Positions 1-64,000 of a DNA stretch of 64,000 nt are shown here, piece after piece; the stretch's first letter is position 1; each line of letters starts with the position of its first letter. Source of the DNA: Mobula hypostoma (lineage: Eukaryota); contig NC_086097.1 of assembly GCF_963921235.1 (NCBI RefSeq), positions 165,480,001 to 165,544,000 of the forward strand, read 5' to 3'. The notes beneath the pieces are model-generated. The model was not told where the DNA came from and did not search any database. It saw only the letters and a program-made list of their open reading frames with translations. Both the position numbers and the translations under genes were made by a program.

Positions 1-270
1 CTTGACAGTGTCCGAGATCCCTCTGTTCATCAACACTGTTTAGGGTCTTGTCCTTGACGGTGTCCGAGATCCCTCTGTTCATCAACACTGTTTAGGGTCT
101 TGTCCTTGACAGTGTCCGAGATCCCTCTGTTCATCAACACTGTTTAGGGTCTTGTCCTTGACAGTGTCCGAGATCCCTCTGTTCATCAACACTGTTTAGG
201 GTCTTGTCCTTAACAGTGTCTGAGATCTTTCTGTTCATCAACACTGTTTAGGGTCTTGTTCTTAACAGTG
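1..270. repeat. 52-bp tandem repeat (at least 5 copies) derived from CR1 LINE sequence
   Basis: Unit cttgacagtgtccgagatccctctgttcatcaacactgtttagggtcttgtc starts at 1, 53, 105, 157 and 209, then runs directly into antisense CR1. Confidence 0.95.
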
Positions 271-965
271 TACTGTCTCTTTCTATTTGACCTACCATAG
301 TGCAACATTTCACATATGGCTGGGTTAATCTTCATCTGCCACTTCTCCATCCATATCTGTAACTGATCTATATTCTGCTGCATCCTTTGAGGACTCGATC
401 CACAATACCACCAATCTTTGTATTATCTGCAAACTTACCATCTAAATTTTCATCCAGGTCATTTATATAGTACATTACAAACAGCAGAGGCCGCAGTACA
501 GTTAACTACAGAACACCACCTAATCAGACCTCCAGCTAGAACAAGTCCCTTTGACCACTACCCTGTCTTCTAGGGGCAAGCCTTGTCTTCTATGGGCAAG
601 CCAGTTCTGAATCCAAATGGCCAATTCACCATGGATCCCATTCATCTTAACCTTCTGGATGAACCTCCCCGAGGGACCTTGTCAAAGCTTACTAAAATCC
701 ATGTACGTAACATCCACAGTTCAACCTTCATCAATTACCCTTGTCACCTCATAAAAAATATCAATCAAGTTAGTAAGACACAACTTGCCCTGCACAATGC
801 CATACTGGCTCTCCCTAATTAATGCTATAGCTTTCCTATCCCTAAGAATTCTCCCCAGTAACTTCCCTACAACTGACATGAGACTCACCGGTCTATAGTT
901 TCCAGGATTATCCCTGGTTCCCTCCCTGAATAATGGAACAAGATTAGCTACCCAGAAGTCCTCTG
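261..965 (-). mobile_element. Degenerate CR1 LINE RT fragment
   Basis: Collinear with the better-preserved CR1 copy at 15.4-16.3 kb (accttgtcaaa...cttact.aa.tccat, tctgcaaactta). Confidence 0.8.
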
Positions 966-1330
966 GGAGGATTTGAAGCAGTCATGATTTTTGAAATCTG
1001 AAGATGAGTCCAAAGCTTTTGGAGGTTGGGGTGGGACCGGTTGGTGGTTCAAACACTAGTGGCAGGGACCAACTACCATGACTAAAGGATTCCACCAAAT
1101 GTGGAGTTGATGACTGGAGTATTTATTTGCTAAAATAGTATTTATATAAAATGAAACAATGTGCCAGCCATTTACCATAGAAGAGCAGTTGTGTAAAACT
1201 TGCATTAGCATTTCTTAGGAGTGGTAATTCATTATTCTTCAACATTTGTCAAAAATAAAACAGAACCTACAGGAACACACAAAGGGCTAGAAAGTCACGA
1301 GTGATTCTGTGGATGTTACAAAGCTTTGAG

Positions 1331-1460
1331 CAACACACATAAAATGCTGGAGGAACTCAGTGGGTTAGGCAGCATCTGGGGGGGGGATGCAGAGTGAATA
1401 TTTTGGGGTGAGACCCTCCATCAGGATGCTGCCTGACCTGTTGAGATCCTCCAGCATTTA
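1331..1460. mobile_element. PLE terminus in inverted (hairpin) arrangement
   Basis: aaatgctggaggaactcag...ggcagcatc pairs with gatgctgcc...tcctccagcattt. Same family as 4993-5245. Confidence 0.75.
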
Positions 1461-3269
1461 AAACGTATTGACAAAGATAATGTGTGTGGCATATATTTGA
1501 GGCATGTTGCTCAGCAACCTAGAAATTTAAATCTTGGCATTCCTAAACCAGATGAAGGTGAGATTAGATTTATATTAAATAGCCCACTGACACTCACTGT
1601 TTATTTGTTTATGATCAGTGGTCAGTGCTGATGCCTTCAGGAAAAGTGCAGACAAAAAAGAAAGGAAAATGTAGAACAATTCATTCATCATAATCATCCC
1701 TGAAGGTGTCCTGTCTTAAGCTAATGAAACATATCACCAAGAGAAGATGGAGTTTATAGGTCATTAGGCGGAGGTGGGGGAGTGCACGGGGAAATTAAAC
1801 AATTAATGGAGTAACAAACAATCTGCTGGAAAAACTTAATGGCTCGAGCAGCATTTGTGAGAGGAAGGAATTGTTGACATGAAAGATAGAGAATCTGTTG
1901 GGTTTTTAGACCAATTGTTGCTAGGGTTATTTCTTTCTCTGCTAATCTAGAAGCTATCAAGTTAGTTTAATTTAAAATCTGCTGTGGTGGGATTTTAGCT
2001 TGCTAAAATTACTATGTTCACCCTTCATTAAGAGAAACCAGCAGAGGCAATAAATGAACACTACACTTTTTTAATGTTCAAACAAGTTGATCTTAAAAAA
2101 AACTTTAAATGGTATAGATGTTAAATGTAATATAGAAGTTCACATTTTTTGTTGTGTATATTAACACCAGTGAAAAATAGACACCCTTTAGAGAAGTCAC
2201 TATAAACCAGATAAGTCATTCTGCTGTACAAATGTGGTTTGAACTGAATTGAATTGACTTTATTACTTACATTGTTCATATACATGAAGAGTAAAAATCT
2301 TTACGTTACGTCTCTGTAATGTGCAATTTATAGTAGTTTATAATAAATATAATGTACAACAGGATAGTCAATATAATATAGAAATACAGTTGCATCAGCA
2401 TGAATTAAGCAGTCTGATGGCCTGGATGAAAGAAGTTGTCCTGGAGCCTGTTGGTCCTGGCTTTTATGCTGTGGTACCGTTTCCCAGATGGTAGCAGCTT
2501 AATCTGTTGATCTGAGAGTGAAGTATATCATCTGAGTTAATCCACAATTACTACACCACTTAGTACTCTCAGAATAGGCATCTGGAAGTGAAATTCTTTT
2601 CTAGACACAGAGAAAAATATCTTTGCCTTTTGCCAGAACCCAAAATACATGCAAATTTAAAAAGAGAAAAGTAGACATTGTATGACAATTCTCAATACAA
2701 ACCTACGGGTCATGTAAGATCTCTCAGTTGTCCAGATGGTATGTGTCAATTCTGTGCCATGTCTAATATTCTCTGCTGATGCTTTCAATGAAAGGGATCA
2801 TTCTTCGGCAGCCCTTATACTGAGGATGGAAACTCACAGTGACTGAGAACTGGATTATTTCACAAAATGTGGACTGCTCTATCTATAATCCCCCAAAGGA
2901 AAACAAAGGGCATTTGTGTAGATTTTTCTCTACAAGTAAAAATCTGCACAATGACCTCTTTGAAAAGAATGTCTGTGAGAGCAATTGCATATCATGTAAT
3001 TTAACATTGCAAAGGCAGGATGCCAGACTGCAGTAGAACACTGATCTAAGATTTTTTAATATACTGGATACTAACATGAGAACTTATTTATGTACATGAG
3101 ATCTCTTCCAAAATTATTTTCTTTTTTTTGTCAATGCTACTTTGAAAACATTGAGTCTATAAGATACACTCAACTAGTCTTATGATGCTAATTAAACAAG
3201 AGAGAATTAACCTATGAGAACTAATAGGTTAAAATAACTATTGGGAACAAGTTTCACCTTGCACCAGCC

Positions 3270-3652
3270 TCTGATTCCCTGGCGCCCACTGCTCCTTCTT
3301 TACTATGGATGTCCTGACCCTCCACCAGTTCCCCTACACCAACACTTTCATCTGCCCAGTAAAATTTGAACAGCTTCTATTTTAATTCTCACTTCCTGTG
3401 AATCAAAGGTATAGCTGTGGCCCTGGCTATGTGGAACAGTCCTAGATCCAAACCTCTACTGGTATCATTGCCCCACCTTTTCTCCATTATATCAACAACT
3501 GCACTTGTGATGCTTCCTGCAGTTTTATCATCTTCATTACTAACATCCAATCCACTCTCAATTTCACCTGGTACATTTCTGACACTTCTCCCCCTTTTCT
3601 TGATGTCTCTGTTCCCACCTCAGGAGATAAAATGTCACTATAAGATCACTTA
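3270..3652 (+). mobile_element. Degenerate PLE reverse-transcriptase fragment (resumes ~4068-4100)
   Basis: Decayed motifs FTMDV, IKG.A, GYVEQS and FTW.ISDTS.PFLD.SV, then YK.T.SHSY after the SINE insertion. Confidence 0.6.
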
Positions 3653-3769
3653 TACTATAAGATTTACTATAGTATAAATCTATAGTATACTATAATAATA
3701 GTATAGATTTATAGTATAGTAATAGTATACTATACTATAATTTACTATACTATAACATTTACTAATAAA

Positions 3770-4063
3770 GGCATCCATTAGTCTTGTGAGACCATGGATC
3801 TGCGCCTGGAAAGTCTTCACCTGGGCAAGGTTGTATGGAAGACCAGCAGTTGCCCATGCTGCAAGTCTTCCCTCTCCACGACACCAATGTTGTCCAAGGG
3901 AAGGGCATTAGGACCCATACAGCTTGGCACCAGTGTCATCGCAGAGCAATGTGTGATTAAGTGCCTTGCTCAAGGACACAACACGTTCCCTCGGCTGGGG
4001 CTCAAACTCACGACCTTCAGGTAGCTACTCCAATACCTTAACTATTTGGCCACATGCCCACAC
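3770..4063 (-). mobile_element. tRNA-derived SINE with CORE-like central domain
   Basis: Minus strand has A-box-like tggccaaatagttaagg, B-box-like gagtttgagcccc and gtgtccttgagcaaggcacttaa. Near-identical to 9083-9385. Confidence 0.85.
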
Positions 4064-4992
4064 ATTTACTATAAGATCACTTACTCCCACAGCTACTGTC
4101 TCCAGTAAGTATAGATGGTAGTCCACTATCAGCACTTGGTGTCTTTGCTGATTTTGTTCATTTACAGTCAATCAGAAAAACGGCAGTGTTCACTGAATAA
4201 ATTCCTCCCTCAATATCTATTAGGAACTAAAAACACATTTTTATAGTAGTTATAATTTGTTCTGTATTTCATGTAAATACATTATTTGTTACTCAGTTAA
4301 ATGGTAATTTGTCCTTTTATACCTTTTTAACTATTATCATGAAACTTTGGCTAATTAGGGCAGCCAATTGGATATGTGACCACTGACACCATGCAGACAA
4401 TATCTGAAGAGTATTGATAATGACTGGGGTCACCCGTCTTGTAAAGACACTGCCCAGAAGAAGGCAATGGCAAACCACTTCTGTAGAAAAACTTGCCAAG
4501 AACAATCATGGCCAAGACCATGATCACCCACATCATATGACATAGCACATAATGACTGAATGAATGAATTCTAACGTACAGCTGCCGCAAAACAACAATT
4601 ATCATGACATATGCCAGTGATGTTAAATGTGATTCTGATTCTGCATCAGGCAAGAGGTACCTAAAGTCCCACACTACCAGGTTCAGGAACTTCCCTTCAA
4701 CCACTCGGTTCTTGGATCATCCGGCACAAGCCTAGTCACTAAGAATATAACATCACTATGACAACTGATCATTTTGCACTAAAATGGATCATCTTTGTTC
4801 TAATTGTGTATAATGTATGCTGATTGTTTATTTTTGATTTATTGTTTAATATTGAATGTTTAATTTGTGAATGCTGCTTATCTGACCTATGCACCTGTGA
4901 AGCTGCTGTAGATAAGTTTTTCATTGTACATGTACATACATATAATAAACTTGATTTTGACTGGACTTGACCTTGTGATCTGACCTATCAAG

Positions 4993-5245
4993 CAACATGC
5001 ACAAATTGCTGGAGGAACTCAGCAGGCCGGGCAGCACTTATAGAAAAGAGTACAATCGACATTTCGGGCTGAGACCCTTCATCAAGACTGGGAGTGGATA
5101 GGTTAGGGTGATGAAATGCTGATGAAGGGTCTCGGCCTGAAACATCAACTGTACTCATTTCCATAGATGCTGCCTGGCCTGCTGAGTTCCTTCATCAATT
5201 TGTGTGTGTTCCTTGGATTTCCAGCATCTGTGGATTTTCTCTTGT
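4993..5245. mobile_element. PLE terminus with inverted partial repeat and hammerhead motifs in both orientations
   Basis: 4993-5090 is the reverse complement of 5118-5210. ctgatga-agggtctcggcct-gaaa-catc starts at 5119. Flanked by imperfect direct repeats ttgtgatctgacctatcaag (4973-4992) and ttgtgatccaacttatcaag (5246-5265). Confidence 0.8.
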
Positions 5246-5849
5246 TTGTGATCCAACTTATCAAGTTGTTTTGTCCTGTGGTGATTACTCAGCTCATGGC
5301 TATTCTGAAAAGCTCTGAGAAGAGAATCCAACCAGACGTATTACAACCTTATGAATTTAACAGTGTTCACATTATTTTTACATAATGCACATTTCCAGCA
5401 TTTTTGTTTTAATTTGGGATTTCCGATATCCACAATTTTTCAGTTGATCTTACTACTCCCATTTACACCTTTAGATTATTCCCTGTTGCTCCATGATCTC
5501 TTGAGTCAGTTAATCTCATAGGGACAATACAGCATTGAAACAGGCCCTTTGGTCCATCAATTATCCATATATCATGTCTTTTACTCTTAACAGTCCTTCT
5601 TCCATGTTTGTTCATCTTCTTCATCTCTGTTTTCTGTATATCCTGATTCTACAACCAGCTGCGAACATTAATTAATATTTACGCTAACAATTAAAATTGC
5701 CAACTGGCATGTGTTTGGGATGCTTCATTGAGATAGGAAGTAGGCGGACTAGGCCACCTTGCCTCTCAAGCTTGCACCACTGTTTAATAAGATCATGGCT
5801 TCTTTGATTCTCACCTCATCTCTGCAACCCCACCTAGCCCTGGTAACAT

Positions 5850-6310
5850 TCTAGAGCATTTTGACTGGTTGCATTAAATTCTGTTGTGAAGGTGACAATG
5901 CACTGGATCGGAAAAAGCTGCAGAGGATTGTAAACTCATTCAGCTCTATCAAGGGCACTAGACTCCCCACCACCAGGATATCTTCAATAGTTGATACCTC
6001 AAGAAAGCAGCAACCATCATTAAGGACTCTCACAATCTAAGACATGCACTTTTCTCATTGCTACATCAGAGAGGAGATTCAGGAACCTGAAAACACACAC
6101 TCAATGTTTTATGAACATTTTCTTCCCCTCCACAATCAGATTTCTGACTGGATCATGAACCCATGTACAATAACTCAATTATTACTCTCTTTTGGAACTA
6201 CTTATTTAATTTTTATATTTCTTATAACTTACAGTATTTTTATGTTTTGTGCTGCCACAAAACAACATAATTCACAAACTTCAGTGATAATAAACCTGAT
6301 TTTGATTCTA
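5850..6310 (+). mobile_element. Rex1/Babar-type LINE 3' fragment
   Basis: Matches the 3' end of the Rex element at 23080-23610 (agcattttgactgg..., aaagcagcaaccatcattaaggac, ataaacctgattttgattct tail). Confidence 0.75.
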
Positions 6311-7105
6311 ACTTTTTACACTGTTTGGATACCAAGAATAGTCAAAGACTCTCCTAAAACCCTTTGAGGAAATGTTCTAAATACTCATGATATGTTGGCT
6401 GTATTTTGTAACCTTGGTTCTGGAGTAGAAGTGAAGTATATTGAATACCTCCCCATTTCTCCTGTAGATTAACTCTATTCCAGTAAGAACCTTTTTGGAA
6501 GTGAACTGCAGCGAGATTGATTGAGAAGACTGTTGGGATAATGAAACGGCTTTATTCAACAGCAATATGCACTGGGATTGATCTGTCACGGATCTCTTGG
6601 CTAATATCACAGCTTGTATGTCATCATTTAGCAAAAGTAGAATGAAGATGAATTTCTGCAGGCATGCAAGTTGAGTACTATACTCTAAGTATGAGGTGTG
6701 CTTAACTGATAGTCTTTTGTGAGGTTGTGAAAGGCCGGACACTGTCATTAATATTACTCTCTCTGTTTCTCTCAGAATTGATGTGGATGCTATCTTTTTG
6801 CTTCTAGACGGAGAAAAGTCACACAGATATTTAGGAAGCATGTCTCTGGACACTTGGAAATTGCAGTTGAAGAAGACATAATTAATTTCCCTGTGGCAGA
6901 GAGCAAAGAGACCACTGTGAACTTGTAATTGAAGTTTCTTCTCTTCCTCATCGTAGAAATGCAACATCATCGTCACTGCTCCCAAGACCTTGTTCTTCCT
7001 CAGTTGTAGCATGATTTTTTCCACTTCTTAGGCTTCAGTGTATGTTGAATAGTTGACCATGGAATGCAGTCAAGGACAGTCATGTCAAAGACTGTGCAAC
7101 TTTTA

Positions 7106-9775
7106 GGGTATCCTGCACAAGGACTCCCAAGTCCCTATGTATCTCTGCGTTTTGAATTCTCTCTCCATCTAAATAATAGTCTGCTTATTTATTTCTTCCA
7201 CTAAAGTGCATGACTATACACTTTCCAACATTGTGTTTCATTTGCCACTTCTTTGCCCATTCCCCTAAACTATCTAAGTTTATCTGCAGGCTCTCTGTTT
7301 CCTCAACACTACCTGCTCCTCCACCTATCTTTGTATCATCGGCAAGTTTAGCCGTAAATCCATTAATCCCATAGTCCAAATTATCGACATACAATGTAAA
7401 AAGCAGCGGTCCCAACACCCAACCCTGTGGAACTCCACTGGTAACCAGCAGCCAGCCAGAATAGGATCCCTTTATTCCCACTCTCTGTTTTCTGCCGATC
7501 AGCCAATGCTCCACCCATGCTAGTAATTTCCCTGTAATTCCCTGGGCTCTCATCTTGCTAAGCAGCCTCATGTACAGCACCTTGTCAAAGGCCTTCTGGA
7601 AATCCAAGTACACCACATCTGCTACACTTCCTTTGTCTACCCTGCTTGTAATTTCCTCAAAACATTGCAGTAAGTTAGTCAAGCAGGATTTTACTTTCAG
7701 GAAACCATGCTGGCTTTGGCCTATCTTGTCATGTGCCTCCAAGTATTCCATAATCTCATCCCTAACAATCGATTCCAACAACTTCCCAACCACTGATGTC
7801 AGGCTAACAGGTCTATAGTTTCCCTTCTGCTATCTCCCACCCTTCTTAAATAGCGGAGTAACATTTGCAATTTTCCATTCATCCGGTACAATGCCAGGAT
7901 CTATTGTTTCTTGAAAGATCATTGTTAATGCCTCCACAATCTCTCCAGCTACTTCCCTCAGAACCCAAGGGTGCATTCCATCAGATCCAGGAGATTTATC
8001 CACCCTCAGATCATTAAGCTTCCTGAGCACCTTCTCAGTTGTAATTTTCACTGCACATGCTTCACTTCCCTGACTTTCTTGAATATCCGGTATACTGCAG
8101 ATGTCTTCCACTGTGAAGACTGATGCAAAATATGCATTTAGTTCCTCTGCTTTCTCTGCGTCTCTCATTACAGTATCTCCAGCATTATCTTCTATTGGTC
8201 CTATATGTACCTTCAACTCTCTTTTACCCTTTATATACTTAAAAAAGCTTTTAGTATCTTCTTTGACATTAGTCACCAGCTTCCTTTCATAATTCATCTT
8301 TTCCTTACTAATGATATTCTTAGTTTCCTTCTGCAAATTTTTAAAAGCTTCCCAATTGTCTATCTTCCCACTAGCTTTGGCTTCCTTGTATGCCCTCTCT
8401 TTTGCTTTTACTTTGGCTCTGACTTCACTTGTCAGCACGGTAGTGTCCTTCTTCCATTTGAAATTTTTTTCTTATTTGGAATATATCCGTCTTGTACTTC
8501 CCTCACTTTTCGCAGAAAGTCCAGCCATTGCTGCTCTGCTGTCCTTCCTGCTAGTGTCCCTTTCCAGTCAACCTTGGTCAGTTCCCCTCTCATGCCATTG
8601 TAATTTCCTTTGTTCCACTGAAATATTGACAGATTGGAATTTAGTTTCTCCTTCTCAAATTTCAAAGTGAACTCAATCATATTGTGATCACTGTTCCATA
8701 AGGGTTCCTTAACCTTAAGCTCTCTTATCACCTCCAGATCATTGCACAACACCCAATCCAGTACAGCCCTGGTGGGCTCAACAACAAGCTGTTTTAAAAA
8801 GCCACCCCTTAAACATTTTACGAATTATCTCTCTTGAGGTCCAGTACTGGCCTGGTTTTCCCAATCCACTTTCATGTTAAAATCCTCAATGATTATCATA
8901 ACATTGCCCTTCTGAAATGCCTTTTCTATCCCCTGTTGTAATTTGTAATCAATATCCTAGCTACTAGTATGGAGGTCTGTATACAACTGCCATTAGGGTT
9001 CTTTTACCCTTGCCATTTCTTAACTCAACCCATAGAGACTCTACACCTTCTGATCCTATGTCATCCCTTTCTAATGATTTAAAATAGGCATCTGTTAGTC
9101 TCGTGAGACCATGGATTTGCGCCTTGGAAGGTTTCCCGGGTGCAGGCCTGGGCAAGGTTGTATGGAAGACCGGCATTTGCTCATGCTGCAAGTCTCCCCC
9201 TCCATGCCACCGATGTTGTCCAAGGGACGGACACCAGGACCGATACAGCTTGGCACCAGTGTTGTTGTAGAGTAATGTGTGGTTAAGTGCCTTGCTCAAG
9301 GACACAACACGCTGTCTCAGCTGAGGCTCGAACGAGCGACCTTCAGATCACTAGACCGATGCCTTAACCACTTGGCTGTGCGCCACTAATGATTTAATAT
9401 TATTTCTTATACACAGGGCCATACCACCCCCTCTGCCTGTTAACCTGTCTTTTCCATACACCGTATATTCTTGGACATTCAGCTCCTAATGGCAGCCATC
9501 GTTTAGCCAAATTTTAGAGATGGCCACAATGTCATACTTGCCAATCCGTAGCTGAATTTCAAGATCGTCCATTTTATTTCTTATGCTGCGTGCATTCAAA
9601 TATAACACTTACAGTCCAGTATTTGTTGCTTTCTGTTTTAACTGCACCATGCCTCTATTGACCTGTAAATCATCCCACTGGCTATGATTATGCCTCATCT
9701 CCCGCCTATCCTTTCTATAATCTCTGTTACATGCTATCTTTGATTTACTTCTGTTTCTCCCTCCCTCAGCCCTAT
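7106..9775 (-). mobile_element. CR1 LINE ORF2 (endonuclease plus RT), disrupted
   Basis: ORFs carry ESLWVELRN..VVYRPP, SDHNMIEF, KSPG.DGMHP, SQHGFLK..SCLTNL, YLDFQKAFDKV, SGVPQG and LADDTK. Confidence 0.95.
9083..9385 (-). mobile_element. tRNA-derived SINE inserted in CR1
   Basis: TSD ctaatgatttaa at 9071-9082 and 9386-9397. A box tggttaagg and B box gttcgagcc on the minus strand. Confidence 0.9.
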
Positions 9776-10089
9776 GTATTAAGGCAATGGGTGGGGGGAA
9801 GGGCTGTGAGATTAGTGCAGGAAAATGGCACAAAGGTAAAGCATCAGCTATAAATTTATTGAACGGTGGAGCAAATATGCAAAGTCTTGACTTGAAATGC
9901 CAGCCATCCTTCTGCCTATGCAGATTCTGAGTGACTCATTAAGTACCTGCAGCAGTTTGTTTTTTGCCTAAGATACCCAATTCTTGTGTGTGGCGAGGAA
10001 ACTTGGTTCTGCTTCCATTTCTTCTGCACTTATGTTTAAAGTGTTTCTTCTAGTAAAGCTTGATTGCCTCTCTGCTCCATTGAGTAGAG

Positions 10090-10780
10090 TCTCATTATAG
10101 CCTTGCACTTTGCCTGTTCGTACTGTATTTTCTCTGTAACCGTAACATTATATTCTGCATTTTGTTATCACTGTCCCTTGTTCTACCTCAATGTGGTGAA
10201 ATAATCTGTATGAATGGCTTGCAAAGCAACGTTTTTCACTGTACCTTGGTATATGTGAGAATAATAAAACAATTACCTCTTGTCATGAAGAAGGCACGCC
10301 ACGGCTTTACTTCATTAGGAGTTTGAGGAAATCTCAAAGACTCACAAATTTCTAGATGCACAAAGCATTCTGGCTGGTGGCAGAATAGCCTAGAATGGAG
10401 GCTCCAATATACATGATTGAAAGAGGCTGCTGAGGGTCGTGGACTCGGACAGCTCTATCAGGGCACAACCCTCCCCACCATCGGAGATCTCAGGAGGACG
10501 CCTTCCATCATTAAGGATCCTCACAACCTGCAACATGCCCTCTGCTCATTACTATCAACACAAAGGAGGTACACCCACATTTATGTTTAAGGAGCAGTTT
10601 CTTCCCTTGGCCATCAGATTTGTGAACGGTCCGTGAACCTATGAGTGCTATCTCGCTATTCTTCTTTTGCATTATTTATTTTGTAATTGATAGTAATTTT
10701 AATGTGAAGAAATACTGTATACTATTCCGAGAGCAACGTATTTCATGAAATACATTGGTTCATGGTAATAAACCTGAACC
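10090..10780 (+). mobile_element. Rex1-type LINE 3' fragments
   Basis: tacttcattaggagtttgagga, tccatcattaaggatcctca and the ataaacctga tail are shared with 22980-23610. Confidence 0.7.
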
Positions 10781-10859
10781 AGTCGGGTAGCAGGGTGGAA
10801 CTCGCATTGTTTTGGGCAATGATCTGATATTTACGGAGAAAGTGTTACTATCCACCCAC

Positions 10860-11345
10860 ACAGGGTGGAAACCCCCCGCAGCACAGCGCCGACGCGCGCG
10901 AGCGCCTCTCCCGTGGGGCGTCGGGCTGCCGCACCTGCGCGCTGACTCCGAGTGCGCGAAGCCCCGCCTCCCGCCGGGCCCAAGCCGCCGCAAAGTGGAC
11001 GAGGCGGGTGGTGGATCGGCTCCGCGGGAGATGGGCGACGCAGCCCCCAGGAAGGGGTTGCTATAAATTAGGTGAGGCGCCGGGGTTAAATGTCTGGGGA
11101 GGGGAAAGAATGAGATAAAATAGAATGGCGCGGTGATCTCCTGTGCGGAGCACAGGATGAGGCCTGGCGGGGAGGGTCGCACGGACACCGGCCCCGTTTT
11201 CACGAAGAGCAGCTGGGTGGGGGAGTCGGGAAGAGCCCTTGTACGGACGCTACCAGCAGCATGGCGGCAGCTGGATTTCGCCCTCACACGCCCCGGCACA
11301 GCTTCACATCACATCACTAAACAATTCGAATTGAGTCGCTTGGCT
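10860..11345 (+). promoter_or_regulatory. CpG island, probable RALBP1 promoter and non-coding exon 1 (donor after 11071)
   Basis: Abrupt CpG/GC-rich unique sequence in an otherwise CpG-poor window. GC boxes (ccccgcctccc, gaggcggg) and a consensus donor ttag|gtgagg at 11072. The TSS cannot be determined from sequence. Confidence 0.75.
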
Positions 11346-11424
11346 CCGTGTAGCTTCTTCACCATTATACCCCCAATGTCCCGTTAAAGATCACTTCCAT
11401 CATCATCCTTCCCAGCCACGAGAT

Positions 11425-12330
11425 GTGCCGTCCCCCTCCCTCCGCGCGAACCCCCCCCGGTCCCTCCTCCCTCCACGCGACCCCCCCGTCCCCCCTCCCT
11501 CCGCGCGAACCCCCCCCCGGTCCTTCCTCCCTCCGCGCGACCCCCCCCGTCCCCCCTCCCTCCGCGCGACCCCCCCCGTCCCCCCTCCCTCCGCGCGACC
11601 CCCCCCGTCCCCCCTCCCTCCGCGCGACCCCCCCCGTCCCCCCTCCCTCCGCGCGAACCCCCCCCGTCCCCCCTCCCTCCGCGCGAACCCCCCCCGGTCC
11701 CCCCTCCCTCCGCGCGAACCCTCCGCGCGAACCCCCCCCGGTCCCCCCTCCCTCCGCGCGAACCCCCCCCGGTCCCCCCTCCCTCCGCGCGAACCCCCCC
11801 CGGTCCCCCCTCCCTCCGCGCGAACCCCCGTCCCCCCCGCGCGACCCTCTCCCCGGTCCCCCCCTCCCTCCGCGCGACCCTCTCCCCGGTCCCCCCCTCC
11901 CTCCGCGCGACCCTCTCCCCGGTCCCCCCCTCCTTCCGCGCGACCCCCCCGGTCCCCCCTCCCTCCGCGCGACCCCCCCGGTTCCCCCTCCCTCTACACG
12001 ACACCCCCATTCCCCTCCCTGTGTGCGACCCTCCCCCATCCCTCTCCCTCTGTGCGACACCCCTCTTTCCACTGGCCCTCCCTCACTCTGCGCGTCGTTC
12101 CTCCCCGCCCCCGTTCCCACTCCCTCCATGTGACCCTGCTGGTCCCCCCTCCTGCGCAACCCCTTTCCACACTGCTCCCCCTTCCCCTGCACAACCCCAC
12201 ACAGGTCCCCATTCTCTCCATGTGACCCCCACCATACCCCTATAAGCAAACCCACCCCGGTCTGTCCTCCCTCTGTGTAACCCCCCCCTGCACGACCCCC
12301 CTGGTCCCCCTGCTTCTGCACGATCCCCTA
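11425..12330. repeat. GC-rich minisatellite, ~27-31 bp unit (cccccccggtcccccctccctccgcgcga)
   Basis: About 20 near-identical units to ~11990, then degenerate units to ~12330. Confidence 0.95.
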
Positions 12331-12564
12331 GTTACCCTTGAGAAGGTGCTGGTGAATTTCTGCCTTCAACCTGTATTGTCCATCTGGGAAAGGTACACTT
12401 GTCTAAGGAATTCCAGGATTTAGAATGAGCAGCTGTTAAGGAATTTAATCTTTTATCACACAGTTTTGTTAAAAGGCCTTCAAGATATATTGTGAGTTTG
12501 GAACAACCTGCCAGGGAGTGCAGTTTATAGCAAATTGGCAAACATTGGCAGTGGATTAATTAAC

Positions 12565-12833
12565 AATCACTACTGCGAAGCTTCTTCCGGTGATGCCTAC
12601 ACTGAAGAAGTTTAAATCTTCTCTTCGACGGGAGTTCAGTGAAACTATCTCTCACTGCTCCCCATCTCTTACTAGCTCTCCTTTCAGTTAGTCCTGACGA
12701 GGGGTCTCGGCCGGAAACACCAACTGTACCTCTTCCTAGAGATGCTGCCTGGCCTGCTGCATTCACCAACTTTGATGTGTGTTGCTTGAATTTCCAGCAT
12801 CTGCAGATTTCCTCGTGTTTGCGTTTTTAATCA
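12565..12833 (+). mobile_element. PLE terminal fragment with degenerate hammerhead
   Basis: agtc-ctgacga-ggggtctcggccg-gaaa-cacc from 12690, followed by the same 3' tail as 20848-20980. Confidence 0.8.
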
Positions 12834-14691
12834 GGAACAATTGTGATTCCTATGGCATGGGTATTTTACTGCGCAATGCAACTTCACTATTGAAGTTGAC
12901 TTTAGCAGACACCTTGTAAGAGATTCTACCTTTTCAATGTCTATGCTGTCTTTCTTCCAGCAGTTCTTATTGCTGTTGCTCACCTCATGGCTAAGTGTTC
13001 TGAGTGGCAACTTTTGTTTAAATGCACCTGACAGCAAACTTCACACGACGTTTGGATTTACTAGTTAAGAAAGTTAAAGATGTCAGCTGTATGTTAACTC
13101 CAGCTGCTCTACAGATGGAGCTGTGCACCTAGACGAGCAGATAAAGCAGTTCATTCAGGATAAACTTATATTTGTGCCCCAAATGCTGATGGTCAGATTT
13201 ATTGATGTCATTGCTGTTGCCCTTCTGATCACCTGTACCCTCGCTTTTTTTTATTTCCCTTATGCACTGGTGCAATGCATTGAAGGTGAACATTGACATT
13301 CTTCCTCAGAGCTGTTGAGACAACAAGAGTCAAGTGGATGTCAGCTGACTCTGGAATACCATGCAGAGTCTTTTGCTGCTGCAGTTAATGGGACTTGACA
13401 TCAAGAAGGAACTCCAAAGCAAAATAATGGACTAGCAAGCTTCTTTTTTTGCTTTGGACTCCATGATAATCAGTGATTGATCCTTGGAGCAAGATGAAAT
13501 GTGCTCAGTTTCTCCTTCCAAGAAGGTCTGTAATTAGTAGCCTTAAGGAAGAGGATGGCTTAGTTAAGCCCCTTGTAGCCAGAAATATTAAGTATCACTA
13601 AATATGTTTGTAGTAGGCCATGTAGTTTGAGGGTCACAGACTGCACACTGACACAAACCTTCCCATCCTTCATCTGAAGTTTTAGTTGCATATACAGTAC
13701 AGTAAGTGCCCTCAGAAAAAGGCCAACATCCTGTGAACTCAAATGATTCTAAACTATGGGCTTAGTTTGCAAAATGTTAATGAGAAATAAGGTGACTGTT
13801 CGACAGTAACATAGTTGTTTAAAAGAAAAACTTCTGAAATTTGGAAATAAAGGAAGTCCATTTCTCAATTTGAGTATTTACCAACTTTTTACTTATTTAC
13901 TGTACCAGTAATTAGCCCATGACTTAGTACAACTTTCTGTCTACAGATATCATTGCCTTAAGCTGTATAATGTAACCAGTGGACTAACTTGGTGAATGCC
14001 CCCAAAATAAATTTCCTCATTGCTGTATTTCCAGCAATATTTGAGAAAAGTAGTTGCTTCCTGATTATTTATACTTTTAAATAGAATTTTAAAATTTCTT
14101 CAGTCATCAAAGATAATTTGTTGAAAGCTAATTTCTAAGAACATAAAATCATTTTGCTGTCAACTAATGTCATACTTTTATCATCTTTGTTGTGAAAAAT
14201 GGGTAGTTGGTATAAATTTATTTGGTAATCTATAGTACACTGAAAATTTATGGAATATTTCCACACAGATTCAACACATCAAGCTCTTGCCAGCTTTCTG
14301 CACGAACATTCCTTTTCCCCATTTTCCCCCTGTAAGTTTGAATCTATATCCAGTGTTTACCTAATTGTCTTTTGAAAGTGATGACCATCAACAGATCACT
14401 TGCAATACCAGAGGAAACAACACACTGGACCATTGCTACACCACCATCAAGAATGCCTACTGTGCTATTCCACGCCCTCACTTCGGGAAGTCTGATCATC
14501 TAGCTGTACTTCTACTCCCTAAGCACAGGCAGAGACTGAAGACTGCAGCACCAGCAGTTAGGACCAAGAAGGTTTGGACAAAGGAAGCACAGGAGCACCT
14601 ATAGCAGGGGTCCCCAACCTTTTTTGCATCGTGGACCGGTTTAATATTGACAATATTCTTGTGGACTGGCTGACCGGGGTGGGTGTTCAAG

Positions 14692-17600
14692 TAGGGTTAA
14701 ACTTGCCTCAACATGTCTTTTACAGTTAGGGTTGCCAACTTTCTCACTCCCAAATAAGGGACAAAATACTGTACGTATAACCATATAATAATTACAGCAC
14801 GGAAACAGGCCATCTCGGCCCTTCTAGTCCGTGCCGAACTCCTCCTCTCACCTAGTCCCACTGACCTGCACTCGGTCCATAACCCTCCATTCCTTTCCTG
14901 TCCATATATCTATCCAAATTAACTTCAAATGACAACATCGAACGTGCCTCAACCACTTCTGCTGGAAGCTCGTTCCCCACAGCCACCACTCTCTGAGTAA
15001 AGAAGTTCCCCCTCATGTTACCCCTAAACTTTTGCCCTTTAACTCTCCACTCATGTCCTCTTGTTTGAATCTCCCCCACTCTCAATGGAAAAAGCCTATC
15101 CACATCAACTCTTATCAATACCCCTCATAATTTTTAAACACCTCTATCAAGTTCCCTCTCAACCTTCTACGCTCCAAAGAATAAAGACCTAACTTGTTCA
15201 ACCTTTCTCTGTAACTTAGGAGATGAAACCCAGGCAACATTTTAGTAAACCTCCTCTGTACTCTCTCAATTTTATTGACATCTTTCCTATAATTTGGTGA
15301 CCAGAATTGTACACAATACTTCAAATTTGGCCTTACCAATGCCTTATACAATTTCATAGTCATACTTTATTGATCCCGGGGGATCAATATTACATCCCAT
15401 TCCTATACTCAGTACGCTGATTAATAAAGGCCAGCATACCAAAAGCTTTCTTCACCACCCCATCCACATGAGATTCCACCTTCAGGGAACTATGCACCAT
15501 TATTCCTAGATCCCTCTGTCCTACAGCATTCTTCAGTGCCCTACCATTTACCATGTATGTCCTATTTTGATTAGTCCTACCAAAATGTAGTACCTCACAT
15601 TTTTCAGCATTAAACTCCATCTGCCATCTTTCAGCCCACTCTTCTAACTGGCGTAAATCTCTCTGCAAGCTTTGAAAACCTACTTCATTATCCACAACGC
15701 CACCTATCTTAGCATCATCTGCATACTTACTAATCCAGTTTACCACCCCATCATCCAGATCATTAATATATATGACAAACAACATTGGACCCAGTACAGA
15801 TCCTAGAGGCACACTGCTACACACTGCCCTACAATCTGACACACAGTTATCCACCACTATTCTCTGGCGTCTCCGATCCAGCCACTGCTGAATCCATTTT
15901 ACTACTTTGATATTAATGCCTAACGATTGAACCTTCCTAACTAACCTTCCGTGTGGAACCTTGTCAAAGGCCTTACTGAAGTCCATATAGACACCATCCA
16001 CCGCTTTACCCTCATCAACTTTCCTAGTAACCTCATCAAAAAATTGAATAAGATGTGTCAAACATGACCTTCCACGCACAAATCCACGTTGACTGTTCCT
16101 AATCAGACACTGTCTTTCCAGATAATTATATATACCATCTCTAAGAATACTCTCCATCAATTTACCCACCACTGACGTCAAACTCACAGGCCGATAATTG
16201 CTAAGTTTACTCTAAGAACCCTTTTTAAACCATGGAACCACATGAGCAATACGCCAATCCTCCGGCAACATCCCCGTTTCTAATGACATTTGAAATATTT
16301 CTGTCAAAGCCCCTGCTATTTCCACACTAACTTCCCTCAAGGTCCTAGAGAACATCTTGTCCAGACCCAGAGAGTTATCCTCTTTTATGTTCCTTAAAAG
16401 CGCCAGAACTTCCTCTTCTTTAATTGTCATACTTTCCATAACTACCCTTCTTGTTTCCTTTACCTTACACAATTCAATATCCTTCTCCTTAGTGAATACC
16501 GAAGAAAAGAAATTGTTCAAAATCTTCCCCATCTCTTTTGGCTCCGCACATAGCCGTCCACTCTGATTCTCTAAGGGACCAATTTTATCCCTCGCTATCC
16601 TTTTGCTATTTATATAACTGTAGAAACCCTTTGGATTTATCTTCACCTTACTTGCTAAAGCTGCCTCGTATCTTCTTTTAGCTTTTCTAATTTCTTTCTT
16701 AAGACTCTTTTTACATTCTTTATATTCCTTGAGCACCTATGTTTATTATATTCCTTGATGCCTATATTTATTGTAAATCCCTCTCTTTTTCCCAACCAAG
16801 TTTCCTACATCCCTTGAAAACCATGGCTCTCTCAAACTTTTAATCTTTCATTTCAACCTAACAGGAACATAAGGATCCTGTACCCTCAAAATTTCACCTT
16901 TAAATGACCTCCATTTCTCTATTACATCCTTCCCATAAAACAAATTGTCCTAATCCACTCCTTCTAAATCCTTTCGCATCTCCTCAAAGTTAGCCTTTCT
17001 CCAATCAAAAATCTCAACCCTGGGTCCGGTCCTATCCTCCTCCATAATTATATTGAAACTAATGTTATTGTGATCACTGGACCGGAAGTGCTCCCCAACA
17101 CATACCTCTGTCACCTGCCCTATCTCATTCCCTAACAGGAGATCCAACACTGCCCATTCTCTAGTTGGTACCTCTATGTTTGCTGCAACAAACTATCTTG
17201 CACACATTTGACAAAATCCAAACCATCCAGCCCTTTTACAGAATGGGCTCCCCAGTCTATGTGTGGAAAATTAAAATCTCCCACGATCACAACCTTGTGC
17301 TTACTACAAATATTTGCTATCTCCTTACAAATTTGCTCCTCTAGTTCTCGGTCCCCATTAGGTGGTCTATAATACACCCCTATAAGCATCACTACATCTC
17401 TCCTATCCTCAGTTCCACCCAAATAGCCTCCCTGGACGAGTCCACTAATCTAACCTGCCAGTGGACCGCTGTTATATTTTCTCTGACAAGCAATGCTACA
17501 CCTCCCACTCTTGCCCCTCCTATTCTATCACACCTGAAGCAACGAAATCCTGGAATATTTAGTTGCCAATCACACCCCTCCTGCAACCACATTTCACTAA

Positions 17601-18237
17601 TAGCTACAACATCATATTTCCAGGTATCAATCCATGCTCTAAGCTCATCCACCTTTCTTACAATGCTCCTAGCATTAAAATAGATGCATTTGAGAAACTC
17701 TCCACCTCTTGCTCTCTGTTTATCCTTAATGGAGCAAACAACTTTGCTATCTTTTTCTTCCTTGCCCCCTACATCTTTGGTCTGAGTGCTCCTGATCTCT
17801 GTCCCCTGCCTATCCTCCCTCACACACTGCCTACTAGCTTTCTCTATTTGTGAACTAACCTCCTCTCTCCTAGTCTCTTTGATACCCACCCCCCAACCAT
17901 TCTAGTAGTACATAAGTTATTTCTACTTTATATAGGCTGTGTATTTATCATATCATTCCTGCTTTTACTATATATTAGTGTTATTTATTTTCGGTTTTAT
18001 GTGTTATTTGGTATGATTTGTTAGGTTATTTTTTGGGTCTGAGAACGCTCAAAAATTTTTCCCATATAAATTATGGTAATTGCTTCTTCGCTTTACGCCA
18101 TTTCGGCACGAAAGGTTTCATAGGAATGCTCTACCTTAGCTGGGGAAGTACGGGAGAAGGGTGGTCCTGTATGGGACAAACCAATTTAGTCCAATATACG
18201 GGATATCCCAGCAAATATGGAGCAGCTGGCAACCCTG
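14692..18237. mobile_element. Inner hAT-like MITE
   Basis: Ends tagggtt(gcca) ... tggcaaccctg with 8-bp TSD tgttcaag at 14684-14691 and 18238-18245. Confidence 0.7.
14772..17906 (-). mobile_element. CR1 LINE, near-complete ORF2 and 3' UTR, 5'-truncated
   Basis: KCIYFNARSI..DVVAISE, VYYRPP, VGDFNFP, SDHN, SQ.GFV.GRSCLT, YMDFSKAFDKV, YADDAK, LERRRLRG and TRGH motifs. 3' tail gcctgtttccgtgctgtaa. Confidence 0.95.
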
Positions 18238-20846
18238 TGTTCAAGTTCAACAGTGTGTAACAGGGAATGAGGAAAGGTGCAGCTGACTCATATTGTTTCC
18301 TTACGGCCCGGTAGCACATGCTTTGCAGCCCGGTGGTTGGGGACCACTGACCTATAGGACGGCTTTGAATTGGTGGACTGGACTGTTTTCAGGGATTCAT
18401 CTTTGAATCTGGATGAGTATGCTGCAGTTGTTACCGACTCCATTAAAACCTGTGTGGATGAGTGTGTGCCTACAAAGACTTACTGTACATTCCCAAACCA
18501 AAAGCTGTGGATGACTACTACGTCGACTCAGGCCTAGGGTGCCGTCGTCAGGCACAATGACGGACTCTCCACTTCTCTCTCTCCCTCATCAGTATGTTCA
18601 GTTCATCTACATTAACCCCGCTGCTATCTTCTAGGAGAGTGTTGACCATAGTCTTGGGAGGGCGCCCAGGGTTCATCCTCCCGTGCTTGGGCTCCCATAT
18701 GAGGACGTGGCGTAGACAGTGCCCTGCTAGTTGCAGTCTTCTTGCCTCGATTTTAGTGATGAGCATCGAAGTTCGTCGTGCTGTTGCCAACGCACGTCAA
18801 GAGCCGTCCCGAGCATTCGTGTATAGCAACCATTTAGAGACTTTCGCATAGTCTTGGTGAGTGTCCATGTCTTGCATCCGTACGTGAGAATGGACTCTTA
18901 TGACTGCTATGAAAATCCTCTTTTTAAGCCCTCTGGTCAGGTTCGACTTCCAGATTTCCTGCATGTTGTTCATAGCTCTCCACGCCAGCGCCTTCCATAT
19001 CTTTATGTCCTTCTCCGAACTCATCATTCTTGACCCGAGGTACTTGTAGTCAAAGACTTTCTTAATGGCATCATTCTTTACGGTCTTGAGAGTACCTTTG
19101 TCGCAGTTAAACGCCATGTACTCTGTCTTTTTAGCGTTTAGGTGAAGTCCAACTTTATTGCACTCAATTTCCACTTCTGTCAGTAACTGCTGTGCTTCCT
19201 CCATGTGGTCAGAGAGCAGGACTATGTCATCTGCAAAATCTAGATCTGTGAGCATAACTGGTCTGACCCTTTTGGTTTGTCCTGGTTTTATGGTAAAACC
19301 AAGCTTGTCATGATCTTTGGTAGCTTGTTGCAGAGCGTAATCAAGGACGATTATAAAGATGTAGGGTGCCAAAGTGTCTCCTTGCAGCACACCAGCTAGG
19401 AGCTCAAACACTGCTGTTTCTCTGTCTGGTGATACAACTTTTGCCATGGTTTTGGTATAGCTGGACTCTATTGCTCTCAGTTGAAGGTCTGGCACTCCGT
19501 AAGCTTTCAGGGTCTTCAACATTTTACCTCGGTGAATGGAGTCAAAAGCTTTGTGAAAATCAATGTAAGTAAGCACGGCTAGTAGGTTGCTCTTCTTGAC
19601 TTCCTCGATGATCCTACGGAGAGCAAGTATTTGCATTACTGTTGTGCACTTCTGCCGAAAACCATTCTGATTGAATCTTAGCTTAGGATCAATGGCGGTG
19701 CGAATCCTGTTCAAGATCATCTGATTGTATAGCTTTGCTAAGATGCAGGTCAAGCTGATACCGCGGAAGTTATCTGTCTTAGTGAGGGATCCAGACTTGG
19801 GGACTGGGATAATGTTTGAGAGTGACCACTGTTCTGGTTTGTCGCCTTTCATCAGTGCCATATTACATATTTCCAGCAAGATGTTGTCCAGGTCGCAGTT
19901 CTTCAGGACATCTGGTGGTATCCCATCTGGTCCAGTGCTCCTGCCCTGTTTGAGTGCATATTTGGCCTTCTTCAGTTCCTCAATGGTGAAGGGGCCGTCA
20001 TCGATGTCGACTTGTGTTAGTATCGTGGGTATGTCCTCTTCTTCTTCTGTGATCGTTGGAGGGCTTCCCAGCAGGTTCTTAAAGTGGGTAAACCATGTCT
20101 GGACACGGTCCTCTGTTGTTTTACCACTTATATGAACTGATGGGGACTTCTTCCGTCTACTGATCTCATTGACTGGGCACCATGCTTCTCCATGCTGCAT
20201 GTCTTCATTAGCAGCCTGTATCTCTCTAATCCTCTCAGCTAGTTCCTCTTCTTCAGTTGGTCATAGGTGGCAAAGAGATTCTTCTTTGCTGTCTTGGTCT
20301 TGTCTCAGCTCTCCTGTTTTGCTCCTAAGTTCGGCATGACAAGCATTGACCACACCTCTTGTTGCGACGATGTCAGGATGTTTGGAGATCCAGGTCTTCT
20401 TGATTCGCTTCACAGTAGGCAAACTCTTTGTTGCATCTGTGTGTGCGTCTATGAGCCATTGATAGCGGTCGGTGGCAGTCTCTTCCTCCCCCCTTTCCAG
20501 TGGGCCAAAGCAATTTCTCACCTCCACTATGTACTGGGCTTGAAGAATAGTTTGTGAGGAGAATGCCTCCAGTCTACCTTCTCCTTGGGACCTGTGGCTT
20601 TGGGTTGCCGCAGGCTCAGTCTCACTTGCATTGACACTACTCTGTGGTCAGAACTGACCGAGTTGAAGGTGCTGTAGGGTTCTGTGTTGATCACACAATT
20701 ACGCCATTTTGTTCTTATGAGGATGTAGTCGAGCTGTTTCCTGTAGATGGAGGCACTGTTTTCGTATGTCCACAGTTTACCAGCTCGCTTCTTGAATTGT
20801 GTGTTGGCGGCAATGAGACTGTGTTCCTGGATGAAATCAATTAGAT

Positions 20847-20882
20847 AGTCCTGACGAAGGGTCTCGGCCTGAAACGTCGACT
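20847..20882 (+). ncRNA. Minimal type I hammerhead ribozyme motif
   Basis: agtc-CTGACGA-agggtctcggcct-GAAA-cGTC-gact: intact core, stem I agtc/gact, GUC cleavage triplet. Confidence 0.75.
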
Positions 20883-20980
20883 GCACCTCTTCCTAGAGAT
20901 GCTGCCTGGCCTGCTGCGTTCACCAGCACCTTTTATGTGTGTTGCTTGAATTTCCAGCATCTGCAGAATTCCTGTTGTTT
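20848..20980 (+). mobile_element. 133-bp PLE-derived insertion containing a hammerhead motif
   Basis: TSD tcaattagata at 20837-20847 and 20981-20991. Removing it restores the RTE frame NRNGQYLIDFIQEH. Confidence 0.9.
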
Positions 20981-23900
20981 TCAATTAGATATTGTCCATT
21001 TCTGTTGGTAAAGTCTTGGTATGAGTATGGAACATCTTCCAGTCCGACCTGGGCATTAAAGTCGCCGAGCACAGCCAGGAAGTTATGTGCCGGTATTGAA
21101 GTGACAGCTTCATGAAGTTTACTGTGGAAGGCCTCCACCTCCTTCTCCTCACTGCAGTTGTACGGGGAGTAACAGATGATGACAGAGGTTGCTGGGTTTC
21201 CGTCAAATTCCGCAGTAAGGATTCTGTCACTGACTGAGACTACGCCCCTCAGTGCCTTCTTCGCCTTGCGGCTCAACATCAGCCCTACTCCTCCTTGTGC
21301 TGACATCGTCGTCGGCTGTCTCCATGCGGACGAGGTGATGAGGTGCATCCTCTCTACCTCTGTGAACCTTATCTCTTCGTCAGGGTGTATACAACGGTGT
21401 TTTTGGATCCCCAGGATGGAGATCTCGTAGCTGCTTGCCTGTGATGCCAACTCTGTGCATCGAGGCAAGAGGCGGATGGTGTTTGCGTTGAAGGTTGAGA
21501 TGATCGTTTTTACCTTACAACGCAAAAGAGGCGCAGTTCGCTCGGCCCCCTGTCGGACTCAACCCTCCCTGTGGGGTTTGAGGTTGCATCGTCATACTGC
21601 CTGTCTCGGCCAGGGTCTGGGTGTTCCGCAGAGTTCCTGAGCACTCCCGGCTCTGGAAGTATAAGGTTTGTTGGCTTGTCTGTCATCATAATGCCTTACA
21701 TAATGCTGTGGATGAACCAGGAGGTAACGTCGTCTGCTGAAGACTAGATCTGTTTTATTCAAGTCTGGCAACCCAGACCTGTACCAGAAAACCAGGTATG
21801 ATTTGTGGAGGGCTATTTCAAGGGCAAAGAGACAATTCCAAATGAGGTTGGAAGAGATATCAGATGCACGGCAACTCTGGCAGGGTCTGCAAGACATTGC
21901 TTCCTACAAAGCGAAACCCAATAGTATGAATGGCAGCGATGCTTCACTACACCTTCTATGCATGCTTTGAAAGGGAGAACACAACTACAGCTGTGAAGAT
22001 CCCTGCTGCACCTGATGACCCTGTGATCTCTGTCTCAGAGGCCGATGTTAGACTGTCTTTAAAGAGAGTGAACCCTCGCAAGTCGGAAGGTCCCGATGGA
22101 GTACCTGGTAAGGCTCTGAAAACCTGTGCCGACCAACTAGCGGGAGTATTCAAGGACATTTTCAACCTTCCACTTGCTTCAAAAAGGCAACAATTATACC
22201 AGTGCCTAAGAAGAATAATGTGGTCTGCCTTAATGACTATCGCCCGGTAGCACTCGCATCAACAGTGATGAAATGCTTTGAGAGGTTGGTTATAACTAGA
22301 CTGAACTGCTGCCTCAGCAAGGACCTGGACCCATTGCAATTTGCCTATCACCACAATAGGTCAATGGCAGGTGCAATCTCAGTGGCTGTCCACACTGTAG
22401 ACCACCTAGACAACACAAAGACCTACGTCAGGATGCTTTTCATTAACTATAGCTCAGCATTTAATACCATCATTCCCAAAATCCTGATTGCGAAGTTGCA
22501 GAACCTGGGCCTCTGTACCTCCCTCTGCAATTGGATCCTCAGTTTCCTAACCGGAAGACCATAGTCTGTGCGGATTGGTGATAACATATCCTCCTCGCTG
22601 ACAATCAACACTGGCGCACTTCAAAGGTGTGTGCTTAGCCCACTGTTCTACTCTTTATATACACGTGACTGTGTGGCCAGGCATAGCTCAAATACCATCT
22701 ACAAATTTGCTGACGGTACAACCATCGTTGGTAGAATCTCAGATGGTGACGAGAGGACGTACAGGAGTGAGATATGCCAACTAATGGAATGGTGCCGCAG
22801 CAACAACCTGGCACTCAACGTCAGTAAGACGAAAGAGCTGATTGTGGACTTCAGGAAGGGTAAGACGAAGGAGCACATACCAATCCTCATAGAGGGATCA
22901 GAAGTGGAGAGTGAACAGCTTCAAGTTCCTCAGTGTCAAGATCTCTGAGGAATTAATCTGGCCCCAACATATCGATGTAGTCATAAAGAAGGCAAAACAT
23001 CAGCTGTACTTCATTAGGAATTTGAAGAGATTTGACATGTCAGCAAATACACTCAAAAACTTCGATAGTTGTACTGTGGAGAGTATTCTGACAGGCCGCA
23101 TCACTGTCTGGTATGGGGGGCTTACTGCGCAGGACTGAAAGAAGCTGCAGAATGTTGTTAAGTCTAGTCAGCTCCATCTTGGGCACTAGCCTACAAAGTA
23201 CCCAGGACATCTTTGGGGAGCAGTGTCTCAGAAAGGCAGCGTCCATTATTAAGGACCTCCAGCACCCAAGGCATGCCCTTTTCTCACTGTTACCATCAGA
23301 TAGGAGATACAGAAGCCTGAAGGCACACACTAGCGATTCAGGAACAGCTTCTTCCCCTCTACCATCCAATTCCTAAATGGACATTGAAGCTTTGGACACT
23401 ACTTTTTTTAATATACACTATTTCTGTTTTTTGCACATTTAAAAAAATCTATTCGATATACGTAATTGATATACTTGTTTATTATGTTTTATTTTATTTA
23501 TTATTATTATTTTTTCTCTCTGCTAGATTATGTATTGCATTGAACTGCTGCTGCTGAGTTAACAAATTTCACATCCAGTGCCGGTGATAATAAACCTGAT
23601 TCTAATTCTAATGAGTCTGTGTGCTTTTAGGCAGAGTACTCTAACACACTGTCATTTGCTTTGTGAAAAAGCTTTTCCACATTTTTTTTGGTTCTTTGCT
23701 GCTCACTTAATCTACACCTCCCTTTTATCCTCTGCCTACTTTCTTGATAATGTATATCTCATAAATTTTCTTGTTGCTTGAAGAAAGGGAGGATCTAAAA
23801 GGTTTGTTACATACTTTAATGAACTTTTATTTTCTTGTTATTTGTTGAGATACAGCACAGAATAGGCCTTTCTGGCTCGTTGACCTGTGCTGCCCAAGCA

Positions 23901-24141
23901 ACCCCTGATTGAACTCAGCCTAAATCATGGGATAATTTACAACGACCAATTAACCTACCAACTAATTTTCGCAATCGGTACCTGCCTAAACGTAAATTGG
24001 AAAGAGAAAATGGTTTCTCTTTTCCAGATTGTCATATTGTAAACTTTTTTGGATTATTATGGAATTGTTTTTGTTTAATACCTCTTGCATTCTCAGGTGT
24101 TATGGACAGGTAATGAAAGGGAGAAATTCCCAGGTGCAACA

Positions 24142-24385
24142 ATGACTGAATGTTTCCTGCCACCAACGAGCAGTCCCAGTGAACACCGCAGGGCTGAGCA
24201 TGGCAGTGGCCTAGCTCGTACTCCAAGCTCCGAGGAGATCAGTCCTACAAAATTCCCAGGACTGTATCGAACAGGTGAAGTTTCACCTCCTCATGAAGGC
24301 CTGCATGAGTCTGTTGATATAGTGTCTGACGACGAAAAGGAGCACACAAAGAAAAAAGGCAAATTTAAAAAGAAAGAAAAAAGAA
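24142..24385 (+). CDS. RALBP1: RalA-binding protein 1, coding exon 2 (start codon)
   Basis: ATG at 24142 gives MTECFLPPTSSPSEHRRAEHGSGLARTPSSEEISPTKFPGLYRTGE...KKKGKFKKKEKR, the RALBP1 N-terminus. Acceptor tctcag|24097, donor a|gtaag at 24386. Confidence 0.97.
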
Positions 24386-24779
24386 GTAAGTATTGTTCAC
24401 CAAAGATCATGATATGTTTACTTTGACCATAAAAATGCACCAGGACTGTTACTATGATTTAACTGATCGTGTGAGGAAAGTAGTGGATGGACAAGAGGGG
24501 TAAACTGATCTTTTTAATCCCTGGATCCTGATTTTTTTTTTACTCCACTCAAAAAATTGACTGTGAAGGTTGTGTGTTTAGTTCTCAGTCCAGCTGCTAA
24601 TGGGTTTGAACCTACAATATAAACTGACTTCATTATTAGATATCTCACTCAGGCTGAAGTGAGATATAACAAATAAATTATATCATACGACCGTATGTCT
24701 CCACTCTACAGTTTGTTCTGAAATGGAAAACATTTGATTTCCCAATACTAATATTCTCATCTTGGTGAGCAGAAACAAT

Positions 24780-25440
24780 ATGAGCCATAATTTGCAAATG
24801 GTAAATTATTGTAGTTATACTATATTCAATAATATTTTTGGGTGATGAGAAACTGGTAAAAATTGGTGTACAGAAGAATATTGATGTGTATGCAGATAGA
24901 GCAAGTGATTAAGAGGCAAATGACTATCATTATTGCAAAGTGATTGGCATACAGGAGCGAGGAAAGCTTCCTGTGATTCCACATGACTTTAAGTCCGCAT
25001 CTGATGTACTGTGTATAGTTTTGCTCTCTATTTAAAGACATGCTTGTCTTGGAACTAGTGTAATGTTGAATCAGTAGATTAGTTCATTGGATGTGATTTT
25101 CTTCTGGAGATTGAACAGAGATAGTCTGTCTATACAGCACTCTGGAGTTTGACATGTTGAAACCTAATTTTTTTTTTGAAGGATAAATGGTCAATCTAGA
25201 ACTTTTGGGCTATAGGCTCAAGATAATAAATTGTCCATTTAGAATTGACATTAAACAGGACAACTCCTTTTAAATTTTTGGCATTGTACAGTTCAGAGAA
25301 CAATGGGTAATCTCCCAGAGAGTATATTCAAGATTAATATTGATAGAATTTTGGGGACATGAGGAATTCCAAGGAGTGGGAATCAGTTAGGAAAGTGGAT
25401 TTAAGGCAATCACCATACTTTTATCGAGTTATGACGGAGG
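24780..25440 (+). mobile_element. Old degenerate CR1 3' fragment
   Basis: Decayed tactgtgtatagttttg and related CR1 3' motifs. Confidence 0.55.
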
Positions 25441-25574
25441 TTTAAGAATTCTTGCATTTTGCATGAATGATTCATGATATAGTTTGAAGAAGTTGTGTCC
25501 TGGAGAGGTCTGAGAAGGTGGCAGATTATAAAACAAAAACAACATGGACCTTATTTTCCTTTCTTTTTACATAG

Positions 25575-26036
25575 CTGAGGGGTATGCAGCCTTCCAAGAG
25601 GACAGCTCAGGTGATGAAGCAGAGAGCCCATCAAAGATGAAAAGACCAAAGGGTATCCATGTCTTCAAAAAGCCTAGTTTCTCCAAGAAGAAAGAAAAAG
25701 ATTTTAAGATCAAAGAAAAGCCAAAGGAAGAAAAGCACAAAGAGGAAAAGCATAAAGAGGACAAACACAAGGAGAAAAAGTCCAAAGATATAACTGCAGC
25801 AGATGTCGTTAAACAGTGGAAAGAGAAAAAGAAAAAGAAAAAACCTGTTCCGGAGCAGGAAGCAGTTCAGATGGATACTCCTTCTTCCTTCCGGCCTATC
25901 TTTGGTATTCCATTGGCTGAGGCTGCTGAGAGGACTATGCTATATGATGGGATCCAGCTACCAGCAGTTTTTCGTGAATGCATTGACTATATTGAAAATT
26001 ATGGCATGAAAAGTGAAGGCATTTATAGGGTATCAG
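25575..26036 (+). CDS. RALBP1: RALBP1 exon 3 (Lys/Glu-rich region and start of RhoGAP domain)
   Basis: Acceptor ttttacatag|, translation (T)EGYAAFQEDSSGDEAESPSK...PIFGIPL...LPAVFRECIDYIE...EGIYRVSG, donor cag|gtatg. Phase matches exon 2. Confidence 0.97.
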
Positions 26037-26672
26037 GTATGGTTTCAGCTTAGTTTGGGCTGTTCACTGTTTTTGTTGAAGAGAGCAATTATACAAAATT
26101 AGAACTTGCTTCCAAAACCTTTTCATTGCATGAATTTTCTTGTTATGTAAGTTGAAACTATAAGGTTGATTAAATTTATGGTTTAAAATTAATATCTGTT
26201 AGATTCATGCTTCCTCTAGATGATCAGATGCTGATTGATTTACATTTGTAGTTAGTTACTCTGCATCAGCAATCATTTTTTTATCTGTTCTATCTTCACC
26301 CAAAAAACTGTAATGATTTTGATGGAACCTAGCACTGGACAGCCCATTTGGCCCACAATGTTGTGCCAATCTTGATGCTAATTTATACTGCATCCTCTTG
26401 TGTATCACCCATATCCATCCATTCCCTTCATATTTATCTTAAAGCCTCTTAAACTCCATCAAACCGCCTGCTTCAGCTACTACCCCTGCTAACCTCTTCC
26501 AGGCATATACCTGGATAGAAGAAACTTGCCCCTCATGCAAAAAAAATGTTCTTCTAGCTATTGAACAAATCACTGATTATGGTCCCGTACAATCACTACA
26601 AAACTGTATTGAACAAACACTGATTGGATGAGCCAATATGTCCTCCAGTTAAACAAAGTGCAAACTGAAATA

Positions 26673-27087
26673 CTTATCCGTGTAAGCGGAACAAGTGCTA
26701 CACCTCCCCCTCGTACCCCATCTGTTACTCATTTTTATGCACACATTCTTTCTCTCACTCTCCTTTTTCTCCCTCTGTCCCTCTGAATATACCTCTTGCC
26801 CATCCTCTGGGTCACCCCCCCCCTTGTCTTTCTTCCCGGACCTCCTGTCCCATGATCCTTTCGTACCCCCTTTTGCCTATCACCTGTCCAGCTCTCGGCT
26901 CTATCCCTCCCCCTCCTGTCTTCTCCTATCATTTTGCATCTCCCCCTTCCCCTCCAGCTTTCAAATTCCTTACTCACTCTTCCTTCAGTTAGTCCTGACG
27001 AAGGGTCTCGGCCTGAAACGTCGACTGCACCTCTTCCTATAGATGCTGCTTGGCCTGCTGCGTTCACCAGCAACTTTGATGTATGTT
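26673..27087 (+). mobile_element. Internally deleted PLE (Neptune-like): Cys linker fragment plus pyrimidine-rich terminus and hammerhead
   Basis: Starts with YPCKRNKCYT-coding sequence, hammerhead at 26991, TSD actgaaata at 26664-26672 and 27088-27096. Confidence 0.8.
26991..27026 (+). ncRNA. Minimal type I hammerhead ribozyme motif
   Basis: Identical to 20847-20882. Confidence 0.75.
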
Positions 27088-27290
27088 ACTGAAATATTTG
27101 TGTTTGGTGCCAAAATAGAATGATTGAAAGTTAGTGCTCACTTACAGTCCTTGTTGTTACAGACCACAAACCAAGCCAGAATCCTTGGTGTTGTGATGGA
27201 CTCTGAGTTAAATTTTAACTGCCACATTAAGACAATTGCAAAGTCAGCCTACTACCATCTTAAAAATATAACGAGAGTTTAAAGGGCTTA

Positions 27291-28078
27291 TAGTGCCTAT
27301 AAGTATTTATCCCCTTTGGAAGTTTTCATGTTTTAATGATTTATAATATGGAATCACAGTGAATTTAATTTGGCTTTTTTGACACTGATCAACAGAAAAA
27401 GACTCTGTTCAAAGTGAAAAGATCTCTACAAAGTGATCTAAATTAATTACAAATATAAAACAAAAAATTGATTGCCTAAGTTTTCGACAGTGGCTTTAAC
27501 TTTGCCACTCTCCCATCTCAATCACTGGAGCTTGTAACTCTTCCAGAGTTGTCATAAGTCTCTTGGTGGCCTCCTGCACTAGTCCCCTTGCAAGGTCACT
27601 CAGTTTTTGAGGACGGCCTGCTCTAGGCATATTTACAGCTGTGCCATATTCTTTCCATTTCTTGATGATTGACTTAACTGTACTCCAGGGGATATTCAGT
27701 GACTTGGAAATTTTCTTGTATCCATCTCCTGACTTGTGTTTTTCAATAACCTCTTTGCGGGGTTGCTTGGAGTGTTCTTTTGTCTTCATGGTGTAGTTTT
27801 TGCCAGGATAATGATTCACCAGCAGTTGGACCTTTCAGATATTTTTACTACAATCAATTGAAACACCTTGACTGCACATAGGTCTCCAAAAACATATCCA
27901 TTTAACTAATTATGTGACTTCTAAAACCAACTGGCTACATCAGTGATGATTTGGTGTCACTTTAACATGAAGAATTTTTTTCTGTTGAAAAGCCAAATTA
28001 TATCCACTGTGATTCAGTGTTGTAAAACAATAAAACATGAAAACTTCTAAGGGGGTGAATTCTTTTTTATAGGCACTG
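27291..28078 (-). mobile_element. Tc1 transposon, internally deleted (family A)
   Basis: TIRs (t)agtgcctataa...ggaagttttcatgtttt / aaaacatgaaaactt...ataggcactg flanked by TA. ORF MKTKEHSKQ...GYKKISKSLNIPWSTVKSIIKKWK...GRP.KL. Confidence 0.92.
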
Positions 28079-29740
28079 TATGTCTCAGCATGATCTGGAA
28101 AAGCTCATTCATGCTTTTATTTTTAGTAGGCTTCACTACTGTAATGGCATTTTCACAGGTCTGTAAAAAAAATCCCTCAGACAGCTGCAGCTCATTCAGT
28201 ATGCTGCTGCTAGAGTCCTCACTAAGACCAAGAAAGTAGAACATATAACTCCAGTTCTCAGATCGCTACACTGCTTTCCAGTCCATCAGAGGATTGATTT
28301 TAAAATATTGCTACTGGTTTATAAAGCACGGAATGGTCTATGGCTAAAATACATCTCTGATTTCTTGCAGCATTATGATCCTTCCCAAGCTCCTAGATTG
28401 TCTGGGGCAGATCTGCTTACCATCCCCAGAGTAAAAACCAAACATGTGAAGCAGCTTTTAGTTACTATTCTCTACATATCTGGAATAACCTTCCAGAGGA
28501 TCAAGTCTGCCCCAACTTTAAGCTCTTTTAAATCGAGGCTTAAAACTTTTCTTTTCGCTATAGCTTTTAATTAGAATCTCCTTCACTGTAACTTCTATTT
28601 ATCATATCTATTTTTTTGTGTGATTTTATTCTCTTATATGTTGTCTGAAATTTGCTGTTTGATTTTTATTTCTTGTTCTATGTAAAGTACTTTGAATTGC
28701 TTTGTGTTTGAGAAGTGCTATACAGATAAACTTGCTTGCTTGCTTACAGCACTGAATTACTAGCCATCAGTTGGCCAAGAATAAAATCTGATTTTTTTGG
28801 ACTGATTTTCCAAATGGTGTGGTGTGAACTTAGGATGCAGGGAGTTCAACAGGGATCAGCAATGTGTGTTACATTCTTCCTAGGGTACATAGGGTAGTTC
28901 TAATTGAGACCATATTGAAGACATAGGTTTATTTAAATTAAACATTACAGTTTCTATTTGAGTCGTTAGGTTAGCATCTTAGTTATCTTGCAGTGGACGG
29001 TAAAACTAACCTGGGAAATGAAAATCTAAAATGGGGAAAAAAGCAAAGTCAAAGAAGCCAACTGAAATTCTGTAGTCTAAGTATAGATTTTGACAATCAG
29101 TAATGTAGTATAAGGTACAAATTTAATTTCAGGTCAGTTTTTGAAACTGCTACCATTTGCGCCAGTGTATTGCCCATTTGGAGCTAGTCCATCTATTACA
29201 GGGATTTTCAACCTATATTCTGCAAAGGACCCTTAACATTAACTGAGGAGTCTGTGGACCCCAGGTTGGAATTCAGGTTGCATTCTCAGGAATGAGAGTG
29301 CTAATGGAACCATCTGAAAGGAATTGAGCATGATTCAGTGTGGAGCGTTGGCAATGTGCAGTGGCTGTCTGTGAAGGCAGTTAATGGGCTGTCTGGAGCA
29401 AATGGTGTGGATGGTAGCAATTTGCACAGTGACGATAGGTCATTGCTAGAGGTGGGCTGCTGCTGCTCCATTTGTAAACAGGCCGTCAGGATCTTAAGGT
29501 GATTACCCTGTTTTGTGCTGTTAAGAATTAAGTGATTCTGGCCTAGCTCTAAATTGTAGGTTTACAGAGTCTCCTAAGGTCTGCAAAATAAGAAACTTAC
29601 AGTCATGTAACTGGATTTGGTTACACTGCTTAGCATCCAGGAAAAATTTGTATTGATATTCCATTTATTTTCCAATATGTAAAATTAATTTTCATTGAAA
29701 TAATGAATATTCTGCTTTTTGTATTTACTCTCTGACTTAG

Positions 29741-30090
29741 GAACCAAATCAAAAGTAGATGAATTAAAAATTGTATATGATCGTGAAGAGTCTCCAAATC
29801 TGGATGATTATGATGCAAATACAGTGGCCAGCCTCTTGAAACAATACCTTCGTGAGTTGCCAGAAAATATTCTTACCAAGGAACTTTTGATGAAGTTTGA
29901 GGATGCGTGCGGGAAAGGCACGGACAGTGAAAAAGTCCAGGAGTGCCAGCGTCTGCTAAAAGAACTGCCTGCACCTAATTACCTTCTCTTTTCTTGGCTT
30001 ATTATCCATATGAACCATGTCATTGAAAAAGAAAGTGAAACAAAAATGAACATCCAGAATATTTCTATTGTTCTTAGCCCTACTGTTCAG
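29741..30090 (+). CDS. RALBP1: RALBP1 exon 4 (RhoGAP domain)
   Basis: Acceptor gacttag|, TKSKVDELK...VASLLKQYLRELPE...KMNIQNISIVLSPTVQ, donor cag|gtact. Confidence 0.97.
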
Positions 30091-31578
30091 GTACTCTATG
30101 TGATCCAAGTTTATTTGTTAGTATAATTGTTATAGAATTTGCTGTAAATTAAGAAAATAGTAGTTCCATTTATTCAGTTAAACCTTTGCTTTTTCTTCCT
30201 CCATGATTTCTGTTTAGTTTCTCCAGTTTTGGGTCTATGATGACCACATTTGCATGCAAACATAGGGTGAAGTTTAGATGAATGAGAGTTGGACTTATTC
30301 AAATACAACGTCCTAGTGAGGCTTGACAGGGTAAATGCTAGGATGTTATCACAAATGGAAGAGTCTCAAAATCATGACGTAACTACAAGGGCTTGTCATT
30401 TAAAGCTAAGTTATGTACAGGTTAGTGAATCTGTACAGTGGGTGTTGGAGGCAGGGTTAAGTATTTAAATATTTGACAGTTTGTGGAATAGAGGGTTATT
30501 GGGGGAATGGCACAGAAGAAAAGTTGAACTTAGTATAGATCAGCCATGGCTGTATTAAATGGTGAGACGGGGTTGATGAGCCTGATGGCCCACTGTTGCT
30601 CCCTTTTTCATGTATACGGTAAAAAGGAGGTCACTTAATTCATAATGAGGACAGTTTCTCTTTTGAGTTCAATTCTGGAGAAAGTGGCACTACTCAGCAT
30701 CTTTTTCTTAGGATTTACAGGTTTTACACTTGCAAATTTAAACCCTTGAATTCCATAGATTATGTGGAGTTCAAATTAAGCATAGTAGTCCACTCATGCA
30801 TGTGAGAATGAATGCCCATGTTACTTTCACCAAAATCCAATAATTGTCGGTCCAGTGGTGGCTTCAGTTTGTTTGTGGTTTAATAATGCATCTTTATCTC
30901 TACAACAAAGAATAAGAGAAATAAGTTAAATCTTGAGCTGCTCTCACTTGTCTGTATTTTGGAATGATAAGATTAGATGGAATATCAAGGTTTGCTATGC
31001 TTTGGCTTGTTTATTTCTGTGTATCTTTACTCAACTGGTTGAGTATATGAGTTAAGTGGACATTGCCACCAGACATTCTCAGTGACTTGTCCTGAAACTT
31101 ACTGTAAATGCTGATGGACTTCTTGGGTCTATTCAGATGACCAAGTGAAAAGTGCTTGAGTCATGATTTTAGTAAATTGTTGATTTTTGAGATTATCTGC
31201 TGAACATTGTTTTTGAAATGAAGATACAAGGATAAGAGAGGTATGATAAAGTGCATAGGTAGAAACTGGATCGTCATGGACTAGATAGGCGGAATGGCCT
31301 GTTTCAGTGCTGTATTACTGTATGATTGAAAAAGTGTGATAGCTTTTGTGGTATAGAGTTCCCTTGAGAATCACCTTAAATTAGAAAAAGTACACATTGC
31401 ATGATCTCTGGCCAACTAAGTAATTTTATTGTGTAGTTACTATGGTAGTGTGGGAAACTTGGCACTGATTTGATCAAAACATTTCTTGGTTATTCGAGAG
31501 AAATGTTGGTCAGGGACTAAGATTCGAGCACATCTTTTGGTGTATGTAATTATTTTAGTGAAGTATGGAATATATTTT

Positions 31579-34488
31579 TTAATTTTTAATTTTTATTTGG
31601 ATAAGGAATTCACAAGTATCATGAACTTTTTTCACATGTATAACCTTTTACTTTTTTTATATGTATAAATCTATAATTATTTATACATTCCTAAGTACAC
31701 ATTAAGATGATATAAAAAGAAATTAGACACTTAAATAAATAATTATGTGCAGTTGAAATTCTACTCTATTAGGCTAAGTAATGATATTAGTTGTTAAGAA
31801 AAATAGTAATAATAGTGGATTAATAATAATTTCCATATATCTCTTCTGGACCATTTCTTTCTGGTCCAAAATATTGTATGTAGGCCTATGTAACTACCGT
31901 TGTAGGTGTTTATATCCTAACTTGTTCATGTTTGCTCCTACCCCCAAACATAATTATCCAATCCCCATGTACTTATTTACTTAATTTTTATTATTTTTTA
32001 TCCCTTTCCCAAATCTTTTCCTTTACTTGTGTTAATTCTCCATTTTCCAAAAAAAGAAAAAAAAACAAAAACAGTAAACATTTAGACCAGGGGTGCTTAC
32101 GTTAGCAATATTACTGTGTCGATGAGAAGAGCAGTATAAATCATTAGGAGAGTCATCTAAAGTCTGGTCGCTTTGGGGTTATATATTCAATCCATTTATT
32201 CCAAATTTGATAAAAATTTTCTTTTTGAATTCTCAGAGAGTAAGTCATCTTTTCCATTTTAAATATTTCCAAGATAATTTTGTGCCAATCTTCTAATGTA
32301 GGTGGTATTGGATTTAGCCACTTTCTAGTGATTGATTTCTTACTTGCTGCTAGAAGGGCCTGCAGCAACTTTATATCTTTCTTCTGTTCAAGAAACAATA
32401 CATGCCCCAAATAGAGCGTCTCAAAGTTCAGAGGTGTCTGGATCTTAAGTACCTTAACTAATGTTCTATGAATACCTTTCCAATATAAACTTAATTTAGG
32501 GCAATCCCAGAAAATATGGAAATGATTTGCCTCCTTGGAGCCGCACCTTCTCCAACACGTCACGTTTGTGTCTTTGTTTTTCCTGATATGGGGTCTTGAA
32601 GTATCTTATAATATTTTTCCAGCAATGTTCTCTCCAAGTCAAAGAGTTAGTCGAAGACCACTGAAAGCTGCATATTTTCCCCCAAGCCTCCTCTGAAAGT
32701 ACAACCTCGCTTCTTTCTCCCACTTCTCTTTAATATACAGTGTATTTGCATTTTTAGCATGGGAGAGTGTATTATATAATCGAGAAACTGATTTACTTGG
32801 TATTGAACTGTAAGCCGAATTCAGAATCTTGAAAAATTCTAATTCTACTGTTGCTAAGTCTGTATATCTACAACTCTGGTTAACATAGTGTCGTACTCGA
32901 AGGTATCTAAAAAAGTCATTGTGTTCTAGGCTATGTTTGTCCTGCAGGAATTGGAAACTTTGTAATACTCTTTTATGTATAAATGAGAGGTAGGTTGTAA
33001 GACCTTTCTTTGTCCATAGTTCAAGTCTTTTATCTCCTCTGTTGGGAAGGAATTCGCTATCATATGCACACCATCTGAAAAGTTTTAACATGTTATTGAT
33101 TCCACATGAATTAACCACCTTCTGCCATACTTTTAATGTAAGATTTATCCAGCTGTTTTTAAGGTTTTCCAATTGGGCCATCAATCCTTTGTCTGCTATT
33201 GAGGCCTGTAGAGGAAAACTGTCAACCAATCCAAATTCTATTTCCTTCCATCTAGCCTTATATTCCCTATTACACCAATATAACAGAGGGGTTATCTGTG
33301 AAGCATAAAAATAATTTCTCAAGCAAGGAAGTACCATACCTCCTCCTTCCTTCCCTAACTGTAAGGTGTTATATCGAATTCTAGGTTTCTTTCCTTGCCA
33401 GATAAAGCAGGAAATCCATTTGTCCCATTCCCTGAATTGATTATCATCCACCTCCACAGGTAAAGTCCGGAAAAGATAGAGTAACCGAGGGAGAATATTC
33501 ATTTTTATGGTATTTATCCTTGAATTTAAACTTAAAAAGGGGATAAGATTCCATCTATGCATATCTGCTTTTATCGCTGAAATTAATGGCCCATAATTTA
33601 CCTATGACAGCGTTGAAAGATCCTTCGGCAGGGTTATTCCTAAATATTTTAATGATTTAGCTTCCCACTTAAGATCATATGTATCCTGCAGTTTTTTGGA
33701 TGGTGTATAATTTAGGGACATAACCTGCGTTTTCTTTACATTTATTTTATAACCTGTTATTTTCCCAAAGTCATTCAACAGTGTAAATAATCCTATAAAT
33801 GATTTTTCTGGTTCACTCCGATAGAGTAAAACATCATCTGCGAATAATGCCACTTTCTGTTCAATCCCTGCCACCTTGATACCTTTTACAATTTCACTCT
33901 GTCTTATTAGTTGGGCAAGCGGTTCAATGTATAGCGCAAAAAGGAGAGGAGAAATTGGGCATCTCTGTCTAGTGCCTCTCTCTAAAATAAAGGAGTCAGA
34001 GAGGTCCCCATTTATCTTATTTTGAGCTGTAGGGCTGTCATATAAAGTCTGGATTACTTTAATAAACTTTTCTTAAAAGCCGTATCTTCCTAATACTGTA
34101 TAGGAACGCCCAACTAACTGAATCAAAAGTTTTCTCAGCGTCTAATCCCACTAACATTGTCTCTGTCCCGTTCTTAGTAACCTGTTCTAGTATGTGTAGA
34201 GTTCTCCTTATGTTGTCCTGTGTTCGTCTTTGTTGAATAAATCCAGTCTGGTCTAAATGGATTAGGCCAGGTAAAAGGTTTTCCAATCTGCGCGCTAATA
34301 TGTAAATAATTTGTAATCTAAATTAAGAACGCTAACTGGCCGATAATTACCACATTCTAGTTTATCTTTACCCTCTTTAGGAATAACAAATAATCGCTTC
34401 TCTCCAGGAAGGTGGAGTTTCTCCTCTCTGCAAGATCCAATTAAAGGTGTTAAGTAGTAATGGGGCTAACTGTGACTTCAGCGATTTG
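31579..34488 (-). mobile_element. L1-clade LINE, 5'-truncated ORF2
   Basis: DQTGFI..R...[40 protein letters not shown] and C-terminal CWR.C...HIFWDCP. A-rich tail and TSD tggaatatatttt at 31566-31578 and 34489-34501. Confidence 0.93.
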
Positions 34489-35020
34489 TGGAATATATTT
34501 TCAATGTTAAAGGCACTTGTAAGATTTGTTGGATTAAGACTATGGAGAGTTTTGATTTGTAAATATTACTGGATGAGATGGAGATCTGTTTTTGTTTAAT
34601 GAGGAAGTTATTGAAAGAACGGGATATTATATGTGATCAAATCTGGGAAGTGTACTTTTTGTCAGGGGGAGGCCAGAAAGGAGAATTTTAGGATACTGAG
34701 TTTTGAGAGTTATTGCATATATTATTTGATGGTATCAGGACAGAAATTAACTGTCCTGGACTGTCCCAAGCCCAGCTATGAAAGGAAGAGGATTGAGCAT
34801 GGGCTACAATCCCATCCTGTAAAAATCTAGAGCTACACAAATATGAACAAAAGCTCCAAAGACCTCATACCTGGGAGAGGAAGGATTTTCGAAGTTGGGC
34901 TACACCTGGGGGATAACTTGGACAGGCCCAGGACAGAGGAACCTGGCGAGCTGCTGTCAGTGGCCTATGCCCCAGTAGGTGTGATGGACTAAACAGAAAT
35001 CAATCTCCTACTTGTAATCA

Positions 35021-35610
35021 TAAACACAAGAGTTCTGCAGGTGCTGGAAATCTTGAGCAACACACACATAATGTTGGAGGAACTCAGCAAGTCAGGCAGT
35101 ATCTACGAAGGGGAATAAACAGTTGCAGTTTTGGGCTGAGACCTGACTAAGGTCTCGGCCCAAAACATTAACTGTTTGAGATTCAGATATATTTGTCGTA
35201 TGTACATCAAAACATACAGTGAAATGCATCATTTGCATTAATAAACAACACATCCAAGTATGCACTGGGTGCAGCCCAGAAGTGTCATCTTACATTCCGG
35301 TGCCAACATAGTATGCCCACAATGTTCAATACAACACAGAACCGCATGGTGGCAGCAACAACAGCAGCAAATCAACCCCCTTCACACATGCAGGCCTTTG
35401 ACCCCAGGACGGACTGCCTCTAGGCCTCCAGACCTTGGCCCCAGACTTTCTGGCCTGCACTTCCAGACTTGCAGACATTAGAGCTCCAACCACCAGTCTC
35501 TGGACTAGACTCACTAAGTTCAATCTTCAGACTTTCAGGCTTCAACCTTTGGTTTTGCCCTCCGTAGATGCTGCCTGACTCGCGGTTTTCCTCCAGCATT
35601 TTGTATGTGA
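35021..35610. mobile_element. Inverted PLE terminus interrupted by a LINE-tail-like insertion (~35178-35560)
   Basis: aaacacaagagttctgcaggtgctggaaa...ggaggaactcag, then ggtctcggcccaaaac, resuming at agatgctgcctgactcg...tccagcatttt. Confidence 0.65.
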
Positions 35611-35624
35611 TGTAAGAACCTATA

Positions 35625-36370
35625 ATCTTGTTTTTGGGGTTTTGAAGACCCTGACCTGGAGTTACACTCTGACTTTAGTTCTTTGCGGGAATGGGGCCTG
35701 CTCTCAGGGCCTCACGACCGGCTGCTTTTTGATATCCCAAGGACACAGCCTGGAAGACTAGCATGCCTTCAGGGTGCCAGGTTTTCGTGGCTCTGGATTC
35801 AAGGTTGGTGCCCCTGACTGAGGCGTCATGGGAGAACACGGAACATGGGGAGCAGTGGGTTAGCTGCTGTGTGGTGTGTGTCCAAAGACTTGAGCCCAGG
35901 GGCCAACTCTCTGGGCGTGGAGCTCAGAAAAAGCGACGCAACAGACTTTTAACATCATAAATCAGCAAGTTATTTGTTATGTCTCCCCTTTCGCTGTGAA
36001 ACGGGGACACCTCTTTTCCCTTAGTTGTGGGAGAGAGAGAGGGAGAGCCTGTGGCATGTTGGATAACCAGGTGAACAAGTATTCTATGCAGTACTGCAAG
36101 TCTGTGTCTTTACTGATGTTTTGCTGCCCGCTTGAGTGCTTGGTGGAGGGCGCCGATGCTTTTTGCTGGTGGGGGAGGGAGGGTGTTGTTGTCTTGCTGC
36201 TGCTTGTGCATGGGAGGGGGTTACTGCGGTTCTTTGGGGTTCTAACGTTTAACTGTCATTCATTCTTTGGGGCACTTCTGTTTTCGCTGATGTTTGCAAA
36301 GAAAAAGAATTTCAGGATGTATATTGTATACATTTCTCCGACATTAAATCTACCTATTGACCTATTGAAA
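35625..36370 (+). mobile_element. Non-autonomous LINE-dependent element
   Basis: GC-rich non-coding body ending tgtatacatttctccgacattaaa plus a (cctattga)2 tail. Confidence 0.55.
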
Positions 36371-37344
36371 TATGTCTAGGATAGATTGCAAATATTTAGA
36401 AGTCAGGGAAAATATAATACATGGTTAAACAAATTATAATAACAGATTGTAAGAGCTTCAATGAGAATCAATTATAAGAAGATAACATGTCTTTTTAAAA
36501 AGTTATTGGATAATCTATCTGAATCAATATAATCTTCTGAAAGCAAAATCATGTTTGGTAAATTTACTAGAGTTCTTTGATGCTAAAAAAATGAGCAGGT
36601 GCCACATCAAATATTACTACTCAAAAGGCTGTTGTCAACGTAGTGGCAGGTTTTGCAGAAGAGGAGGAAAATGGGTCATTTTCGGGTTAGATCATAGCTA
36701 TTGAAGCAGAATTAGGCCCATTAAGTTTGCTTCAGAATTTATTTATGGCTGATTTTATTTTTCAACCCCATTTTCCTTGCTTTCTCCCCGTCTGGGTTAG
36801 CAGTCAGTAATTACTGGGGTGTCACAGTAATCATTGGTAGAGCCTCAACTATCTATAATCTATGTTGATGACTTGGATGAAGAGGCTGAGTGTACTGTAG
36901 CCACATATACTACCAGTTTAAAAGTGGCTGGATTAGAAATTTGTGGACCATCCATAAAGTCTCCTAGGGGAGGTTGATAAGATTAAGGAAGTGTGTATGA
37001 AACTGGCACGTAAGAGTTTAATGAAAGTACTCACTTTGGAAGGTTAACTGGAGTGAGTCTACAAAATATTCTTGTAGAAAGGGACCTTGTTGATTTTGTG
37101 CATAGAATGCACAGGGTTGGCATGTAGGTACAGCATATACCTAAGAAGGTTAATTTTGACCATTTGTTAGAAGTAACCTGGAATAAAAATGGAAAGTGTG
37201 ATGCAACTTTAAAAAGCATTATTAAGACCAGATCTGGAGCACTGTTGAGTTTTGGTCTTAAGTTTTAAGAAAGAATGTTCTTGTATTGATGGTAGTGCAA
37301 AGAAAGCTTACTTGGTTGAGTTCTGAAATGAAGAAACTTTTATT

Positions 37345-38075
37345 CATTCAAGGCATGCATTCTTCACAGGCTGACCCAGAAATTAATTGACCATCCCTAA
37401 TTGCCCTTGAGAAGGTTTCTTCTTGAACTGTTGCAGACCTTGAGGTATGGGTACACCTGCAGTGCTGTAGGAAGTGAGTTCTAGGATTTTGTCTCAACAA
37501 TGGTGAAGGAACAGTGATGTATTTACAAATCTGAAAGGTGTGTGGCTTGGAAGGAAACTTCCATATAGTAGTGTTCCTGTGTTTTGCATCCTTCCAGCTA
37601 GTACAGGCCACAGATTTGGAAGCAGCTGTTTAAGGAGCCTTGGCGACTTGATGCAGTGCATTCTATAGATGATACAAACTGATTTTATTGTGCATTGGAG
37701 GTGCAGTAAGTGAATGGTAGTGGAAGGTTTGCCTGTCAAAAGGGCTATGTCCTATATGATGTCAAGCTTCCTAATGAGTGTTGAATCCAGACACGAGGGG
37801 AGTATTCCATCACATTCCTCACTTGAGGTGAGTTATACACTATAGGTTTCCTTGCCTCTCACCTGCACTTAAAATCATGTACATATGGTTAATTTAATTT
37901 TAATTCAGTGGTAACTCCCCAGATATTGAAAGTGGAATATCCGGTGATGGCAGTACTATTGAAAATCAAGGGGTGATGGCTTGATTTTCTCTTGTTAAGC
38001 ACCATTATTGTCTGGCAGTCATTTAGCATGAATGTTACCTGCCAACTGTCAGCCCATTCCTGGAATTGCTGCATT
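37345..38075 (-). mobile_element. Degenerate CR1/L2-like LINE 3' part
   Basis: Collinear with 56330-57130 (ccatccctaattgcccttgagaagg, WADSWQVTF). Confidence 0.75.
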
Positions 38076-38290
38076 TGGATGTGGCTTTTCTTCTGAACTA
38101 CTCATCTAATTCTATTGGAAGGTCTGATTGAAACAGTAGTTGCTGTTGTTTACAGGCTGAATTCCAGGTATAAATATTTTAACTTTAAAAACAGTTTTCC
38201 TCACATTTCCCTTACCACTGCCCTTCATTTTGAATTTTAGTGTTTTGATCATTGGAATGTCTAATAATACAAATAAATTCCTTCCAAGTT

Positions 38291-39842
38291 CATTTGCAAG
38301 AAACTCTTTGCAATTTCCTTGTATCTTACATTAGTTATTCATAAAATGTAGTCTGATCTTCATCTAAGTCACAATAATAGACAAACACAATCTGCCTAAA
38401 TTAATAACATGCAAACAATTGTACTTCTCATGTCTTTATTGAACACATTGTTTAATCATTCACAGTCTAGGCACCCTTGTATTTAATAACTGGTAGAACC
38501 TCCTTTAGCAGCAATAACATCCACCAAATATTTCCTGTAGCTGCTGATCAGACTTGCAGAATGGCAAGGAGAAATTTTAGACCATTCCTCCATACAAAAC
38601 TGTTTCAGTTCATCAATATTTCTGGGATACCTTGCATGAACAGACCTCTTCAGGTCTTGCCACAGAATATCAATTGGGTTAAGGTCTGGACTCTGACTTG
38701 TTCATTTGAAAACATGAATTTTCTTTTTAAATCATTCTGTTGATTTACTCTTGTGTTTCAAATCACTGTCTTGTTGCGTCATCCAACTTCTGTTAAGCTT
38801 CTGGTGACGGACCACTACCCTGACAATCTCCTGTAAAATGCCTTGATACAATTTTGAATTCATTGTTCTCTCAATAATTGCAGGCTCTCCAGGCCCTGAG
38901 ACAGTAAAACAGCTCCAAACCATGACGCTCCTTTCACCATGCTTCACAGTTAGGATGAGGTTTTGGTGTTGATGTGCAAGGCCCTTTTCCTCCAAACATT
39001 GTGATGTGCCTTTCTACCAAAACGTTCAACTTTAGTCTCATGTGTGCACAAAACGTTGTCCTAGAAGCGTTGTGGAACAATTAAGTGGTCTTTTACAAAC
39101 TTGAGAGGTGCAGCAATTTTTTTGTGCAGAGCAGTGGTTTCCTCCATGATGTCCTTCCATGAACACCACTCTTGTTCAGTGTTTTTCTTCTGGTGGACAC
39201 ATGAATAAATTTTTGCATGTTCTAGAGATTTCTGCAAGTCTTTTGCTGTTACCCTTGGGTTCTTTTTCACCTCCTTCAGCATTGCATGTTTTGCTGTTGG
39301 TGTGATCTTTGCAGGATGCTCACTCCTAGGGAGAGTAGCAACAGTAATAAATTTCCTCTGTTTGTGGACATTTTCTCTTACTGTGGACTGATCACACCCA
39401 GGTCTTTAGAAATGTTTTTGTAGCCTTTTCCAGCTTCTACAATTCTTCTAAGGTCCTCTGAAAGTTGTTTTGATTCAGGCATAGTGCACCTAAACAGATC
39501 TTTCTTGAGAATAGTAGGCTGTCAGTAACCTGACTGTGTGTGTCTTTTTTATAGAGCAGGGCACTCTACAGCCCACACCTCCAATCTCATCTCATTGACT
39601 GGAACACCTGACTCCAAATCACTGTTGTAGAAGGCATTACCCCAGAGGTTCACATACTCTTTAGAACCTAATGGTGTACTTGGTATTGACGAGAGGATGT
39701 ACAATTGTTTGTGTGTTAGTAGTTTAGCAGATTGTGTTTGTCTACTATTGTGACTTAAATGAAGATCAGACCACATTTTATGAACAGTTAAAGCAGAAAA
39801 CCAGTTAATTGCAAAGGGTTCACAAACTTTGACTTGCAATTG
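38291..39842 (-). mobile_element. Tc1 transposon with long TIRs (family B), decayed
   Basis: ~200-bp inverted ends (gtctgatcttcatctaagtcacaataatagacaaacacaatctg). Transposase motifs VKKNPRVT, TVKHG..SVMVW.CF and QQD.D.KH. Confidence 0.9.
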
Positions 39843-40732
39843 TGCCTTGCCTTTTGACAAGACATTTACTTCTCCATCAATCTTCCTCTAAATTTTGTGC
39901 TCCAAGAACAAACCTTTGGCCCCACCACTTATTAACGAGGTTGAAATCTTCAATAGTCCCTCCATTGTGGTCTTGCAAATTTTGTGCTTCACTTGTTCCC
40001 CTTGGCATTATATTCCAGACACTAATTTGTTATGTATAAAAAAAGAAATCTTGTTTTCCTTTTGGTTCTTTGCTTATTATTTTCATTCTGTGTCATCTGC
40101 TTGTTTTTTTCTCTCCATATGTTATTTGCAGTTCCTTCATACTCTGGTTGTCTATTTATCCTATCTGAACACTCCCAAGTTTGTATGTCTCTGTCAACTC
40201 CTGGTTTTGGAGTTAGTCCAGGGATGTTATGGAGGACTCACATAAATTTATTTTCCTCGTTGCTTACAGCGATAAACTTCATTCCTAGGAGGACAGTACA
40301 GAATTACTTCTGATGGGTGAAATATTTATCAAATGTACCTTTCAAGTGACATGCTAGTGATAAAGTGCATAAATTAAAATACTTGATTATCTTTCATTGT
40401 AGAAGGAAAGTTCTTTAAAATTCATTTTTCTCAGAAGAGATATCAAATAGTTTTTGATAATGTTACCCAGTATCAAGACCTTTTTAGTCAGATGTTATAG
40501 TAATCACAGTTGACAACAACATCCCTTGTGCTTTTTCTGTAGATGAGTACTATTGGTTTTCCTTTAGATACTAATGTAAGGATATCCATTTGCCAAGTTA
40601 TCCAAGAATAATGTATGATTGTGGGGCTATATCTAAGAGGAAGACTTTATCATCGGGCATAGAGAAAGTTAGGAATTATAAATGCCTAAAGCATGTTGGG
40701 AATATGTACTAATTTCTGTCATATTTTTCTAG

Positions 40733-40894
40733 ATCAGCAATCGTGTATTGTACCTGTTTTTCACTCATGTAAAAGAGCTATTTGGAGAAATAGAGCTAAA
40801 ACCAGTTGTGAAACCACTCCGTTGGTCTAATGTGGCAACAATGCCAGTTTTACCTGAGACACAAGAAAGCATTAAGGAAGAAATTCGGCGGCAG
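40733..40894 (+). CDS. RALBP1: RALBP1 exon 5
   Basis: Acceptor tttttctag|, ISNRVLYLFFTHVKELFG...KPLRWSN...IKEEIRRQ, donor cag|gtatg. 162 nt, phase 0. Confidence 0.96.
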
Positions 40895-41484
40895 GTATGT
40901 TTGAGATCATTATATGAACTGAATAGACAATCAAAAGTCACATGAAAGTTGAATTAAAGTTTACCTGTTTAAAACAATGTTCTTCTCCATTAAAATACTT
41001 AACATTTACTTAAATTCTTTGCTTAGTATTTTGGAATTTTATTTAATTTGTTATAAGTGATGCATTCCGAAATGACATCAAAATATTTATTACAGTACTT
41101 AGCATATTCTGGAATAAGGAATTAAAAGTGAAAATGTTCCTAGGGTTGATGGAAATCTGTGTTGATCTGTGCCAGTGCAGTGGAAATTGCTGAATTGGAC
41201 TTCAATGTTTTCTGAATAAAGAGAAAAATATTGTGGGAGTTCCAAATCAGTATTTTGAGATTGCAGTTGGAACATAGTTTTATATAGTTCTTTCAGATTA
41301 AAGCAGGTGCATATTATTTAAATAATTTATCTACCGAAGGAAGTAGTGAAATTAATACAGTAAATACCAGAGCAAAGTTGTACAACACAGCAGCAGATCA
41401 GCTGGTAGGAAGAGCTCATGGAAGTTATAGAGAAACTAGGATGACTTGAGGGCTACCTGCCTATAAAACAGTCATAATTCATTC

Positions 41485-42935
41485 GTAAGGCCAGAGATGT
41501 TGTGGGGATGGAACTGGACTCTCTCACGGTGGTGTCTGAAAAGAGGATGCTGTCCAAGTTGCATGCCATCTTGGACAGTGTCTCCCATCCACTACATAAT
41601 GCACTGGGTGGGCACAGGAGTACATTCAGCTAGAGACTCATTCCTCCGAGATGCAACACAGAGCATCATAGGAAGTCATTCCTGCCTGTGGCCATCAAAC
41701 TTTACAACTCCTCCCTTGGAGGGTCAGACACCCTGAGCCAATAGGCTGGTCCTGGACTTATTTCCTGGCATAATTTACATATTACTATTTAACTATTTAT
41801 GGTTTCATTACTATTTAATTATTTATGGTGCAACTGTAACGAAAACCAATTTCCCCCGGGATCAATAAAGTATGACTATGACATACTTAATTTACATACA
41901 TTCAGATTAATAAAATTACAGTTCAGCAAAGATAACTTAAGCTGCTCAAACTATCTGAAATACCGAAATCCGAATCAGATTTATTATACATGTTGTGAAA
42001 TTAGTTTAGTTTTTTTTGTGACAGTACAGTGTAATACATTGTAGTTGCTATATATATAGTGCATAAAGGTAGCAAAATAGTAAGGTAGTGTTCATGGACC
42101 ATTCAGAAATCTGATGGCAGAGGGGAAGGAGCTGTCCCTGAAATGTGTCTTCAGACTCTTGTACTTCCTTCCTGATGGTGGTAATGAGAAGAGGGGGTGT
42201 CCTGCTGGATGGTGAGGGTTCTTAATGATGGATGCTGCCTTCTTGAAGCACTGCCTATTGAAAACGTCCTTGATGGTAGGGAGCCAAGTGCCCATGTTGG
42301 AGCTGGCTGAGTTTACAACCCCCTGTAGCTTTTTCCAGTCATGTGCATTAACACCTCCAGATGGTGATGGAACCAGTCAGAATGCTCTCCACAGTACATC
42401 TGTAAAAAATTCACTAGTGACATAATTCTTTGGTGACATAATAAATCTCCTCAAACTCTTAATAAAATATAGCTGCTGGTATGTTTTCTTCATAATTGCA
42501 ACAATATGTTGTTCCCAGGATAGACATTCAGAGATGTTGACACCTAGGAACTTGAAGCTGCACATCCTTTCCACTGCTGCCCGCATTGCTACAATACAAT
42601 AGTTAGTGTACTTAAAAGGCATAAGTGCTGCTTTTGTTATTAATTGCTTTGGTAATGATAAGTGGTAAACTTTGTGCACCCAATGTAATTGGTTGTCTGC
42701 AATAAACAATGATAATATAAATGGTGCAGTGTGAAGTTTCAACATGTTGCTCTCAGTTGCAAAATCAACTTTTATTGTTATATTCAGTAAGGGTCCACAA
42801 ACTCATGAACACTACCTCACTACTCTGTTTTTGCTCTATTTATTGTAACTTTTTTATGTCTTAAACTGTACTGCTCCTGCAAAACATCAAATTTAACAGC
42901 ATACATCATTGATGATAAATCTGATTTTGATTCTG
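41485..42935. mobile_element. Cluster of Rex1-type LINE 3' fragments (both strands)
   Basis: 41485-41880 on + ends ccccgggatcaataaagtatgactatgac. 41970-42580 on - encodes FKFLGVNIS and KKAASIIK.PHHP. Confidence 0.7.
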
Positions 42936-43502
42936 AAATAATAGGCAGGATTCTTTGTTTCTGCTTTGCTAATGCTGTTTGTACTGCAAATGTGCCAAGC
43001 AGTCAATTTCAGCAAAACATTTTGGTGACTGTCACTAGTTGGGCTTAGTGACGATCTTATTTCCCTTTTTCATTTTGTTCCCATTATATTTCTTGCTTTC
43101 TTTTAAGTTCTGGGTTTATAGAGTTTAGGACAAGGACTGTTAGGATGGGAAACAGCTTCTTTCCCTAGGCTGTGAGACTACTGCACCTCTTGCCACTGCC
43201 ATGGTTTCGTCATGTATGAAGCGACTGTAGCGTTGTACTGCTTTCCTTTTAACTTGCGTCATAATGCACCTTGTGCTAAATGTTCATCTTCTGGAATATA
43301 TTTTATTATCTGTTAATATTATTTGTTAATTAATTCATTGTGATATTACTTGATATATTGTGTGAGTTATTTATTGTTTTATGCACCTTGTTTGGGAGGA
43401 ATTTTGTTTCATTTGGTGGTATACATGTATACAATTGAATGACAATAAATTTGACTTGAACTAAGGAAGTGCATACTCCAATTTCTCTACTTACTAGATA
43501 TA

Positions 43503-44979
43503 CAGTGCCTATAAAAAATATTCACTCCCCTTGGAAGTTTTCATGTTTTATTGTTTTACAACATTGAATCACAGTGGATTTAATCTGGCTTTTTTGACAC
43601 TGATCAATAAAAAAAACTCGTTAAACCTGAACAAATTTCTACAAATTGGTCTAAATTAATTACAATTGTTAAACACAACATAATTGATTGCATAATTACT
43701 CACCCCCTTCAAGTCAGTATTTAGTAGATACACCTTTGGCAGCAATTACAGTCTTGAGTCTGTGTGGATAGGTCTCTATCAGCTTTGCACATCTGGATAC
43801 TGCAACATTTCCCCATTCTTTACAAAACTGCTCAAATCTCTCAAATTGCATGGGATTGTGAGTGAACACCCCCTTTCAAGTCCAGCCACAAATTCTCAAT
43901 TGGGTTGGGGTCTGGACTCAGACTTGGCCACTCTAGAACATTAACTTTGCTGATCTTAAGAGTTTCCTGTATAGCTTTGGCCTTATGCTTGGGGTCATTG
44001 TCTTGCTGGAAAACATATCTTCTCCCAAGTTGTAGTTCTCTTGCAGACCGCATCAGCTTTTCCTCCAGGATTTCCCTATATTTTACTGCATTGATTTTAC
44101 CCTCTACCTTCACAAGCCTTCCAGGCAGGGCCTGTTGCAGTGAAGCTAACTTCAGAGTCTCCCACGTGCCTTCTGGCAAACACTAGCTGAGTTTCATGTG
44201 AGGTTTTTTCTAACAGTGGCTTTCTCTTTGTCACTCTCCCATAAAGCTATGACTGGTAAAGCACCTAGTCAACAGTTGTTGTATGCATAGTCTCTCTCAT
44301 CACAGCCACTGAAGCTTAAAACTCCTCCAGAGTTGTCATAGGTCTCTTGAATGCCTCCTTCACTAGTCCCCTTCTTGCATACTTACTCAGTTTTTGAGGA
44401 TGGCCTGCTGTAGGTAGATTTACAGCTGTGCCATTTTTTTTCAATTTCTTGATGATTGACTTAACTGCACTCGAAGGGATATTCAGTGACTTGGAAATTT
44501 TCTTGTATCCATCTCCTGACTTGTGCTTTTCAATAATCTTTTTGCAGAGTTGCTTGGAGTGTCCATTTGTTTTCATGGTGTAGTTTTTGCCAGGGTACTG
44601 ACTCACCAGCAGGTGGGCCTTTCAGATACAGGTTTATTTTTATTACAATCAAATTTATTATAATCAATTGAAACACCTTGACCACACACAGGTCTCCAAA
44701 AACAGATCTCCATTTAACTAATTATGTGACTTCTGAAACCAGCTGGCTGCACCAGTGATGATTTGGTGTGTCATATTAAAAGTGGCGAATACTTATGCAA
44801 TCAATTTTGTGTTTTATATTTGTAACTAATTTAGATCACTTTGTTGAGATCTGTTTTCACTTTGACACAAAAGTCTTTTTCTGTTGATCAGTGTCCAAAA
44901 AAAGCCAAATTAAATCCACTGTGATTCAGTGCTGTAAAACGATAAAGTATGAAAATGTGAATACTTTCCCTAGGCACTC
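43503..44979 (-). mobile_element. Tc1 transposon (family A), decayed
   Basis: ta-cagtgcctataaaa TIR. Transposase motifs MKTNGHSKQ..GYKKISK, FQQDNDPKH and EWPS.SPD.NPIENLW. Confidence 0.93.
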
Positions 44980-46733
44980 TACAGCTTTATTGTTGAAGTT
45001 AAGAATCCAGAAAGTAGCATTGCTGAATTTTCCAATGTTCAGCTTAAGATTGAATTGGGCAGAGGTATGGGAGCCAGTATCTAGAGGGAAAGAGATTAGA
45101 ATATTTTAAAAAATTCATTGAGTATCACAGTGGTGATAGAAAGTTTGTGAACTCTAGAATTCTCTCTAATTAGGCGTAAGTATGGCCTAAACTGGTCCTG
45201 GGCATGACTCTAAACTGCAACAGAGGATGAGGCTCTGATTGGGGGCTTTCAGAGCTTTGGGGAAAGTGGAGTTACCCCTTGGTCATTCATTGTTCCCAGG
45301 GCCACTTTGACCCGGAATGGTAGCACCTACCAGGGTTCCTGCTCAAGATACGAGCGAAGGCCAATGACAGATCTGGCAGGTTCAGTAACTGAACTTATGA
45401 CGGAGAAGCCGGATGAGCTAGGACCTCAAATGTCAACGGCTAGTACAGGTGGATGAACATTTGGGAAGAGAAATGGCGATTTCTTTAGTTCGCCCAATGG
45501 TAGGCAATAGCAAAGCACTGTTGCTAGATACTAGGTTTCCTAGAATCTATTTGCTAAGAAAGCCATGGTCAAACTCACAAAATGTATCACACAACAACAG
45601 CTTCAAGAGGATCTTCAAGACAATTCTGAAGATGCTTCGCTCGGTGGGGTTGATTCTGGTCAGCAGGGAATTCCCAACCGTCATCAAGCTACTGCTCATA
45701 AAATTCAAGTAACACAAAAGAAAATTATTGCCACTTGGAATGCAAGAACCCTATATCAAGCAGGAAGATTGGACAATGTGATAAATGAAATGGAAAGACT
45801 AAAGATTAACATCATGGGAATTAGCGAAGTTCGTGGGATAAGTGCTAGAACATGTCAGAATAGAAATAAAATACTAATTTATTCTTGTGGAACATCCCAT
45901 ACTAATGGAGTAGGAATTCTTATGGATGAAAACATGGCAAAAAGTGCTTTAGGACATTGGGCAATATCAGAAAGAGTGCTCCTTCTTAGATTCAAAGGAC
46001 AACCATTTCATTTAGCAATTATACAGGTATATGCACCAACAACAGATGGAACAAATGAGGATATAGATAAATTCTATGAAGAGCTTGAACAAGCAAAGAA
46101 TGGATGCAAATCTCAAGATATTGTTATTGTCATGAGAGATCTAAATGCTAAAGTAGGACAAGGTGCTGATGGAAATACCATAGGAAAATTTGGACTACGG
46201 GAAAGAAATGAAAGAGGTGATAAATGGGTAGAATGGTGCAAGATGAATAATCAGGTCATTATGAATACCTACTTTAAAAACCATCCAAGGCACTTGTGGA
46301 CCTGGAAAAGTCCAGGTGATAACACTAGAAATCAAATTGACTTTATTACTATAAACCAAAGATTTAGAAACTCAGTGACTCAATGCAAAACATATCCAGG
46401 TGCAGACTGTAATAGTGACCATAACCCAGTAGTATGTCATGTAAAAGTAAAACTTAAAAAAACTAAAGGAGCAAAGACCTGAACAATCCCTTGACTACTT
46501 ACAATTAATTAAAGAAGAAAACTTAAGACAAAAATTTACTATTGAAGTAAGGAATAGATTTCAAAGTCTAGAAATATAATCTGTTGAAGATGATAGCAAT
46601 CATGTAGAAATGAAATTTAACTCTCTAAAGGATACCTTGGTAGAATCAGCAAAGTCACTGGTTCCTAAAAAGAGAAAAAGCACAAAAAATAAATGGATGA
46701 CAGATGAAATCAAAAATCTAATGGAAGAAAGGA

Positions 46734-47386
46734 TTAGATTAGATTATGAGAACACTCAGTCCTCTTTTATTGTCATTTAGAAATGCATACATGCATTAAG
46801 AAATGATACAATGTTTCTCCGGAGTGATATCACAGAAAACAGGACCGACCAAAGACTAACACTACAGAACCACATAATTATATAGTTACAGCAGTGCAAA
46901 GCAATACCGTAATTTGATGAAGAACAAACCATGGGCACGGTAAAAATAGTCTCAAAGTCCCCGAGCCGATCGACTCCCGAGTTCCCGATAGCAGGCGGCA
47001 AAAGGGAGAAACTCCCTGCGATAAACCTCCAGGCACCATCAACTTGCTGATGCCTTGGAAGCAGCCAACACTGAGTCTGTCTGTCCGAAAACTTCGAGCC
47101 TCCGACCAGCCCCACCGATACAGCCTCCTGAGCGCCATCCTCTGCCGAGCGCCTTTGACCTCGCCCCAGCCGCTGAAACACACAAAGCCGAGGATTCGGG
47201 GCCTTCTGCTCCGGAGATTCCGGTTAACCACACAGTAGCGGGCATTTCAGAACTTTTCCAGATGTTCCTCCGTACTCTCACGTCCGTCTCCATCAAATCA
47301 GAATTGTGCACGGTCCCCTACTTGACAGATTACAGATATCATTCATTCACCAGAGAGGCCCTGCCATCGCGCCACCATCTTCTCCT
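46734..47386 (-). mobile_element. CpG-rich non-autonomous retroelement inserted in RTE
   Basis: 5' end aggagaagatggtggcgcg, 3' aataaa plus (tctaa)n tail, flanked by aaagga at 46728-46733 and 47387-47392. Confidence 0.8.
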
Positions 47387-49068
47387 AAAGGAGATGGAAG
47401 AAAGCAAATCCTATAGAATGTAAGTCCTTGGATAAAAAAGTTAGAAGCTTATGTCAGAAAGTCTAAGAAGAATGGTTAAACCAGGAATGTGAGCAAATAG
47501 AAAGAATCCCTATGACTGATCCAAAAAGGTTACATCAACAAATCAAGAATATCACTGGTAAAAAGCTCCTCTGTTCTTCAGGTGGATGTTTGAAAGCAAA
47601 GGAAGGTATCATTATCATGGAAAAAGATGAGTTTATGAACAGATGGACTGAGTATATTCAGGAATTGTTTGAAGACGATTGAGGCGAGAAACCAGAAATT
47701 AAGAAAAATATTGAAGGTCCAAGTATTTTAAAATCTGAAGTTCGTAATGCAATAAATAAGATGAAGAAAGGAAGGGCAGTCGGTCCTGATGAATTAGTAA
47801 TAGAACAAATTATCGCCCTTGAAGATTATGGAATTGAAAAACTTACTGATTTAATCAATGATATTTATGAGACTGGATTAATACCAGAAGAGATGAAAAA
47901 ATCAGTATTTATCACTCTTCCTAAGAAACCTGGAGCAATAGAATGTGAATTACATAGGACCATAAGTTTAATGAGTCATATCACCAAGATACTTCGCAGA
48001 ATTTTGATGACAAAGAGCTAAAAGTAAGATACAAGCTGGAATAGGTAAAGAACAATGTGGTTTTGTGAAAGACAAAGGTACAAGAAACGCAATATTGATG
48101 TTAAGGATACTATCAGAACGAGTTACTCAAGTGCAAAAAGATTTGTTTGTTTTATTGATTACACAAAAGCATTTGATAAAGTGAAGCGCAATAAGTTGTT
48201 TGAAATATTACAGAAAACTCTAGATCTAGATTCGAAAGACCTCCACCTAATCAGAAATATGTACTGGGAACAAACTGCCGCTGTAAGAATAGATGGAGAA
48301 GTGAGTCAGTTTACGAAAATCAAGAGAGGCGTTAGACAAGAGTGTGTTTTCTCCCCTGATTTATTTAATGTGTACAGTGAAACAATATTACAAAAAATAA
48401 GAGGCATCTTGGGAATCAAAGTTGGCGGTGAAAGCATCAATAATTTCAGATATGCAGATGACACTGTACGGAGGAAGAACTACAAAACTTAATTGATATA
48501 GTTGTTGAAGAAAGTGCAAAAGTGGGTCTATCTATCAATAACAAAAAGACAATGTATAGTGATATCCAAAAAGAAGGAGAATCCTATCTGCAGGCTGAGA
48601 ATAAACGGGAAAGACATAAAACAAGTACAGAACTTTTGCTGCTTAGCAAAAGCCGCGTGAGATCAGATGGCAGGTGCGACATGGACATCAAAAGAAGAAT
48701 AGGGATGGCAAAAGACACCTTTACGAGAATGAAGAGTATACTGACCAATACTAAACTAGGCATGACAACCCGCGTCAGAGTACTGAAATGTTACGTTTAT
48801 CTAGTTATGTTATATGGCTGAGAATGTTGGACAATATCTAGTAACATGAGGAAATGAATTAAAGCAGCAGAGATGTGGTTTTTGAGGAGGATGCAAAGAA
48901 TATCATTGACGAAATGAATATCTAACGAGGATGTCATGAACAGAGCAAACACAAAAAGAGAAATAATGTATGAGATCATGAAAAGGCAACGTAACTTCAT
49001 TGGATATGTGATTAGGAAAGAGGAGTTAGAATGCACGATAATTATGGGAGTGATTAAAGGGAAGAAAG

Positions 49069-49893
49069 TGTGACAAAAGACAAAGTTATCAGAAGATTGA
49101 TGCCGATGAGAGAGATAAGAGAGACAATGGGGAAACATTCAGAAATGTTAGTGAGAGACGAGAGAGATTAACGAAAAGAGACACAGTTCTGAGTATTGTC
49201 AGACCGGTTGCTTTGAACCTGAACTGTTTGAAGTTTGATGGACAGGCGATACCCCAGCAGGGGGATAAAAGGAACAGGTTCGCTAAGGCAAGACACACCA
49301 CGAGATAACGAGACCCTGGAAGTGCGGTGTGCCCCCCCCCCCCCCACAAGTTGGTGGGAGTTTTGGAGGTCTGGTCGCGGGACCGACCATAGACGCACAG
49401 GGTGAAAAGGTACGATCGGCGGGAACCTGGTGTGTGTGTCTGCCCTTGCCTGGGTGCCGGGTTCACTGTGGAAGAACGGTCATATCCAGAACGGAGGAGT
49501 CACAGTCGGTGACCTCGGAAGACAATAAAGGGTTCACCCGAAAGCTGACTGCGAAGAACAAAGGTCTGTCTGAATCAGATTTGCATATTATCTCTCTCTC
49601 TCCAACGGCACAACAGCGATTACTGCGAACTGTACTAAGCTGCACTGAGCTCTGCGTCACTTGAGACTGATCATTTTACTCCTAGGCTGCGATAGAGCTT
49701 GATTGATTCCTATTATCCTAGTTCTGTGTACATGTGTGTTTTATCATTGCTAACCTGTTGCATTTATATCCTTACTATTAGAATGCTGTGTTGCTCATTT
49801 CTTTAATAAAACTTTATTAGTTTCTGTTAACCAGACTCCAACTAAGTGGTCCATTTCTGCTGGTTTGGCAACCCAGTTACAGGGTACGTAACA
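49069..49893 (+). mobile_element. Solo LTR inserted in RTE
   Basis: tgtgac...gtaaca termini, TATA-like gataaaa at ~49264, aataaa at ~49805, near-TSD aaag/taag. RTE sequence resumes after it. Confidence 0.8.
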
Positions 49894-50692
49894 TAAGCAA
49901 GAGGAAGACAAAGAGAAATGATGATGGAGACAGCAGCCAGAGAACTGGAAATGAATACCAATGAATTGATCCACTTGACCTGAAACAGGAGTGCATGGGC
50001 CATGACAGTCAAAACTCAAACTGGGCACGGCACCTGATGATGATGATGGCCTAAACTGTGAGTTCTTGACATACTCTTAAAAACTAGATAAAGAGAACAC
50101 AATGAAATAAATAACACAAAACATTATATTTGTTCATTTATTTATTGAGAAAAATGACCCAATATTACATGAATTTGTTGGAAAAAGTATGTGAACCTCT
50201 GGGGTAATGCCTTCTACAAAAGCTATCCACAGAGCCTGTTCTTCTCAGGAAAGTTATGTTTATGTGCATCATGCCTCGATTAAAACGACTTTCAGAGGAC
50301 CTTAGAAGAAGAATTGTAGAGATGCATGGAGCTGGAAAAATCTAAAGAAGCATTTCTAAAGACCTGAGTGTTCATCAATCCACAGAAAGAGTCATTACTG
50401 TATAAGGGGTCACACAAGTTACTGAAAGCAATGATCCTTATGCTTTTTCCAACAAATACATGTAATATGCAATCATTTTTCTCAATATTTAACAAATGAA
50501 CAAGTGTAATGTTTTTTGTGTTATTTAATTGGGATCTCTTATCTAGTTTTAGGACTTATGTGAAGAATTGATCACATTTTAGGTCATATTTATATCAAAA
50601 TACACCTCTACAGGATTCACAAACTTCGCAGCACCACTGTAGTCTTTTCCACCAAAGGGAATCACAACTTTTGACCAGGCAGTGTGTATGTA

Positions 50693-50741
50693 AACACGAG
50701 GAATTCTGCAGATGCTGGAAATTCAAGCAACACACATCAAT
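50693..50741 (-). mobile_element. 49-bp PLE 3' terminus
   Basis: Reverse complement of the tail at 12772-12820. TSD gtgtgtatgta at 50682-50692 and 50742-50752. Confidence 0.85.
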
Positions 50742-51006
50742 GTGTGTATGTAGCTGTATAACAAATGATTGGCATTTAAGATGAATTGCTTTCATAAATT
50801 TCCTGAATGTAGATTTGTTTTTGAGTGGCAATTTATTTTAACTTTATTTTTTGATTTCTCTTTAATTCAAGGAAAAAAACGGTTATTGCCATGGTTTTGA
50901 TATCCACATCCCTGTGGGATTGGTTTTCAGTGACTAAGATACATGAGCCAGAATGCTTGTTTCACTTGAGTAATCATCGTTTAGCCCAGGTTGAAGCATT
51001 TGAAAC

Positions 51007-51080
51007 AGGGGTTCCCAACCTTTTATATACCATGAAACCCTACCATTAACCAAGGGATTTGTGGACCCCAGGTTTCCTCT
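51007..51080. mobile_element. Short hAT/Charlie-like MITE (related copy ~29199-29272)
   Basis: caggggttcccaacc...ccattaaccaaggg...gtggaccccaggtt. Confidence 0.55.
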
Positions 51081-51097
51081 GATTTAGAGGAAACTAA

Positions 51098-51409
<312 letters not shown>

Positions 51410-52399
51410 TAATGTTTTAGATCAAGTCAGAAGGTTTCATGCTTTTAGCTTAAGATGGTGTTCCTGTACATTTTCATGTAGGTTATGCTACTGATAAGAA
51501 TATTCCTTCAGTATTCCAATTTAGAATTCAATCCCTAATGAGAGACCAGCAACAACTTAAAAAAAGGCTATGTGCATTGAAAAAGACATTCAAGAGAGTT
51601 TTAAATTCAAAATTATGAACAAGCAAACATGATCTTTATTATGTGTATATGGGCATTGCTGCAACGTGGAAAGAGTCACAACTGAAAGGTAGATTACTTG
51701 TTACACTTAAGCGGCTTGCTATGCTACTCACAGTTACATCAAATGGAGTGCTCTGGAACTGCACCGACATAAAAGCCACTCGGAATAAAATGGCAGATTT
51801 TCTTTCCAGGTTTCTAGTTGAACTGGTGAAATTTTAGAATAATCAGCCACTAGCTTTTTATTCAAATGATTTAATTAATTGAGATTCCCTGTTTGATGTA
51901 CATAATGTCTCTAGTTATTATTTCAGTTTTCTATATTGCTAACTAATAATCTATCAGTAATTTTGTATCCCAGCTACTATTATTTCTCCTGTAAGCTTAA
52001 AGCACTTTTACTAGAAATTTTATGCAAATATAACAGATGGCATAACTGTATAAAATTGCATACTATTTTGTATGGCATTAGAATTCTGTCATCTCTGACT
52101 TTTTTCTTCTTTCTCCATATGTAATTTTACCACATTAGTTCTGTTATTGGTACTGATGCTTCAGCTGGCAGGGAAGGGTAGTAGCAGAATTCTGCTTTTG
52201 CACCTGTCATCCAACTGCTCCAGATTGTGTTGTGTCTCATTCACTGCCACCTCCCCCAACCATCCAGCCTTTAAAATTAACAGATGGAGCTGATTGTCAA
52301 ATCAGGCTTTAATCCTAGATTTGATACAATAGAAATAGATTACTATATTCTAACTTTTTATTAGCAGGAAACATTGAAACTCTCGAATGTTGAACTTAT

Positions 52400-52745
52400 T
52401 AGATAAGGTGGATGTGGAGAGGATGTTTCCCATGGTGGGGGTAGCCAGAACTAGAGGGCACAGCCTCAAAATTGAGGGGCAACCTTTTAGAACAGAGGTA
52501 AGGACGAATTTTTTTTAGCAGAGAATAGTGAATCTGGATGCTCTGCCTCAGACTGTGGTGGAGGCCAAGTTCGTGGGTATATTTAAAGCAGAAGTTGATA
52601 GTTTGATTGGTCAGGGCATCAAAGGATATGCAAGAAGGCAGGTGTATGGTGTTGAGTGGGATCTGGGAACAGCCGTGATGGAATGGCGGAGCAGACTCAC
52701 TGGGCTGAATGGCCTAATTCTGTTCCCATGCCTTATGGTCTTATG
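52400..52745 (+). mobile_element. CR1 3' end
   Basis: gatgtggagaggatgtttcc, actagagggcacagcct and gggctgaatggccta...cttatggtcttatgg tail. Confidence 0.85.
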
Positions 52746-53832
52746 GACATTGGAATTTTCAGTTGAATTGTTACAATTTTTTATTATACCCTTACACCCA
52801 GTTGAAGCTTCCCATATTTCCCACTGTTTCTGGAAGTTTTGATTCTGGGCACTTGTCACCCCCCTTAATTTGGTAAGGATTCAAACAGGTGTTCTTACCT
52901 AGCTTTAGATGTTGGAGTCATATTGAGCATTTATTCCTTGCCTCTCACTTTCAAAACAATAAATGCCTGATACATCTTTCATTTGAATTGTTTTCCAATT
53001 TTACTGCTGTATTTATTAACAGGCAATGAAAAGAGATGCACTTTTTTCACTTTGAATCTAAAAATTGTTAGTGGCTCTTAAATTTTAAAAAACCGCGCTC
53101 ATCCATGTCATTTAGTGAATCTACAGTGACTCCTAACAGAACTTTTAAGTTAGTAGTGTATATTTTTCTTTTCTCTGTTCATCTGGCCTCAGTTCATCTG
53201 CTGAAATCCTTGTCACTATTAACTGTATGCTTGACAGCTATAATGCTCTCTTGCCTGATCTACTATCTTCCATCATCTAGAAAGAGACTAATCCAAAACT
53301 CATCAGCCTGAATTCACCCATCACCCCTGTGCTTGCTGACTTATACTGGGTCCCATTTAAACAATGGCTCAATTTAAAGTTCTTGCTCTTATTTTCAAAT
53401 CCCACGTTGGATCAAGGTAGTGATCAAAGCTAATTCTATTTGTCTGTGTTTGATTCTCCATCTCTCTAAACCTTTCTTATCCTTGTACCCCTCCAAATAT
53501 CTTTTAAATGTTGCAATTATATGCCCTCTAGCTTCCCCTGGTAGCTCATTTCATATACCCAACACATTGTGTGGAAAAACTTACTCCTTTTGATATGTCC
53601 CCTCTCTCCTCATATTTTGACCTCTAGTTTAAGACTCCCTTAGCCAGGGACAAAGACTGACCGTCCAGCTTAAACATGATCCATCATTTGCCTGAGAAAG
53701 TGGAATCATTATAGTACCTAAGTGGAATACAAATCGGAAGAGTGCATCTAATAGACAGGAGAAATTGTTGACGTAATAGAAATACTCAAAACATGTCAGT
53801 GATTTTATCTGTTTGCTTCTATGTAATTATAG

Positions 53833-53943
53833 GAATGTGAAACAAAGATTGCTCAAGAAATTGCTAGCCTTTCAAAGGAAGACGTTTCTAAAGAAGAAAT
53901 GAATGAGAATGAAGAGGAGGTCATTAATATTCTACTAGCTCAG
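53833..53943 (+). CDS. RALBP1: RALBP1 exon 7
   Basis: Acceptor attatag|, ECETKIAQEIASLSKEDVSKEEMNENEEEVINILLAQ, donor cag|gtatg. Read by hand because it is absent from the ORF track. Confidence 0.95.
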
Positions 53944-55158
53944 GTATGCTCAGCTGCAATATGATATAATCCTACTTAATGCTTAAAATGCCAGTTTGTC
54001 CTTTTGTTCTTGAGATATTATCTGAGCTAATGGTTAGTTTCACAAAGGTTTTAACTCATTTTAAAGGGGATGGAAACACAGAATGATTTTGGCTTGGGTC
54101 CTAGTTGCACAAATTGGAAGAATGCACGTGACACAAAATTTGGAAATGTTAATAAGAAAAATATCTGCAGACCTAGGAGTTATAAACTGCCAAAATATGT
54201 AACTATTTAGCTGAAGAAATGCAGAACTCTGCCTTTCGAAGGAGAAAGAAAACAAAGCACTATAAGGAGATTCAAAACATAGGTGTGAGACTTTGTACAT
54301 ACGTATCTTCGAAGTTCATAAGGCACTCTAGAAAATTGCCTTTTGTTTGTGTTCAAGTTTATTGTACCTCTTACTGTATATATATACAACCAAATAAAAC
54401 AATGTTTTTCTAGACCACGGTGCACCTACAAAGCATATATCACACATAGCACATAAAACAAAAATATTACCGTAAGTGAATAAAATAGAATATAATTCAA
54501 TATACATGTAGTGTGCTCCACAGGTAAATAGTAAACAGCTTGCTGTCCTGGTGACGAGACCTCAGTGGTGGTAGGGTATTCATTAAATCTCAAAGCCTGA
54601 GGGAAGAAGCTCTTACCCAGTTTGGCAGTCCCAGTCCTGATGTTTCTGTACCTCCTTCCTGATGATAGTGGGTCAAAGAGATGGTGGGATGGATGATAGG
54701 GATCCTCAGCAATGCTTTGGGCTCTTTGTCTACGATGTTCCCAGAAAATATCACAAATAGTGGGGAAGGAGACTCCAGTGTCCTCCAGGGCAGGTTTTAT
54801 TATCTTCTGTAGGGACTTGTGATCCAGTGCCTTACACTTTCTGTACCACGCAGTGATGCAGCCAGACTCTGAGTACTGTGAGATAAGAAGGTTTGGTCCA
54901 AGTTAATTGGCAGTGCTTAGTAAACAGCCAACTGATCAGAACTGGAAAATGGCTAGAGTTGATGGCTAGAATACAAAAAAAATACACTAAGAAGAATTGA
55001 ATTCTTCAAAGAATTGAGTTTCATGGAAAATATGTTATTAAAACTGAGCAGTCTAAAATAGGCTAGGGTTGAAATTATGGCAGAAAATCATCTTGGTTGC
55101 CCTTAATTGTGAATTCTAAAGGATGTTGAATTGTTTTAATTCTGTGGTGAGCTATCTA

Positions 55159-57642
55159 CATTTACAAGAAAAGGTTTGTGAATCCTTTGCAAGTACCTGC
55201 TTTTCTGTATTAATTACTGATAACCTGAGGTCTGATCTTCAACTAAGTCACAGTAATAGACAAACATAATCTGCCTAAATTAATAACACACAAAAAATTG
55301 TACTTTTTTGTCGTTATTGAACACATTGTTTAACCATTCACAGTCTAGTCTGGAAAAAGTATGTGAACCCTTGTATTTAATAACTGGTAGAACCTCCTTT
55401 AGCAGCAATAACCTCCACCAAACGTTTCCTGTAGCTGCTGATCAGACTTGCATAACGGAGAGGAGGAATTTTAGACCATTCCTCCATACAAAACTATTCC
55501 AGTTTTATCAATATTTTGGGGATATTTTGCATGAACAGCCTTCAGGTCATGCCACAGCATCTCAATTGGGTTAAGGTCTGGAAACTGACAGCCATTCCAA
55601 AACACACATTTTCTTAATTTTAAACCAATCTATTTCTGATTTACTCTTGTGTTTTGAATCATTTCTTGTTGTATCATCCAACTTCTACCCTGATGTTCTC
55701 CTGTAAAATGTTTTGATACAATTTTGAATTCATTTTCCCCTCAACTCCAGTCCCTGAAGCAGCAAAGCAGCCCCAAACTAGGAAGCTCTTTGCACCGCGC
55801 TTTACAGTTGGGATGAGGTGTAGGTGTGCAGTGCCCTTTTTCCTCCAAATCTTTTGCTGTTACCCTTGGCTTCTTTTTCACCTCCTTCAGCATTGCATGT
55901 TGTGCTCTTGGTGTGATCTTTGCAGGATGCCCACTTCTAGGACATCCATTTGTGGACAATTTCTCTTACTGTGGACTGATGGAACACTCGGGTCTTTAGA
56001 AATGTTTTGTAGCCATTTCCAGCTTCATGCATCTCTACAATTCTTCTAATGTCCTCTGAAAGTTGTTTTGATTGAGGGATGGTGCACATAAACAGACCTT
56101 TCTTGAGAAAAGCAGGCTCTGTCAAAAACCTGATTTTGTGTGTCTTTTTTATAGGGCAAGGCACCTCTACACCCCACACCTCCAATATCATCTCATTGAT
56201 TGGAACACCTAACTCCAAATAGCTTTTGTAGAAGGCATTACCCCAGAGGTTCACATACTTTTTTGAACCTAGACTGTGATTGTTTAAATGGTGTACTCAA
56301 TATTGACAAGAGGATATACAATTTTTAAAAAAAATTATTCATTTACTGGATGTGGGTGTCGCCAGCTAAGCCAGCATTTATTGCCCATCCCTAGTTGCCG
56401 TTGAGAAGGTGGTGATGAGTTGCCTCCTTGAACTGCTGCAGTCTCTGAGGTGTAGGTACACCTACAGTGCTGTTAGGGAGGAAATTCCATGATTTTGACC
56501 CAGCGATAATGAAGGAATGGCGATTTATTTCCAAGTCAGGATGCTGAGTGGCATGGGGAGGCGGATTTCCGAGTGGTGGTGTTTCCAGGTGTCTGCTATT
56601 CTTCTAGATGGTAGTGGTTGTGGGTCTGGAAGGTGCTGCCTTAGGAACTTTGTTACACTGTTGCAGTGCACCTTGTAGATAGTAGACACTGCTACAACTG
56701 TTCGTCAATGGTGGAGGATTGGATGCTTGTGGAAGGGGTACCAATCAAGTGAGCTGCCATGTACTGGATGTTGTCAAAATTCTTGAGAGTTGATGGAGCT
56801 GCACTCATCCAGCTGAGTGGTGAGCATTCCATTACACTCCTGACCTGAGCCTTATAGATGGTGGACAGGCTTTGGGGAATCAGAAGGTGAGTTACACACC
56901 ACAGGATTCCTAGCCTTTGACCTGCTCTGGTAGCTACGGTATTTATATGGCTAGACCAGTTCAGTTTCCTGTCAATGGTAACCCCCAGGATGTTGATAGT
57001 AGGGGATTCAGTGAAGGTGATGCCACTGAATGTCAATGGATGATGGTTAGAGCCTCTCTTGTTGGAGATGGTCATTGCCTGGCAGTTGTGTGGCTTGAAC
57101 GTTACTTGCCACTTGTCAGCCTAAGCCTGGATATCGCTCAGGTCCTAGTGCATTTAGGTATGAACTAGTGCACTATCTGAGGAGTCACGAATGGTGCAGA
57201 GCATTCTGCAGTCATCTGCGAACATCCCCACTTCTGACCTTATGATGGAAGGAAGGTCATTGATGAAGCAGCTGAAGATGTTTGGTCCTAGGACACTTCC
57301 CTGAGGAACTCCTGCAGTGATGTCCTGAGGATGAAATGACTGATCTCCAACCACCAGAACCATTTTCCTTTGTGTCAGGTATGATTCCAACCAGCGGAGG
57401 GTTTTCCCTCTGATTCCCATTGACTCCATTTTAGTTAGGGCACCTTGATGCCATGCTCGGTCAAATGCTGCTTTGATGTCGAGAGCTATCACTCTCACTG
57501 GATTAGTGATTGTGTGTTATTAGTTTAGGCAGATCGTCTTTGTCTATAATTGTGACTTAGGTGAAGATCAGACCACGTTTTATGAGTAATTAATGCAGAA
57601 AACCAGGTAATTGCAAAGGGTTCACAAACTTGTTTTTGCAAC
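55159..57642 (-). mobile_element. Tc1 (family B), deleted and interrupted by a LINE
   Basis: Same long TIRs as 38291-39842. SGHPAKITPRAQHAMLKEVKKKPRVT. Confidence 0.88.
56322..57499 (-). mobile_element. CR1/L2-like LINE 3' RT fragment inside Tc1 TIR
   Basis: ALDIKAAFDRAWH, AGVPQGSVLGP, MFADD and YKAQVRSVME. A-rich tail. Confidence 0.9.
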
Positions 57643-58723
57643 CATCTATCTCCTTGTTCTCAAGTCAGTTTTTGGAATATATGCCATTGGGCAAAATGAG
57701 GCATGAATTCCAAGTTTTAAACTAAAATATTGCTATCCCTCAATGTTTGTTTCATACTCTTCACCACCTGCAACTCCTCACCATCACCCTCAACTAATTC
57801 ACTTTTTTTTTTAGCTCTCCTTATGTATTTACGATGGTTTGAGGTTTTTAGCATTTAAGCTAAGTCTCTAAAGTTGGTATAATTAGCAGGACTTCAGGGA
57901 CTTGGAAACATGCTACATTGGCCCCCAAAGCCCACTTTTTCCAAACCAGCCCATTTATATCCAACTGTGCCTAGCTAAAATCTTAAGCATAGAAATTTTT
58001 TAAATTGTAGGAAATCTGAAGTAAAAATTGAAAATGCTAGTACCACTCAACAGGTCAGGCAGCATCTGTGGAAGATGTTTCAGGATGTGGGGAAAAGAGA
58101 ACGACATTACCTTTAACTTGCAGAGAAAATGGGAGGATAGATAAGGAATCTCTGATAAGTTGAGGATAGAGTTGCACAGGCAGGTTAGGGTGGGATGGAG
58201 AATTAAAGTAGCAAGCAACAGGGAGCTTCAGGTCATCCCAGCAGATTAAACACAGATGCTCTACAATGTTTAGTTTCTACAGTGTACAGGAGACCATTTT
58301 ATGACCATCAGATGTATTGTACTATGGCTGAGGATGGTTAAAGTCAGCACTTGTAGTGATATGATTGATGATGACTGGAAAGGGTTAGGATGGACTTAAA
58401 TGCAACTATTTGTATCAAAATTTGTATGCAACTATGATTGTATCAAAATTTATCTGTGAGAATCTTTACTTATATAAGGAACTGGAGATCTCTAGTAATT
58501 GTAGTCCTATACTACATAATTCATTGACTAAGAAGAAAACAAATGGAAGATAATATAGTTTCAGATTAGTAATGTGCTCCATATCCATTGGTTTAAATCA
58601 TTAAAACATGCTGTCTTCCCCATGATATGTGATACTTATGTAGTTTACCCCTCTCCACTTTGATGTCACCTTTTTGTCATTCTCAAGTTGCTTTCATTCT
58701 CACATTGAAGAATTGTTTTAAAG

Positions 58724-58845
58724 GAGAATGAAATCCTGACCGAACAGGAAGAATTGCTGGCCATGGAGCAGTTTTTACGAAGACAGATTGCATCTGAAAA
58801 AGAAGAAATTGAACGTCTTAGAGCAGAGATTGCAGAAATTCAGAG
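58724..58845 (+). CDS. RALBP1: RALBP1 exon 8
   Basis: Acceptor tttaaag|, ENEILTEQEELLAMEQFLRRQIASEKEEIERLRAEIAEIQ(S), donor ag|gtaag. Read by hand. Confidence 0.95.
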
Positions 58846-58919
58846 GTAAGTAAAATGCTGTAGTACAGAGAACATTGTTTAAACTCTTGTACATATGAAT
58901 GTTACAATTTGGGGCAATA

Positions 58920-59700
58920 AGAAACTTGGCCCATCAAAGGTGCTCCACTATTTAATAGGGTGAAGGTGATTGTAACTGCAGGTCTGCATTCCAATCAATC
59001 TACCTTATTATTACAAAGACCAAGCTTCCACTGCCCTTCGCAAAAGAGTTTCAAATTGTCATGAATCTCAGAAAAAAGATTCTCCCATGGGAGAAAGCAC
59101 CCTCTCCACATCCACCCTGTCAGACTCAGGATCTTGAGTTTGAACCAAGTCCCCTTTCATTCTTCGAAACTCCATAGGATATTAGCTTCATTTGTCTAAT
59201 CTTTCATCATAAGGTAAACTGCCTATTACAAGTACTACTGTGGCAAACCTCTGAAATGCTAACACATTTATGTCCTTTATTAACTAAGGAGACCAAAATG
59301 ATACTCAGCATCGCTGATGAGGTCTCACCAGTACCTATAAAAGTGAAACAAAACCTCCTTTAAACAAGTTCCCAAGCAATAAACCATGACATTGTGGTAG
59401 ATTTCATAACCACTTGCTGCCATTTGTGAAACATACACTAGGGCACCTTGATCACTCTGTAACTCAGAGCTCTGTATTCTTTTGCCATTTAGATAATTTT
59501 TTTTTGTAATCTTTCCTATCAAAATGGGCATTTTCACATTTTCCCACACAACCCTCCATTTGCCAAAATTGTTGCGTACCACACTTAACTATCCATTTCG
59601 CTTTTTGGAGCTTCTTTATGCCTTCTTCAGTTTGCTGTCCTACATAATCAGCAAATTTGGCAGCCAAATGTTTATCCCAGTCATTTATATAAATTGGGAG
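58920..59700 (-). mobile_element. Old degenerate CR1 3' part
   Basis: Decayed AKFAD and typical CR1 3' motifs. Confidence 0.6.
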
Positions 59701-59890
59701 GCAGTCTCTTGTGTCTTTGCCCTTTCTTGCAGCAAACCCAAATCTCTTGTAAATGAGGAAATCAATCCAATTCACTTTAAACTGATTCAGCTGGCTTGGC
59801 ATTTGCGGCTCTATTTCATTCAGTGATATCTGCTTCTGCTTAAAATGGCAAGTACTGAATGGCAAGTGTTTCTCTGGTACATATGACTAA

Positions 59891-60188
59891 TAAACTCTTC
59901 TCAGGCTTCTAGACAGGTACAGGTATTGACTTTAACCAACATTTCAATGACAAACTTTGCTGTCTTCTTCAGAGCTGATGCCTAGGGCATGTCTAGTCTA
60001 GTGGTATTTATACCCCCGTCGTTCATCCCTCCTGAGGACTCACCAATCAGGAGGGATGGATGACGGGGGTATATATACTATCAGACTAGACATGCCTAGG
60101 CATCATCCCTGAAGAAGATTTCAGAGCTTGTCATTGAAATGTTGGTTAGAATCAGTAACTACCTGGTTGGAAGCATGAGAACAGTTTA
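59891..60188. mobile_element. ~300-bp palindrome: inverted PLE-like terminal repeat (second family) with hammerhead-like cores
   Basis: Arms pair around loop 60036-60046. ctgaaga-agatttcagagcttgtcatt-gaaa-tgtt at 60109-60143, with its complement in the left arm. Confidence 0.75.
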
Positions 60189-60450
60189 ATAGCAGTACTG
60201 AGTTTGATGGTCACGTGATGTGATAGACTTGGTTTGAGAATCAGAAAAATATACAAACAATGTTTCTTAAAATGTGGCTCAGTGCTGAGTGAAATAAGGT
60301 TTTATTAGGCCATCTGCCCCGTCAAGTCGGCTCCACTATTTCATCATGGCTGATCCATTTTCCCTCTTAGCCCCAATCTCCTGCCTTCTCCCCCTTATCC
60401 CTGCATATCCTGACCAATAAAAAAAATCTATCAACATGTGCTTAAATATA

Positions 60451-61660
60451 TAATTGCAAGAAAAATTTTGTGAACCCTTTCCAATTACCTGGTTTTCTGC
60501 ATTAATTACTCATAAAATGTGGTCTGAGCTTCATCTAAGTTACAATAATAGACAAACACAATCTGCCTAAACTAATAACTCACAAACAATTGTTGTACTT
60601 CTCATCAATACTGAGTACACCATTTAAACAATCACAGCCTAGGTTTGAAAGAGTATGTGAACCTCTGGGGTTCGACAAAAGCTATTTGGAGTCAGGTGTT
60701 CCAATCAATGAGATGAGATTGGGATGGTCTGCCCTTTAAAATAGATACACAGAGTCAGGTTACTGCAGAGCCTGCTCATCTCTAGAAAGATCTGTTTATG
60801 TGCACCATGTCTCAATCAAAACAACTTTCAGACGACCTCAGAATAAGAATTGTCGAGATGCATAAAGCTGGAAAAGGCTGCAAAAGCATTTCTGAAGAGC
60901 TGAGTAGTCAGCAGTCCACAGTAAGAAATTGTCTACAAGTGGAGGAAACTGAATACTTTTGCTAATTTCCCTAGGAGTGGGCGTACTGCAAGGATCACAC
61001 TAAGAACACAATGTGCAATACTGAAGGAGGTGAAAAAGAACCCAAGGGTAACAGCAACAGACCTGCAGAAATCTCTAGAACGTGCTAAAATGTTTGTTCA
61101 TTTATCCACTATAAGAAAAACACGGAACAGGAATAGTGTTCATGGAAGTACACCACTGAGGAAACCACTACTCTCCAAAGCAAAACATTGCTGCACACCT
61201 CAAGTTGGCAAAAGACCACCTGGATATTCTACAACGCTTCTGGGACAATGTGCTGTGGACAGATGAGACAAAAGTTGAACTTTTTGGCAGAAACACACAC
61301 TGCTATGTTTGGAGGTAAAAGGGCACTACACACCAACACTAAAAGCTCCTCCCAACTGTGAAGCATGGTGGAAAGAGTATCATGGTTTGGGACTGCTTTG
61401 CTGTCTCAGGACCTGGACAGCTTGCAATTGTTGAGGGAACAATGAATTCAAAATTGTATCAAAACATTTTGCAGGAGAATGTCAGGGTCGCACTCTTATC
61501 ACCTGAAGCTTTAAAAGGAGTTAGATGATGCAACAAGACAATGATCCAAAACACAAGAGTAATCAACAACGGAATGGTTTAAAAAGAAGAAAATTTGTGT
61601 TTTGGAATGGCTAAGTCAGAGCCCAGACAACCCAAATGAGATGCTGTAGCATGACCTGAT
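60451..61660 (+). mobile_element. Tc1 (family B), right end lost
   Basis: Left TIR follows TA. Transposase motifs LWTDETKVELFG, TVKHGG.SIMVW.CF and QQDNDPKH. Confidence 0.9.
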
Positions 61661-62911
61661 ATGATCTGATATCCACTCTCACCTCTCTTTTACATTTTAT
61701 GTATCTGAAGAAACTTTAGGTATTCTCTTCAATATTGTTGGCTGATTTACTTTCGTATTCCATCTTTTCCTTCTTGATGACTTTTTTAGTTGTCTTCTGT
61801 TGGTTTTTAAAAGCTCCCCAATCCTCTTACTTCCCACTAATTTTTGCTCTATTATATGCCCCCTCTTTGGCTTTTATGTTGGCTTTGATTTCTCTTGTTA
61901 GCCATGGTTGTGTCATCTTGCCTTTAGAATACTTCTTCCTCTTTGGGATGTATATAGCCTGTGCCTTCTGAATTGCTTCCAGAAATTCCAGCCATTGCTG
62001 CTCTGCCGTGGTCCCTGCTAGTGTTCATTTCTGATCAATTTTGGCCAACACCTCTCTCATGCTTCTGTAATTCCCTTTACTTCACTGTAATAATGATGCA
62101 TCTGACTTTAGCTTCTCCTTCTCAAATTTCAGGGTGAATTTGATCATATCATGATCAGTTGCCCTTAAGATTTCTTTTACCTTAAGTTCTAATCATTTCC
62201 AGTTCATTGCAAAATATCCTATCCAGAATAACTGATCTAGTAGGCTCACCTCAAGCTGCTCTAAAAAGCCCACTCATACACATTCTATAAATTCCTCCTC
62301 TTGGAATCCAACAGCAACCTGATTTTCCCAAATTACCTGCATATTGAACTCCTCTTTGTCTATTGTAACATTGCCCTTTTGCCATGCATTTTCTATCTTT
62401 TGTTGTAATTTGTAGACCACTTCCTTAATACCGTTTGGGGATATTTTTACCCTTGCAGTTCCTTAGCTCTACCCACAACTATTCAGTACCTTCCAACCCA
62501 ATGTCACCTCTTTCTAATGTTTTGATTTCATTATTTTTTACCAACAGAGCCATGCCACCCCCTCTGCCTACCTGCTTGTCCTTTCGATACAATGTGTAGC
62601 CTTGGATGTTAAGCTCTTAGTTATTATCTAATTTCAGCCATGATTTTGTGATACCCACCACATCATACATGCCAATCTGTAACTGTGCTACAAGTTCATC
62701 TACCTTATTCCGTATAATGCGTGCATTCAAATACAACACCTTCAGTCCTGTATTCATCCTTTTCAATTTTGTCTGCCTTTTACATTGCAACTCAATTTTG
62801 CCCTATCATCAGCCTCTCCTTGCTGGGAGTCTCACTGCGCAGTGCCTGTTTGTAAACCAACTACCTCTTTCTCAGCACTATCACTCCATTTCCCATCCCC
62901 TGCCAAATTAG
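61661..62911 (-). mobile_element. CR1 LINE endonuclease region (its 3' tail at ~60300-60450)
   Basis: Collinear with 8190-9775 (ttatgctgcgtgcattcaaa, ccagccattgctgctctg). Confidence 0.88.
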
Positions 62912-62938
62912 AATGTTTTTGTGCTGTTTGTTTCATAG

Positions 62939-63065
62939 CCGTCAGCAACAGCATGGTCGTAGTGAAACAGAGGAGTACTCTTCTGAAAGTGAGAGTGAAA
63001 GTGAGGATGAGGAGGAGCTGCAGCTCATCCTGGAAGATCTTCAGCGACAAAATGAAGAGTTGGAG
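62939..63065 (+). CDS. RALBP1: RALBP1 exon 9 (gene continues beyond window)
   Basis: Acceptor tttcatag|, RQQQHGRSETEEYSSESESESEDEEELQLILEDLQRQNEELE, donor gag|gtaat. Confidence 0.95.
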
Positions 63066-63524
63066 GTAATTTATAACAGAATTACAAAGCTGTACAAACA
63101 ATTTAGTTTATTGGTATTAGTAAATCTTTAGTCAGATCATTTTCATGTACTTTATTTTTTCATAGCTAAAATTATTAGAGTTCTGGAAATTTAACACCCA
63201 GAGATTTAATTGGCTAGGAAGAGTTATATTAACTAATCAGAATCTTCGTCCCTTCCTTTGTTTCAGGATGTTCTACGTTGAGAGTAATTCACTACAAAGT
63301 ACTGTAATCTCCAGCCAACTGCTGAAAATAATGGAAGTACTAACATACCAATGAATGTATAGAATCAGTCAATCCATTAAGTGCAGACCTGCTGAGGTTC
63401 CCAAATGGGCACAAGATCCAAAGGGTGCATAAAGAATTCATGAAGAGGTTGCCAGACTGGAAGGCTTGAAATATAAGGAGAGATTGGATATGCTGGGATA
63501 ATAGGAGGTTGAATGGCAACCTTA

Positions 63525-64000
63525 TAGAGTCATAGAGCACTACAGCAAAGTCCTAACCTATTCAGCCTTTCCATATAACCTGGGTCCTCGAGTCCTGGCA
63601 GCATTCTTGTAAATTTTATTTCTTTGCACTCTTACAGTCTTATTGACAATTGTCCTGTAGGTAGGTGACCAGAACTTCAAATTAGGCTAATCAACATCTT
63701 ATACAGCTTCAATATAACATCCCAACTCCTGTACTCAGTACTTTGATTAATGAAGGCCAATTATGTAAGCTTTCTTTACAACTCTATCTACCTGTCACAC
63801 TACTTTCTAAGAATTATGGATCTGTATTTCTAGATCCCTCTCTGTTCTACCACATTCTTCAGTGCCCTACCACTCATTGTGCAAGTCCCACCCTGCTTTG
63901 TCCTCCCAAAGTGCAACACCTCACACTTGGCTGCATTAAATACCATCTGCTATTTTTCCACCTCGTCCAGATCCCGCTGCATAGTCTTCCTTGATTTCCA
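63525..64000 (-). mobile_element. CR1 3' part
   Basis: Matches 15230-15630 (ggtgaccagaact, tcctagatccctct, tgcaacacctcacact). Confidence 0.8.

What the first reader, a model, noticed from the sequence alone, without database searches (positions are those of the whole stretch)
20837..20991. Self-contained 133-bp hammerhead-ribozyme insertion with a perfect 11-bp TSD
Seen: a 133-bp insert begins at stem I of an intact minimal hammerhead (gtc-CTGACGA-agg...cct-GAAA-cGTC-gact) and is flanked by tcaattagata repeats. Removing it restores the host RTE endonuclease frame. Known: Penelope-like elements carry minimal type I hammerheads in their terminal repeats, reported to cleave efficiently mainly as dimers. 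Inference: this is either an extremely 5'-truncated PLE or a tiny non-autonomous ribozyme retroelement. It lies in the sense orientation of the RALBP1 pre-mRNA.
Basis: partly seen in the sequence, partly recalled or inferred. Interest (0 to 1): 0.72.

Follow-up and report, generated by a model that had tools for sequence, protein, structure and literature searches.

The report
Penelope stub ending at transcript start
This 133-base insert is the tail of a very abundant Penelope-type jumping gene, and thousands of its copies begin at the same front edge of a predicted self-cutting RNA motif, likely because the copying enzyme starts inside the element's RNA and runs off its uncut front end; it is a by-product, not a separate mini-element.

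Summary
The 133-bp insert, the 11-bp TSD and the minimal hammerhead motif are real. The insert is the last 133 nt of a Neptune-type Penelope-like element (1,016-aa RT/GIY-YIG ORF; 25,868 exact matches to its last 35 nt). The same 133 nt also open the element's predicted RNA, just before the ORF. The 5' ends are not random: about 2,000 copies stop at nt 133/134 (stem I), against 153 at a control position and 384 at the ribozyme cut. Second-round junctions end at A134 in 8 of 13 loci. Short copies form no clade of their own. Best reading: internal priming in the 5' repeat, then run-off at an uncleaved RNA 5' end, probably the transcription start. Two unrelated loci carry 310-bp head-to-tail hammerhead units joined at a U12-type donor and an AG acceptor, likely copied from a spliced circle. 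No RNA evidence was obtained and cleavage is untested. This scan had already noted both the peak and the 310-nt unit on other DNA of this genome; I did not find either in the papers searched.

The parts
20837..20847 (+). 5' target-site duplication, 11 bp; its last two letters equal the element's nt 135-134, so the 5' end is 133-135
20848..20980 (+). 133-nt terminus of a Neptune-type Penelope-like element (3' end of the pLTR, which is also the predicted 5' UTR ahead of the ORF)
20848..20883 (+). Minimal type I hammerhead motif: stem I 20848-20850 with 20879-20881, core 20851-20857, stem II 20858-20870, GAAA 20871-20874, palindromic helix III without loop, predicted cut after 20878
   Evidence: motif class from PMC4209133
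20981..20991 (+). 3' target-site duplication, 11 bp
20527..21558 (-). Endonuclease-like frame of the host LINE, interrupted by the insert
   Evidence: empty sites
18797..20260 (-). RT frame of the host LINE
26992..27090 (+). Nearest other sense copy with an intact hammerhead core, 6.1 kb downstream and beyond two host exons; ends at the inner 3' end about 35 nt short
12568..12820 (+). Older copy of the same family: ORF-start fragment joined to a terminus whose hammerhead core is broken
24097..24390 (+). First coding exon of the host RhoGAP gene (RALBP1 by recalled motifs), ATG at 24142; end approximate

Best explanation
The insert is the terminal 133 nt of an autonomous Neptune-type Penelope-like element, and its length is likely that of a complete run-off cDNA, from an internal priming site back to the uncleaved 5' end of the element's RNA. 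Shown: parent structure pLTR-ORF-pLTR; the 133 nt are followed in full elements by a short tail and the ATG; 5' ends pile up at nt 133/134; head-to-tail junctions end at A134. Inferred steps: (1) the RNA begins at A134, the base before stem I, most likely a Pol II start, with minor ends at A138 and A149; (2) the GIY-YIG domain makes staggered cuts 10-17 nt apart; (3) the RT primes inside the RNA as reported for the anole element; (4) priming in the downstream repeat gives long, randomly truncated copies, priming in the upstream repeat runs off after about 134 nt; (5) the cDNA end is joined to the target with loss of 0-2 nt or 1-2 nt of microhomology. The template was not cut by its hammerhead. 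This copy would be a dead end, and as a lone motif is predicted not to cut the host pre-mRNA appreciably.
For: Intact 1,016-aa ORFs between direct repeats in 5 of 20 loci picked for the tail (Pfam RVT_1 and GIY-YIG, both under cut-off). 100 copies taken by their 3' end only: 11 end at nt 131-135 against 28 in 70 flanking nt; 7 of 48 non-inverted copies there, 0 of 48 at the cut site 100-104. Genome-wide counts with five forced mismatches and 27 fixed letters: 2,368 at nt 133/134 (about 15 of the 100 listed rows belong to a sister subfamily, by eye, so about 2,000), 153 at nt 141/142, 384 at nt 101/102. Of 13 loci where the ORF start is joined back to the hammerhead region, 8 resume at A134 (+/-1), 1 at A138, 2 near A149, 2 at T136; six of the eight A134 loci also have their first round starting at nt 132-134. 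A134 and A149 fit the YYANWYY initiator (consensus recalled), and the sister subfamily keeps the fit at A134. Internal priming, use of unprocessed RNA and need for the ORF's first 172 nt are reported in vitro for another clade's element (PMC11167929).
Against: No RNA 5' end was observed. No consistent extra G, which copying of a cap might leave, shows at A134 junctions (by eye). The 131-135 window was chosen after seeing the data, so its p value (3e-5) is optimistic. The three count patterns differ in their fixed letters and include inverted arms and small deletions. In D. virilis Penelope the start lies 46 nt plus a 75-nt intron upstream, not at the hammerhead (PMC2377424; PMC4209133). A branch-point-like motif and AG sit just upstream of stem I, so a splicing-factor roadblock could give a similar peak. 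The 100 copies all come from the first 10 Mb of one contig.
Confidence: 0.74

Rival explanations
1. Roadblock, not RNA end: the RNA extends upstream and the RT is stopped just before the 3' splice-site-like stretch by bound splicing factors, with the A149 stops at a lariat branch point.
For: yUnAy-like motif with A149, pyrimidine run and CAG end at nt 137; this AG is used in the 310-bp junctions; intron end meets helix I in D. virilis.
Against: Head-to-tail junctions resume at one base, A134, in 8 of 13 loci; 41 of 100 copies read through to beyond nt 180; no recurrent upstream exon among 100 listed of 399 copies starting at T136, apart from the known array.
Confidence: 0.14
2. A discrete non-autonomous ribozyme retroelement (SINE- or retrozyme-like) of about 133 nt that is transcribed and re-mobilised from its own short copies.
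For: Sharp modal length with clean TSDs; thousands of copies; non-autonomous PLE derivatives are described (PMC8557442; bioRxiv 10.64898/2026.07.22.740005).
Against: Short copies' nearest neighbours are short in 0.29 of cases against 0.36 expected; short-short distance 5.1 is no less than short-long 4.8 (21 short, 35 long). The stub lacks the tail and ORF start that the anole element needs as template. One hammerhead only, no tandem.
Confidence: 0.06
3. Ordinary random 5' truncation that happens to land at stem I.
For: Lengths cover 38-2,484 nt.
Against: About 13-fold more ends at 133/134 than at 141/142 and about 5-fold more than at 101/102.
Confidence: 0.04
4. Antisense-template or self-priming route, as discussed for rotifer Penelope elements: the stem I edge is where copying starts rather than stops.
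For: PMC3846280 discusses it; 52 of 100 copies have an inverted arm.
Against: 3' ends are fixed at two sites while 5' ends vary over 2.4 kb, the polarity of target-primed copying of a sense RNA; splice-like junctions read correctly on the sense strand.
Confidence: 0.02

Closest known systems
EN+ Penelope-like elements, Neptune type (PMC8557442, passages read)
   Same: Single ORF with RT then GIY-YIG, CX4CxxC linker and CCHH cysteines, pLTRs, partial tandems, inverted 5'-truncated arms, optional 30-40 bp tail, hammerhead in the pLTR.
   Different: A single-base modal 5' end at stem I is not mentioned in the passages read; clade placement here is by diagnostic motifs, not by a tree.
Minimal type I hammerheads of metazoan PLEs (PMC4209133, parts 1-2 of 4 read)
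   Same: Core boxes, no loop III, palindromic 15.2-16.2, short helix I, mostly single dispersed motifs from truncated PLEs.
   Different: Helix II is 3-4 bp and in the young subfamily lacks G10.1-C11.1 (139 of the 192 motifs found read ...GGCCU, 5 read ...GGCCC).
Poseidon element of the green anole (PMC11167929, parts 1-2 of 4 read)
   Same: Two internal 3' ends about 35 nt apart, both strands primed, uncleaved RNA as template.
   Different: Other clade; there the ORF starts inside the hammerhead, here about 140 nt after the cut site; run-off stubs are not described in the parts read.
Animal non-LTR retrozymes (PMC7229834, passages; bioRxiv 10.64898/2026.07.22.740005, parts 1-3 of 5)
   Same: PLE-related hammerhead; the two 310-bp arrays elsewhere in this genome have the size and tandem form of retrozymes.
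   Different: The window copy is a single 133-nt unit; the arrays are only two loci and their joint lies at splice-like sites, not at the ribozyme cut.

Membership tests
EN+ Penelope-like element | Single ORF with RT and C-terminal GIY-YIG | tested here: met
   1,016-aa ORF in parents; Pfam RVT_1 507-670 and GIY-YIG 919-993, both weak
EN+ Penelope-like element | pLTRs, partial tandems, inverted truncated arms, optional tail | tested here: met
EN+ Penelope-like element | CCHH motif with two cysteines between GIY and YIG | tested here: met
   criterion
Neptune clade | CX2-5CxxC linker before a C-terminal EN (absent in Penelope/Poseidon) | tested here: met
   CX4CxxC at residue 883
Neptune clade | RT phylogeny with reference elements | not tested
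   no reference sequences held; Nematis not excluded by a tree
Minimal type I hammerhead | Core boxes, stems I and II, palindromic helix III | tested here: met
Minimal type I hammerhead | G10.1-C11.1 pair | tested here: not met
   A-U or G.U in this copy and most young copies
Minimal type I hammerhead | Self-cleavage at GUC as a dimer | not testable with these tools
   needs in vitro assay
Non-LTR retrozyme | Tandem units with two or more hammerheads | tested here: not met
   window copy is single; met only at two other loci
Non-LTR retrozyme | Expressed circular RNA | tested here: inconclusive
   only assembled contigs of uncertain type available; no bridging contig listed
Non-autonomous SINE-like family | Short copies descend from short masters | tested here: not met
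U12-type intron (310-bp junction) | 5' splice site RTATCCTT | tested here: met
   11 of 13 parent-type copies; consensus from PMC3291851
U12-type intron (310-bp junction) | Branch site TCCTTAACT, 11-13 nt from the 3' site, no pyrimidine tract | tested here: inconclusive
   spacing of 12 nt fits, sequence is closer to yUnAy and a pyrimidine run is present

The most novel reading that the evidence does not exclude
This Penelope family encodes a minor-spliceosome (U12-type) donor at codon 46 of its ORF that is joined to an acceptor three bases before the hammerhead. Splicing deletes the 3.2-kb ORF or back-splices a 310-nt exon, sets two minimal hammerheads 310 nt apart, and yields a circle that the element's RT copies round and round into TSD-flanked tandem arrays: the birth of a retrozyme from a Penelope element, caught at two independent loci, while the 133-bp stubs map the element's transcription start to the foot of the ribozyme.
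Probability: 0.35. Interest if true: 0.72.

Novelty: new member of a known kind. Interest (0 to 1): 0.4.

Why it matters
The insert itself is one of thousands of stubs and is ordinary. The family pattern bears on open questions of Penelope biology: where the RNA begins, whether the hammerhead cuts the template before copying (the genomic record says mostly not, as found in vitro), and how short pLTRs and retrozyme-like tandems arise. It gives base-exact predictions (RNA end at A134; one 310-nt splice junction) that RACE, RT-PCR or an in vitro priming assay can test, with intact ORF copies at hand in this genome.

Tried and rejected
Rfam scan: no hammerhead hit, two chance hits. Sequencing runs: no RNA holder on record; contigs of runs X1-X4 on a full element and of X1, X3, X5, X19 on the 310-bp junction listed no bridging contig and no molecule ends; this says nothing either way. 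Protein search with the ORF's first 200 residues: no hit among 652 candidates, so conservation of the U12-like donor in other species could not be tested. A 5'-UTR intron with an upstream exon as cause of the peak: no recurrent upstream letters in 100 listed of 399 copies starting at T136. Hammerhead cleavage as cause of the 5' end: the peak is 31 nt upstream of the cut. Covariation across subfamilies was not assessed: the motifs held are nearly all one young subfamily. Pfam gave nothing for the two interrupted endonuclease pieces. Look-up of earlier findings by sequence was blank. PMC10228655 had no useful passage. Supplements were not read; those of PMC4209133 and of the 2026 preprint (closed) may list cartilaginous-fish hammerheads or retrozymes that match this family.
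Full report
Numbering: 'nt N' counts back from the family's common 3' end, so the window insert spans nt 133 (20848) to nt 1 (20980).

Observation. The insert, the two identical 11-mers and the hammerhead boxes are at the stated places. Stems I and II appear in the predicted fold, but the region is no more stable than shuffles and Rfam does not score it. Six of seven paralogous copies of the host LINE have the 11-mer once, so it is a true duplication. Without the insert the endonuclease-like frame is open, though the host is broken further on. RhoGAP-coding exons on the + strand start at 24142 and a CpG island lies at 11001-12000, so the insert is probably in the first intron, sense. The nearest intact sense hammerhead is 6.1 kb away beyond two exons.

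Parent. The best 30 genomic matches mostly continue upstream into one shared sequence that encodes RT and GIY-YIG. The last 35 nt match exactly at 25,868 places. A minority of copies continue downstream into a tail and the ORF's ATG; 5 of 20 such loci hold an intact 1,016-aa ORF between direct repeats. The protein has the CX4CxxC linker and CCHH cysteines that PMC8557442 gives for Neptune-type elements. So the 133 nt are both the 3' end of inserted copies and the leader ahead of the ORF, the arrangement explained by internal priming in the anole element (PMC11167929).

5' ends. I took the first 100 exact matches of the 3' 35-mer, all from one contig, with no selection on the 5' side. Lengths run from 38 to 2,484 nt; 52 have an inverted arm; 25 of the other 48 have a perfect TSD of 10-17 bp. 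Eleven end at nt 131-135 against 28 in 70 flanking nt; none of the 48 non-inverted copies ends at the predicted cut (nt 100-104). The window was chosen after seeing the data. Genome-wide patterns that force five mismatches upstream of a break gave 2,368 at nt 133/134 (about 15% sister-subfamily rows by eye), 153 at nt 141/142 and 384 at nt 101/102. The fixed parts of these patterns differ, so the ratios are approximate.

Where the RNA ends. A gapped search found 16 junctions at 13 loci in which the first 145-175 nt past the common end are joined back to the hammerhead region. Eight resume at A134 (+/-1), one at A138, two near A149, two at T136. In six of the eight the outer round starts at nt 132-134 too. 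This is what a polymerase does when it runs off a template end and re-enters. A134 and A149 fit the initiator consensus (recalled). No RNA data confirm a start there, and a branch-point-like motif with AG just upstream allows a roadblock reading. No common upstream exon was seen.

Not a separate family. Among 21 short and 35 long copies, short ones are not each other's nearest neighbours more often than chance. Among the ten best-scoring loci compared, the closest to the window copy (one mismatch) is a 2.2-kb ORF-bearing copy.

Hammerhead. It matches the minimal PLE type, which was inactive as a monomer and weak as a dimer in vitro (PMC4209133) and protein-assisted and dispensable for insertion in the anole element. 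This subfamily also lacks G10.1-C11.1. Stubs that keep the 5' strand of stem I were copied from uncut RNA. An effect on the host pre-mRNA is unlikely but untested.

A side result. Two loci on different contigs carry 310-bp head-to-tail units inside one TSD-flanked insertion, with four and two identical junctions; the units of the two loci differ at 4-5 positions, so the events are independent. No further locus appears with two mismatches allowed. In parents the left side of the joint is followed by RTATCCTT (11 of 13 copies; the only such site in each of five intact-element loci), the U12-type donor consensus (PMC3291851), and the right side is preceded by CAG. These are the only junctions that repeat within a locus. 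Against: three other loci share an identical junction with no splice signal, so recurrence alone proves nothing; the donor lies in coding frame; one diverged copy does not keep it; the branch region looks partly U2-like; the alternating C/T in the four-unit array allows later DNA duplication; and no bridging contig was listed. I put splicing at about 0.65 and the full minor-spliceosome circle reading at 0.35.

What is known. PLE hammerheads, truncated single motifs, tails, inverted arms and the kinship of retrozymes to pLTRs are in print. Seven paper searches (listings only, besides the papers named) showed no report of a run-off peak at stem I or of a U12-type splice in a PLE; the library lacks most subscription papers and Repbase. 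Seen of each paper: PMC4209133 and PMC11167929 parts 1-2 of 4; the 2026 preprint parts 1-3 of 5; passages of PMC8557442, PMC2377424, PMC3584512, PMC7229834, PMC3846280, PMC3291851, PMC10228655; no supplements. After my own tests I found that other agents of this scan had reached the same peak reading and the same 310-nt junction on other DNA of this genome; these are unchecked notes, not independent support.

Verdict. Real, explained as a stereotyped stub of a known kind of element. Modest interest for the mechanism that the family record makes testable.

Noticed in passing
L151 (G000:C2:157816563-157817514) and L174 (G000:C50:58412484-58412815): 310-bp head-to-tail hammerhead units within single TSD-flanked insertions, joined at a U12-type donor and an AG acceptor; four and two identical junctions.
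   Followed up: yes
L189, L191, L195: Three independent loci share one exact junction from about 167 nt past the common 3' end to A134 with no splice signal; re-entry sites cluster at +145 to +175, suggesting a preferred RNA end or protein-bound site.
   Followed up: partly
L199 (G000:C21:75959212-75962550): A paralogous LINE copy carries an independent insertion of the same family about 10 bp from the window's site, in the opposite orientation (1 of 7 paralogues); possible target preference.
   Followed up: partly
window 12568-12820: Older two-part copy: ORF-start fragment joined by microhomology to the terminus; hammerhead core broken; just downstream of the CpG island.
   Followed up: partly
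window 4988-5247 and 35022-35143: Older sister-subfamily copies in head-to-head arrangement, 76-80% identical to the insert.
   Followed up: no
L031-L130: Inverted arms nearly always start 29-48 nt inside the common 3' end (39 of 52), a second priming site.
   Followed up: partly
L160, L153, L163, L165, L169: Five elements with intact ORFs of about 1,016 aa, so the family is young and may be active.
   Followed up: partly
L131 and L135: Two long copies sit in near-identical flanking repeats at offset positions; relationship not worked out.
   Followed up: no
window 59887-60192: About 300-bp imperfect palindrome, with further repeats at 38.3-39.8 kb, 55-56 kb and 60-61.6 kb.
   Followed up: no
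window 1-271: Tandem repeat of about 52-bp period at the window start.
   Followed up: no
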